Under the pieces are notes generated by a model. It worked only from the letters and a program-made list of their open reading frames with translations. It was not told the origin of the DNA and ran no database searches. Source: Octopus sinensis (Eukaryota). From it: a stretch of 64,000 bases of DNA. Below, piece after piece: positions 1-64,000 of this stretch. The position numbers were made by a program, and so were the translations under genes. The stretch is taken from the NCBI RefSeq assembly GCF_006345805.1, contig NC_043003.1:8742001-8806000 (forward strand). The letters run 5' to 3'. The stretch's first letter is position 1; every line of letters begins with the position of its first letter.

Positions 1-140
1 TTTCTGTGTCCCTTTCTGTAGAAGAGCGTAGGCTTGAAACGTAAAAGACTTTTTCTATCCCTGAGCGTTATACTAATACATCTGTTTGTTTTGTACACCA
101 CCTGTTTTCGTCTTTTGTTTTTCGTAAAATCTCCCTATAT
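1..140 (+). mobile_element. Penelope-like pseudo-LTR fragment (family P1) with hammerhead-like motif
   Basis: Homologous to 17595-17760 and 18388-18540; contains CTTT-CTGTAGAA-GAG-CGTAGG-CTT-GAAA-CGT-A-AAAG (12-47), the layout of minimal Penelope-type hammerheads; followed by (TA)n. Confidence 0.6.
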
Positions 141-366
141 ATACATATATATATATATAATATATATATATATACATACATATATGTATGTGTGTGTGTA
201 TGTGTATAAGTTTATAGTTTGCTTGAAGCATCGTATGTGGAATATAATGTTGAAAGATGTAAAAGGCTAAACAATACAAATAGATTTTAGATGAGGTGAT
301 ATAACTTTCAGGCCTACGTTACCTCATCTTAAAATCTATTTGCATTGTTTAGCCTATTACATCTTT

Positions 367-435
<69 letters not shown>

Positions 436-1154
436 GCAGGTAATAATATCAGTATTTTGGGATCTTATATCAGATTTACTTCTGTATCACCTGCCAACTT
501 GATGAACAACACGAATATATCTTACTTCTTTTAACGATGAAAATTTGTCAGGAGTACGTTTTGCTCTATGAGATTTCACTACAGATCAACAGCTATGTCA
601 AAAGTTTACAAAATTTAACGTGAGCAAGAAAAACATTCTGAATAGAAGACTAGTCCTTTTCAAAGGAGTATCTCCCTTCTTTCTCACAGCATCACTGCAA
701 TCTAACTTATTTTATTTTACGGACAGTTTTCTGATTACAATTTGCCAAGGCACAACCGCCATGAGATTTTTCGGAATGCTCTTTATAACCCATGACCAGT
801 CTTGTGTAGTGATCTGTGCTGCTTCAAAATATCCTTCTGCAAATGGTGCAATAAAAGTATTGAAAAGCAAATAAATCAAGATATATTTTTTATGAGTTTT
901 TCACAGAATATGAATTTAAGATTCTGGAGGAAATGAGTATATAAAATAAAACATGAATACCCAGCCTTCATCAGCAGGTCAGAGAATGAAAGGTGTTTGA
1001 AAATCATGCAGAATCTATCAAGAAAAGTCGAAGGAAATTTCGAGAAAAATTAAATGCTTCTGTTTTTGTATTTGATTTACAAAATTCTTACAGTGAATTC
1101 CTGTGTTGAAACATATTTTGTTGTTTCTCGGTATAGTCAATACGTCAATAAACA

Positions 1155-1203
<49 letters not shown>

Positions 1204-1253
1204 GCACACATACACAAACGCACACTCACGCACACACATACATGTGTATATAA

Positions 1254-1289
<36 letters not shown>

Positions 1290-1770
1290 GTATATATGTA
1301 TATATATATATGTATATATGTGTGTATATATATATATATGTGTGTGTGTGTATATATATATATGTATATATATGCATACATATGAGTGTGTGTATATGTG
1401 TGTATGTGTGTGCGTGTGCGTGTGGGTGTTGTATGGGTGTATGTGTAAGAAGAATTCAGTTAATGAGATGAGTGCGACATAGGTTTACCTTTCAAACGTT
1501 TGAAGTGAAACCCGTACCTGGGAAGTTGGGAAGTGATTTTCAATTCGTTCTTACGTTTATGGATATGCAAATGTGTATCTATTTTATATAGAGAGAGAAT
1601 AGCGGAAGGGCATGGAGTTCAGTGAGTGGGAGACATGGGAAAATTAGGAAGCAATAAATAGTCTAACATCCGCCCCCAACCAAAAAAACAAAACAAAACA
1701 AAAAGAAATAAAATATCACAGACAGGTAGGTTTTAGCAGATATTTATTCATTTTTTTGTTGCACACAGGA

Positions 1771-2903
1771 AGCTAAACATAGAAGGGACAAACAAGGACA
1801 GACAAACGGATTAAGTCGATTATATCGACCCCAGTGCGTAACTGATACTTATTCAATTGACCCGGAAAGGACAAAAGGCAAAGTCGACCTCGGCGGAATT
1901 TGAACTCAGAACATAACGGCAGACGAAATGCCTGTTTCTTTATTACCCACAAGGCGCTAAACACAGAGGGGACAAACAAGGACAGACATAGGTATTAAGT
2001 CGATTACATCGACCCCAGTGCGTAACTGGTACTTAATTTATCGACCCCGAAAGGATGAAAGGCAAACTGGACCTCGGCAGAATTTGAACTCAGAACGTAC
2101 CGGCAGACGAAATACCTATTTCTTTACTACCCACACGGGGCTAAACACAGAGATGACAAACAAAGACTGACAAACGGATTAAGTCGATTATATCGACACC
2201 CAGTACGCAGCTAGTACTTAATTTATCGACTCTGAAAGGATGAAATACAAAGTCGACTTCGGCGGGATTTGCACTCAGAACGTAACGGTAGACGAAATAC
2301 CTATTTCTTTACTGCCCACAAGGGGCTAAACACAGAGAGGACAAACAAGGACAGACAAACAAACGGATTAAGTCAATTACATCGACCCCACTGCGTAACT
2401 GGTACTTAATTTATCGATCCCGAAAGGATGAAAGGCAAAGTCGACATCGGCGGAATTTGAACTCAGAACATAACGGCAGACGAAATACCTGTTTCTTTAT
2501 TACCCACAAGGGGCTAAACGCAGAGAGGACAAACAAGGACAGGCAAACGGATTAAGTCAATTATATCGACCCCAGTGCGTAACTGGTACTTATTTAATCG
2601 ACCCCAAAGGGATGAAAGGCAAAGTCGACCTCGGCGGAATTTGAACTCAGAACATAACGGCAGACGAAATGCCTGTTTCTTTATTACCCACAAGGGGCTA
2701 AACACAGAGGGGACAACCAAGGACAGACAAACGATTAAGTCGATTATATCGACCTCAGTGCGTAACTGGTCCTTAATTTATCGACCCCGAAAAGATGAAA
2801 GGCAAAGTCGACCTCGGCGGAATTTGAACTCAGAACGTAACGGCAGACGAAATACCGCTAAGCATTTCGCCCGGTGTGCTAACGTTTCTGCCAGCTCACC
2901 GCC
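1771..2903 (-). mobile_element. SINE family A, head-to-tail array of six ~184-bp modules
   Basis: tRNA-like head (GGCGGTGAGCTGGCAGAAACGTTAGC on the minus strand, ending at 2903); B-box GAGTTCAAATTCC in the modules; module tails recur at about 1771, 1935, 2118, 2302, 2490 and 2674. Confidence 0.9.
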
Positions 2904-3020
2904 TTCTTGGCAAATATTCATTGCAAATAGTTGGGTAGATTTTTCTTTGTGTATAAAAGTAAGTTCTGAATTATCATTGACTTGTTCCAGCCTTTGGTCT
3001 GCTTCTATGCTGGGAAATGT

Positions 3021-3240
3021 GTGAAAATGCGTGGCTAAGTGGTTAGGGCATTCGGCTCACGATCGTGAGGTCTTGAGTTCAATTCCCGGCAACGCGTTGT
3101 GTCCTTGAGCAAGAGATCTTTTTTCACGTTGCTCCAGTTTACTCAGCTGGCAAAAATGAGTAGTACCTGTTTTTCAAAAGGGTCTGCCTTTTCAAGCTGA
3201 ATCTCCTCGAGAACTACTTTAAGAGTACACGTGTACTTCC
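3021..3240 (+). mobile_element. tRNA-derived SINE, family C2 (decayed)
   Basis: A-box TGGCTAAGTGG, B-box GAGTTCAATTCC, central GTGTCCTTGAGCAAG...TTGCTCCAGTTTACTCAGCTG domain; tail shared with family C. Confidence 0.75.
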
Positions 3241-3304
3241 TATGCTGGGAAACCTTCATGAAGCGTTTGCTCGAAAAAATCGACACCAGCACTTGTTACT
3301 CCTT

Positions 3305-3566
3305 TTATTCTTTCACTTGTTTCAGTCATTTGATAGCGGCAATGCTGGAGCACCACCTTTAGTCGAATAAATCGACCCTCAGGACTTATCTTTTAAAAGT
3401 CTAGTACTTATTCTATCGGCCCGTTCTTGCCGAACGACTGAGTTACGAGGGACGTAAACACACCAACATCGACTATTAAGCGATGGTGGTGGAGGTGGTG
3501 ATGGGGTAGAGACAAACACAGACACACAAATACATACGTACATACATTCATACATACATACATACA

Positions 3567-3602
<36 letters not shown>

Positions 3603-3605
3603 TAT

Positions 3606-3638
<33 letters not shown>

Positions 3639-3663
3639 ATATATATATATGTATATATATTAT

Positions 3664-3720
<57 letters not shown>

Positions 3721-4100
3721 AGACGGACTTCCTTCAGTTTCCGTCTACCAAAGGCACTCACAAGGCTTTGGTTTATTTTCTTTTTCGTTTTAAACCTAGT
3801 ACTTATTCTATCAAATCACTTTTGCTGAACCACTAAGTTACGGGGACGTAAACATACCAACACCGGTTGTTAAGCCGTGATGGGGTGGGGGAAAGGAACA
3901 CAGACATAAAGACACTCACACATAGACATACATATATATTTGACAGGCTTCTTTCAGTTTCCGTCTACCATATCCACTCATAAGGCTTTGGTCGGCCCGA
4001 AGTTAGAGTAGAAGACATATGCCCAAGGTGCCACGCAGTGGGACTGAACCCGGAACTATGTCGAAAGGAAGCAAGCTACTTACCACACATCCATACCTGC
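3305..4100 (-). mobile_element. Two SINE family B copies with internal microsatellites
   Basis: Matches the family B consensus (tail TTTCAGTCATTTG..., head ...GGGACTGAACCCGG) seen in many copies in this window. Confidence 0.85.
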
Positions 4101-4293
4101 ATTGTGTAATGTTCTGTTAATTAGTACAATCAACAAAAAGGCTCTCCAGCCAGCCAGAGATATCCTTTCATACACACAAGGTTTAATATTTGGGTTACTA
4201 TAAGTTTCATGCTTACGATCGTACGACAGAGTGGGGCGACAGCGTGCCCAGTACATTGGTGAGAATGAAACTTTAGTAGCTCGATTTTAAATC

Positions 4294-4332
<39 letters not shown>

Positions 4333-5086
4333 TGTGTGTAATAAAGTCAAACCAACTAATGTTGTTTTGGATGTATTTAATACGTACGTTTCAGATCATT
4401 ATGCAATCGATAAGAATGAATTCATCTTTTTACACATCTTTCTCAGTTAAGACATTTCACAATGTAAATTCTACTGTATAATTCACGCGTTAATATAGTC
4501 TCGGACCATTTAAATCGCGTAGTAGATAACAAGACATAGGCAGAAGAAATAGAATATCTGTAGGGAGGGTGCCGATAATATGGAATATCTTTGAACATGA
4601 ATCTCTTTAATCAGGGCAGACATGTGATTGAACAATAACAATGTGTCCGCTACCTCTAACAATAATAAGAAAAAACAATAACCAAAACAACTACAGCAAT
4701 TCATTCAGATATATGGACCGTTTACACATATACACATATAACAATACATACGCGAGTAGACAGCGTACGCGCGACTGGCATGTATACTACATAGAATGCA
4801 CAGTGATATATATATATATACCAGATATATAAAGACGTACATACAGTTGCATTACTTGTTCATTTGTATATGCACACACGTGCAAGTGTGCATATGCACA
4901 GACGCAAACACACACATACAAACACACACACACATACAAACACACACACACATACAAACACACACACACATACAAACACACACACACATACACACACACT
5001 GACGCCCACCCGCACGCACTCAAACCGTAGTCATATTTCTACCCAGGCAAACAGTTTTAAACAGACTTAATGTCATGCACACATAA

Positions 5087-5120
<34 letters not shown>

Positions 5121-5130
<10 letters not shown>

Positions 5131-5688
5131 ACACATACGCACATACACACAGACACAGACACAGACACAGGCACACACGCACACACGCACTCACAGAAAA
5201 CGAGCGAGAACGAGAGAAAAAAGAGCGCGGAGGGAAAGAAAGCGCGGGAGAGAAAGAAAGAGATAAGGGGAGAGAGAGAGAGAAAGAGAGAGAGAGTGGG
5301 GAGGGAAGTGGGGGAAGTGTGCGAGACAGTCAGTCACTCCCCCGCCACACATGCATGTTGTGTTGCCTATAAACTCGCAAAACACAAAACGGACACACAG
5401 AAACAAACTGAACAACTAGAACAACACCAACGCAATGAACGGTTCGAACTTTCAGTTAAAGGAAAATAATTTATAAGTACTTAATGCTTATGTATCGAAT
5501 GTATTCGCATCAAAAAAAAAAAGCAAAACAAAATCTAACAATAATAATGTTGCGACTAAAAAATAATTAGTATGGCGGCGATGGTGGTTAAGAAACTCGC
5601 TCCTCAGACACGTGGTTCGGATTTCAGTCCCGACAGACAGGGTGGCTTCAACAAGAGGTTTCTGATAAGGGTCTTGTAAGTTAACACA

Positions 5689-5728
<40 letters not shown>

Positions 5729-6268
5729 ACACATACGCACATACACACAGACACAGACACAGACACAGGCACACACGCACACACGCACTCACAGAAAACG
5801 AGCGAGAACGAGAGAAAAAAGAGCGCGGAGGGAAAGAAAGCGCGGGAGAGAAAGAAAGAGATACGGGGAGAGAGAGAGAGAAAGAGAGAGAGAGTGGGGA
5901 GGGAAGTGTGCGAGACAGTCAGTCACTCCCCCGCCACACATGCATGTCTGTGTTGCCTATAAACTCGCAAACCACAAAACGGACACACAGACACAAAACT
6001 GAACAACTAGAACAACACCAACGCAATGAACGGTTCGAACTTTCCAGTTAAAGGAAATTAATTTATAAGTACTTAATGCTTATGTATCGAATGTATTCGC
6101 ATCAAAAAAAAAAAGCAAAACAAAATCTAAACAATAATGTTGCGACTAAAAAATAATTAGTATGGCGGCGATGTGGTTAAGAAACTCGCTCCTCAGACAC
6201 GTGGTCTCGGATTCAGTCCCGCGACAGGGTGGCTTCAACAAGAGGTTTCTGATAAGGGTCTTGTAAGT

Positions 6269-6271
<3 letters not shown>
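5121..6271. repeat. Near-identical tandem duplication, 600-bp period, bounded by (CA)n
   Basis: Segment 5121-5685 is repeated at 5721-6271 with only small indels. Confidence 0.9.
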
Positions 6272-6320
<49 letters not shown>

Positions 6321-6334
6321 CTGTATATATATGT

Positions 6335-6486
6335 GGTTGTGTGGTAAGTAGCTTGCTTGCCAACCATATGGTTCCGGGTTCAGTCCCACTGCGTAGCACC
6401 TTGGGCAAGTGTCTTCTACTATAGCCTCAGGCTGACCAAATCCTTGTGAGTGGATATGGTAGACGGAAACTGAAAGAAGCCTGTCG

Positions 6487-6522
<36 letters not shown>

Positions 6523-6775
6523 ATATATATATCACTGTGTGTGTGTGTGTGTTTGTGTGTGTGTATATGTTTGTGTCTGTGTTTGTCCACCTCCCATCGA
6601 TTGACAACCGATGCTGGTGTGTTTACGTCCCTGTAACTTAACGATTCAGCAAAAGATACCGATAGAATAAGCAGTAAGCTTAAAAAGAATAAGTCCTGGG
6701 GTTGATTTGGTCGATTAAAGGTGGTGCTCCAGCGTGGCTGCAGTTTAATGAGTGAAACAAGTAAAAGCTGAAAAA
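6335..6775 (+). mobile_element. SINE family B
   Basis: Head GTGTGGTAAGTAGCTTGC...GGGTTCAGTCCC, internal (TA)n/(TG)n, tail GGTGCTCCAGCGTGGCTGCAG...GAAACAAGTAAAAG. Confidence 0.9.
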
Positions 6776-7189
6776 TATCTTTTCTACATTTTTCTATTTC
6801 GTTTTTGTATTTTGTTCGGGAATTTCTCGATGTCGATTCGTGTGTTAGAAGTTGAAACATATTTTGTTGTCTCTAAGGTGGGTCACTACACCAATAAACT
6901 CACGCACTGGTTCTGTTTCACTTCTTTACTTAATATACGCCAAGTGATTAAGTATTAACCAATTAACACATTAATTGTTTGATTAATCGATCGGTCGATC
7001 AGTCAATTAATAAATTGAGCAATCAAACAATCAGCTAGATTTGTCAAAGTACTTTCTTTGTGAACTTATCAATAACATATACTCTCTACTTCCGGTTTGG
7101 CTTGAGTCAAAAGTTTGCCTAAATATTTACAGTTAAAATGAATTCGGAGTAGAAAATTGGTTTCGGGGACATTGATTTGTTCTTATACT

Positions 7190-7440
7190 TGTGACACCTG
7201 GACATTACTGTCTCGAATCCTGGGCCTCATAGGGTCAGCTACCCGGTTTCCATAGCATATATGTACCCGAGATGACAACGACTCACCTGTCTTGGACGCC
7301 AGTCCGTCACGAATCTGCTCATTTACGGTTGAATGGACCGAAGCAAAGTGAAATTGAAGCATTTTACTCTTGAACCAAAGCATCGCCCGACCCGGGAATC
7401 GAAACCATAATCTTATGATACTGAGTGCATGATCTTCACC
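7190..7440 (-). mobile_element. Old tRNA-derived SINE with conserved central domain (Nin/V/Deu-type superfamily; assignment uncertain)
   Basis: B-box GGTTTCGATTCCC on the minus strand; homologous to 16870-17180 across the GGTTTCCAT...GAGATGACAAC...CCAGTC block. Confidence 0.6.
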
Positions 7441-7471
7441 CAGTCATTCTCAACCTATTTTAATATCCGGG

Positions 7472-7638
7472 TACAAGCGTAGCTAGCGGGGTGGGTGACA
7501 GGGGCAGTCCACCCCGGGTGACACTTTTTAAGGGGCAGCACTTTTGCGTCTACTGTAGGTAATATATGTTTTTGTGGGATCCGGGGACGGCAAACGGAAG
7601 GGCCGTCCCGGACGGTACACACTCTAGCTACGCTATTG
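7472..7638. mobile_element. hAT-type MITE
   Basis: Terminal inverted repeats AGCGTAGCTAG (7476-7486) / CTAGCTACGCT (7624-7634); 8-bp direct repeat TATCCGGG at 7464-7471 and 7639-7646. Confidence 0.75.
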
Positions 7639-7719
7639 TATCCGGGCCAGATCCAAAGCATGGATTCTTTTAGGAGGCTGCACCAAGAAAAAGCAAAGCA
7701 CAAGCTAGTTAAGGAGATA

Positions 7720-8110
7720 TCTTTATATATAAAAGAGAGGTTGTGTGCTGTCTGTCTCCTACGATTTAGATTCCTAACTACTCCCACATTTTGCGGTGCA
7801 GTTTAACCAAAACTGGGTATCTTATAGCCGTGATTCATATCGAGCCCTTCTGGGTCTACGATGAGTCTACGATTTAAAAAAAAATTTACCATCATTTTTT
7901 TTCCATTTTAATGCATTTTTTTGTTATTATATAAGGGAAATAACTCTCTAAAAATGTCTACGATGAGTCAACGATTTAAAAAAAAATTTACCATAATTTA
8001 TTTTTCCATTTTTAATGCATTTTTTTGCTATTTTTTGGCTATAACTCTCTAAAAATACTTATATAGTTATTTCCCTTACAAACCCTAGCAACGCCGGGCG
8101 ATACTACTAG
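7720..8110 (+). mobile_element. Non-autonomous Helitron
   Basis: Begins A^TC and ends CTAG^T; subterminal hairpin-type motif CCCTAGCAACGCCGGG; homologous to 57915-58426; 3' end shared with 22203-22579. Confidence 0.85.
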
Positions 8111-8739
8111 TTTATTATATTTATAAAGATCGAGGGCCGCATGTGGCCCGGGAGCTGCTGCGTTAACCACAAGCTCACGCACCTTAGCTATATCCAGAGC
8201 CCAAAATGAAACAGAGCTGATATAGACGCGAACGCAAACAACACAATTCGGTCATAGAGTACCAAACAAATATAAATCGATATATAGTTAACACTTCCCC
8301 GTCCTCAATAACTTTATGTTGATAAAGTGTTGTGCTCTAAACAAACAGGTCATCTACTTAGTCCTGCGACAACTGGTGCTCATTGATTACTTACGTTATC
8401 AGACCTCCTTTGTTACTGAGTTATGAGTACTAAACACATCAGTTATAGTTGCCGACTGTACCAATATCGAATTATGAGATATACATATATAATTTTCACA
8501 TAGGCTTTCATGAATGGATAAATTAAATATGTATAATATAGCATTTTGCATTAATCAAATGAAGGAGTAAATTATATATAAAAAAGAATTAGAGAAATGA
8601 AGAAAGAAAACAGTACAGGGTAGAGTCGCATCAAAATTATTAAGATAATCTTACTTGGAAATGGATGCGTGGCGTTCAATCATATAATAATATAAATAAT
8701 ATATATATGAATATATACATACATATATGTACATACATA

Positions 8740-8885
8740 CATCATCATCATCGTTTAACGTCCGCTTTCCATGCTAGCATGGGTTGGACGATTTGACTGA
8801 GGTCTGGCGAACAAGACTCCAATCTGATCTGGCAGAGTTTCTACAGCTGGATGCCCTTCCAAGCGCCAACCACTCCGTGAGTGTA
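8740..8885 (-). mobile_element. SINE family D 3' fragment with (GAT)n tail
   Basis: Minus strand reads GGAAGGGCATCCAGCTGTAGAAAC...CCAACCCATGCTAGCATGGAAAGCGGACGTTAAACGATGATGATG, an RTE-type retroposon tail. Confidence 0.65.
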
Positions 8886-9046
8886 GTAGATACATATATA
8901 TATGTATATATATGTATATACATTTATGTATATATATATGTATGTATATACATATATGTATATATATGTATTTACATATATGTATATATATGTGTATATA
9001 TATATATATGTGTGTGTGTGTGTATATATACATATCTATGTATATA

Positions 9047-9145
<99 letters not shown>

Positions 9146-9172
9146 ATGTATACATAAAGTATTTTGGCGTGA

Positions 9173-9560
9173 GTGGAGGCGCAATGGCCCAGTGGTTAGG
9201 GCAGCGGACTCGCGGTCGTAGGATCGCGGTTTCGATTCCCGGACCGGGCGTTGTGAGTGTTTATTGAGCGAAAACACCTAAAGCTCCACGAGGCTCCGGC
9301 AGGGGATGGTGGTGATCCTTGCTGTACTCTTTCACCACAATTTTATCTCACTCTTACTTCCTGTTTCTGTTGTACCTGTATTTCAAAGGGCCGGCCTTGT
9401 CACTCTCTGTGTCACGCTGAATATACCCGAGAACTGCGTTAAGGGTACACGTGTCTGTGGAGTGCTCAGCCACTTACACGTTAATTTCACGAGCAGGCTG
9501 TTCCGTTGATCGGATCAACCGGAACCCTCGTCGTCGTAACCGACGGAGTGCTTCCATTCC
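9173..9560 (+). mobile_element. Full-length tRNA-derived SINE, family C
   Basis: A-box TGGCCCAGTGG (9185-9195), B-box GGTTTCGATTCC (9228-9239); 12-bp TSD ATTTTGGCGTGA at 9161-9172 and 9561-9572; second full copy at 50662-51040. Confidence 0.92.
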
Positions 9561-10424
9561 ATTTTGGCGTGATTATCACACACACACAAAAAAAATATAG
9601 CGCAGCGTATAACAAAATTTTGTAAATTTTGTGCGTCGTATTTTATGGAAGGGAGAAATCGAATAATTATGAGAGCGGATATCTGAACGCATCAAACAGC
9701 TTCGAATTTTTATGCTTAGCAGACATACGTATGCATTTCATTGTAACTCTGTGCAAATTAGCGCGGTTTTTTGATATTTTTTGTGCAAGACGTATTTCGT
9801 ATAATGGCTTTTGTATATGCGTGTGCATGCGCGCGCGAGCGTGTATGAGAGAGTGAGAGCGAGAAAGTGATAGAGGGAGAAAAGAAGAGAGAGAGACAGA
9901 GAAAAACTAAGAGAGACCGGAGCAAATTGATACGTTATTGTGCGCATATGTTTCGGTATTGTCCTGAAGCTGGGGGAAAGGGGATGGTAATAGAATCGTT
10001 GGTTGAAAGATTGCGTCAGCCACAAACAGCTATTTACGTTAGTCTTTATTAGTTAATTGGTCGGTGCGTGTTTATTTGTTTCTCTAAGCCGACAGCTGCT
10101 AGGAACGACGCAGGGGAGGGGGGATTTGTAGAAGAGAGCAGCAGTATGTAACTATGATGATAGAAATATCGATATTTAGAGACTGTGTAATAGTATTGGT
10201 AAGGCAAAGACAACAAAATACACGGTCAATGCCGATCAGTTTTTGACGTAGTTTTGACGTAGTTTAGAACGGTGATGATTGTGATGATGATGATGATGAT
10301 CATGATAATGATGATGATGATGATGATGATGGTGATGGTGATGATGATGATGATGATGATGGGTGTGATGATGATGATGATGATGATGATGATTACCATC
10401 ATCACAATGATAAACATGATCTCA

Positions 10425-10980
10425 CGAAGGGCGAAATGCTTAGCGATATTTCGTCTGCCGTTACGTTCTGAGTTCAAATTCCGCCGAGGTCGACTTTGCC
10501 TTTCATCCTTTCGGGGTCGATAAATTAAGTACCAGTTACGCACTGGGGTCGATATAATCGACTTAATCCCTTTGTCTGTCCTTGTTTGTCCCTTCTGTGT
10601 TTAGCCCCTTGTGAGTAGTAAAGAAATAGGTATTTCGTCTGCCGTTAAGTTCTGAGTTTAAATTCCGCCGAGGTCGAGTTTGTCTTTCATACTTTAGGGG
10701 TCGATAAATTAAGTACCAGTTACGCACTGGGGTCGATGTAATCGACTTAATGCCTATGTCTGTCCTTGTTTGTCCTCTCTGTGTTTAGCCTCTTGTGGGT
10801 AGTAAAGAAATAGGTATTTCGTCTGTCGCTACGTTCTGAGTTCAACTTCCGCCGAGGTCGACTTTGCCTTTCATCCTTTCGGGGTCGATAAATTAATTAC
10901 CAGTTGCGTACTGGAGTCGATCTAATAGACTGGCGCCCTCCCCCAAACTTTCGGGCCTTGTACCTAGAGTAGAAAATAAT
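10425..10980 (+). mobile_element. SINE family A array (two A2-tail modules, then an A1 tail)
   Basis: Repeated GAGTTCAAATTCCGCCGAGGTCGAC modules; final tail GGCCTTGTACCTAGAGTAGAAAA. Confidence 0.88.
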
Positions 10981-11533
10981 AATGAGCATGATCTGAGATT
11001 AAATACTACCTTAATCAATAACCGAAGTTACAATGGATTATTAGTGAGCCTTTTCAAGACGGCGAGCTAGTGGGAGCGTTAGAATGCCGGACAAAATTAT
11101 TAGCGGCGTTTCTTCCGGCTCTTTACGTCCTGAGTTCGAATTTCATTGAGATTGACTTTGCCTTTCATCTGTACTAAATATTACCAGTTGAATACTGGAG
11201 TCGATGTAATATACTTACCCAACCCACCCCTCGACCCTGCTGGCCTTGTGTCAAAATTTAAAAAGAGAAGAATTAATAGCGAGCTTTTACAAGGCGGCGG
11301 GCTGGCAGAAGCGTTAGCACACTGGACAAGATGCTTAGCGGCATTTCGTCCGTCTCTATGCTCTGAGTTCAAATCCCACTTTGCCTTTTATTCCTTTCGG
11401 GGGTCGATAAAATAAGTACCAGTTGAACACTGTGGCCGATGGAATTGACTTATTCTTCCCTTAAAATTGCTGGTCTTGTACCAACATTTTGAAACCAATA
11501 TTTATCAAAGTCTCCTGTAGAGATATCTTGATC

Positions 11534-11748
11534 GTAGCTGTGTGGTAAGTAGCTTGCTTACCAACCACATGGTTCTGGGTTCAGTCTCACTACGTGGCAC
11601 CTTGGGCAAGTGTCTTCTAGCTTCGGGCCGACCAACGCCTTGTGAGTGAATTTGGTAGAGGGAAACTGAAAGAAGCCCGTCGTATATGTATATATATATA
11701 TATACATACATACATACATACATACATACATACACACACATACATACA

Positions 11749-11828
<80 letters not shown>

Positions 11829-12020
11829 TGTCCCACCACCATCGCTTGACAATCAATGTTGGTGTGTTTGCGTCCCCCGCAACTTAGCGGCTCGGCAAAA
11901 GACACCGATAGAATAAGTACTAGGTATACAAAGAATAAGGCCTGGGAGGTCTATTTGTTCGACTAAAGGCGGTGCTCCAGCATGGCTGCAGTCAAATGAC
12001 TGAAACAAGTAAAAGAGTAA
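11534..12020 (+). mobile_element. SINE family B
   Basis: Complete head, internal (TACA)n/(TG)n, and tail matching other B copies. Confidence 0.9.
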
Positions 12021-12419
12021 AAGAGTCTGAGATCTTAGATGACGATGAGAAGCCATTTTAAAAAATATTTCGGACACTCTTTCACAACGATGTTAAGCTG
12101 GAGTTTCGGCATTCGATTTCGAGCATAAATTATCCAAGAACTACGGTGATTCATCGCTTTCAGATAAATTTCGTTGTTCATCAGTTTGAATAAAAATTAT
12201 AATTTTGATTTCCATTCGACATTTAACAAAAGCTCAATATTTTCTGGAAGGGCAAGGGAAGCGGAAATGAGACGTGTCAAACTTTCCCAAGAGAATTAAG
12301 GTTTTGTCTGAAGTGAGATGACATCAACCGTGAAAAGAAAGCAAGGAAGCGTATCTCACCTGTCAACTTAGATATTTTTAAATATTCATTCAATATTTTT
12401 TCAAATTGCTTTCAGCCAG

Positions 12420-12547
12420 AAATAAAATTATTATTATTATTATTATTATTAGTATATATTATATTATATTATTATTATTATTATTATTATCTTATTATTA
12501 TTATTAGTAGTAGTGTAGTAGTAGTAGTAGTAGTAGTAAGTAGAAGT

Positions 12548-12593
<46 letters not shown>

Positions 12594-13004
12594 TAGTAGT
12601 AGTAGTGGTAGTAGTAGTATAATATGAAAACTCACAGCTTATTTTGGTGGGTATGATGGTATCATAATAGTAATAATAATAATAATAATAATAATGATGA
12701 TGATGATGATGATGATGATGATAATAATAATAATTATTATTTCTGTTGCTATTATTATTATTTATTTATTTATTTATTTATCTATTTATTTATTTTTAAT
12801 CTGCATGTTTGTTACAATCACCTGCCGAGACACACCCAGTGTCCTGAGGCGAGTGAAAAATAAGAGATGTTACTGTATGACTGAAAGCTTGGGGAAGGCA
12901 AGTTGCAGGGGCATTATTACTATTATTGTTGTTGTTATTATTGTTGTTATTATTATTGCTGCTGTTATTATTATCAACGTTGTTGTTATTGTTGTTGTTC
13001 CTGC

Positions 13005-13092
<88 letters not shown>

Positions 13093-13346
13093 TATCATTA
13101 TTATTGTCTTTGCACAGACTCTAACGCTTGGAGATGTACTACAGTGTTAGCTGTTCACTACCAGTGAACTAAGGTAACAACCCTTATTTTTCGAGCACCT
13201 TCCGGAGTATCATAATAATAATAATTATTATTTAAGATGTTGCACAGTAACCAATATCACAAGGTTGTTGATTGAAGATATTGTGTCTACCTGGGGTTTG
13301 TACTGTCTGTCAAGTCACAAGAACCTGAGACACACTGTACATAACG

Positions 13347-13418
<72 letters not shown>

Positions 13419-13420
13419 GA
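12420..13420. repeat. Compound (TAA)n/(TAG)n/(GAT)n microsatellite field containing short retroposon 3' tips
   Basis: Directly visible repeats; the segment at 12760-12880 recurs at 13740-13845. Confidence 0.85.
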
Positions 13421-13900
13421 GTGAGAGAGCAGCACTTGCCATCAATGTCACGCTGGGGTGCAAATATATCAAACCCAATACACCAATCAAAATTACCCGC
13501 CTGTTAAGGATATAACAGGCACCTGCATCACAACCATATCTGCGCGACATACGGACCTCATATCACGATAAACAGCACATGACCTTGTAGGTGAGGCCCA
13601 ATTAGAATTTCTTTAGGTCGAGTAGCCCATCCCGCTCAGAAGTCTCTGAATAAGGATTGTTTAAGGGTGATGAACGAAACGCCCATGTTTTTAGAAATGA
13701 ATTATTCAAACCCCCAAAGAATTCCTATCAAAACTTGGCTATTATTATTTATTTATCTATTTATTTATTTTTAATCTGCATGTTTGTTACAATCACCTGC
13801 CGAGACACACCCAGTGTCCTGAGGCGAGTGAAAGATAAGAGATAAGGGACATGATCGTTTGATTAAGGTCAAACAACTGACAAGCAAATCTGTGATATTA
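13420..13900 (-). mobile_element. (TAA)n-associated non-coding retroposon segment (same family as 56850-57285)
   Basis: Reverse complement aligns with 56850-57285, ends ...CTGCTCTCTCACTCAATAATAAT and sits directly against (TAA)n. Confidence 0.75.
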
Positions 13901-14119
13901 AGCAGAATATTTACTGTAGCCCACCTTTTACACTTAGACAAAGAAGTCGAGCAGAATATTTGCTGAAGTCTAAAGAAGGAAATAGTGAGATGACGGAATC
14001 GTTAGGACGCCGGACAAAATGATTAGCGGCATTTCGTCTTTACGTTCTGAGTTCAAATAGCGCCTAAATCGACTTTGCCTTTCATTCTTTCGGGCTCAAT
14101 AAAAACTCTGGAATTCTTT

Positions 14120-14333
14120 TATTCTTTTATACTTTTACTTGTCTCAGTCATTTGACTGCGGCCATGTTGGAGCACTGCCTTTAGTCGAACGAGCAAATCG
14201 ACCCCAGGACTTATTCTTTGTAAGCCTAGTCCTTATTCTATCGGTCTCTTTTGCTGAAACGCTAAGTTACGGGGACGTAGACACACCAGCATCGGTTGTC
14301 AAGCGACGTTGGGGGGACAAACACAGATACACA

Positions 14334-14368
<35 letters not shown>

Positions 14369-14535
14369 CATATATACGACGGGCTTCTTTCAGTTTCCGT
14401 CTACCAAATCCACTCACAAGGCTTTGGTCGACCCGAAGCCGAAAAACACTTGCCCAAGGTACCAAGCAGTGGGACTGAACCCGGAACCATGTAGTTAGTA
14501 AGCAAGCTACTTACCACACAGCCACTCCTGCACCT
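14120..14535 (-). mobile_element. SINE family B
   Basis: Full head-to-tail match to the family B consensus. Confidence 0.9.
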
Positions 14536-14926
14536 GTATTAATTTACTTACTGGCAAATTTTTCTGGGTGTCTCTTCTTTTGCCATTTTCCGATTAAGCA
14601 GAAGCAAATGAATTTTATAAAGGTTTCCCCAGCGCAGCAAAGCAAACGAATTTGCTTCTACCTTATTAACTGAACGAATATATTTAATATATCTCTTGTG
14701 CAGGACTTGTATAGTGAGCCTATGATACGGGCTGGCATGGCTGTGTGGCAAGAAGTCTGCTTCCCAACCACGTGGTTCCAGGTTCAATCCCACTGCATAG
14801 CACCTTAGGCAAGTGTGTTCTAATATAGCCTCGGGCCAAGCAAAGCCTTGTGAGTGGAATTGATTGACGAGAACTGAAAGAAGCTCGTCGTCTGTCTATC
14901 TATCTATTTATCTGTCTATCTATCTT

Positions 14927-14964
<38 letters not shown>

Positions 14965-15224
14965 ATCTATTCATCATCTATCTATTCTCTATCTATCTAT
15001 CTATCTATCTATCATCTTTGTGTTTGTGTGTGCGTGTGCGTGTATTATATATATATATTATATATATAATATATATATATATATATAATGTAAAATTGAA
15101 TACATGCACACCTGTATTTGTAGCCATGAGCATACATATTGATATAAGTGCGTGTGTATACATATACATACATACATTAATTTATATATATATATGCATA
15201 TATATTCATATTTATATATATATA

Positions 15225-15273
<49 letters not shown>

Positions 15274-15297
15274 TATATATATATTATATATTCATAT

Positions 15298-15344
<47 letters not shown>

Positions 15345-15377
15345 GAATATATGTGCATATATATATATGTAGGTATT

Positions 15378-15428
<51 letters not shown>

Positions 15429-15429
15429 T

Positions 15430-15460
<31 letters not shown>

Positions 15461-16068
15461 TATATCTTTATGTATGTATATACATACATACATACATACA
15501 TACATACATACATACATACATACATCATACCCGTACATACTCTCACCCTCTCGCACGCGCACACAGACACACACACATTTTGAAGTTATAACAAAAAGCC
15601 TGAATCTGAAAAAGTCAGCTTGAAACAGTTAAACGGAATGAATAAGTGCCACCTCTTTTCTTTTTCTTTTTCTTTTTCTTTTTCATTTTCTTTTTCTTTT
15701 TCTTTTTCTTTTTCTTTTCTCTTCTATTTCGTTTATTTCGAAACAACTTTTTTGGTTCCAAGGAAATAACATTTTTGTGACGAAAAATGATAAGATATTT
15801 TGAATAGAAGAACCGAACTTAGCCGCATGAAAAGCAGACAAGTATTACTAAAGCGTTGAAATATGTACAATATTTTTACACTTACACACATCACAGGATG
15901 ACTACGCGCGATAAGACAGTTATATAATAATAATCGATTGAAAAGAAAAAGTTTACTAATAAATTAAGCGAGCCAAAAGGAAAATTATTGAAAGAGTACT
16001 TCACTATTAAAAGGGGTGTAACATGTTTTGTAAATTATGGAAAGTTGAACATACATGAAATCTCAAAT

Positions 16069-16720
16069 GCTGCGAGCTGGCAGAAATGTTAGCACGCCGG
16101 GCGAAATGCGTAGCCGTATTTCACCTGCCGCTACGTTCTGAGTTCAAATTCCATCGAGGTCGACTTAGCCTTTCATCCTTTCGGGGTCGATAAATTAAGG
16201 ACCAGTTACGCACTGGGGTCATGTAATCGACTTAATCCCTTTGTCTGTCCTTGTTTGTCCCCTCTATGTTTGGCCCCTTGTGGGTAATAAAGAAATAAGA
16301 ATCGTTAGCACTCCGGGCGAAATGTTTAGCGGTATTTCTTCTGTCTTTACGTTCTGAGTTCAAATTCCGCCGAAATCGACTTTGCCTTTCATCCTTTCAG
16401 GTCTGACAAATTAAGTACCCGTTGCCTACAGGGGTCGATCTAATCGACTGGCCCCTCTCCTCAAAAATTTCGGGCCTTGTGCATAGAGTAGAAAAGAATA
16501 TTTAAAGGCTGCGAGCTGGCAGAAACGTTAGCACTCCGGGCGAAATGCTTAGCAATATTTCATTTTTACGTTCTGAGTTCAAATTCCGCCGAGTTCGGTT
16601 TTTGCCTTCTATCCTTTCGGGGTCTATAAATTAAGTACCAGTTGCGTACTGAGGTTGTTCTAATTGAATGGTTTCCTCCCACAAAATTTCAAGCCTTGTG
16701 CCTAGAGTAGAAAAGAATAT
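16069..16720 (+). mobile_element. SINE family A cluster (A2 module + A1, then a second A1)
   Basis: Heads GCTGCGAGCTGGCAGAAA at about 16069 and 16509; A1 tails ending TAGAGTAGAAAAGAATA. Confidence 0.88.
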
Positions 16721-16869
16721 GGCATTTTGTCCACCTTTATGTTCTGAGTTCGAATTCTCCCGGGGTCGATTTTTGTCTCTGATCCATCTCGGGGTGGATA
16801 AAATAAGTATTAGTTTTGTACTTGGGGCGAATATATGGAGAATGAAAAGATTGGAATTTGGCGGAACAG

Positions 16870-17180
16870 AATCACTGTCCTGAGATTCGCTCGATCAAGT
16901 AAGCATATAATCATCTGGACATCACTGTCTCAAGTCCTAGGACTCAAGGGGTCAGTTACCCAGTTTCCATGGCGTATAAGTAACCGAGATGACAACATTC
17001 CCCTGAACGGGACACCAGTCTGTCGCGAAATGGACTGGTAACCATTTACAACTGAATGGACTGGAGCAACGTGAAATGAAATGTTTTGCTCAAGAACATG
17101 ACGCACCGACTAGTGCTGAAATCGAAATCAAGATCTTGTAACCGAGAACACAACACCCTAACCACTAGGCCACGGTCTTT
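16870..17180 (-). mobile_element. Old tRNA-derived SINE, same family as 7190-7440
   Basis: Shared central block and TGGACTGGAGCAACGTGAAAT...GCTCAAGAAC domain. Confidence 0.6.
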
Positions 17181-17594
17181 CACCTCCTCCGTCAAGACAC
17201 TCCTGGAACTAAACAACAACATACAACGAAGTAATTAAGATAGATATCTAATAGCGGGTCACATTTCAATGTTGTATGAGCAAGGTCATCAGTTACTGAA
17301 TGTTAACAGACATTTAATCTGATGTAATGCAATATTTATAGTAAAGGAGCGACGGAGTAAGAAGATGAAAGAAAGAAATGCGCAAATAAAAAGACCAGGG
17401 ACTAGGTTCAGACATGGGAGTGTGGTTAAGAAGCTGGTTTTGCAACCATTTGGCTTCAGGTTCAGTCCTACTGATTGGTATCTCGGGCACGTGTCTTCTA
17501 CAATAGTCTCCGGGCGACCAATGTCATGTTACTGAATTTGGTATATATATATATTTATATTTATATTTATATATTCGCTATGATAGATAGGTAG

Positions 17595-17755
17595 CCACTA
17601 CACACATTTTTTCTCTCCTTGTTTCTTTCTGTGTTCCTTTCCGTAGAAGAGGGTAGGCTCGAAACGTTAAATACTTTTTCAATTCCCGAGCGTTATACTA
17701 ATACATCTGTTTGTTTTCTACACCATCTGTCTTCGTCTTTTGTTTCTTTCGTGAA

Positions 17756-17760
<5 letters not shown>
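17595..17760 (+). mobile_element. Penelope-like pseudo-LTR fragment (P1)
   Basis: Homologous to 1-140; hammerhead-like block at 17637-17671. Confidence 0.6.
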
Positions 17761-17804
<44 letters not shown>

Positions 17805-17842
17805 CCTCTCTCTCTCTCTCTCTCTCTCGCTCTCCCTCTCTC

Positions 17843-17892
<50 letters not shown>

Positions 17893-18387
17893 CACACACA
17901 CAGGATGGCCTGAAAGTAGGTTTACAGTTATCATGTTGGCACTTTAAATTTCTTTTAAAACATTTTATTGCACATAAATTTCTATCTTACAAATAACTAA
18001 ATTGGCATAGAATAATGGTTTCATATCTTTTTTATAATAAAGATCTAAATTGTTAATATAGGAATGCGAAAAGAGATAGTTGAATAACTGTAAACCCACT
18101 TTTGGGCCACCCTTACTATATAACCAGTGTTATCCAAGGGAAAGGCAAGGTCCGATACAGCTTGTTACCTGTGACGTCGCAACTCATTTCTACGGCTGAG
18201 TGAACTGGAGCAACGTGAAATAAAGTATGTTTCTCAAGAACACAACACGCAGCCCGGTCCGGGATTCGAACTCACAACCTCACGCTCGACGCTCTAATCA
18301 CTGAGCCATGTGCCTTCACACACACACACACGCACACACACACACACACACACATACACATACACACACTCACACACACACATATAT

Positions 18388-18540
18388 TTCTCTCCTTGTA
18401 TTTTTTTGTGTCCCTTTCTTTAGAAGAGCGGAGGCTCGAAACGTAAAAGACGTTTCTATTCCTGAGGCGTTATACTAATACATCTGTTGTTTGTACACCA
18501 CCCGTCTTCGTCTTTTGTTTTTTTCGTAAACTCTCCCTAT
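18388..18540 (+). mobile_element. Penelope-like pseudo-LTR fragment (P1)
   Basis: Homologous to 1-140; hammerhead-like block at 18414-18449. Confidence 0.6.
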
Positions 18541-18570
18541 ATATAATAAATAAAAGATATATATATATCT

Positions 18571-18622
<52 letters not shown>

Positions 18623-19800
18623 CACTCACATACATACATACATAAATACATACATACATACATACATACATACATACATACATACATACATACATACATT
18701 CATAATACATACATACATTCATACATACATACATTCATACATACATACATACATACATACATTCATACATTCATACATACATACATACATACATTCATAC
18801 ATACATACATAATACATACATACATACATACATTCATACATACATACATATATAAACTTATCGTTAATAAACGCTGGTAGTGAAAGAAATGCTTTCTAAA
18901 TAAACAACAGATAAAAAAGAAGTATAAGTGACCTGAGGTGATTTGGCCTGAGGTTATGTAGTCTGAGGACTCACAGGAGGAGTCACCAGGTGTAGTGAAT
19001 GAATTGCAAACATTGGTGAATGATAGTAATAGTAATGTGTGTGTGTTTTGTTGATTGTCGATTCGGTTGGGTTATTCTTTCTGTTTTCTCACTGGAAACT
19101 CAAACGCCGTCTTCATCGAGGAAGTCCTTTGTTGATATATTTTCTGTTTTTTTTTTTTTTACGTCTTACGGTCAAACTGGGACAATGCCTTGAAGAATTC
19201 TGGCGGAACAAATTGTCCTCAGTACTTTTTAAAAGCCTAGTACTTATTCTATCAATCACTATTGCCGAATCGCCATGTTACGGGAATGTAACCACACCGG
19301 TCATGAAGCGTTGGTGGGGGGATAAACACACACACACAAACACACACACACGACGGGTTTTCTACAGTTTCCGTTTACCAAATCCTCTCAAAAGGCTGTG
19401 CTCGGCCCCGAGGCTACAACAGAAAACACTTGCCTAAAGTGCCACGCAGTGGGACTGAACCCGGAACCATGTGACTGGACAGCAGATTTCCTATCACACA
19501 GCCACACCTCGATGGAGGAGACCGACGATCAATAACGTTATCGCTATGACTTCGTCGTCTATTACTTATCCAGTTATCCATTTATTTATTATGTGGAAGG
19601 TACGTGGCTTAGTTGCTGTGTATTCGGTTCATGATCGTAAGGTCGTGAGTTCGATTCCCCGCCATGCGTTGTGTCCTCGAGATAGTCAGGTTATTTCCCG
19701 TTCCTCCAGTTCACTCCACAGACAAAAATTAAGTAGTACCTGTAATTCAAAGGGGCCAGCCTTGTCACATTCTGTGTCAGGCTGAATCTACCCGAGAGCT

Positions 19801-20092
19801 ATCATCATCATCATCATCATCATCATTGCTCGACCGTGGTCGAGACAATGGAATTTACCATGCTACGCCAGACTTCACGGTCCATCATGGCATTACGGAG
19901 GTCCTGTTGCCGGATGCCTGTATCCCTGGAGATTACATCAGGGTAGGAGAGTGTGCGCCCTCTGGTATTGCGAGTAGATGGCTTCCAGAGGAGAAGAGTA
20001 GAAATTACCTCTTTTTCAGCTCTACAACAATGTCCAGCAAACTGGACTCTCCTACCTTTCACAACATCGATCGTTCTCGTTCTTTACCAAAC
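19801..20092 (-). mobile_element. RTE-superfamily LINE 3' fragment with (GAT)n tail
   Basis: ORF 19823-20062 gives ...RRVQFAGHCCR...RGRTLSYPDVISRDTG...AMMDREVWR, a typical RTE C-terminus; followed directly by (GAT)n. Confidence 0.85.
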
Positions 20093-20181
20093 GAGAACTA
20101 TATTAAGACTACACGTGTTTGTGGCGTACTCAGCCACTTGCACGTTAATTTCACGAGCAGGCTGTTCCATCGATCGGATCA

Positions 20182-20380
20182 GCCGTTCAAGAATTTAGAC
20201 CTGGGGATCTCCATTTCCAGCGAATTCGAGGGCCACCTCCCAGTGGTGTCGGGCGTCAACGAAGAGCCCTTGACCAAAGTTTTTTGTTTTATTTTTTTTC
20301 CAAGATCTGGGGTCTCCCGCCCCTAATCCCTAGACCATCACCTAATCACCCTTACCCGTCTTGTTGCTTAACAACAACAA
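20182..20380 (+). mobile_element. 5'-truncated LINE 3' end (probably CR1/L2-like) with (CAA)n tail
   Basis: 14-bp TSD CATCGATCGGATCA at 20168-20181 and 20381-20394. Clade is a weak guess. Confidence 0.7.
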
Positions 20381-21087
20381 CATCGATCGGATCAACTGGA
20401 ACACTCGTTGTCATAAATAATTGACGGCCAATAAATTAATTATATATTTGTTTATTGGTCATCAAGGACTACTTTATCCAATTACGTTTCATTGTTTATG
20501 TTGGTAGGGTGATTTGAAGGACACTTAGCTGTTATTTATTACAAATCGAAAACAGGAAAGAAACCTCTTAAATTACATTATCGTCAGTGTTATTTTATTT
20601 ACAAAACATTTAAAATACATTTTGAAGATAGTTAAGTGATTTTTTATCAGTTTTATTTTATTATCGTCTGCCTTTTACTTGTTTTAGTCATTGGACTGCG
20701 GCCATGCTGTGGCACCGCTTTGAAGGATTAAAATCGACGCCAGTACTTAATTTTTAAAAATCTTATACTTATTATGTCGATTGTTCTTTGCCAAGCCGTT
20801 AAGTTACAGAGACGTAAACAAACCTATACGGGGTGTAAAGAGGTGATGGGTGGGAGGGATGCAGTTTCCGTCTCCCAGATTTGCTCATAAGGCATTGGTG
20901 AGCCCGGGGCTATAATAGAAAAGATTTGCTCATGCGTCGCGCGCTGAGATTGAACCCGTAAACAAGTGGTTGCAAAATGAGCTTCTTAACCACACAGAAA
21001 TGCCGACACCTTTAATTCAATATTTCATATTCCTTTATTCCATTTACTTATTTCAGTCATTTGACTGTGGCGATGCTGGAGCACCAC

Positions 21088-21132
<45 letters not shown>

Positions 21133-21234
21133 CAAGCACTGGGGTAGATGTAACCGACAAGCCCCACCACCACCACCACCAAATTTCAGACCATGGACCT
21201 CTATAGTACATAGGATATATTTTAAAAATTATTC

Positions 21235-21451
21235 TTTCGTTGTTTTACTTATTTCAGTCATTTGACTGCGGCCATGCTGCAGTTCCGCCTCTAGTCGAAG
21301 AAATCTATCCGCGGGACTTATTCATTGTAAGCCAGGTACCTAATCTATCGGTCTTTTTTTTTTACCTAACCGTTAGATTGCGGAGACGTAAAAAACCAAC
21401 ATTGGTTGTCAAGCGATGGCGCGGTACAAACACCAGAGACACAATTATACA

Positions 21452-21489
<38 letters not shown>

Positions 21490-21491
21490 AA

Positions 21492-21532
<41 letters not shown>

Positions 21533-21543
21533 TATATTATATA

Positions 21544-21577
<34 letters not shown>

Positions 21578-21748
21578 CGACGGGCTTCTTTCAGTTTCCG
21601 TCTCAAATCCACTCACAGGGCTTTGTCGGCCCAAGGCTATAGTAGAAGACACTTGTCCAGGGTGCAACGCAGTGGAACTGAACCCGGACCATGTAGTTGG
21701 GAAGCAACATTCTTACATAGTCACGCCTGCGCCTATATATGTATATAT

Positions 21749-21791
<43 letters not shown>

Positions 21792-21994
21792 TATATTTAT
21801 TATATATATTATTATATATATAATATTATATACGATGGGCTTCTTTCAGTTTCCGTTTACCAAATCCACTCACAGGGCTTTGGTCGGCCCAAGGCTATAG
21901 TAGAAGACACTTGTCCAGGGTGCAACGCAGTGGAACTGAACCCGGGACCATGTAGTTGGGAAGCAACATTCTTACATAGTCACGCCTGCGCCTA

Positions 21995-22000
<6 letters not shown>
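21235..22000 (-). mobile_element. SINE family B with its 5' half duplicated in tandem (~255-bp period)
   Basis: 21577-21745 repeated at 21832-22000 with shared private variants (GGGTGCAACGCAGTGGAACTG). Confidence 0.85.
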
Positions 22001-22026
<26 letters not shown>

Positions 22027-22202
22027 ACATTAGGGAGTACAACTCCAAACCTATAAGGAAAAATTCAATTTAGTATTAGATCAAATTTCACAGTATAAAT
22101 ATATAAACTATAAATTAGAGATAAAACCGCTATTATGCAACTCAAACAGTGAAAGACATAAACCAAAACATAAATAACAAATAATATATATATATATATA
22201 TA

Positions 22203-22579
22203 TCTCTATATAAACGGCAGTTTGTCTGTGCGTTTTCTGTGTGTCTGTTTTCTCGTACCCTCACTCTGACCACGGCTTTCAACCGATTCTGATGAAACTT
22301 GACACACACATAGCCCAATGTCATAATTCAAAACTAACGCAGCGAAAATTTTGAAAAGTTCCCCCAGTTCTGAAAAAAATCGATAAATTCGACATGGGGT
22401 CGAGAATCAGAAACACAAACCACAGACCGTCTAGGGGACGCAACTCCACCTTTTTTAACTAAAAAAAAATTTACCATAATTTTTTTCCATTTTTTTGCTA
22501 TTTTCTGGCTATAACTCTCTAAAAATGCTTTATAGTTATTTCCCTTACAAACCTGAGCAACGCCGGGCGATACTGCTAG
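22203..22579 (+). mobile_element. Non-autonomous Helitron (second 5' type)
   Basis: A^TC start; CTAG^T end after CCTGAGCAACGCCGGGCGATACTG. Confidence 0.85.
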
Positions 22580-22645
22580 TTGAATATATAACTTATAACT
22601 AGATCTTGAGCTGCATAATAGTGGTTTTATCTCTAATTGATATTT

Positions 22646-22676
<31 letters not shown>

Positions 22677-22737
22677 TTGTATTCATACATACATCGACTC
22701 CACACCTTGAGAATCTTGCAGAGCAAATTCATAAACT

Positions 22738-22793
<56 letters not shown>

Positions 22794-23749
22794 CGTGCGT
22801 GTGTGCGCGTGTGCGTGCGTGCGTGTGTGTGTGTGTGTGTGTGTACAAGCATACATGTATATACAATATTTGTTTCAAATTCTATACAAAGCCGGAAATT
22901 TTGGGAGCGTGGATTAGTCGATTACATCGATCCATGTTTTCAACTGCTACCTACTTCATGGACCCCCGAAAATTTGAACTCAGAACGTAGAGCCAGACGA
23001 AATGCTACGTACCATTTTACCCGGTGCGGTAACGATTCCGCCAGCTCACCGTCTTTTTTTTCATTAAATTTTTTTTTTAAGAAAATATATTATGATATTG
23101 TAATTTGAAGGTGTAAAAATGTGTCAGTTTAATTTCATCGGCTGTTTGCATCACAGTATACGGAAATTACATTTTACCTCTAATATGAGAAAATGAGCAC
23201 CAGCCACCTACTGATGAAACCGCAGTCCTCTCTCCCTCCAATTGTGACATGCTTGGCATGCTGCTGAGTCAAGGGCCGATGCCGTGAGAGCAGGGTGAGT
23301 CTCTGTCATGCCACGACTAATTCAGGCGCCTGAAAGCATATAAACAGAATATAGAATATCTCTATTGTTTGGTATGGCAGATATATATAGTTACCACACT
23401 GAATGACACCAAACATAATAACGTAACTGCACCCAACGTCCTCAATAAATATAATAGAATATTGCTTATCATTCTTGCTTAACGTATTTTTCACAGTTCT
23501 GACTAAGATATTTCCCCCGACATAATTGTGTAGTCTTCAGTAATTATATATGTATTTAGTATTCATTTTTGGTGTTTTTTTATGCATATTGATGTTACTG
23601 AGATCTTGAACAGCACTGACCGATCTTTGGTCAAATGGCATTCTAGTCATGGTCGTACTTATCTCAGACTCTGTATATCTGACGGTCATTTAGGGAACAC
23701 ACTTGATCCCCTATCAGCTCAACCCGAGTTCAATTAAAGCTAAACATCA

Positions 23750-23914
23750 ACGGCTGTGTGGTAAGATGTTTGCTTCTCAGACACTGTCCTGGGTTCAGTC
23801 CCACTGCATGGCTCCTTGGGCACGTTTCTGCTATAGCCTCGGGCAGACCAAAGCTTTGTGTGTGGATTTGGTAGACAGAAACAGAAAGAAGCCCTTCGTA
23901 CTCATATATATATA

Positions 23915-23961
<47 letters not shown>

Positions 23962-24190
23962 GTGTGTTGTGTGTGTGTGTGTGTGTGTGTTGTGTGTGTG
24001 TGTGTGTGAGTGTGTGTGTGTGTTTATGTATGTGTGTCTTTGCGTTTGTCTTTGGCCCCACCACCACTTGGTAACCAATGTGAGTTTGTTTACGTCACTG
24101 TTAGCGATTCGGCAAATAAGACCGATAGAATAAATACCGATTCGTGCCTCAGTATGGCCGCAGTCTAATGACTGAAACAAGTAAAAAGAT
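23750..24190 (+). mobile_element. SINE family B variant
   Basis: Head GGCTGTGTGGTAAG...GGGTTCAGTCCC, internal microsatellite, tail CAGTATGGCCGCAGTCTAATGACTGAAACAAG. Confidence 0.85.
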
Positions 24191-24477
24191 CAAAGATTAA
24201 AAACCAATAAATCCATTTTCTTTATTCTTTTATTCTTTTGTTCTTTTATTTGTTTCAGTCATTTGACTGCGGCCATGCTGGAGCACCGCCTTTAGTCGAA
24301 CGAATCGACCCCAGAAGTTATTCTTTGTAAGCCAAGTACTTATTCTATCGGTCTGTTTTTGCCGAACTACTAAGTGACGGGGGCATAAGCACACCAACAT
24401 CGGTTGTCAAGCGATGGGGGTAGTGGTGGCAAACATACAAAAATAACAAACACACACACACACACATATATATATAT

Positions 24478-25318
24478 TGATACGAGGTCAGTCGGAGAAA
24501 AAGTCCTGTGACCTAGTTTCGTGGTTTGGTGCCGGACAAAGTGGGGAAAGCTTTTGTCCTGTCATTTCTAGGGAAATTAATTAGGTTGGAAGATACATCT
24601 GACCCTTATCCGGTCAAGCAAAGTTTAAGAAAAAATAAATCTACCACCCTTTAAAATGCGGCGAGCTGGGGTTTGTTGATCAGTTGGCGAGAGGGTCGAT
24701 ACAGAGATGACAGTTGGCAAGAGGCGGGAAGGACAGGCAGATAGTATTGAGGACATGTCAAGCGAAAGGAACTAAGGGAGATTACGGTGAGAAGGCTGGA
24801 TTGCTGTAGTAGGAGTTTGTAACGAGAAAATGTGCGGTAATGTTTTATTTATGTTTTTGGTGTTGAAATGTAAAAAGAATTGAGTCAGAAATAAAGAACT
24901 TGTGAGTTGTGTCAAAAAAAAAAAAAGAAAAGAACATTGTGTTAAAAAAGAATTGTTGAAGGGAAGAGAAAGACTTTAATGTGAACTGTTTTTCGAACTC
25001 TGTATTGTGCATGCATTGACTGTTGTTTTTTCTTTTTTTAATTCTGTATTTTCTTTAATGTATCTGATATGTATCACGTTTTATTTGATGTTGTAACAAT
25101 TGTATAAACTGTTGTTAAATGTAAGCAACTGCTTTCCGCCGTGTCTCTCTCTTCCTGTTGTTGTTGTTGTTGTTGTTATCTCCGGTTACTGGTCTGTGTT
25201 CGCTGCCATCTCCACCAGCGTTTTCTGTGGCGGATTCCGTTTGACTGAACCTGGTCATCGTCGTCGCTCGACTTAGTAGGGTCCCGAGTTCGAGTTGAGC
25301 GACGGCAGGTTCGTAACA
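24478..25318 (+). mobile_element. Solo LTR (841 bp), probably Gypsy-type
   Basis: TG...CA termini with imperfect inverted ends TGATACGAG / TTCGTAACA; internal AATAAA near 24885; ATAT on both sides within (TA)n. No primer-binding site or internal ORF. Orientation uncertain. Confidence 0.75.
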
Positions 25319-25480
25319 ATATATATAAGTTCAATTAAAGGTTAAAAACCTCATTATGGGACCATAAAATCCAATGAATATAATGGTTTATTACCTATCA
25401 CAAAAAATATTGAATATTACATTTAATATTCAACTATAAGGTAATTGGATAAACCAGAGTTTATATATATTTTTAAGAAA

Positions 25481-25880
25481 ATAAGAAAATAGAGATAATT
25501 AAATTAATAATTATTTATTAATTACAAAATTGGACATCATCTCTGACAGCTGTTTCGATTCAAGACTTTATAAATTAATTAGTATAATTAAAAACATTTT
25601 AAAGTTGAATCTCAGCAGAGGTGGAAAAAGATATACCTTTACATTTTCATACTATTGTGTGTTGAGTGTAGGGAGAAAATCGGTTAACTGAGCTAGATTT
25701 GCTCCCTACACTCAACACAATGTAAAGGTATATATTTTCCCACCTCCGATGAGATTCAACTTCAAAATGTTTTCATTATACTAATTAATTTCTAAAGTTG
25801 AATCGAAACAGCTGTCAGAGATGATGTCCAATTTTGTAATTAATAAATAATTATTAATTTAATTATCTCTATTTTCTTAT
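25481..25880. repeat. ~400-bp palindrome made of two inverted Penelope-like, hammerhead-bearing arms
   Basis: Arms 25481-25681 and 25696-25880 are reverse complements around a 14-nt spacer; the left arm carries a short extra segment. Confidence 0.88.
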
Positions 25881-25899
25881 ATATATATATATTAAGATA

Positions 25900-26280
25900 T
25901 GTAGAAAAATACAAACAGGGACAAGAACGTATAACTCTTAGAAGACGATACAATAAACACGGACAGGACATTCGAAGCCCTCAGTCTTCTGTCAAGAACC
26001 GGATCATCGTAGTAATTTCGGCTGATTAATCTTGAGATTACTAGATCCGGCCAGCCCTCCAAGAAAAACTAAGCAACGAGCATTAGAAAAACTAAGCTGG
26101 GAGCGTAGATTTCCTGGAAGAAGGATCGAATGCATACGAACACCGGGACAGCAAAAAGGACGAATATAAAAAGCAAAAAACAATAATGGAATACAAAAAC
26201 ATGAAATACAAAAGCAATAACGGTGAAAACAACAAGTGTCTTACGACTAATAACAGTGCAAACAAATTTGGCTGGCGTAT
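25900..26280 (-). mobile_element. Probable Penelope-like terminal repeat fragment
   Basis: Resembles the other pseudo-LTR families in composition and position next to (TA)n; no coding signal. Confidence 0.35.
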
Positions 26281-26949
26281 ACGATGGCGACGGGCTTCTT
26301 TCAGTTTCTGTCCACCAAATCCACTCACAAAGCTTTGGTAGACCCGAGGCTATAGTAGAAGACACTTGTCTAAGGTGCCACTCACTCAGTGGGATTGAAC
26401 CCAGAGCCACGTGGTTGGGAAGCAAGCTTCTTACCGCACAGGCACTCCTGCACTTAAAATTCAAGATTTTTCATTCGTTGAAGAAGACTGAGCCTAATGT
26501 AGACCAAATGCACATAAAGAGATGTAATGGTCACGGCTGGAGAATCTTTGATCCTATATCCACTCAATTAGAGCCCACCTGGTACAAAACATCAACAAAC
26601 CTCCTCTACTAAAAATTTTACGCGTTTGAGGAAAATATCGAACCACACAAAGAATGTAAACAGAGATAAAAAAAGACAGCTTCTGACACGGCGGAAAATT
26701 TAATAAAACCTTTATATTTCGGGCTCAAAATCCCATCTTCACAAGAAAAGAACAGTCTAAGAAAAGTCCAGATATGTAGGATCCGTTAATCCATTCAAAC
26801 TCTCCAGCGTTTATGTAACAGCAGCAGGATCTTTCCAAACGTAGGTGTAATCGACGTCCCACGCATTGGTGTAAACAGACTACAAACAACCAGCTGTTGC
26901 TATAAGCTACTCATCATTTGTAATATGACGGCGTAATATTAGTAGTTGA

Positions 26950-27480
26950 AGTGGCGGTCGCCCTTTAGTGCTTCCGGCTCTCCGAGTATTGATGTAAACA
27001 AATCTCGGCTGCTATTGTAGGCCATTCTCCATCTGTTGTGTCCTGCCATGGGAGCCACCAGCTCAACTCCGATCAACTCTTAATTTTCGGGTTGAAGCAG
27101 TGGATCAGCAGAGCCTCTTTTACAAGTAGATTGCCGGTGTTATTCTCACTATAGAGGCGTCTATCTTCTTGGGGTTATTCTCAGTATAAAGGCGTCTATC
27201 TTCTTGATGTTGTTCTCAGTATAAAGGCGTCTATCTTCTTGGTGTTTTTCTCTGTATAGAGGCGTCTGTCTTCTTGGTGGTGTTGCCACATCTGGTCAGG
27301 TGTTTGCGGAAGAGGGAAGCATTTTAGATTCTTCGATATTACAATGCTTCAAGCGAACAACAACACTCCGTTCGAATCATACAGTTTGGGATGCACGCAG
27401 AAGGAAGTGTTTACCGTGTATCTACTCATTCAGGACTCACTTCGAATAAAACCTCAACTCCTTTATGCTAAAACCTCAAG
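26950..27480 (-). pseudogene. Penelope-like GIY-YIG endonuclease C-terminal relic
   Basis: Minus-strand translation gives NASLFRKHLTRCGNTTKKTDASI ... LLVKEALLIHCFNPKIK, matching the H...KEALLI...P.IN motif of Penelope endonucleases; frameshifted. Confidence 0.65.
27136..27275. repeat. Minisatellite, 4 x 35 bp
   Basis: Unit GGTGTTATTCTCACTATAGAGGCGTCTATCTTCTT starting at 27136, 27171, 27206 and 27241. Confidence 0.92.
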
Positions 27481-28352
27481 CGTATGAAGCGATGATCACC
27501 GTCGGAACACATTTGATCATATGTTTACTCAATGAGGCCTTACCAAGGACTAAACTGCCATAAACATCCACAGCTTCCCACGACTGAAATATTTCTGCGG
27601 TTCAGGAAAGACTTTGAATAATATAGTCATATTTGCACAAAGAGGTGAATGCCACGACTGGAAGTGACTTTGCTCATTGTCTGCTGGTTTAGTACTGACC
27701 TGAAATTAAATTTATAATAATAACTTTGCTTTCATACAGGATCGGCCGGTTGATTGCCCACTTTAGAGTCATGATTTTATATCCTGGTATGTTTATGCAA
27801 TGGCTTCTTGTTCTCTCACAGCTGTCACACTGCTGCAATTTTCGTGACGAAGATTACAAAAGCCAGCAGTATATAAACAATCTCTATGGCAGGAAACTGC
27901 TGTAGAGCAACGGTAAATAGGCGCGAAATGTTGTTGACAAGTGTCTTGTTAGCGTCTGGCGGGTGGCACCTTGTTCCAGATTTCGTCCTTCAAACTGTCA
28001 ACGTAGCACGAGTGATTTTTTTTCCAATCAAGAAGCATACTAAGATTTAGGGACTCTCGTTCCCTTCTGTCTCATTTCCTCCCCTTCCATTCCATCAAAT
28101 ACATTGCTCATGCCACGCCCTCACGTTTGTTGTTCTTTTCTTTTTCTCTGATTTTGTTTTAATTGACTATATATATATATACGCACTCACCTCTTTATAT
28201 TGTATATGACAAAGCAAAATTACGTAGTATGTAAGTAAAAGTGTATTATATATATATATATATAATATTATATATATATAATATATAATATATATATTCC
28301 GGTCTCTCTTGAGCGCTACGGGTAACATGTAACCTAGTACAACCTGTTGGAT

Positions 28353-28490
28353 GTCGGGTCGTCGGCGACTAAACTGGCAACCCCACCGAGCTTGGTTGGT
28401 TGGTGAGGAGGATCATTGCTGGACACCCTGCGGAACGAAATATAAGATCCGTCAAAAGGACAAAAGAACTCATGAGTAGTCAACGGCCAT
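28353..28490 (+). ncRNA. Unclassified structured RNA-like motif (homologue at 57582-57713)
   Basis: 14-nt identical 5' block plus about two-thirds identity over the 3' ~68 columns, with compensatory pairs; see findings. Confidence 0.55.
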
Positions 28491-28571
28491 CCAACATTAT
28501 GTGCATATGTATATATTGATTTTATTTATATTTTATTTATATTTTAAATTTGATGTATTTAATTTCATACA

Positions 28572-31500
28572 TTGGGGGGAGATGGGGCTCCTTAACCGTG
28601 GTGAAGGCATCACGTCTAGGAGAGGGAAACTGATATAAAACCAGGTGTTTGATTACAGAGAGTCTCCTTAACAGGGCTGTACTATCTGCAAGCCCTGACA
28701 CGTAGGTTAGACTAGACTCTCCAGTTTGTTTGTAGTGGATTGTCTAGGAGATGGAAACCGCTGAAGAAAAAACCTAGGGTGTGTTGTTCTTGGTATTGTG
28801 GCACATATGTGCACCATATTCTTGCTACCATCACTTCCAAAATGTTGACTGGTTCTACACAAGCCTTCAACACTTGAATCAAATCATACGTATGGGTTTT
28901 CTGACAACTGACATTAATTCATTCAGTACTGCACAGGTCCAACTTTCAAAAACAAAAAGTCATCTGACGAGAGAGGGAAAGTGGCAGGGAAAGGTAAAAG
29001 GTATTACTGGAATCCTTTTGCTGGATCTCTATACAATCGGCGACCATTGGATGATGGCCGTTCCGACACAGAACTTGTGAGTAACTGCGTTGTCCGTGTC
29101 CTGCAGTGGTGAGAAAGCAGTTCTATTGAGACACAGCACTGTTTTCCCCAACAAAGCGAGGGGCGAGATAACGGAGCCCTAAACATTACTTACCTTAAAT
29201 TTGTTTGCCCGCAGTCAGTAACGCAGTCGAAAGATGAAGAATCTAAGAATATTAACCTTGGTTCTTGAAATGTGCGCATTCTCCAAGACAGCCACGCAGG
29301 ACAGAACGAAAAGCAGCACTGGTTGCTCTTGAACTAAAGAAATACAACACTGACATAGCTGCTCTCAGTGAAACTCGTCTTGCAGAATCATCACAGTTAG
29401 AAGAAAGTAAATGAGGATACGTATTTTTCTGGCGTGTAAGAAATGAGGACGAGCCGTGACACTCTGGTGTTGGTTTTGCCATCAAGACTGAAATAGCTAA
29501 ATTCCTTCTTTCTCTACTCAAAGGTATTTCTGATCGCATCATGACACTAACGTTGGAACTTGATCAAAACACTCGTGCTACGCTTGTCAGTTTCTATGCT
29601 CCAACCATGGTCAGCACTAAGTAGAAAAAGGATGAATTTTACAACCAACTCTGTGATGTCATCTCAAGTGGTCACCATAGGGATAAACTTATCCTTATGG
29701 GTAACTTCAACGGTTGTGTTGGTACTGACTATTAGGCATGGTGAAGGTCGAATGAACTCCAGAGGTCTGCGTGTACTTTCCATCTGCAGGGAATTCAGTC
29801 TAAGCATCACAAATACCTTTTTCCAACAGCGAGATTGTTGCTAGACGACCTGGTTGCATCCTAGATCTAAGGATTGATATCTCATAGTCTATGTTATCAC
29901 TAAGAACCGAGATATTAGGGACTTTAACATTACACGTTCCTTTCATAACAACCTGCTATCTCTCTGACCATTCTCTTCGTAGTAAGTCTACGTTCTATCT
30001 GAAACACACAAGACTGCAACAGTCATCAGTGCCTAAGCATATTAATGTTCTGCCTTTGAAAACTGCTGAAAAGCAGGCTGAGCTTCTCTATCAGGTTGGA
30101 CACTGCACTCAACACTGTTGATATCAGTGATGACATAGAATCATCTTGGAAGGCTCTGCATGATACAAGGCACTCTGCCCTTGCAAAAGTTTTAGGATTT
30201 CCTGTTTGTAAACATCAAGATTGGTTCATGATAACAATACAAATGTCCAGCTGTTGATAGATAAAATGCACAGCTCTCATAAAACATGGATAAATGATAA
30301 AAGCTTATCCAGAAGAGAGAATGCTCATAAGATATGCAGAGGCCAAGTCCAACGTACTCTGAGACATAAAGAAGGCTTGATGGTCATCCAAGGCTACTGA
30401 ACTGCATGAAGCTGCAAACAGGATTCTAAAGCCTTCTGTGATGTTCTTCAGGAAAGAGTTTGGTTATCAAGAGTATGGTGTTAATTCTATTTTTTCATCC
30501 ATTAGAAAGACACTGTTGACTGACAAATCTGACATCCTGAAACGATGGAAATATCACTTTGAAGCTGTGTTGAACTCCACTTCAATCACTAATACCAGAA
30601 TTGTGTTTGAAGCCAACCTTCCTGAAAGTGGTAAGCTCTTTTGATAAAGCACCTGGCAGGGATGCTGTCTCTCCTGAAATCTACAAACATGGTGGAGAGA
30701 AACATTCCATGAAATTGCATGACCTCTTTATAAATATTTGGATGGTAGACCGTGTACCACTGGACATCAAGGATGTCTCAATTCAACATCTTTATAAGAG
30801 CAAAGGAAACAGAAGTGTCTGTGATAATCATCGTGGGATATTGCTTCTGTCTATTGCTGGTAAGATTTTTGCTCGATTCATTTTTGACAGGATCATCAAA
30901 CACGTTGTAAAATGATATCTATCCAAAATCACAGTGCGGATTTCGCTCTGTTCATGGCACTTCCGACATGATCTTTTCCCTTGGTCAGGCCATAGAGAAG
31001 ATACGTGAGAAAAATCAAGAGTTGTTCTTGATATTCGTTGACCTTACTAAGACCTTCGACACTGTTAACCGGCAAGCATTATGGAAAGTTCTGAAAAAGC
31101 TTGGTATACCCGACAAGTTGTTGAATGTTATCTATTTTCATGATAGAACGAAGGCTACAGTCATGTCCGATAGGGAATCTTCAGCGTCCTTCGCTGTTAC
31201 AAACGGCACAAAGTAAGGTTGTGTTATGGCCCCTGTTTTGTTTGCACTGTTCTTTTCAGTGCTGCTGAGGAATGTTTTTGGTGCCATACATAGTGGTGTC
31301 AAATTCCAGTTTCGAACAGATGGTGGACTATTCAATCATCAGCGTTTCAAAGCCAGAACACTGCTACGCACCAGTATCTACTTTTAGCAGATGCTCGAGT
31401 GGTTTTCTGCTACATGTATGACTCAGAATTATGGATATCCTATAGACGACGCATTAGCCAACTAGACATCTTGCACAAAAGCTGTCTCAGGACAATTTGC

Positions 31501-32300
31501 GGTTATTCACGAAAAGACAGAGTTTCTAATGCTGGCCTGTTTAGCAAATGTAAGATAGGTGGAATCGAGAGCTTTGTTATGCAACGCAATTGCGTTGGGC
31601 TGGCCATGTCGTCGGAATGACTGACGAAAGAATACTCAAAGTTCTCATGTACGGCCAGAATGATTGTCGGTCATAGCTCAGATATAAGGAGAAGCGAGCT
31701 GGCAGAAACGTTAGCACGCCCGGGTGAAATGCTTAGTAGTATTTCGTCTGCCGTTACCCTCTGAGTTCAAATTCCGCCAAGGTCCACTATGCCTTTCATT
31801 CTTTCGGGGTCGATTAAATAAGTACCAGTTACGCACTGGGGTCGATGTAATCGACTTAATCCGTTTGTCTGTCCTTGTTTGTCCCCTCTATGTTTAGCCC
31901 CTTGTGGGCAATAAAGAAATAGGTATTTCGTCTGTCCTTGTTTGTTCCCTCTATGTTTAGCCCCATGTGGGCAATAAAGAAATACGATATAAGGGGAAGC
32001 TGATGAGGAACCTCTCGACAGTGAAGATAGCTCACAATACTTTCGAGGGAACGGCTTTGGAGCGAGCAAAATGGAGATCGTATTAAAAACTTTGTTGCAA
32101 CCAGCATTAACAGGCTTCGGGGTACAAGGCAAACGAGAGAAGCACCTGCAAATATATGACCTGCACTGACCTGTAACCCTCATTCATACTTGCAGCACGT
32201 GGGCGTCATTGCAAATCGTTGGCGGGACTTAAATGTCACATTCGACATAAGCATTATAACTGACAGGTGGTCAGAACCTCATATGTTTAAACCTACAAGA
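28572..32300 (+). mobile_element. RTE-clade LINE, near full length, decayed (APE endonuclease + RT + one C2H2 finger)
   Basis: From about 29240: LGSWNVR..DIAALSETRL..SGVGFAI..YAPT..LMGNFN (APE); KAPGRD..NHRGILLLSIAGKIF..QCGFR..FVDLTKTFDTVNR..GCVMAPVLF (RT). After the SINE at 31696-31985: ..GRHCKSLAGLKCHIRHKH. Many stops and frameshifts; YADD region deleted near 31380. Confidence 0.93.
31696..31985 (+). mobile_element. SINE family A inserted in the RTE
   Basis: 15-bp TSD GATATAAGG(A/G)GAAGC at 31681-31695 and 31986-32000. Confidence 0.9.
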
Positions 32301-32341
32301 GAATCCATTATATATATATATATATTATATATATATACATA

Positions 32342-32403
<62 letters not shown>

Positions 32404-33039
32404 ATATATATATATATATAATATATATGTATAAGGCAGGATGTGTGTGTGTGGTGTGTGTGGTGTGTGTGTATGTGTACGCGAATGTAATTGTTGCACG
32501 TCCACAAACTAGCACGCATCTCGCTCCAATTTTAGGAGGACGTTCGTCATGATCCTAGCTGTATTTTCGTTAATTTATTTTTCCCAGAGGCACCAGCGAA
32601 TAGCAGTAAAGATAGATTTTCAACCAAAATTTTTAACAATTTTCAAGTCGGAGAAATCACCATTGTTTGCAAACATGAGTTAAGTCCCCTTCTAGCGAAG
32701 AAAAAAAGTGTTTTGTTCATTTACGGGCAACATATTTTCAACCATGACTTTTACCAATTTCAATGAATTTTGTTCGAATTTGATGCCAGCATTACTTAGG
32801 TCTCATGGGATCTTTGAATGCTTTAAGTTCAAAAACGAAAAAAAAACAAGAACAAAACAAATTGATGAGTGGAAAGAATCGATAAACCGATTTCTTATGG
32901 AATTAACAAATCAAGTTGTCTGCAACTCATTTTCAGCCAAAAGTTTACCAGTTTCAACTAATTTCGCCCAAATTTGACGTCGATGTTACTTAGTTTGGTT
33001 TGAAATAAAGAACTTGATTAGCTTAATTATCCTAACTTC

Positions 33040-33069
33040 ATCCTGGGCAAAGCCCGGCTATACTGCTAG
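33040..33069 (+). mobile_element. Helitron-type 3' terminus
   Basis: CCTGGGCAAAGCCCGGCTATACTGCTAG^T resembles the other Helitron ends; 5' end not located. Confidence 0.5.
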
Positions 33070-33103
<34 letters not shown>

Positions 33104-33239
33104 ATATATATACATACAACACACACACACATGTGTGTATATATGTGTGTATATATACATATAAATACATACATACATATATATATACACATACATCTGC
33201 TACTCAGAGTTTCACGTTTTTTGTGATATTTTTACAACT

Positions 33240-33303
<64 letters not shown>

Positions 33304-33420
33304 TAATAATTACAATATATATAATAATAATAAAGCATATTACTCTGCGTCCGGTATTCGAGTACTATTTTTTCCACCTTCTTTCACATTTATGTTCTTA
33401 CTCTATTATATATATATAAT

Positions 33421-33485
<65 letters not shown>

Positions 33486-33523
33486 CATACATATATATAT
33501 ATGTATAATATATATATATATAC

Positions 33524-33558
<35 letters not shown>

Positions 33559-34048
33559 GAAGGAAAAGCGAAGGAGAGACTTTAAGACAGAGGGGCAGTA
33601 AGGGCTTTCGTTCCACCTGCCCCTGCTCCCTTCACTGTATTGACGTCATTATGGTATCTGGTTGGCTCCGATATAACCAAACGTTATTTCCGGTCGTAAG
33701 TTTTAAAGATGTGGAAACGCAATACAAATTACTCTTGGTTGTTCTCTCTTTCTCACTCACTCGCTCTGTCAGTCTGTCTCTCCAATCGTTCTTCTATCTC
33801 TCTTTCTCTCTTCCTCTTTCTCTCTCATTCTTTCTATCTACTGTCTTACGTGTGTATGTATACACTCCATATTCGTATATGTGTGTGTGTGTGAGAGAGA
33901 GTGTGTGTGTGAGAGAGTGTGTGTGTATGTATATATGTGTATGCTTGTATATACATATGTGTATATATATATATATATATATCTGTTTACGTATATATTT
34001 ATATATCTACATATACATATATATATATATATGCATATATATATATAT

Positions 34049-34104
<56 letters not shown>

Positions 34105-34211
34105 GTGTGTGTGTGTGGTTGTGTATGTGTACATATATATAATAATAATATTAGGGACTAAATCCAATTTACAGGGATTTGCCTAATAGTGGTTTTATCT
34201 CTAATTTAATA

Positions 34212-34745
34212 TAGAGAAGCTACACAAAGAAAATCGTCTCAATGCAAAATGTCAGCTACTGGGAAAGACTGAAGGTATTAAACCTCTTCTCCCTAGAGCG
34301 GAGGCGGGAGAGATATGCGGTGATATACATCTGGAAAATCCTGGAGGGTCTTGTCCCAAACTTTGGCATTCAAAGTTACCCCAACCGCAGAACGGGCGCC
34401 ACTGCATGGTGCCAGGATTCCAACATCACCATTAAAATACAGGTCCAGATACTGCAACAGCTTGGGTTTCAGAGACCACAGCTCTTTAACATCCTCCCTA
34501 AATGCCTGAGAGACTTACATGGTGTGGATGGGGTTTCTTTAAAACTAAACTGGATCTCTTCTTGTTGGGAAGTCCCAGATGAACCTACCTCACGACAGGA
34601 GACGCGGATCGGTCAGCAGCATCGAACTCCTTTGTTGATCAAGTGCCCGTATCAGAGGTGGATTCACAAATTAGTGTAGCTCATTCAGCGGTGGTGCCCC
34701 AGCATGGCCCGGCCTCGGGCTAAAACATTTTTAAGGATTTAAGGA
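34212..34745 (+). mobile_element. CR1/L2-group LINE 3' fragment
   Basis: SYWERLKVLNLFSLERRRERYAVIYIWKILEG and PQLFNILPKCLRDL motifs; frameshifted; short (TTTAAGGA) tail. Confidence 0.85.
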
Positions 34746-34771
34746 TATATATATATAATATATATATATAT

Positions 34772-34802
<31 letters not shown>

Positions 34803-35419
34803 ATAATATATATTTATATATATATATATATGTATACCTGCAAACAGCTAAAGTACTAATTAAAGTATGGGTACATACACATGTACTTCTATTTTCACAC
34901 ATGCACAAAACACACACACTCAGACACACACACACATCTGTGCGTGTGCTGAATGTAGTTGTATATCTGTGTGAGTATATATGTTTGTTTATGTATGTCG
35001 GTCGGAATGTGAGTCGTATCCCTGTGTGTTTGATACGCGGAATTCCGAAAATATCATGGAACAACCGTGGCCTTATATTAGTTTCAAGTTTTGGAATAAG
35101 GCCAGAAAGATTGACGGATTACATCGACACCAATGTCCAACTGGTCCCTATTATATCGACTCCGTAAGGACGATTTAGGTGGAATTTGAACTCAGAACAT
35201 ACTTTTCCCTGAGCCGGGCATGATTTGAGGAAGTAAAGTACATCAGTGTGGTGTGTGTGTGTGTGTGTGTGTGCGCGTGCTCTACAAGTATGTCACCAGG
35301 GCCTGGACTGATGTGAGCATCACACAGGTAAATAAAGGTGCAAGTATGATTTCATTTATAAGAACAGGCATGTAAAGCTTATCCCGAACAATAGAAATAT
35401 ATCAAGTCTTTCTGATGCT

Positions 35420-35740
35420 TCATTTTGGCCCTCCGTCGGTTACGGCGACGAGTGCTCCAGCTGATCCGATCAACGGAACAGCATGCTCGTGAAATTAACG
35501 TACAAGTGGCTGAGCACTCCGCAGACACACGTGACACTTAACGTAGTTCTCAGGGAGATTCAGCCTGACACAGAATGTGATAAGGCTGGCTCTTTGAATT
35601 ACAAATACAACTCACTTTTGGCAGGTGAGTGGATCGGAGCAACGTGAAATAAAATGTCTTGCTTCGTCGAGTATCGAACTCGTGACCTTATGGTCGTGAG
35701 CCGAAAACCCTAACAACTAAACCACGCGCCTTCACGTTGC
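35420..35740 (-). mobile_element. SINE family C2
   Basis: Tail GGTTACGGCGACGAG..GATCCGATCAACGGAACAGC and head ...CTAAACCACGCGCC on the forward strand. Confidence 0.8.
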
Positions 35741-35769
35741 TTGATTTAGAAGCTCAGCAACATCTTTGA

Positions 35770-36100
35770 ATCAATGCTGCCTGAATCACAATCTAAGTTG
35801 AGAAAGAACTGCCGTTTCTGCGATGTAGCTGGTTCCTATGTCCGCGACAGATCTGTTAAACCATCAAAGATCTGTTCGTTAAAGGAGTGAATGTCACAGT
35901 TGGATTTCAATGGACAATATCCTACTATAATTCATATCCATTGTGACTATTCGTATATAGATTTTATCGTCCTGTATACATATTATGAACATTCCTCAAT
36001 TGTCAAGTTTGACTCCGGAGAAAAATCGAGCGTGAATTTCGGGATTTCAAATAAGGATTCTTCAATAGACACAACTATTGGGAAGACGGAATTTCACAGG
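35770..36100 (-). pseudogene. Probable Helitron PIF1-like helicase relic
   Basis: Minus-strand translation FEIPKF..YVYRTIKSIYE..W..CPLKSNCDIHSFNEQIFDGL..FLNLDCDSG resembles the ILCP.N...IN..I....EFLNS..SG region of Helitron helicases; several stops. Confidence 0.4.
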
Positions 36101-36499
36101 TGATTGGTAGAACGTTACGGTATTAATTCAGAAAAGATGTCGACTTCATCTGTTTAACGTCATAAAGCCTGGGGGCTATGTAACGGTGTTTACAATCAAT
36201 TACGGTCTTACAAACATTTATTTTTGTTTGATCTCTGAAATAGAAACAATCTCTTTTTGATCAGTTTTGGGTATAATAACATAATGATGCTTCTAAAAGG
36301 AAGTCACTGGACTTGCTAGGGACAACAAGTTCTAACGCCGTAATGAGGTGAAGACATTTAATTCTTAATTCTTAAAACAGGCGCATTTTACGTACATACA
36401 TACATGCTTGTGTGTATGTATGTATGTATGTATGTATGTATGTATGAATGTATATAATTATATATAGAAGGGTAACTGAGTTAGAGGTTAAAAGTAACC

Positions 36500-36720
36500 A
36501 AAATATTGCCGTATATTACCTATATTTAAACATGGGCAAAAATACAGCTCTATATTTAAGAGATGAGGAATTAGGTACATTATTTACATTATTTACACTT
36601 GGTGGATATTTGTCCTCATTTTGTTTGTTGTTATCACAAAGTTTTGGCTGATATACCCTCCAGCCTTCATCAGGTGTCTTGGGGAAATTTCGAACATGGG
36701 TTCTCATTCCTAAGGAATTT
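36500..36720 (-). mobile_element. Penelope-like pseudo-LTR with decayed minimal hammerhead
   Basis: Minus strand: GACAC-CTGATGA-A-GGCTG(N10)CAGCC-AAAA-CTTT-GTGAT at 36633-36679; adjacent to (TAA)n. Confidence 0.7.
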
Positions 36721-36817
36721 TTCGCTGTTATTATTATTATTGTTATTATTATTATTATTATTACTATTATTATTATTATTATTATTATTATTGTTATTAT
36801 TATTATTGTTATTGTTA

Positions 36818-36854
<37 letters not shown>

Positions 36855-36869
36855 TAAATTAGACAAGGA

Positions 36870-37110
36870 TAAGCAAATGTTTCTCAGAAATCAAAATTTA
36901 AAGAAAACAGAGATAACATTTACGGAGATGTACTCGCATAGCAAGTAATTTGATCTGAGATCGTGTGCTGAAACGAAAACAATTGCAGCGTGGAAGGTGT
37001 TTGTAAGCCATTTAAGAAACACACAAAAGCCGTTCGATTCACTTCAACATTTAAGTTTAATTTGTCAAAATATTTTCGTCGCTAAAATCCGCGACCTGTT
37101 CACTGAAACA
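36870..37110 (-). mobile_element. Probable Penelope-like repeat with G3:C8 hammerhead-like motif
   Basis: Minus strand at 37063-37107: TCA-GTGAACA-G-GTCGC(N8)GCGAC-GAAA-ATATT-T-TGA. Confidence 0.55.
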
Positions 37111-37139
37111 ACAATTGACTTGCATCAATTATTATTTAT

Positions 37140-37672
37140 TAATCTTTTCCACTCTAGGCACAAGGCCCGAAATTTTGGGGGACGGGGACAGTCAATTTGA
37201 TCGACCCCAGTGCGTAACTGGTACTTACTTAATCGACTCCGAAAGGATGAAATACTTATTTCTTTACTACCCATAAGGGGCTAAACACAGAGGAGACAAA
37301 CAAGGACAGACAGACGAATTAAGTCGATTATATCGACCCCAGTGCGTAACTGGTACTTATTTAATCGACCCCGAAAGGATGAAAGGCAATGTCGACCTCA
37401 GCGGAATTTGAACTCAGAACTTAGCTGCAGACGAAATACCTATTTCTTTACTACCCACAAAGGGCTAAACACAGAGGAGACAAACAAGGACAGACAGATG
37501 AATGAAGTCGATTATATCGACTCCAGTGCGTAACTGGTACTTAATTTATCGACCCCAAAAGGATGAAAGGCAAAGTCGACCTCGGCGGAATTTGAACTCA
37601 GAACGTAGCGGCAGACGAAATACTGCTGAGCATTTCGCCCGGCGTGCTAACGATTCTGCCAGCTTGCCGCCT
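37140..37672 (-). mobile_element. SINE family A array
   Basis: Head at about 37672 on the minus strand, two A2 modules, A1 tail at about 37150. Confidence 0.88.
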
Positions 37673-37984
37673 TTTAATGCGTCCTCAAATATTGAGAAAG
37701 ACACCATATAGTTAAAGCTAACAAAAACAATTTATTAGTAGGGATTAAAATATAAAATTGATGGTTTGTGTACAGTTCTTATTAGAAAGGTACATAGCGG
37801 AAATCTTCAAGATTTGTGAAGAGCATTGATACCCCCATTTCGAGTTAAAGAATGGATTTTATAGCAATATTGGTGGGGTTAACTTGCGCACTGACACAGC
37901 TCGGGTGATACATAGAAGTTCAAGGAAATTAAAATATGATATAACCGCTATAGAAGAAAGCTAAATAATTTGCAGTGGGTCTTT

Positions 37985-38368
37985 TTATTACATCCGCCTT
38001 CACTAAGGCGGAGGTATTGTTCTCAGTCGTGTTTGTTTGTTTGTCCGTGGACAGGATATCTCAGGAACCAATGGAGGGATTCAGATAAAACTTTCAAGGA
38101 TGTTTGGTGTCATGACTGGCACGAACTGATTAGATTTTGGAACCGATCCGATACCGGACAAGGATTCTGATTATTTTTCTTGTTTTATTATCTTTTTTTA
38201 CTGAATTTTTGAGAGCAGTCGGGTTCATTTTCAGTATTCTCGTTTGTGAGAGCAGTCGAGTTTATTTCAGATATTCTCATTTTTAAAAAAAATCATCTCT
38301 GGCTAATCGTTGAGAGGATGTTGGTGTTGCTTTGGCGGAGGTTTGCGCTCTCTCAGTGCTCTTGTCTT
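37985..38368 (+). mobile_element. Helentron-associated non-autonomous element (HINE/DINE-1-like)
   Basis: Starts TTATTACATCCGCC; subterminal inverted copy TTGGCGGAGGT (38332-38342); 3' hairpin GCGCTCTCTCAGTGC; GTTT microsatellite near the 5' end. Confidence 0.75.
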
Positions 38369-38774
38369 ATTATAAAAGGTTCTGTATTTTAATTTATTAT
38401 AAATATTTTTTAAAAAATCCATTTTTCACATATATATTTTTAACTATTTGGATGAAGGTCTGTGACAAATTCTAGCTTTAAACAAACCACAACAAATCTA
38501 ATTAACTTCATAATTTTTTTTTAGCAACCGTACTTTCAATATATCAAAAGAAACGACAGTACGGAGGCAAATGGTATTGGAAATATTAAGATATCTGAAA
38601 CAATAACTTTAGAAACATTTATGAAATCGGAAATGAGCACAAAGTTGGAAACACGATTAAATGTTAAGCTTTCAACATTGTCATGGGTCAATTACCTCTA
38701 TGATTTTAAAGGACAGAGAAACCTATTTGAATGAAATTAAAAGACCACACACTTTGGAATATATGAAAGCATTA

Positions 38775-39575
38775 AGGCGGCGAGCTGGCAGAAACGTTAG
38801 CACGCCAGCGAAAGGCTTAGTGGTATTTCATCTGCCGCTACGTTCTGAGTTCAAATTCTGGCGAGGTCGACTTTGCCTTTCATCCTTTCGCGGTCGATAA
38901 ATTAAGTACCAGTTATACACTGGCGTCGATGTAATCGACTTAATCCGTTTGTTTGTCCCCCCTATGTTTAGCCCCTGGTGGGCAATAAAAAATAAGAAAC
39001 GTTAGCACGCTGGGCGAAATGCTTCGTGATATTTCGTTTGCCGCTACGTTCTGAGTTCAAATTCCGTCGAGATCGACTTTGTTTTTATCCTTTCGGGGTC
39101 GATTAAATAAGTACCAGTTACACACTGGGGTCGATATAATCGACTTAATCCGTTTGTCTGTTCTTGTTTGTCCTCTCTGTGTTTAGCCCCTTGTGGGTAG
39201 TAAAGAAATAGGTATTTCGTCTATCGTTACGTTCTGAGTTCAAATTTCGCCGAGGTCGAATTTGCCTTTCATCCTTTCGGGGTCAATAAAATTAATTACC
39301 AGTTACGCACTGGGGTGGGTGTAATCGACTTAATCCGTGTGTCTGTCCTTGTTTGTCCCCTCTATGTTTCGCCCCTTGTAGGCAATAAAAAAATAAGAAA
39401 CGTTAACACGCTGGGCGAAATGCTTCGTTGTATTTCGTTTGCCGCTACATTCTGAGTTCAAATTCCGTCGAAATCGACTTTGCTTTTCATCCTTTCGGAT
39501 GCGTACTGAGGTCGATCTAATCGACTGGCCCCCTCCCTCAAAATTTCGGGCCTTGTGCCTAGAGTAGAAAAGAAT
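38775..39575 (+). mobile_element. SINE family A array (three A2 modules, then an A1 tail)
   Basis: Repeated modules; junctions restart at AGAAACGTT or GGTATTTCG. Confidence 0.88.
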
Positions 39576-39953
39576 ATACGAGAGCATGTAATTATGAATT
39601 GGCCTCACTTTTTCCACGAATAGAAAAGCGTTTATCAACAAAGTAAATTCATCAAAAGTACCGATTAAGTATGCTGATTGCGCAAGCTAATAATTGCGTT
39701 AAAACCTAATCTCTATTTAAGTTACATAAAGATAAGAAAAGAGGCAACTGTGTCGGAACGTTTACTAGAAGCAGAGACTATAGATATATATAGATATAGA
39801 TATATATAGTTTATAGATATAAACTGGTAGCATAATATTAAAAGTGCAAATCGTCTGTCTTTACGTTCTGAGTTCAAATTTCGCCGAGCTCGACTTTGCC
39901 TTTCAACCTTTCGGGGTCGATAGATTAAGTACCAGTTGCGTACTGAGGTCGAT

Positions 39954-40237
39954 CCAGTGATGGATTGGATCCGTAGACTTCTAATTAGGTTTCCCCTTTC
40001 TGGTTTTGAGAAGCCTAATTTCTCAAGATTGGTATTTGGGCAGTGTGTTACATACCTCAGGGCCCTAATAATTCCAGGTATAAACCTGTACTTGTAATCT
40101 GGATAGAGTACCTGCAGATTTCTCAGAAGTTCAGCGTAGGTGTTCTCTTTTTCACTGATTCAGCTTCATGTTAGCATCCGCTGGGCAGCTAATTTCCACA
40201 ACTGTGCACAGTTTCTCTTCTCTACCATAAATCATTA
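39954..40237 (-). pseudogene. RLE-type (R4/Dong-like) non-LTR endonuclease relic, second family
   Basis: IMIYGREEKLCTVVEISCPADANMKL / ISEKENTYAELLRNLQVLYPDYKYRFIPGIIRAL... aligns with the RPDIVV..LIDVSIPADDN..EKLSKY..IPIIVGALG region of 56128-56640; one frameshift. Confidence 0.8.
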
Positions 40238-40415
40238 TGTATGTATGTATGTATGTGCCCCAGTATGACCGAAGTTTTGAAACAAACATTTTAAAGAATT
40301 TAAAGTATCATGTATATATATATATACACACATATATGTCTGTATATATATACTTGGAAATGGATGCGTGGCGTTCGATCATATAATAATATAAATAATA
40401 TATAATATATATATA

Positions 40416-40472
<57 letters not shown>

Positions 40473-41059
40473 CGTATGTACATACCTACATCTATATGTA
40501 TATATACATGCATATACGGGTGCAGGACATTAAAAAAAACGTAGACAAAATGAGAAACGTGAACATAAAAAGCAAAAACATAGAAAACGAACTTTTTTTC
40601 GAACAACGAAAGAAAGAAACAGAGAAACGAGACAGGCAACATAAAGAACATCCCCTTCATCTGTTGTCCCCTGATTTGCGTGTATGTGTGTGTATGTGTG
40701 TGTATGATACAAACATAAATACAATTTATGGATCTTAAGAGACCAATGCGAGAAACCCGCAAATATATTTATATACGCAGGATATACGCAAAAAAAAAAA
40801 AAATATGCATTCATTGATATCCATAACTACGCGTACCCAAACATACACACGTACACGTACACACACACACACACACACACACATACGTACCCAGACACAC
40901 ACACACATACGTACCCAAACACACACACGTATACACACGCACACATATTTCCGCTGATTAAGTCTAACGAAACAACTTTCCACCTACAACCATCCCCATC
41001 TTTTCAGGAAACCAGCTAAATGTCTGTTAGCATAGCCTATTATAGACACCACCTACGTC

Positions 41060-41348
41060 ACACAAGCAGCAGCAGGAGCCCTAGCAGCAGCAGCAGCAGC
41101 AGTGGCTGCGGCGGCGGCGGCGGTGGTGGCGTCGACGACGACGGCAGAGGCGGCAGCGGCGGCGGCAACGTGGGCGGCATCAGCGGCGGTGGCGGAGTGG
41201 GGAAGGGAGGGGACGGGGCAGTAGCGGAGCGGAGGTGGGAGTAACGGCTGTAGTGATGGTTCCGGCGGTGACATTGCTACTACTACTACTGCTACTACTA
41301 CTACCACCACCACCACCACCACCACCACAACTACCATCACGACTACTA

Positions 41349-41401
<53 letters not shown>

Positions 41402-41469
41402 CACCACCACCACCACCACTACTACTACTACCATCACGACTACTACCACCACGACTACTACTACTACTA

Positions 41470-41523
<54 letters not shown>

Positions 41524-41600
41524 CGCCACTGCCCTCACTGCCACCATTACCACGACCTCCACCACCACCATCATCATCATCATCATCATCATTACTGGCG
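41060..41600. repeat. GC-rich compound trinucleotide tract (CAG/GCG/GAC/CTA/CCA/CAT)
   Basis: Directly visible; the most CpG-dense stretch I noticed in the window. Confidence 0.9.
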
Positions 41601-42300
41601 CTAACTCTCTGGAGCCACCCTGGAAGCAAGAACGTAGACATTCATAGAGATGTGTGTGTATGTGTGTGGGTGAGCGAGCGAGAGAGAAAGAGAAAGAGAA
41701 AGGGAGAGAGGAAGAGAGACAGAGAGAAAGACGGATATATATATATATATATATATATTCATTCTTTTATTCTTTAATTCTCTTGTTTCAGTCATTTGAC
41801 TGCGGCCATGCTGGAGCACCGCCTTTTAGTCGAGCAAATCGACCCCAGGACTTATTCTCTGTAAGCCTAGTATTTATTCGATTGGTCTCTTTTTGCCGAA
41901 CCGCTGAGTTACGGGGACCAGCATTTGACTGAAACAAATAAAAGAATAAAAGAACAAAAGAAAATTTCATTTGTTTCATGAAAGAATGAACCTACATATG
42001 TATGTATGTATGTTCGTACTTATGTATGTATGTATGTATGCTCGTACTTATGTATGTATGTATGCAGAACACACTAAGAGGCATGAAGTCTCATTTGAAT
42101 ACACACACACACACACACACACGCAGACACGCAGACACACAAGCACAAACAAAACAAACAAGCACTCTCACACAAATTCTGGGTGGAGTCATTTAAGAAT
42201 GAGAAGTTATAGACTTTACTTCAATTCATATCTATGTAACACGTGATCATATGAAAATACGTGAACACGCACATTTACACACACACACACACACACACAT

Positions 42301-42629
42301 GCACAAACGCGCGCGCATATATCTATGTATATGAGTACACTTCTCAAATTCTATACCCATACACATGTATGTATATGTATATATGTATGAATATATATAT
42401 ATATATTATATATATATATATATATATAACTCTTTTACTTGTTTCAGTCATTTGACTGCGGCCATGCTGGAGCACCGCCTTTAGTCGAGCAAATCGACCC
42501 AGGACTTATTCTTTGTAAGCCTAGTACTTATTCTATCCGCTCCTTTTGCCGAACCGCTTGGCTACAGGGACGTAAACACACCAGCATCAGTTGTCAAGCG
42601 ATGTTCGGGAGACAAACACAGACACACAA

Positions 42630-42668
<39 letters not shown>

Positions 42669-42829
42669 CGACGGGCTTCTTTCAGTTTCCGTCTACGAAA
42701 TCCACTCATAAGGCTTTGGTCGGCCCGAGGCTATAGTAGAAGACACTTGCCCGAGGTGCCACGCAGTGGGACTGAACCCGGAACCACGTGGTTTGTAAGC
42801 AAGCTACTTACCACACAGCCACTACTACG

Positions 42830-42879
<50 letters not shown>

Positions 42880-43499
42880 CACACATACATACATACATAC
42901 ATACATACATACATACATACATACATACATACATACATACATGCCCTGAATCTGTGGCAAATTAGTCATAAGGTGTACGTAATAAGCCGTGAGGCGCACA
43001 GCGTTAATTAACAGCGAATCCATTAGCGTTCGCACCGCTCTTAAGAACACAAGGACTCTCAAAGACACGTGTGCACGCACAGTGACACACAAACACAATG
43101 ATACACATTCTACCGGAGTGTAAAATGTCGGGTGGTATGCATACACACTCAGACACACTTACACACATACACACACACACACCCACATGCACAAACGCGC
43201 GCGCATATATCTATGTATATGAGTACACTTCTCAATTCTATACCCATACACATGTATGTATATGTATATATGTATGAATATATATATATATATATATAAC
43301 TCTTTTACTTGTTTCAGTCATTTGACTGCGGCCATGCTGGAGCACCGCCTTTAGTCGAGCAAATCGACCCAGGACTTGTTCTTTGTAAGCCTAGTACTTA
43401 TTCTATCCGCTCCTTTTGCCGAACCGCTTAGCTACAGGGACATAAACACACCAGCATCAGTTGTCAAGCGATGTTCGGGAGACAAACACAGACACACAA

Positions 43500-43534
<35 letters not shown>

Positions 43535-43709
43535 CGACGGGCTTCTTTCAGTTTCCGTCTACGAAATCCACTCATAAGGCTTTGGTCGGCCCGAGGCTAT
43601 AGTAGAAGACACTTGCCCGAGGTGCCACGCAGTGGGACTGAACCCGGAACCACGTGGTTTGTAAGCAAGCTACTTACCACACAGCCACTACTACGCCTAT
43701 ATATATATA

Positions 43710-43740
<31 letters not shown>

Positions 43741-44060
43741 CATACACACATACATACATACATACTACATACATACATACATACATACATACATACATAC
43801 ATACATGCCTGAATCTGTGGCAAATTAGTCATAAGGTGTACGTAATAAGCCGTGAGGCGCACAGCGTTAATTAACAGCGAATCCATTAGCGTTCGCACCG
43901 CTCTTAAGAACACAAGGACTCTCAAAGACACGTGTGCACGCACAGTGACACACAAACACAATGATACACATTCTACCGGAGTGTAAAATGTCGGGTGGTA
44001 TGCATACACACTCAGACACACTTACACACATACACACACACACACACACCACACACACAC
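42301..44060. repeat. Near-identical tandem duplication, 888-bp period, each unit containing a minus-strand SINE B
   Basis: GCACAAACGCGCGCG starts at 42301 and 43189; both units are bounded by (CA)n. Confidence 0.9.
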
Positions 44061-44115
44061 ACACATATACATTCAGTTATTTATTTATTGACTTCTGTGT
44101 ATATGTGTGTATGCG

Positions 44116-44160
<45 letters not shown>

Positions 44161-44793
44161 TGGCTGACTTACTGACACACAAACACACTGACATATACAT
44201 TTAGCTCACAATATGAGTTAAGCAGACGTATAAAGTAGCATGGCGGTTCATATGACTAACACACACTCATACACTGGCGCAAACTATGTGTGTATATATG
44301 TGTATATATATATATGTCAGACACACACTCAGCCCTAAATATTTCCATATTTTTTTTATGCTGATGCGCGTTATCAGACATACGTAGCTTGTGGTATTTA
44401 GTTTAGTATGTCACATGTATGAATGTGGATCCCCCTTACCATTTTGAGTTCATTTCTACTGAACCAAATATCTTAATATATTCGGTCTTCTTGTTTCTGT
44501 TGTTGTCGTCGTCGCTGTTGGCCTCTTGGGCAGGTCTGTTATCAAAATTGTTTTCCAATTACGACTATGACACTTCAGTCTTTTTCGTATATTAAGGACG
44601 CACTACATCCCATCCGTTGTGTATCGTTCTTTGTATAAGCCTCTATCTGTCCTCTGTGTCACATGTGATACAGAAGACGTATGTCCTTGGCGTCAATGGA
44701 TCACATATGATAGGAACGCAGGATTAGTGTAAAGGAAATCAGAACGTATGAAACTAGCACCGAAAGTCCCTCGGTTAAGACCCCGTGTGTTCC

Positions 44794-44849
<56 letters not shown>

Positions 44850-44894
44850 TAATAATAATAATGATAATAATAATAATAATAATAATAATATAAT

Positions 44895-45145
44895 GAAATT
44901 ATTGTATACAGTGCTCAGGTGCACCACAACTTGTCAAAAGTGCGTATAAGGCATATGCAGTAATGTACAAATGTCTGGAAAATGAACAGTGTATGAGTCA
45001 GATACATGCTTACGTGTGTATGGAGGGGAGAAAGTCAGGTGTAGTGTTGGCGAATCTCAGGAAGCATGGAAGTTTTGAAGGATGCAGTGCTCCGACAACT
45101 AGCAATTGATGCCGGCAGTTTGTTCCACGCTTCAGCAACTCTTAG
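44895..45145 (-). mobile_element. CR1/L2-group LINE 3' fragment with (ATT)n tail
   Basis: Minus-strand LRVAEAWNKLPASIASCRSTASFKTSM is the classic CR1 C-terminal WNKLP...SFK motif. Confidence 0.8.
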
Positions 45146-45859
45146 TTGATCCGGTCAACGGAACAGCCTGCTCATGAAATTAACGTGCAAGTGGTTGAGC
45201 ATCTCACAAACACGCATACTCTTAACGTCGTTCTCAAGAAGATTTCGCGTCACAGAATGTGACAAGGCTGGCCCTATGAGCTACAAGTACAACTCATTTT
45301 TACCAGCTGACTTCACCGGAGCAATGTCAAAATAAAAGAGAAAAGAAGAAATATAAAAAGGGCCTTGCTCAAGGACTAAATAAAAGTATGAAAACGAACA
45401 GGGACATTTAGGACACACTTATGAAAATTATTTGAATTGGAAAATAGTTAGGAATGGTAATGGTGTATTTTGATGAGATTTGACTTGTTATTTCTAGCGT
45501 TTGGTATCACTGAGGAGAGAGACAAAATATTTTGCTACAGATGGGACGGACGAAATGTTTTGCGGTATTTATTCGTTCTGCTTTCATATTCCACCGAGGT
45601 CATCTTTTATTCTTCCAGGGATTTATATAATAAAGTACCAGTGGAATACTTGGGCTGGTATAATCGACTGGCTCTGTAATCAATTTTCTGGTCGTTGCTT
45701 ACGTCTGAAATCAATAATTTAGTAACAATTTATCGTTGTTTTTGTAAAGTTCGCTTTGCAACCACGTCGTTTCAGGTTCAGTCCCACTCATCGGTACCTT
45801 GGGGGCAAGTGTCTTCTGCTATAACTAATCCCAGGTAAAAAAAAAAAACACATTACAGT

Positions 45860-46570
45860 AAATGACTCTTTTTTTCCTTTCTTTTTTTGGTTCATAGGAT
45901 TATGCTCAAGGTGGCTCCGTCATTCACACGTGCCATCCTTGCTACATTCACCCACCTTTTTTTGAAACATTCACTAGACAAAACTTCCCTCTCTACTCTC
46001 ACCTTCCTCTTGAAGTGATACTTGAAGAAGTTGATGAGAGATTGACCAGAGAGGTAAGTGTTTGTCTCTAGACCTTTCAGATGCATTCACCATACACATT
46101 CTTTCGCCATAGCCACAAGTACGATGAAAATGGCTCTTCCTTCCCGTTTCAAGGAAGAAGGCGCGACAATATTCACGATAGACTTGGTTGATAAACTGAC
46201 CCTTCCAACACGCGATAGCGGTCGTTCGACATAGGCCCACAGGTCGGAAATGGTCGGACACTGCATGATTGCGTGCAGAAAGGCTTCGTCGCTCTGACCG
46301 CATCTCGGGCAGGTCGGCCCCATGTTTCTCGACCCATGAATGTAGATCTTATCTCGAACGGGTAGCGCTTCTCGATAGCACTGCCAGGCCAGGGATCTCC
46401 GGAAGTTATCTATAGGTCCCGGCCCGAAAGTCATCTTGAACAGGCGGGTCGGGTATTCCTCATCGACGCCCAGGTTCGCCCCGAAATCGTCGTCGTACCT
46501 CCCCTCCACTAATCCCCTATAGAATGCTTTGGTTGTGTTGCAGTCGCTCAAGATCAACCTGGGACGGCAT
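45860..46570 (-). mobile_element. L1/Tx1-clade LINE 3' fragment (zf-RVT / CCHC region)
   Basis: ORFs 46087-46557 and 45892-46086: LAWQCYREALPVRDK..GPTCPRCGQSDEAFLHAIMQCP..LWAYVE; A-rich 3' end; 5' truncated against (GT)n. Confidence 0.85.
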
Positions 46571-46588
46571 AGTTGCTAGAGAGCAATA

Positions 46589-46695
<107 letters not shown>

Positions 46696-47799
46696 TGTGC
46701 GTGTGCATCAATCACTCTAGGTCACAAGAACAAGATTTATTTAATCATCCTCATTAGCTTACTGTTGTTTCTGCCACTAAAAAGTAGTGCACTCAGAGTT
46801 GAGTTACTGATGCATTGACAGATTTCGGTTCACATGCTATGATAAATAGTTGGAGGGGAGAAATCGTATGTAAGCAGGAACTACATGTATAAAATAATTA
46901 AAATTAATTAGATGGAATTAAATGTAATTATACTACACCCTATGTACAGGCTTAAATAAATTGCTTTGATTTGTAATATGACAGTCCATACGTATGTGAG
47001 TGCGCGTGTGCATGTATATATTTGAAAAATTATTAAGAAAGCATTTTTGACCACCTCAGTATTCGAAAGAAGATTTTCTTAAATTAGAATTATTGATTAT
47101 ATATGAAAAAAAGTATCTTAACATACAGAATGATGTGTAAGCGCTTTCGCTGTTGACAGATTTTCAAACTCACGTATTGTGGGGCAATTTATATAGAGGA
47201 AGACATTTATAGTAGTAGTGTTGAATGTCATCGGTTTAGTTTCGAATTTTTATTTTTTGATAATTTTCTTTCTTTATTTTGAAAAAAAAAAAGGTTATTT
47301 TAAATTTTCCATTTGTACAGATACCTAGTTGTTCACCACATACGACATTTCAAATAGATACATTTTTGATATTTTGTTTATGCCCTCTAACCTGTTGTAT
47401 TAATTTCGATCCCATTTAGTCATATAATTCTCATTTCATTGTCGGCATGAGATGCAGTAAATGAGATTTCTTTTTGTTTTGTTTTGAAATTTGTTTTCGC
47501 ATTAACGCTCAATTCCTTCAATTATTCTTCAGTTATCTGGTTTAGCCCTGTTCAGCAATTTAACACACTCCACAGCAAGGGTTTCCGCGGTTCATTATCT
47601 CCTTTATGTCTTCTGATGTGAATTTCGTATTTCTTAAGAGTCTCTTAAAAGTAAATGATTGTCCTTGACTGTTGATAATTTGTGATTATTTAATTAGTTT
47701 CCCGCGAGTTGATGGTTAAAGATTGGAAGGTATCATTTGGCCGAATGTAAGATGTATAAGATTATGGATATTTACAAATAGAGAAAGTTGTAGTGAAAG

Positions 47800-47955
47800 A
47801 GTAGAGCACGCTTCGCCACCACCCACTGCCGGAACATCGTGGAGCTCTAGGTGTTTTCGCTCAATAAACACTCACAACGCCCGGTGTGGGAATCGAAACC
47901 ACGATCTTACGACCGCGAGTCCGCTGCCCCAACCACTGGGCCATTGCGCCTCCAC
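47800..47955 (-). mobile_element. SINE family C, 5' part
   Basis: Reverse complement of the 9175-9320 head region. Confidence 0.85.
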
Positions 47956-48370
47956 ATACACGTTCATATCTAATCACACTCAAGTGACCATTCTTACTGT
48001 CTCATTCATTACCGAAAGGAAATTTGCTTCGTCTTTACGGGGAAACACAACTCACGTAAAAATACACATGCATACACTATTTCTTCTCGAATGACAGTTA
48101 ATTAACAGGTAGAATTCGGTTATCTTTTAATTTTTACTTGTTTCAGCCATTGAGCTGCGGCCATGCTGGAGTTCGCCTTGAACGGTTTCAGTGAAAAAGG
48201 TCGTGTACAGTAGTTATTTTAAAGTCAGGTACTTATACTATTGGTGTCTTTTGCCGAACGGCTAAGGTAGAGGGACGTGAACACACCAACACTGCTTTTC
48301 AAGTGATGAAGGGAAAAAACGCAAAAGACACAGCTATTTATATCCCACCCACACACATACACACATTATT

Positions 48371-48600
48371 GAGAAATCTGCAGTTACTCTATGCAGATTA
48401 CAAGTTGCCTAAATACCAATCTTGAGAAATTACGCTTCTCAAAACCAGAAAGGAGAAAGCTGATACAAAGACTACAGATCCAATCCATCACTGGAACTGT
48501 AAAAATCTGGAAAACTTTCCAGAAGTTTATCATTTAAATAGATATGAGCATGTCTAGATATGTAACTGTATGCATGAGAATACATACATAAAACATACAA
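48371..48600 (+). pseudogene. RLE-type non-LTR 3' end (same family as 39954-40237) with short 3' UTR
   Basis: LRNLQLLYADYK ... QIQSITGTVKIWKTFQKFII-stop; internal deletion relative to the 40-kb copy; runs into (TACA)n. Confidence 0.78.
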
Positions 48601-49142
48601 ATCTGTACATACATATATATATACATATATACATACATACATACATACATACATACGTACATACATGCAAGCATATATACATACATATATGCATACATAC
48701 ATACTTACATATATGCATAGATAGATAGATCGCTCGATAGATAGATAGATAGATACATGCATACATACATGTATACATGCATACATACATACATACATAC
48801 ATACATACATACATACATACATACATGCATGCATACATGCATACATGCATACATACATGCATACATACATGCATACATACATCATACATACATACATACA
48901 TACATGCATACATACATGTATACATGCATACATACATACATACATACATACATACATACATACATACATACATACATACATGCATACATACATGTATACA
49001 TGCATACATACATACATACATACATACATACATACATACATACATACATACATACATACATGCATGCATACATGCATACATGCATACATACATGCATACA
49101 TGCATACATACATGCATACATACATGCATACATACATACAAA
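48600..49142. repeat. Long (TACA)n/(TGCA) microsatellite
   Basis: Directly visible, about 540 bp. Confidence 0.95.
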
Positions 49143-49834
49143 CACACGGCGGGCTTCCACTTGTTTCTGAGTATCAAATTCACTCACAAGGCATTCCTCG
49201 GATCCAGGCTACAACGGAAGACACTTGGCGCATTTGCCACACAGTAGAACTGAACTCGAAACGGCGTGATTGATAGCAAAGCTAGTTTGTCCCTCCTTTA
49301 AACATGTTTAAAAGCTGTGGTGACAAGCACTTGAGCAAGCAGACCTTCCACATGCAGACACAGTGAAAAACGACTCCGTTTACCAACTGCACTATTTATA
49401 AACAGAACAGAACAAACCAAAACCAAAAACAAACAAAAAAAGAACTGTTAGCCATGTCTGCATACAGCTTTGACACAAACAATCTGTTACATGTACGCAG
49501 TGGTATAATGTCAGGATATTCAATAACAGATATACTCAACACACGAACACACTGACATAACCATGCCGCAACAACGCTTTTAAACTAGACGTATGAAGTA
49601 ACATTTTCAGAAAGACACAAACGTTACAAGCCACACACGCAGATGTTCACATTGTTATTTCTATATTTTCATGCCGCGACGTGTTATTAGATTGTGTTAA
49701 AATGTAAGTACAAAAATAATCCTAGTATAGAGACTGAAACACTGGTGGACAGAAAAGCTAAAACATAGAAGACACTTGGTTCAGCGTAATAGAATTACAT
49801 CTAACACACAGATATATATATACACTCATATAAA

Positions 49835-50246
49835 GCGGCGAGCCGGCAGAAACGTTAGTGCGCCGGGCGAAATGCTTAGCGGTATTTCGTCTGCCGTTAC
49901 GTTCTGCGTTCAAATTCTGCGGAGGTCGACTTTGCCTGTCATCCTTTCGGGGTTGATAAATTAAGTACCAGTAACACACTGGGGTCGATGTAATCGACTT
50001 AATCTCTTGGTCTGTCCATGTTTGTCCCCTATATGTTTAGCCCCTTGTGGGTAATAAAGAAATACGTATTTCGTCTGCCGTTACGTTCTGAGTTCAAATT
50101 CCGCCGAGGTCGACTTTGCCTTTCATCCTTTCGGGGTCGATAAATTAAGTACCAGTAACGCACTGGGGTCGATGTAATCGACTTAATTCCTTGGTCTGTC
50201 CTTGTTTATCCCCTCTATGTTTAGCCCCTTGTGTGCAATAAAGAAA
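49835..50246 (+). mobile_element. SINE family A, two modules
   Basis: Head GCGGCGAGCCGGCAGAAACG and two A2 tails. Confidence 0.9.
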
Positions 50247-50560
50247 TATATATACACACATATGTATGGCTTAGTGGTTAGGGTGTTGCACTCACGATGT
50301 AGCGATCGTGATTTCAATTCCTAGACCAGGTGGTATATTGTATTCTTCAGCAAGACACTTGATCTTGCGTTGCTCTGTTCAGACAACGTCGATTTGATGG
50401 AGAGGGTTGGATTATATATATATATATTTACATACAGATATATATATATATATATGTGTGTGTGTATGTATGTGTATATATATATATATGCATACATATA
50501 TATATATATGCATATACATTTATATTCACATATATATACATATATGTATGTATGTATATA

Positions 50561-50598
<38 letters not shown>

Positions 50599-50661
50599 TC
50601 AACAATTGAGGGTAAAATTAATTAATTAATCAATTTCACCAAGTGTTCAATATGTGTGTGT

Positions 50662-51038
50662 GTGGAGGCGCAATGGCCCAGTGGTTAGGGCAGCGGACTC
50701 GCGGTCATAGGATCGCGGTTTCGATTCCCAGAGTGTGAGTGTTTATTGAGCGAAAACACCTAAAAGCTCCACGCAGCTCCTGCAGGGGATGGTGGTGATC
50801 CCTGCTGTACTCTTTCACCACAACTTTCTCTCACTCTTACTTCCTGTTTCTGTTGTACCTCTATTTCAAAGGGGCGGCCTTGTCACTCTCTGTGTCACGC
50901 TGAATATCCCCGAGAACTACGTTAAGGGTACACGTGTCTGTGGAGTGCTCAGCCACTTACACGTTAATTTCACGAGCAGGGTGTTTCGTTGATTCGGATC
51001 AACCGGAACACTGGTCGTCGTAACCAACGGAGTGCTTC

Positions 51039-51040
<2 letters not shown>
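50662..51040 (+). mobile_element. Full-length SINE family C
   Basis: Collinear with 9173-9560; lies within (TG)n/(CA)n. Confidence 0.92.
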
Positions 51041-51071
<31 letters not shown>

Positions 51072-51090
51072 GTATATATTTATATATATC

Positions 51091-51170
<80 letters not shown>

Positions 51171-51419
51171 TACATACATATGTATATATCTATCTATCTA
51201 TCTATATATATGTATATCTATATACATATATATGTATATATATTTATATATATTCACTCATATATGTGTGAATATATGTATATATACATACATATATATA
51301 ATATATGTTGTGTGTGTGTGTGTGTGTGTGCCTGTGTGTGCCTGTGTGTGTGTGTGTGTGCGTGTGTGTGTGTGTGTAAGTATATATGCATAAATATGTA
51401 TATACTCCTATATATAGGA

Positions 51420-51730
51420 GCACTCGGTCAGTTACGACGACTAAGGTCCCATCTGATACGATCAACGGAACAACTTGCTCGTGAAATTAACGTGCAATCC
51501 ACAGACACGTAAACCCTTGACTTAGTTCTCAGGGAGATTCAGCGTGACACAAAGTGTAACATGGTTGACCCTATAAAATACAGGTACTAATTATGTTTGC
51601 TTGCTGAATGGATTGGATCAGCATGAAATAAAGTGTATTGCTCAAGAACAGAACACGTCGCTGGGAATTGAACTCACAACCTTACCATCATGAGCCGAAT
51701 GCCCTAACAATTTAGCCACGCGCCTTCGCA
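51420..51730 (-). mobile_element. SINE family C2
   Basis: Same domains as 35420-35740. Confidence 0.75.
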
Positions 51731-51798
51731 TATCAAAAAATCATTTGTGCTGGTCGTTCGACAAAAGCAGAACGTTCATAGTCATCTTTGACACATAT

Positions 51799-51896
<98 letters not shown>

Positions 51897-51984
51897 AATA
51901 TATACATACATACATACATACATACATACATACATACATACATACTTACATACATACTTACATATATATATATATACATACATT

Positions 51985-53290
51985 ATGGCTGCCCCCCTCG
52001 CTATCGAGTATGGCCATTGCACGGAGCTTAACTGTTATTGGTGCTGTGATCGAATGTGACTTTTTAGCCCAGCTAAAGATCTACAATGTCTTGTACAGAA
52101 TTGGCAGCTAAAACCTTTACCGGTAATAGCCGGCTGTAGTTGTAACTGGGCTTCATGTACCTTTGCATGTCGTTTAAGTCCTCCTGCCGAATTACTCTCT
52201 CTTCCACATGACCGACAGATATAATTAGTATGGTGTGTTACACCACCACCAGTGGCCAAGTTGTCACTCATCTGTCTCGCTTTATGACTAAGAAGATGAC
52301 TCTTTAGTCCAGCTTTACTGAGGCAGGGTCTTGCACAGACATTGCATGTCAGCATCAAAGGAAGACCCTTTCCATCTAGAAGTGTAACAGCAATGCCCTT
52401 CCTAAAATCCCTCCTTTCTTTCTCATGTGCAACTCGAGATTTCTCAAAAGTGGCTGTCCCCTCATGCACAATCCTTCTCCACCTGCTACGATCAATAGCT
52501 ATGCCTTCCCATGTGCCAGGAGAGATGCAAGCATCTCTTAAGGAAGCCTTCAGCAAGTCCTTATACCTCTTTTTTGGTTTATGTGGAGGTCGTTATCTTT
52601 AGCTAACTCTCCATAAAAGAGTTGTTTTGGCATCCTTGAATCCTTCATCCTGACCAGATGACCACTCCATCTGAGCCTTTCCTCAAAGCTTCTATACTTT
52701 CACACCGAGAGCCTTCCAATATTTCAAGATCACTGATGCGGACCTTCCACTTAATGCCATAGATCCGTCTGAGGCACATCTGATGGAAACGTTCCAGTTG
52801 TTTAAGGTGGTACCGATATGTGACCCACGTCTCGCAGGCATTGAGAAGAGAAGGGAGCACACATGCCTTGTACACTTTTATCTTTGTCTTTCTGCATATG
52901 TCTCGCCGACTCCAGAGGCGCTTTTCTAGCCTTCCGAAAGCAACACTTGCTTTCCTAATTCTATATGGAATTTCATCATCCAAATTGCTATATCTATTAA
53001 TAGTGCTTCCCAGGTAGACAAACTGATCAACTACATCAAGTCGTTTACCATACACATAGATATTTGGTACACTATACTGCTTACCAGGGGCAGGTTGATG
53101 CATGACAACAGTTTTCTTGAAATTGTCTGTCAATCCTAAGGCAGTGCAAGCATCAGAGAATGCATTCAAAATGTGTTGCATATCAATCGCTATGTGTGCT
53201 ACTAGCTCACAATCATCTGCATACAAAAGGTCTCTTATGATAGAGGTAAATACCTTTGTTTGTGCAGCAAGGCGCCTGATATTAAATATA
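51985..53290 (-). mobile_element. RTE-clade LINE, 5'-truncated, RT C-half plus three C2H2 zinc fingers
   Basis: DLLYADDC..FVYLGS..RIRKASVAFGRL..CETW..LRWSGHLVRM..PKQLFYGEL, then CNVCARPCLSKAGLKSHLLSH, CRSCGRESNSAGGLKRHAKVH and CQFCTRHCRSLAGLKSHIRSQH. Two frameshifts (about 52675 and 52595); flanked by (TACA)n. Confidence 0.95.
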
Positions 53291-53497
53291 TACATATACA
53301 TACCTACATACATACATACATACATACATACATACATACATACATACATACATACATACATACCTACATACATACCTACTACATACATACCTGTAACATA
53401 TATATACATTAACTATATACATAATATATATATATATTATATATATATATAGATAATAAATCTTAGAGCGAGTTCTAAACAGTAGCTGCAACACATC

Positions 53498-53591
53498 GTA
53501 ACGTATATTTGCCATTTAAACATGGCTAACCCCTAACTACAGTAGCATCCACCCTTAGGGGTTAGCCATGTTTAAATGGCATATACGTCAC
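53498..53591. repeat. Short palindromic element (27-bp perfect arms, 18-nt loop)
   Basis: TGCCATTTAAACATGGCTAACCCCTAA (53510-53536) / TTAGGGGTTAGCCATGTTTAAATGGCA (53555-53581). Confidence 0.85.
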
Positions 53592-53624
53592 TATATATAT
53601 ATATATATATATATATCTAACAAA

Positions 53625-53662
53625 CTGTCTGATGAACGGCAACGAGAAATTCAGAGTAACAG
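53625..53662 (+). ncRNA. Minimal type I hammerhead-like motif in a Penelope-type repeat
   Basis: CTGT-CTGATGA-A-CG(GCAA)CG-A-GAAA-TTCAGAG-T-A-ACAG: intact core boxes, GUA triplet, 4-bp stem I. Confidence 0.6.
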
Positions 53663-53704
53663 ATTTTGTTGAATTTTCTGCTGCTTTAAATAAAGTATAT
53701 ATAT

Positions 53705-53758
<54 letters not shown>

Positions 53759-54106
53759 GTGGTGTTATTAAGTAGACATGGCCTGGACCATCTTTGGTCG
53801 AAACATATCTAAGTTTATCTAAGTCTAATTTATATATATATATATATATAATATATATCATATATATTTATCAGTTGAATAAAGTTAAAACATGGACTGG
53901 TTTTCACGATTTTTATTAGGGTATTTTAAAGAAATATTATTTTTTTTACCATGTTGAAGTGTGTGAAACGTTAACGAAAAAAATATTTTGCAATGTTCAT
54001 GAGGTTCAATTAGCGCTTTCATACGTCCGTACCAATCATCAGATTTCAAAAGGTATTTAACCGACAGTTGAGTTCTTGCTGATTTCTTCCTTTTTCTTCC
54101 TCTTAG

Positions 54107-54261
54107 AAGGCCCCCTGCAAGCTGAATTTTCGGAATACGGTTTTGACCAATCTGCAGGCAGCTTAAACATCACGGTTTGCCTGGTGTACCGATATTACTG
54201 GCATAGATCCTGCCTTTATTTTAACCAATTAGCCTGCGGCTTACATGAAAGAGTTTTATGG
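54107..54261 (+). other. Candidate internal exon (155 nt), host transcript unknown
   Basis: Branch-like CTGAT, 20+ nt pyrimidine tract and TTAG acceptor (54105-54106); G|GTGAGC donor after 54261; one frame open throughout. Peptide not recognised. Confidence 0.4.
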
Positions 54262-54436
54262 GTGAGCAAACTTAGTTGGTTTCGATCGTTTTTATTCAGT
54301 TGATTAGAGCCATCCATAATTTGTTTATATTCATATGTTAAAGATATGTTTTAATCCACATCATTAACTGGTTGTTGTTATTGTACGTAAATATACATCC
54401 GTAAATACGCATGCACACGCACACAAACATATATAC

Positions 54437-54514
<78 letters not shown>

Positions 54515-54680
54515 TTGTATTTACGTATGTATGAACGTATATACATAAATATGTACATACATACGTCATAATAAAACCAAGATTACATTAATGTGACGAG
54601 TTCCACAATACTTTTCAAATTCAAATTTATTATTCATGAAAAAGTATATAATTGACAAATATCCACAATATTCTTGTTTA

Positions 54681-54719
<39 letters not shown>

Positions 54720-55174
54720 TATATACGTAATGTTTGTGCGTGTGCATGTATATATGTATGTACATAAATTGGGCGTGGTAGGTGTCGGATATAGTGTTTT
54801 TGTAATATTAAATACGTAATCATTTATACAAGTAGCCACTATACTCTATATATTTTGGAAACTAGCCATTAAATTAGCATTTTTATAATGAATTTGAAAT
54901 GACTTACGCTTATATTAAATAATTAATATTCATAGAACATAGGGCGGCAAGCTGGCGAAATCGCTAGCGCGCCTGGGCAGAATGCTTAGCGGCATTTCGT
55001 CCGTTTTTGCGTTGAGTTCAAAATTCTACCGAAGGCGACTTTGCCTTTCATCTTTTCTGGATCGATAAAATAAGGACCATTTGGGCGGTGATGGTCGATC
55101 CAATCGACTTATCTCCTCCTCCGAAATTGTTCGTCGCGTGCCAAATTATAAAACCAATATTTATAGATTATCAG

Positions 55175-55405
55175 TTTTTTTTAATTACCCACAAGGGGCT
55201 AAACACAGAGGGGACAAACAAGGACAGACAAACGGATTAAGTCGATTACATCGACCCAGTGCGTAACTGGTACTTAATTTATCGACCCCGAAAGGATGAA
55301 AGGCAAAGTCGACCTCAGCAGAATTTGAACTCAGAACGTAACGGCAGACGAAATACGGCTACGCATTTCGCCCGGCGAGCTAACGCTCCTGCCAGCTCGC
55401 CGCCT
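55175..55405 (-). mobile_element. SINE family A with ~22-bp TSD, inserted at the tail of an older A-like SINE (54945-55160)
   Basis: AACCAATATTTATAGATTATCA on both sides (about 55152-55173 and 55411-55432). Confidence 0.88.
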
Positions 55406-55639
55406 TATATAACCAATATTTATAGATTATCATCATTTTGAGAATGCTATTGGCACATTATGTGGTGCCTTTCAGGGAAGTTTGTTCCAATGGAAAATTC
55501 GGACCAGGGTTCTGCAAGCGGCTGTCGTAAGACCAATGTGCTCCGGCACCCTCTACATTCCTATAAATGTACTACGGCCCCAAAATGATACTAAGTAATA
55601 AGACTAAACCTGCCGAGTTTAGGTTCGTTTATTATTAAC

Positions 55640-55975
55640 ATTTTGGTGGGTGGGATGTATCTCACTCTCTCCTCTTACGGATTCAGTTTCACTGCACAGC
55701 ACCTTGGGCAAGAGTCTCCTCCTATAATCGCTGGCTGAGAAATACTTTGTGAACGATTTTGGATGACGGAAACTGTGTGGAACCCGGCTTGTGTGTGTGT
55801 GTGTGTGTATGTATTTGTCCCACCACACTGCTTTGCAACCGGTGTTGCATTATTTACGTCTCCCTAACCGAAGTGTTCGGGGAAAAGAGGCCGTTAGGAT
55901 AATCACGAGGTTGGAAAAGTCGGTGCCCTAGCATGGCCACAATCCAATGACTACAACAAGTGAAAGACAAAAAAA
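55640..55975 (+). mobile_element. SINE family B variant (decayed)
   Basis: GCACCTTGGGCAAGAG..GACGGAAACTG..(TG)n..GGTGCCCTAGCATGGCCACA tail. Confidence 0.7.
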
Positions 55976-56109
55976 GAAATATAAAAAATACAGAATCCAC
56001 ACCAAAATAATATATTTTCAATTCGCTCATCAACATAGACCTTCAAAATATTTCTTTACAAGTGTGACGCCACTGTATCCAAATAATAATAATAATAATA
56101 ATAATAATT

Positions 56110-56820
56110 ATGTAATGAAAACATGTAATGAAAAGAAATATTACAAGTAACTGCAGAATATGTGGAGATGGACAAGAAACAATAAATCATATTATCTCTA
56201 GCTTCCCAGTCCTGGCTAAGAAGGAATATATTCACAGACATGACAGAGTTGGAACCTACATACATTGGAAGCTATGCCAACATTATGGAATAATAACAGA
56301 AAAAAGATGGTATAGGCACACACCAGAAAAGGTCACAGAAAACGAGAAAGCAACCATACTCTGGGATATGCCGATACACACAGATAGAGAAATTAAGGCC
56401 AACAGACCAGATATAGTTGTCAGAGATCATGAAGAAAAAAAATGCTTTCTAATTGATGTATCTATACCGGCAGATGACAACGTGTCTCTAAAAGAAATGG
56501 AGAAACTCTCAAAATACAAAGACCTGGAAATAGAGGTAACTAGAATGTGGAATCTGAAAACAGAAACAATTCCTATCATAGTAGGTGCATTAGGCATGAT
56601 AAAAAAATATTCAGACAAATACATAACAAAAACACCATGACTTACAAACACATATAACATACAGAAAATTGCACTACTAGGCACTGCACACATCCTACGC
56701 AGAACACTTTCCATACAATAACCATCAGAGCATCACAACAAATCACAGCACATACCCAAGGCACACAGAGCTGCGCTCGGTAGTGAAGTGAAAGCACGCT
56801 ATAAAAATAAAACTACTGAA
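56110..56820 (+). mobile_element. R4/Dong-clade non-LTR retrotransposon, 3' part (CCHC + RLE endonuclease) in (TAA)n
   Basis: ORF 56128-56640: CRICGDGQETINHIISS..RHD..RPDIVV..LIDVSIP..EKLSKY..IPIIVGALG; after one stop, IQKIALLGTAHILRRTL; (TAA)n on both flanks, the known Dong target. Confidence 0.93.
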
Positions 56821-56849
56821 TAATAATAATAATAATAATAATGATAATA

Positions 56850-57285
56850 ATATTGCTTGTCAGTTGTTTGACCTTAACCAGTTGAGCATGTCCCTTAGTG
56901 GCTGACGATATGTGCATCTCTGATCACGAGCAGAAGTAGTGGGGGAGCATCATAGCCATGTGTTGAGAGGGATTCTTTGGGGTTTGAATAATTCACCTCT
57001 GGAAACATGGGTGGTTCTTTCAACATCCTTAAACAACCCTTATTCAGAGACCTTTTGAGCGGGATGGGCTACTCAACCTGAATAAAATTCTAACTGGGCC
57101 CCACCTGCAAGGTCATGTGCTGTTTATCTTAATATGAGATCACCATGTCGCGCACATATGGTTGTGATGCATGTGCCTGGTGTACCCTTATCAGACGGGT
57201 AGTCATGATGGGTATATTGGGCTTCGTATATTTTACCCCAGTGTCACTTTGATGGCATGCACTGCTCTCTCACTCAATAATAATA
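56850..57285 (+). mobile_element. (TAA)n-associated non-coding retroposon segment
   Basis: Second copy at 13420-13900 (minus); ends in (TAA)n. Confidence 0.75.
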
Positions 57286-57292
57286 ATAATAA

Positions 57293-57524
<232 letters not shown>

Positions 57525-57914
57525 CCGCCCTCCCATCCCCACCACCTCTTCCCCGAGCGAGGAAATTTCTTTTTTCTTTCGGTCGGGTCGTCGGCATCCT
57601 CGCAGAGCTTCCTCTGGTAGAAGGGTGTATGTTTCTTGCTATTTTGACACCCTAGAGGAAGAAAAACAAGACCTGTATAAAGGCTAATGAACTCTTACGG
57701 GGCAACGGCCACCAAAATAGCATATATCTAGGGGGCAGAAGCAATCATAACGCTTGAACACCCCTTCTTGGAGACGGAAACTCCAAAACTTATACCAGGA
57801 TTACAGGAATCCTATATCCTAGGGTAGATATCCTGTCAGTGATGGTGCCACGGAGAGAAAATACTGGTGGTTGTGCAACCTACAATTCACTAACCCTCAT
57901 CGTGATTGCTGAAA

Positions 57915-58426
57915 TCTATATATATAAAACTGTAGTTGTGTGAGTGTCTGTCCCCTTCGGTTTAGATTCCTAACTACTCCCACATTTTGCGATGCAGTTT
58001 AACCAAATTCGGGTATCTTATAGTCGTGATTCATATCGAGCCCGTCTGAGTATTAGCGCGCGTCTACGATGAGTCTACGATTTTAAAATAATTTAACATC
58101 ATTTTTTATTCCATTTTAATGCATAATTTTTCGTGTGTCGATGGCGACGGAGTTGGCGTCCATGGTCACACCTGCACCTGTTTGCTTCTCCCCCTTCTTC
58201 CCTCCCTCGTGAAGCTGTGGGGAAGGGAGTGTAAGGAAATCAACGTCGTAAAGCGTTGTCAAGGAGACCAGCGTTCTTTTAGAACAACGACTTCATGGCT
58301 TGAAGACACCAAAACAGAAATGGCTAAGAAAGTCCGAATTGGCATCTATAAGGGAAGTAACTCTCTAAAAATGCTTATATAGTTATTTCCCTTACAAACC
58401 CGAGCAACGCCGGGCGATACTGCTAG
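57915..58426 (+). mobile_element. Non-autonomous Helitron with an extra internal segment
   Basis: A^TC...CTAG^T; hairpin CCCGAGCAACGCCGGG; about 58130-58345 is absent from the 7720 copy. Confidence 0.88.
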
Positions 58427-59403
58427 TATCAAATAAAAATAGAAATAAGAAAGGCGTGAAGGGGGCTGGAACCCCTTTGAATGTCTCTGCTCGTCGGGTG
58501 TCACACGGGTGAGCAGCGTGGGCCCAGTCGCCATCAAGTAACTGCTAAAAGAAGATGAACAAAAGAAATGAATGTGGTTGTAATGGAGTGCTACTTTTTG
58601 GGTAACCTGAGAAATGATAATGAAGTACCCACTAGGAGATATAGGAAAAGAATGCACAGGCCATGGAGCGACAGGGGCCTATTTGAATTAAGTGAACGAA
58701 ATGTGTGTGATCAAACTAGAGCCATCAGAAAGAATGAATGGTTATCTCTCGTTGGACTCGAAAGCATTAAGAGACGGGTGCTTAGGGATAGTAAGACTAG
58801 CGGAGAACGGAAGGATGAGGAAGTGAAACTATGGCAGCAGAGTTGAAGGAAGAAAATGAGCATGAGGCTGAGATTATTGATCAGGAAAGCGAAGAGAGAA
58901 CCGAGGAGCAAATATCCATTCTAAATGAAATCATTGATATTTGGATCTCTGGTGAATAGAGCCTCCCTACAGGGTTTAAAAAATAGACAGAAGAAACTCA
59001 ATGAATGGGTCAGGAAGAAAAATGATATCATTGGTGATATCAGAACTGACAACAACACAGACACCAGCAATCTGATGAATGCAATATCTCGATCTTTATA
59101 GCCCGGAAGTTAAGTTTGAAAGCCAAAGGTAAATGTCAACAGAACCTGAAGGAACCATGGTGGAAAAGGAGAATAACGCAATATATTAACGAGACCAGAA
59201 AACATATTGATATTCTGGAACGGTAAAAGAGAAATGAAGCTCAGCGGAAGAAATATGTTGAGCTAGAGAGGAAGTATGGCGTGAAGAGAAAGGGAATCAA
59301 TGTTATGATTGAGGAATTGAAAGCTAAAGAGCATAAACTAAAGAGATATGAACAGAGAATTGAGCAGTTAAGATTAAGCAGACTTTTCGAACAAAATCAG
59401 AAA

Positions 59404-59814
59404 TAGGCGCAGGAGTGGCTGTGTGGTAAGTAGCTTGTCTACCAACCACATGGTTCCAGGTTCAGTCCCACTGCGTGGCACCTTGTGTAAGTATCTTCTA
59501 CTATAGCCTCGGGCCGACCAAAGCCTTGTGAGTGGATTTGGTAGACGGAAACTGAAAGAAGCCCGTCGTATATATGTATATATATATATATGCGTGTGTG
59601 TGTTTGTGTGTCTGTGTTTGTCCCCTAGCATTGCTTGACAACCGATGCTGGTGTGTTTATGTCCCCGTTACTTAGCGGTTCGGAAATAGAGACCGATAGA
59701 ATAAGTACTGGGCTTACAAAAGAATAAGTCCCGGGGTCGAGTTGCTCGATTAAAGGTGGTGCTCCAGCATGGCCGTAGTCAAATGACTGAAACAAGTAGA
59801 AAGAGAAGAAAGAG
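59404..59814 (+). mobile_element. Full-length SINE family B with ~50-bp target duplication
   Basis: Flanking direct repeat at 59354-59403 and 59815-59862. Confidence 0.92.
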
Positions 59815-60239
59815 AGAGAATTGAGCAGTTAAGATTAAGCACTTTTCGAACAAAATCAGAAACGAGTCTATTAGGAACTGGATGGGAAATAAAAAGGTGA
59901 AAAAACTGTGCCGGATGCTCAAGAAAGTAAGAGATTCTGGTCTAACATATGGTCTCAGGAGAAACTACAAGAAACTGAAGCAGACTTGTTAAAGACACTC
60001 AAAGAGGAGAGTGGAGAGTATCAGCAGGAGGATTTGAGAATAACCTAGGAGATTATTGGAGATCAGTGCAAGAGAATTCCTAATTGGAAAGCGCCTGGCC
60101 CAGATGGAGTTCAGGGCTGTTGGTTTAAAAACTTGACAGCCCTCCACAGGAGAACTGCAAGATAGATGGACGAAATACTGAGTAGTGACATCCGAGTACC
60201 GGCCTGGATGACAAAAGGAAGAACGGTACTATGACAGAA

Positions 60240-61882
60240 GGCGGCGAGCTGGCAGAAGCGTTAGCACGCCGGGCGAAATGCTTTGCGGTATTTCGTCTGC
60301 CGTTACGTTGTGAGTTCAAATTCCGCCGAGGTCGACTTTGCCTTTCATCCTTTCGGGGTCGGTAAATTAAGCACCAGTTACGCACTGGGGTCGATGTAAT
60401 CGACTTAATACCTATGTCTGTCCTTGTTTGTCCCCTCTATGTTTAGCCCCTTGTGGGTAATAAAGAAATAGGTTTAAAAACTTGACAGCCCTCCACAGGA
60501 GAACTGCAAGATAGATGGACGAAATACTGAGTAGTGACATCCGAGTACCGGCCTGGATGACAAAAGGAAGAATGGTACTATGACAGAAGGATCCAAAGAA
60601 AGAGAAAGCGGTAAGAAATTTCCGACCAATATCTTGTTTGCCACTGATGTGTAAACTGATGACTGGCATCATATCAAACAACATTTATAAATACCTAGAA
60701 GATAACGACCTGCTACTAGTGGAACAAGAAAGGTGTAGACGTAAGAGTAGAGGAACGAAGGATCAATTACTAATCGATAAGACTATCCTGGCTTATTGCA
60801 AGAATAGACACAAAACGAGGCAGCAAGCTGGCAGAATCGTTAGCACGTCGTGAGAAATGCTTAGTAGTATTTCGTCTGCCGTTACGTTCTGAGTTCAAAT
60901 TCCACCGAGGTCGACTTTGCCTTTCATCCTTTCGGGATCGATAAATTAAGTACCAGTTACGCACTGGGGTCGATATAATCGACTTTATTCCCTTTGTCTG
61001 TCCTTGTTTGTCCCCTCCGTCTTTAGCCCCTTGTAGGTAGTAAAGAAATAGGTATTTCGCCCGCCGCTACGTTCTAGTTCAAATTCCGCCGAGGTCGACT
61101 TTGCCTTTCATCCTTTCGGGGTCGGTAAATTAAGCACCAGTTACGCACTGGGGTCGATGTAATCGACTTAATACCTATGTTTGTCCCCTCTATGTTTAGC
61201 CCCTCTTGGGTAATAAAGAAATAGGTACTATGACAGAAGGACCCAAAGAAAGGGAAAGCGGTTAGAAATTTCCGACCAATATCTTGTTTGCCTCTGATGT
61301 GGAAACTGATGACTGGCATCATATCAAACAACATTATAAATACCTAGAAGACAACGACCTGCTACTAGTGGAACAAGAAAGGTGTAGACGTAAGAGTAGA
61401 GGAACGAAGGATCAATTACTAATCGATAAGACTATCCTGGCTTATTGCAAGAATAGACACAAAACGAGGCAGCAAGCTGGCAGAATCGTTAGCACGTCGG
61501 GCGAAATGCTTAGTAGTATTTCGTCTGCCGTTACGTTCTGAGTTCAAATTCCACCGAGGTCGACTTTGCCTTTCATCCTTTCGGCGTCGATAAATTAAGT
61601 ACCAGTTACGCACTGGGGTCGATATAATCGACTTTATTCCCTTTGTCTGTCCTTGTTTGTCCCCTCCGTGTTTAGCCCCTTGTGGGTAGTAAAGAAATAG
61701 GTATTTCGCCCGCCGCTACGTTCTGAGTTCAAATTCCGCCGAGGTTGACTTTGCCTTTCGTCCTTTCGGGGTCGATAAATTAAGTACCAGTTACGCACTG
61801 GGGTCGATGTAATCGACTTAATCCGTTTGTCTGTCATTGTTTGTCCCCTCTATGTTTAGCCCCTTGTGGGTAGTAAAAGAAT
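60240..61882 (+). mobile_element. Three SINE family A insertions (60240-60470, 60816-61223, 61465-61882) with duplicated host DNA
   Basis: 120-bp repeat at 60122-60241 / 60471-60590; 650-bp-period repeat starting at 60574 and 61224; 16-bp TSD AAGAATAGACACAAAA. Confidence 0.92.
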
Positions 61883-62411
61883 AAGAATAGACACAAAAAT
61901 TTGGCGATGGCGTGGGTGGACTACAGGAAAGCATATGACATGGTCCCTAGGAAAAAAACATTAGGGACGATAAAAGAGCAAAACACTGAGAGAGAGAGAG
62001 AGAAAGAGAGAGAGTGTGTGTGTGTGTGTGGTGTGTGTGTGTGTGTGTGTGTGTTTGCGCGCGCGCGTGTATGATAGTAATTCTTTCTACTCACCAACAG
62101 ATGTCTCTTCTTTCATAACCTACATTCATCGCCTTACTTGCCATGTCATTTATATTTCTGTTTTGCTTGTCTTGGTTCAGGTTTGTTACTGTCACGAGCG
62201 AATGGGTTCTATAAATACCTACCCCCATATCTGTTTCTAAGGACATACCTGTACTGAATCTCAGTACTGTTAATGTCAGAGCTTAGCATATTACACATCT
62301 GCTCATACATACATTTATATGCACCCTTCTCTTTTCTATATATATATATTTATGTATGCATTGGTATATATATATATATCTCAACTCTAACTCACTCAGA
62401 AATATATATAG

Positions 62412-62453
<42 letters not shown>

Positions 62454-62459
62454 TATATA

Positions 62460-62851
62460 TATTACTGTTTCAGTCATTTGACTGCGGCCATGCTGGAGCA
62501 TCGCCTTTAGTAGAACAAATCGACCCTGGGACTTATTCTTTGTAAGCCCAGTACTTATTCTATCGGACTCTTTTTGCCGAACCGCTAAGTTACGGGGACG
62601 TAAACACACCAGCATCGGTTGTCAAGCAATGTTAGGGGGACAAACACACACACAAACACACACACATACATATATATATATACATATATACGACAGGCTT
62701 CTTTCAGTTTCCGTCTACCAAATCCACTCACAAGGCATTGGTCGGCCCGGGGCTATAGTAGAAGACACTTGCCCAAGGTGCCACGCAGTGGGACTGAACC
62801 CGGAACCATGTGGTTGGTAAGCAAGCTACTTACCACACAGCCACTCCTGCG

Positions 62852-62855
<4 letters not shown>
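62460..62855 (-). mobile_element. SINE family B
   Basis: Full match to the family B consensus. Confidence 0.9.
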
Positions 62856-62888
<33 letters not shown>

Positions 62889-62890
<2 letters not shown>

Positions 62891-63870
62891 TGGGTTGGCA
62901 AGAAACTAATTTCGTTTTTCGCAGAGTTACGATTTTTTTAATAGCTTTTCTCAACGTTGTGATTTGTTTTCTTTTAACTTTTGATAGCCGTTACTTTAAG
63001 CTTACTTTAGAAGCAAATTGCCCGTAATTTTATTTACAGCTATTAGTTTAGTATCAATTTTAACATGGAGTGCAAACACAAACATTTTCACCATATTTTG
63101 CTTCTTTATTTCCGTAAATGCAAGAAAGCTGCTGAGGCTCGCAAAGAGATATGTGAAATTTATGATATTGATTGCTTAAGAGAAAGCACATGTCAGAAAT
63201 AGTTTTAAAAATTCCGTTCTGGGGATTTTTCACTCAAAGATGACCAACGTTCTGGTCGCCTTACTAAAGTTGATGATGGCCGAATCAAAGCCATAATTTG
63301 GATCTGATTGTCATTTAACTGTGCGAGAGCTAGAGCTTGCAGAGAGGTTAAATGTATCACACACAACAATTGAAAACCACTTAAAATGTCTTGGACTCGT
63401 TAAGAAGCTCAATATTTGGGTGCCACATAAATTGAAAGAGATTCACTTAACACAACGTATCAATATTTGCGATATGTATCTCAAATGCAATGAAATCGAC
63501 CTTTGTTTTGAAATGAATCATCACTGGTGAGGAAGAATGGATTGTCTAAAATAACATTAATCGAAAACGATCATGGTCCAATCGTAATAAACCAGCACAA
63601 ACCTCATCGAAAGTTGAATTGCATAAAAAGGGTCATGTTGTCAGTTTGGTTGGATTACAAAGGGGTTGTGTATTTTGCGCTTTTCTAAGGAACCAAACAA
63701 TCAATTGTGATGTTTACTCTCCACAACTAATGAAACTAGAAGAAGCAATCAAAGAAAAATGGCCAGAATTGGCAAATCGTAAAGGAATCGTGTTCTGCTA
63801 TGACAACGCATCATACTACCAATTATTTCGAAGATTGCAAAATTCTTTGAATGGTAAAACATTTCCAACT
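62889..63870 (+). mobile_element. Mariner DNA transposon, decayed transposase (Hsmar1/cecropia-like)
   Basis: Left TIR ATTGGGTTGGCAAGAAACTAATTTCGTTTTT within (TA)n; ATG at 63065; FRSGDFSLKDDQRSGR, WVPHKL, ITG(E)E.WI, VMLSVW, (Y)DNA motifs; YSPDL region deleted; no right TIR seen. Confidence 0.92.
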
Positions 63871-64000
63871 ACTTGTTGTTGCTGATATACCGATATACCA
63901 ATACCAAACCACGACACTGCATGACCTTCGTCGACCAATCGCAATCCACCCGAACAATTCCTTTCAAATAACAAAAACAGTTTCTTTCAAATTCAAAATG

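What the first reader, a model, noticed from the sequence alone, without database searches (positions are those of the whole stretch)
57582..57714. Unclassified ~135-nt structured RNA motif with covariation, shared by an R4/Dong 5' UTR and a site upstream of an RTE
Seen: GTCGGGTCGTCGGC is identical at 28353-28366 and 57582-57595. The 3' parts (28422-28489 vs 57646-57711) align at about 47 of 68 columns by hand (GACACCCT...GAAA.A.AAGA...AAAGG...GAACTC...CAACGGCCA), while the middle is unrelated. Both copies can form an outer helix GGTCGTCG/CAACGGCC (7 of 8 pairs, same C-A mismatch). Both also have a hairpin with a 13-nt purine-rich loop whose stem changes compensatorily: GCGGA/TCCGT vs AGAGG/CCTGT (G-C to A-T and A-T to G-C; one mismatch in the second). 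The outer helix is followed by ACCA (57711) or ATCCA (28489), like a tRNA 3' end. Established: R2, R4 and RTE 5' UTRs can carry self-cleaving HDV-like or twister ribozymes. I cannot fit this shared part to hammerhead, HDV, twister, pistol or hatchet. Inference: a possibly undescribed functional RNA module (ribozyme, translation-initiation or tRNA-like element) exchanged between retrotransposon 5' ends.
Basis: partly seen in the sequence, partly recalled or inferred. Interest (0 to 1): 0.8.

Follow-up and report, generated by a model that had tools for sequence, protein, structure and literature searches.

The report
Shared octopus LINE 5'UTR segment
The two similar ~140-base stretches are real relatives, but they are best read as a piece of retrotransposon 5' untranslated region shared by a Dong-type and an RTE-type element in octopus, with only weak evidence for a special RNA fold and none for a ribozyme.

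Summary
The similarity is real: c1 (28353-28494) and c2 (57582-57714) match far above chance. A third full copy lies in Octopus bimaculoides, at the same place in the same Dong-like LINE family as c2. That copy shows that c2 has a 12-nt deletion. It also shows that the copies are colinear over their whole length, not only at the ends; the middle is the most diverged part.

In the Dong family the segment is internal. A conserved 60-125-nt leader separates it from the (TAA)n target, and the ORF starts about 175 nt downstream. About 50 nt after the segment, c1, c2 and c3 all carry a block, TCTAGGAGAnGGAAAC...AAACC, that is typical of RTE 5'UTRs. The shared unit is therefore a cassette of at least 250 nt that links RTE and Dong 5'UTRs.

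Evidence for RNA structure is weak. Folding z-scores are -0.4 to -2.0. RNAalifold gives five local hairpins with no net covariation bonus.

Two hairpins do show compensatory changes around conserved loops.

Nothing in Rfam, ARAGORN or the motif tests I ran for HDV-like, twister and hammerhead ribozymes fits. The conserved, co-transposed leader argues against 5' self-cleavage at the segment's start.

The parts
57582..57714 (+). c2: the flagged segment, inside the 5'UTR of a Dong-like (R4-clade) LINE; it carries a 12-nt deletion relative to c1 and c3
28353..28494 (+). c1: second copy of the segment, 68% identical to c2 and 69% to c3; the sequence upstream of it is unrelated to the Dong leader
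57400..57522 (+). (TAA)n microsatellite, the insertion target of the Dong-like element
   Evidence: the same arrangement is seen in L002, L006 and L007
57523..57581 (+). Dong-family leader. It is conserved with O. bimaculoides (CCCCACCACCTCT...CCCCG) and ends in a pyrimidine tract
   Evidence: z=11.1
57766..57805 (+). RTE-type 5'UTR block (TCTTGGAGACGGAAAC...ATACCAGGATTACAG), 52 nt after c2
57654..57676 (+). Hairpin H4 in c2: AGAGG, a 13-nt purine-rich loop, then CCTGT (one G-G mismatch)
28430..28452 (+). Hairpin H4 in c1: GCGGA, loop ACGAAATATAAGA, then TCCGT. Two pairs are changed on both sides relative to c2 and c3
57603..57616 (+). Hairpin H2 in c2: CAGAG, loop CTTC, then CTCTG. In c1 it is CCGAG-CTTG-GTTGG at 28386-28399
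57622..57653 (+). Hairpin H3 in c2: AGGGTGT...ACACCCT. It is intact in c2 and c3 and degraded in c1
58559..60850 (+). Frameshifted remains of the Dong-like ORF (N-terminal region through the start of the RT domain), 73-87% identical in DNA to the O. bimaculoides element in L002
28566..28741 (+). RTE 5'UTR unit B, downstream of c1. It matches the RTE 5'UTRs L004 and L003, and more weakly the Dong block
28742..32309 (+). Decayed RTE body: a second copy of the block, the APE+RT ORF from about 29180, and a 3' end followed by (AT)n. It is interrupted by a SINE at 31693-31983

Best explanation
The flagged sequence is a conserved stretch of LINE 5' untranslated region, not a free-standing RNA gene or ribozyme.

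In octopus it belongs to a Dong-like (R4-clade) retrotransposon that targets (TAA)n. There it lies between a family-specific leader and the ORF start. It travels as part of a larger cassette of at least 250 nt: the segment, about 50 nt of spacer, then an RTE-type block TCTAGGAGAnGGAAAC...AAACC. The same cassette order appears at 28.4 kb in front of a decayed RTE.

The two LINE clades therefore share 5'UTR material. The sharing is shown. The route is inferred: most likely recombination or template switching between LINE RNAs, probably with the RTE lineage as donor, because the block also occurs in RTEs of other taxa.

How it works is inferred and uncertain. It probably serves the element's own 5'UTR. 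It could be part of the internal promoter that a LINE landing in untranscribed microsatellite needs. It could also act in the leader RNA as two or three independent stem-loops (H2, H3, H4 with its conserved purine-rich loop) that bind protein or help translation. It does not act by self-cleavage at its 5' edge.
For: - Homology of c1, c2 and c3: z=12.8 and 16.6; nhmmer E=1e-33 to 1e-48; the covariance model finds all three.
- c2's element and the O. bimaculoides element are one family, 73-87% identical over 57383-61947. Both follow a (TAA)n/(TAG)n run.
- Relatives have an RT domain but no N-terminal APE domain.
- An ORF start lies at L002:3504, 175 nt after the segment.
- The leader is conserved between c2 and c3 (z=11.1).
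- The block downstream of c1 is RTE 5'UTR (z=17.5 against L004) and also matches the Dong block (z=7.1 against c3, 0 of 1000 shuffles). The order and spacing of segment and block are the same in c1, c2 and c3.
- The RTE body aligns to RTE contigs L003 and L004 over 28743-31676.
- A full-length RTE and a full-length Dong are both reported for O. bimaculoides, and the O. vulgaris element RTE-2_OV has a 5'UTR of about 600 nt (PMC9115989).
- Hairpins H2 and H4 each have two pairs changed on both sides, around conserved loops.
Against: - Only three full copies could be collected, so neither selection on structure nor the direction of transfer can be tested properly.
- c1 could be an orphan fragment that lies next to the RTE by accident. 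An AT-rich low-complexity stretch (28496-28572) separates them, and (TA)n runs are very common in this window (103 runs).
- No other copy of this RTE family was available to show that its 5' end carries the segment.
- RTE relatives from other taxa (L003, L004) lack the segment.
- Promoter activity was not testable with these tools.
Confidence: 0.55

Rival explanations
1. c1 is a neutrally decaying orphan piece of a Dong-type or RTE-type 5'UTR. The apparent compensatory changes are chance, helped by transitions and CpG decay. On this view nothing in the segment is under structural constraint.
For: - Identity between c1 and c2/c3 is 68-69%, typical of old repeat copies.
- Both elements are frameshifted and interrupted.
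- Folding z-scores are unremarkable, and the antisense strand of c3 scores the same (-2.00).
- The RNAalifold covariation term is +1.01, that is, no bonus.
- All changes on both sides in H4 are transitions, and one involves paired CpGs.
- Shuffle controls are reached 16-38 times in 500.
Against: - In H4 and H2 the loops are more conserved than the stems while pairing is kept.
- c3 and L009 repair the single mismatch of c2's H4.
- CpG depletion in the window is mild (observed/expected 0.90).
- Sliding the partner columns drops pairing from 86-89% to 19-63%.
Confidence: 0.25
2. The segment is a discrete functional RNA module: an undescribed self-cleaving ribozyme, a tRNA-like element or an IRES-like translation element, exchanged between LINE 5' ends.
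For: - There is no match to any known family, so it would be new.
- c1's similarity to the Dong copies starts exactly at G of GTCGG.
- It occupies the 5'UTR, where RTE and R2-group elements are known to carry ribozymes. One example is the twister variants at the 5' end of Perere-3 (PMC8501958).
- Some hairpin covariation is present.
Against: - Full-length Dong copies retain a conserved leader upstream of the segment. In Perere-3, by contrast, the target-site duplications abut the cleavage site.
- An HDV-like descriptor that recovers the human CPEB3 ribozyme gives no solution shared by c1, c2 and c3.
- Twister, hammerhead and tRNA boxes are absent; CTAATGA replaces CTGANGA.
- The outer helix is not kept in c3 (5 of 8 pairs), and CCA is not conserved.
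- c2 lacks 12 nt that form a hairpin in c1 and c3.
Confidence: 0.08
3. The conservation is purely at the DNA level: transcription-factor sites of an internal promoter. The RNA hairpins are incidental.
For: - Dong copies sit in (TAA)n microsatellite, so they need their own promoter.
- The segment lies within the first ~270 nt of the element.
- Replacement of 5'UTRs to gain promoters is well known for mammalian L1 (my own knowledge, not checked here).
Against: - Several G-U pairs exist only on the sense strand.
- Stems vary while pairing is kept.
Confidence: 0.12

Closest known systems
Dong / R4-clade site-specific LINEs (Bombyx Dong inserts in TAA repeats; a Dong element is reported in the O. 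bimaculoides repeat library, PMC9115989)
   Same: All four related elements seen here (c2, L002, L006, L007) begin right after a (TAA)n-type run. Related proteins have an RT domain preceded by a long N-terminal region with no APE domain.
   Different: The restriction-like endonuclease was not verified, because the copies are truncated and Pfam has no hit. The 5'UTR segment itself is seen only in the octopus copies and not in the Dong-like elements L001, L006, L007 and L014.
RTE-clade LINEs and their 5'UTRs (for example octopus RTE-2_OV with a ~600-nt 5'UTR, PMC9115989)
   Same: The element downstream of c1 has a single APE+RT ORF and microsatellite flanks. Its 5'UTR block is shared with RTE contigs L003 and L004.
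   Different: L003 and L004 have a GC-rich nested structure at their 5' end instead of the flagged segment. Whether the octopus RTE family normally starts with the segment is unknown.
5'-terminal self-cleaving ribozymes of non-LTR retrotransposons (HDV-like in R2/RTE; twister variants in Perere-3, PMC8501958)
   Same: Located in a LINE 5'UTR.
   Different: No family-defining fold or conserved core was found. The segment is not at the 5' terminus of the Dong element, and the upstream leader is inherited with the element.
Modular 5'UTR replacement in LINEs (mammalian L1 lineages; my own knowledge)
   Same: Unrelated or distantly related LINE lineages end up with homologous 5'UTR cassettes while their ORFs differ.
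   Different: Here the sharing is between two different clades, APE-type RTE and Dong-type, and rests on one RTE-adjacent copy.

Membership tests
HDV-like self-cleaving ribozyme | Nested double pseudoknot (P1, P1.1, P2, P3, P4) with P3 abutting the 3' strand of P1 and a C in J4/2, conserved among copies | tested here: not met
The best c2 candidate (P1 GCGAGGA/TCCTCGC) keeps only 3 of 7 pairs in c3 on my own reading, and c1 has no counterpart to its 5' strand.
HDV-like self-cleaving ribozyme | Cleavage at the ribozyme's own 5' end, so that retrotransposed copies start at the ribozyme | tested here: not met
   Dong copies c2 and c3 keep a conserved 60-125-nt leader between the (TAA)n run and the segment.
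Any Rfam family (including HDV-like, twister, twister-sister, pistol, hatchet, hammerhead, hairpin, tRNA) | Covariance-model score at or near the family threshold | tested here: not met
   There were 0 hits at gathering score over the whole window. Nothing relevant appeared at E<=10 around either copy or at E<=5 in L002.
Twister ribozyme | Conserved core boxes (loop CCCAAGC, RUAAA, GAGGG, as tabulated in PMC8501958) | tested here: not met
   CCCAAGC is absent from all three copies, and the other boxes are absent or scattered.
Hammerhead ribozyme | CUGANGA and GAAA core around three helices | tested here: not met
   There is no CTGANGA. c2, c3, L008 and L009 have CTAATGA (the G at core position 5 replaced by A), and c1 has a different sequence at that position.
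tRNA or tRNA-like element | Cloverleaf, A and B boxes, acceptor helix followed by a conserved NCCA | tested here: not met
   ARAGORN finds none. There are no A or B boxes. The outer helix is 5 of 8 in c3. CCA is not conserved, and homology continues past it.
Dong/R4-clade LINE 5'UTR | Lies between the (TAA)n target junction and the ORF start of an RT-encoding element that lacks an N-terminal APE domain | tested here: met
   For c2 and c3. The endonuclease type itself was not tested.
RTE-clade LINE 5'UTR | Contiguous with, and co-inherited with, an APE+RT single-ORF element | tested here: inconclusive
   c1 lies 120 nt upstream of sequence that is clearly RTE 5'UTR, in the same order as in the Dong cassette. 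No second copy of this RTE family was available, and L003 and L004 lack the segment.

The most novel reading that the evidence does not exclude
The segment, possibly together with the downstream RTE-type block, is an undescribed functional RNA of cephalopod LINEs. Candidates are a translation-initiation or RNP-assembly element, or a new class of processing ribozyme. On this reading it has moved horizontally between the RTE and Dong clades because it confers an advantage.
Probability: 0.1. Interest if true: 0.75.

Novelty: new variant of a known kind. Interest (0 to 1): 0.3.

Why it matters
If the cassette reading holds, two LINE clades with different endonucleases and different target choice (RTE and Dong) have exchanged 5'UTR material in octopus. 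TE activity in the octopus brain is currently under discussion. Such an exchange would give a handle on what a LINE 5'UTR must provide (a promoter, or leader RNA hairpins), and would supply a marker for tracing recombination between LINE RNAs. As it stands, the finding is a lineage-specific repeat feature with modest evidence for function. It does not open a new class of RNA.

Tried and rejected
- Rfam at the gathering threshold and at permissive E-values: nothing relevant.
- ARAGORN: no tRNA.
- More copies within the window, by blastn-short, nhmmer and a covariance model: none.
- More copies elsewhere. They yielded one full copy (L002) and two partial ones (L008, L009/L010). The 164 kb of O. 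vulgaris sequence (L005, L011, L012) and the Dong-like elements of other taxa (L001, L006, L007, L014) lack the segment.
- A metagenome pattern scan gave one chance match.
- By eye I thought the 5' part of the segment plus c1's upstream flank was homologous to the GC-rich 5' structure of RTE contigs L003 and L004 (GTTGG-TGTC-GGG...TAAAC). A shuffle test showed this is not above chance (z about 0), so I dropped it.
- An HDV-like candidate in c2 (P1 GCGAGGA/TCCTCGC, P2 pyrimidine tract against the purine loop, P3 equal to the 14-mer) looked attractive but is not conserved in c3 or c1 (and my reading).
- A hammerhead reading fails at the core.
- I searched the supplements of PMC9115989 for the octopus RTE/Dong consensus sequences. 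The stored FASTA is truncated and nothing was found.
- Target-site duplications for a c1+RTE unit could not be called, because both flanks are (TA)n.

Full report
**What is at the two sites**

The 14-mer GTCGGGTCGTCGGC is present at 28353 and 57582. A sensitive blastn of either ~170-nt region against the window finds only the other copy. The 14-mer alone is marginal (E=0.03). With lenient scoring, blastn joins 28376-28497 to 57593-57718 at 67.7% identity (E=1e-6). A local alignment of the two segments scores z=12.8 against 300 dinucleotide shuffles, and none of the shuffles reaches it. The similarity is therefore real.

MAFFT shows that the 'unrelated middle' can be aligned if c2 has a 12-nt gap after GTCGGGTCGT. 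By segment, c1 and c2 share 13 of 14 columns in the 5' part, 24 of 43 in the middle and 48 of 69 in the 3' part. Tested alone (c1 against c3), the middle is not above chance (74 of 1000 shuffles). The fair description is colinear throughout, with a fast-evolving middle.

**What the surrounding elements are**

- **Downstream of c2.** There are frameshifted ORF fragments that lead into a reverse transcriptase. A pseudo-protein built from these fragments finds hundreds of RT proteins that lack an N-terminal AP-endonuclease domain. One is from Octopus bimaculoides.
- **The O. bimaculoides locus (L002).** It is 73-87% identical in DNA to 57383-61947. It carries a third full copy of the segment at L002:3183-3329 (nhmmer E=1e-33). 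I call this copy c3.
- **Position within the Dong-like family.** In both c2 and c3 the element begins right after a (TAA)n or (TAG)n run, then has a leader of 60-125 nt, then the segment. The leader is conserved between the two (z=11.1, 0 of 1000 shuffles). In L002 an ORF with an ATG start begins 175 nt after the segment.
- **Relatives in other taxa.** Two more distant relatives (L006, L007) also sit directly after (TAA)n. This target choice, plus the lack of an APE domain, fits the Dong/R4 group. A Dong element is on record for O. bimaculoides (PMC9115989).
- **Downstream of c1.** There is a decayed single-ORF APE+RT element. It aligns over 28743-31676 with two RTE-like contigs, L003 and L004. 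It ends at about 32309 in front of (AT)n and is interrupted by a SINE.

**What c3 changes**

- c3 has the 12 nt (GGCGACTAAACC) that c1 has and c2 lacks, so c2 is a deletion variant.
- c1 aligns to c3 over its full length (z=16.6; 97 of 140 columns identical).
The one pair changed on both sides there is a C-G to T-A change at two CpGs (reading).
- c3 and the partial copy L009 have a perfect ACAGG/CCTGT stem where c2 has AGAGG/CCTGT.
- Homology among c2, c3, L009 and L008 continues past the supposed ACCA end (AAATAGCA...). The CCA itself varies. There is no tRNA-like terminus.

**The shared unit is larger than the segment**

About 50 nt after the segment, c2 and c3 have TCT(T/A)GGAGACGGAAAC...A(T/A)ACCAGGATTACAG. 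In c1 the same block, TCTAGGAGAGGGAAAC...AAAACCAGG...GATTACAG, starts 120 nt after the segment. About 77 of those 120 nt are an AT-rich low-complexity expansion.

- The c1 block region (28566-28741) is clearly RTE 5'UTR: z=17.5 against L004 and 7.7 against L003.
- It also matches the Dong block: z=7.1 against c3, 0 of 1000 shuffles (alignments).
- The block is duplicated in c1, at 28615 and 28744.

The order segment, spacer, RTE-type block therefore occurs both in front of the RTE and inside the Dong 5'UTR. The sequences upstream of the segment are unrelated: the Dong leader against c1's flank gives z about 0.

The simplest reading is a 5'UTR cassette shared between the two clades. The block also occurs in RTEs of other taxa that lack the segment (L003, L004). 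That hints, but does not prove, that the RTE lineage was the donor.

I could not get a second copy of this RTE family. Chance adjacency of c1 and the RTE therefore remains possible.

**RNA structure**

- **Single-sequence folding.** Minimum-free-energy z-scores are -0.41 (c1), -1.67 (c2) and -1.98 (c3). The antisense strands give +1.29, -1.06 and -2.00.
- **RNAalifold on the three copies.** It predicts five local hairpins and no outer helix. The covariation term is +1.01 kcal/mol, which is no bonus. Four of 34 pairs changed on both sides, and eleven pairs are broken in some copy.
86.5% of cells are paired and 3 pairs changed on both sides. This is reached by 16 of 500 column shuffles.
- **The alifold structure.** 89.1% of cells are paired and 4 pairs changed on both sides. 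This is reached by 38 of 500 shuffles.
- **What these numbers are worth.** With three related sequences, and structures derived from them, they are suggestive at most. The tool's own notes warn of this.

The best individual cases are H4 (ACAGG, a 13-nt purine loop, CCTGT) and H2 (CAGAG-CTTN-CTCTG). In both, the loops are more conserved than the stems and two pairs each change on both sides. All the H4 changes are transitions. CpG depletion in the window is mild (0.90).

**Known families**

- Rfam gives nothing at gathering score for the window. It gives nothing relevant at E<=10 around either copy or at E<=5 in L002.
- ARAGORN finds no tRNA.
- My HDV-like descriptor script recovers the human CPEB3 ribozyme, which I used as the control in place of any viral sequence. 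It yields only non-conserved chance candidates here.
- Twister core boxes, as tabulated in PMC8501958, the hammerhead core and the tRNA promoter boxes are all absent.
- A covariance model built from the three copies finds only the known copies in 325.6 kb of window plus fetched loci.

**Why a 5' self-cleaving module is unlikely**

In Perere-3, the target-site duplications abut the ribozyme cleavage site, because the cleaved RNA is what gets copied (PMC8501958). Here, full-length Dong copies carry a conserved leader between the (TAA)n target and the segment. The RNA template therefore still had its leader. A ribozyme that cut at the G of GTCGG would have removed it.

**Conclusion**

The interpretation as a discrete, covarying, possibly catalytic RNA module is not supported by what could be gathered.

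The segment is best described as part of a lineage-specific LINE 5'UTR cassette shared between a Dong-type and an RTE-type element in octopus. It probably contains two or three local hairpins. Its role, in the promoter or in the leader RNA, is untested.

A deep genome-wide alignment, which these tools cannot reach for eukaryotic genomes, is the decisive missing step.

Noticed in passing
L003:53-100, L004:229-275; L007:9745-9800, L006:9835-9885: RTE contigs from other taxa start, right after (AT)n, with a nested GC-rich structure: CGCGCC, then 14 nt ending in GAAAT, then CCCAG-GTTGGTGT-CTGGG, then GGCGCG. Dong-like elements of another taxon have a similar hairpin, CCGG-GTTGGCGT-CCGG, followed by CGGGGG. 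The stems differ while the loop GTTGGYGT is kept. The topology resembles the 5' half of an HDV-like fold, but I could not complete a convincing P2 or J4/2, and Rfam is silent.
   Followed up: partly
window 31693-31983; 60233-61888: A ~240-300-nt tRNA-derived SINE-like repeat (B-box-like GAGTTCAAATTCCGCC) is inserted in the RTE, flanked by the duplicated target AGATATAAGGRGAAG. Five copies (84-90% identical) lie in the Dong RT region. They are interleaved with a tandem duplication of an RT fragment ([18 protein letters not shown]... at 60584, repeated at 61266).
   Followed up: partly
window 28615-28660 and 28744-28790: The RTE 5'UTR block TCTAGGAGAnGGAAAC...AAAACC is present twice, about 128 nt apart. 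The first copy ends like the Dong version (GATTACAG), the second like RTEs of other taxa (GTGTTGTTC). This mosaic pattern would fit recombination at the block.
   Followed up: partly
window 57566-57581 with 57658-57671; L002:3165-3182 with 3270-3283: In Dong copies a pyrimidine tract (TTTCTTTTTTCTTTC) lies just upstream of the segment. It is complementary to the purine-rich loop of hairpin H4 (GGAAGAAAAACAAGA). L008 keeps the T-rich tract although most of the segment is deleted. c1 has no such tract. This could be a loop-leader pseudoknot or mere low complexity.
   Followed up: no
window 57545-57552 with 57864-57874; L002 around 3130 and 3465; L007:9702-9710 with 9873-9881: The leader sequence CCACCACC is complementary to TGGTGGTTGTG, which lies just upstream of the ORF start about 300 nt away. 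In L007 a different pair (GCAACTACC and GGTGGTTGT) occupies comparable positions. This may be long-range 5'UTR pairing in Dong-like elements.
   Followed up: no
window 63297-63882: Remnant of a mariner-type transposase: Pfam Transposase_1 (E=3e-12), preceded by weak HTH matches.
   Followed up: partly
whole window: The window is very rich in (TA)n and other microsatellites (103 perfect (TA) runs of at least 6 units), has 38% GC and has CpG observed/expected 0.90. Its repeats match Octopus bimaculoides at 73-91% identity. The source is therefore probably an octopus or a close relative, though the species was not identified.
   Followed up: partly
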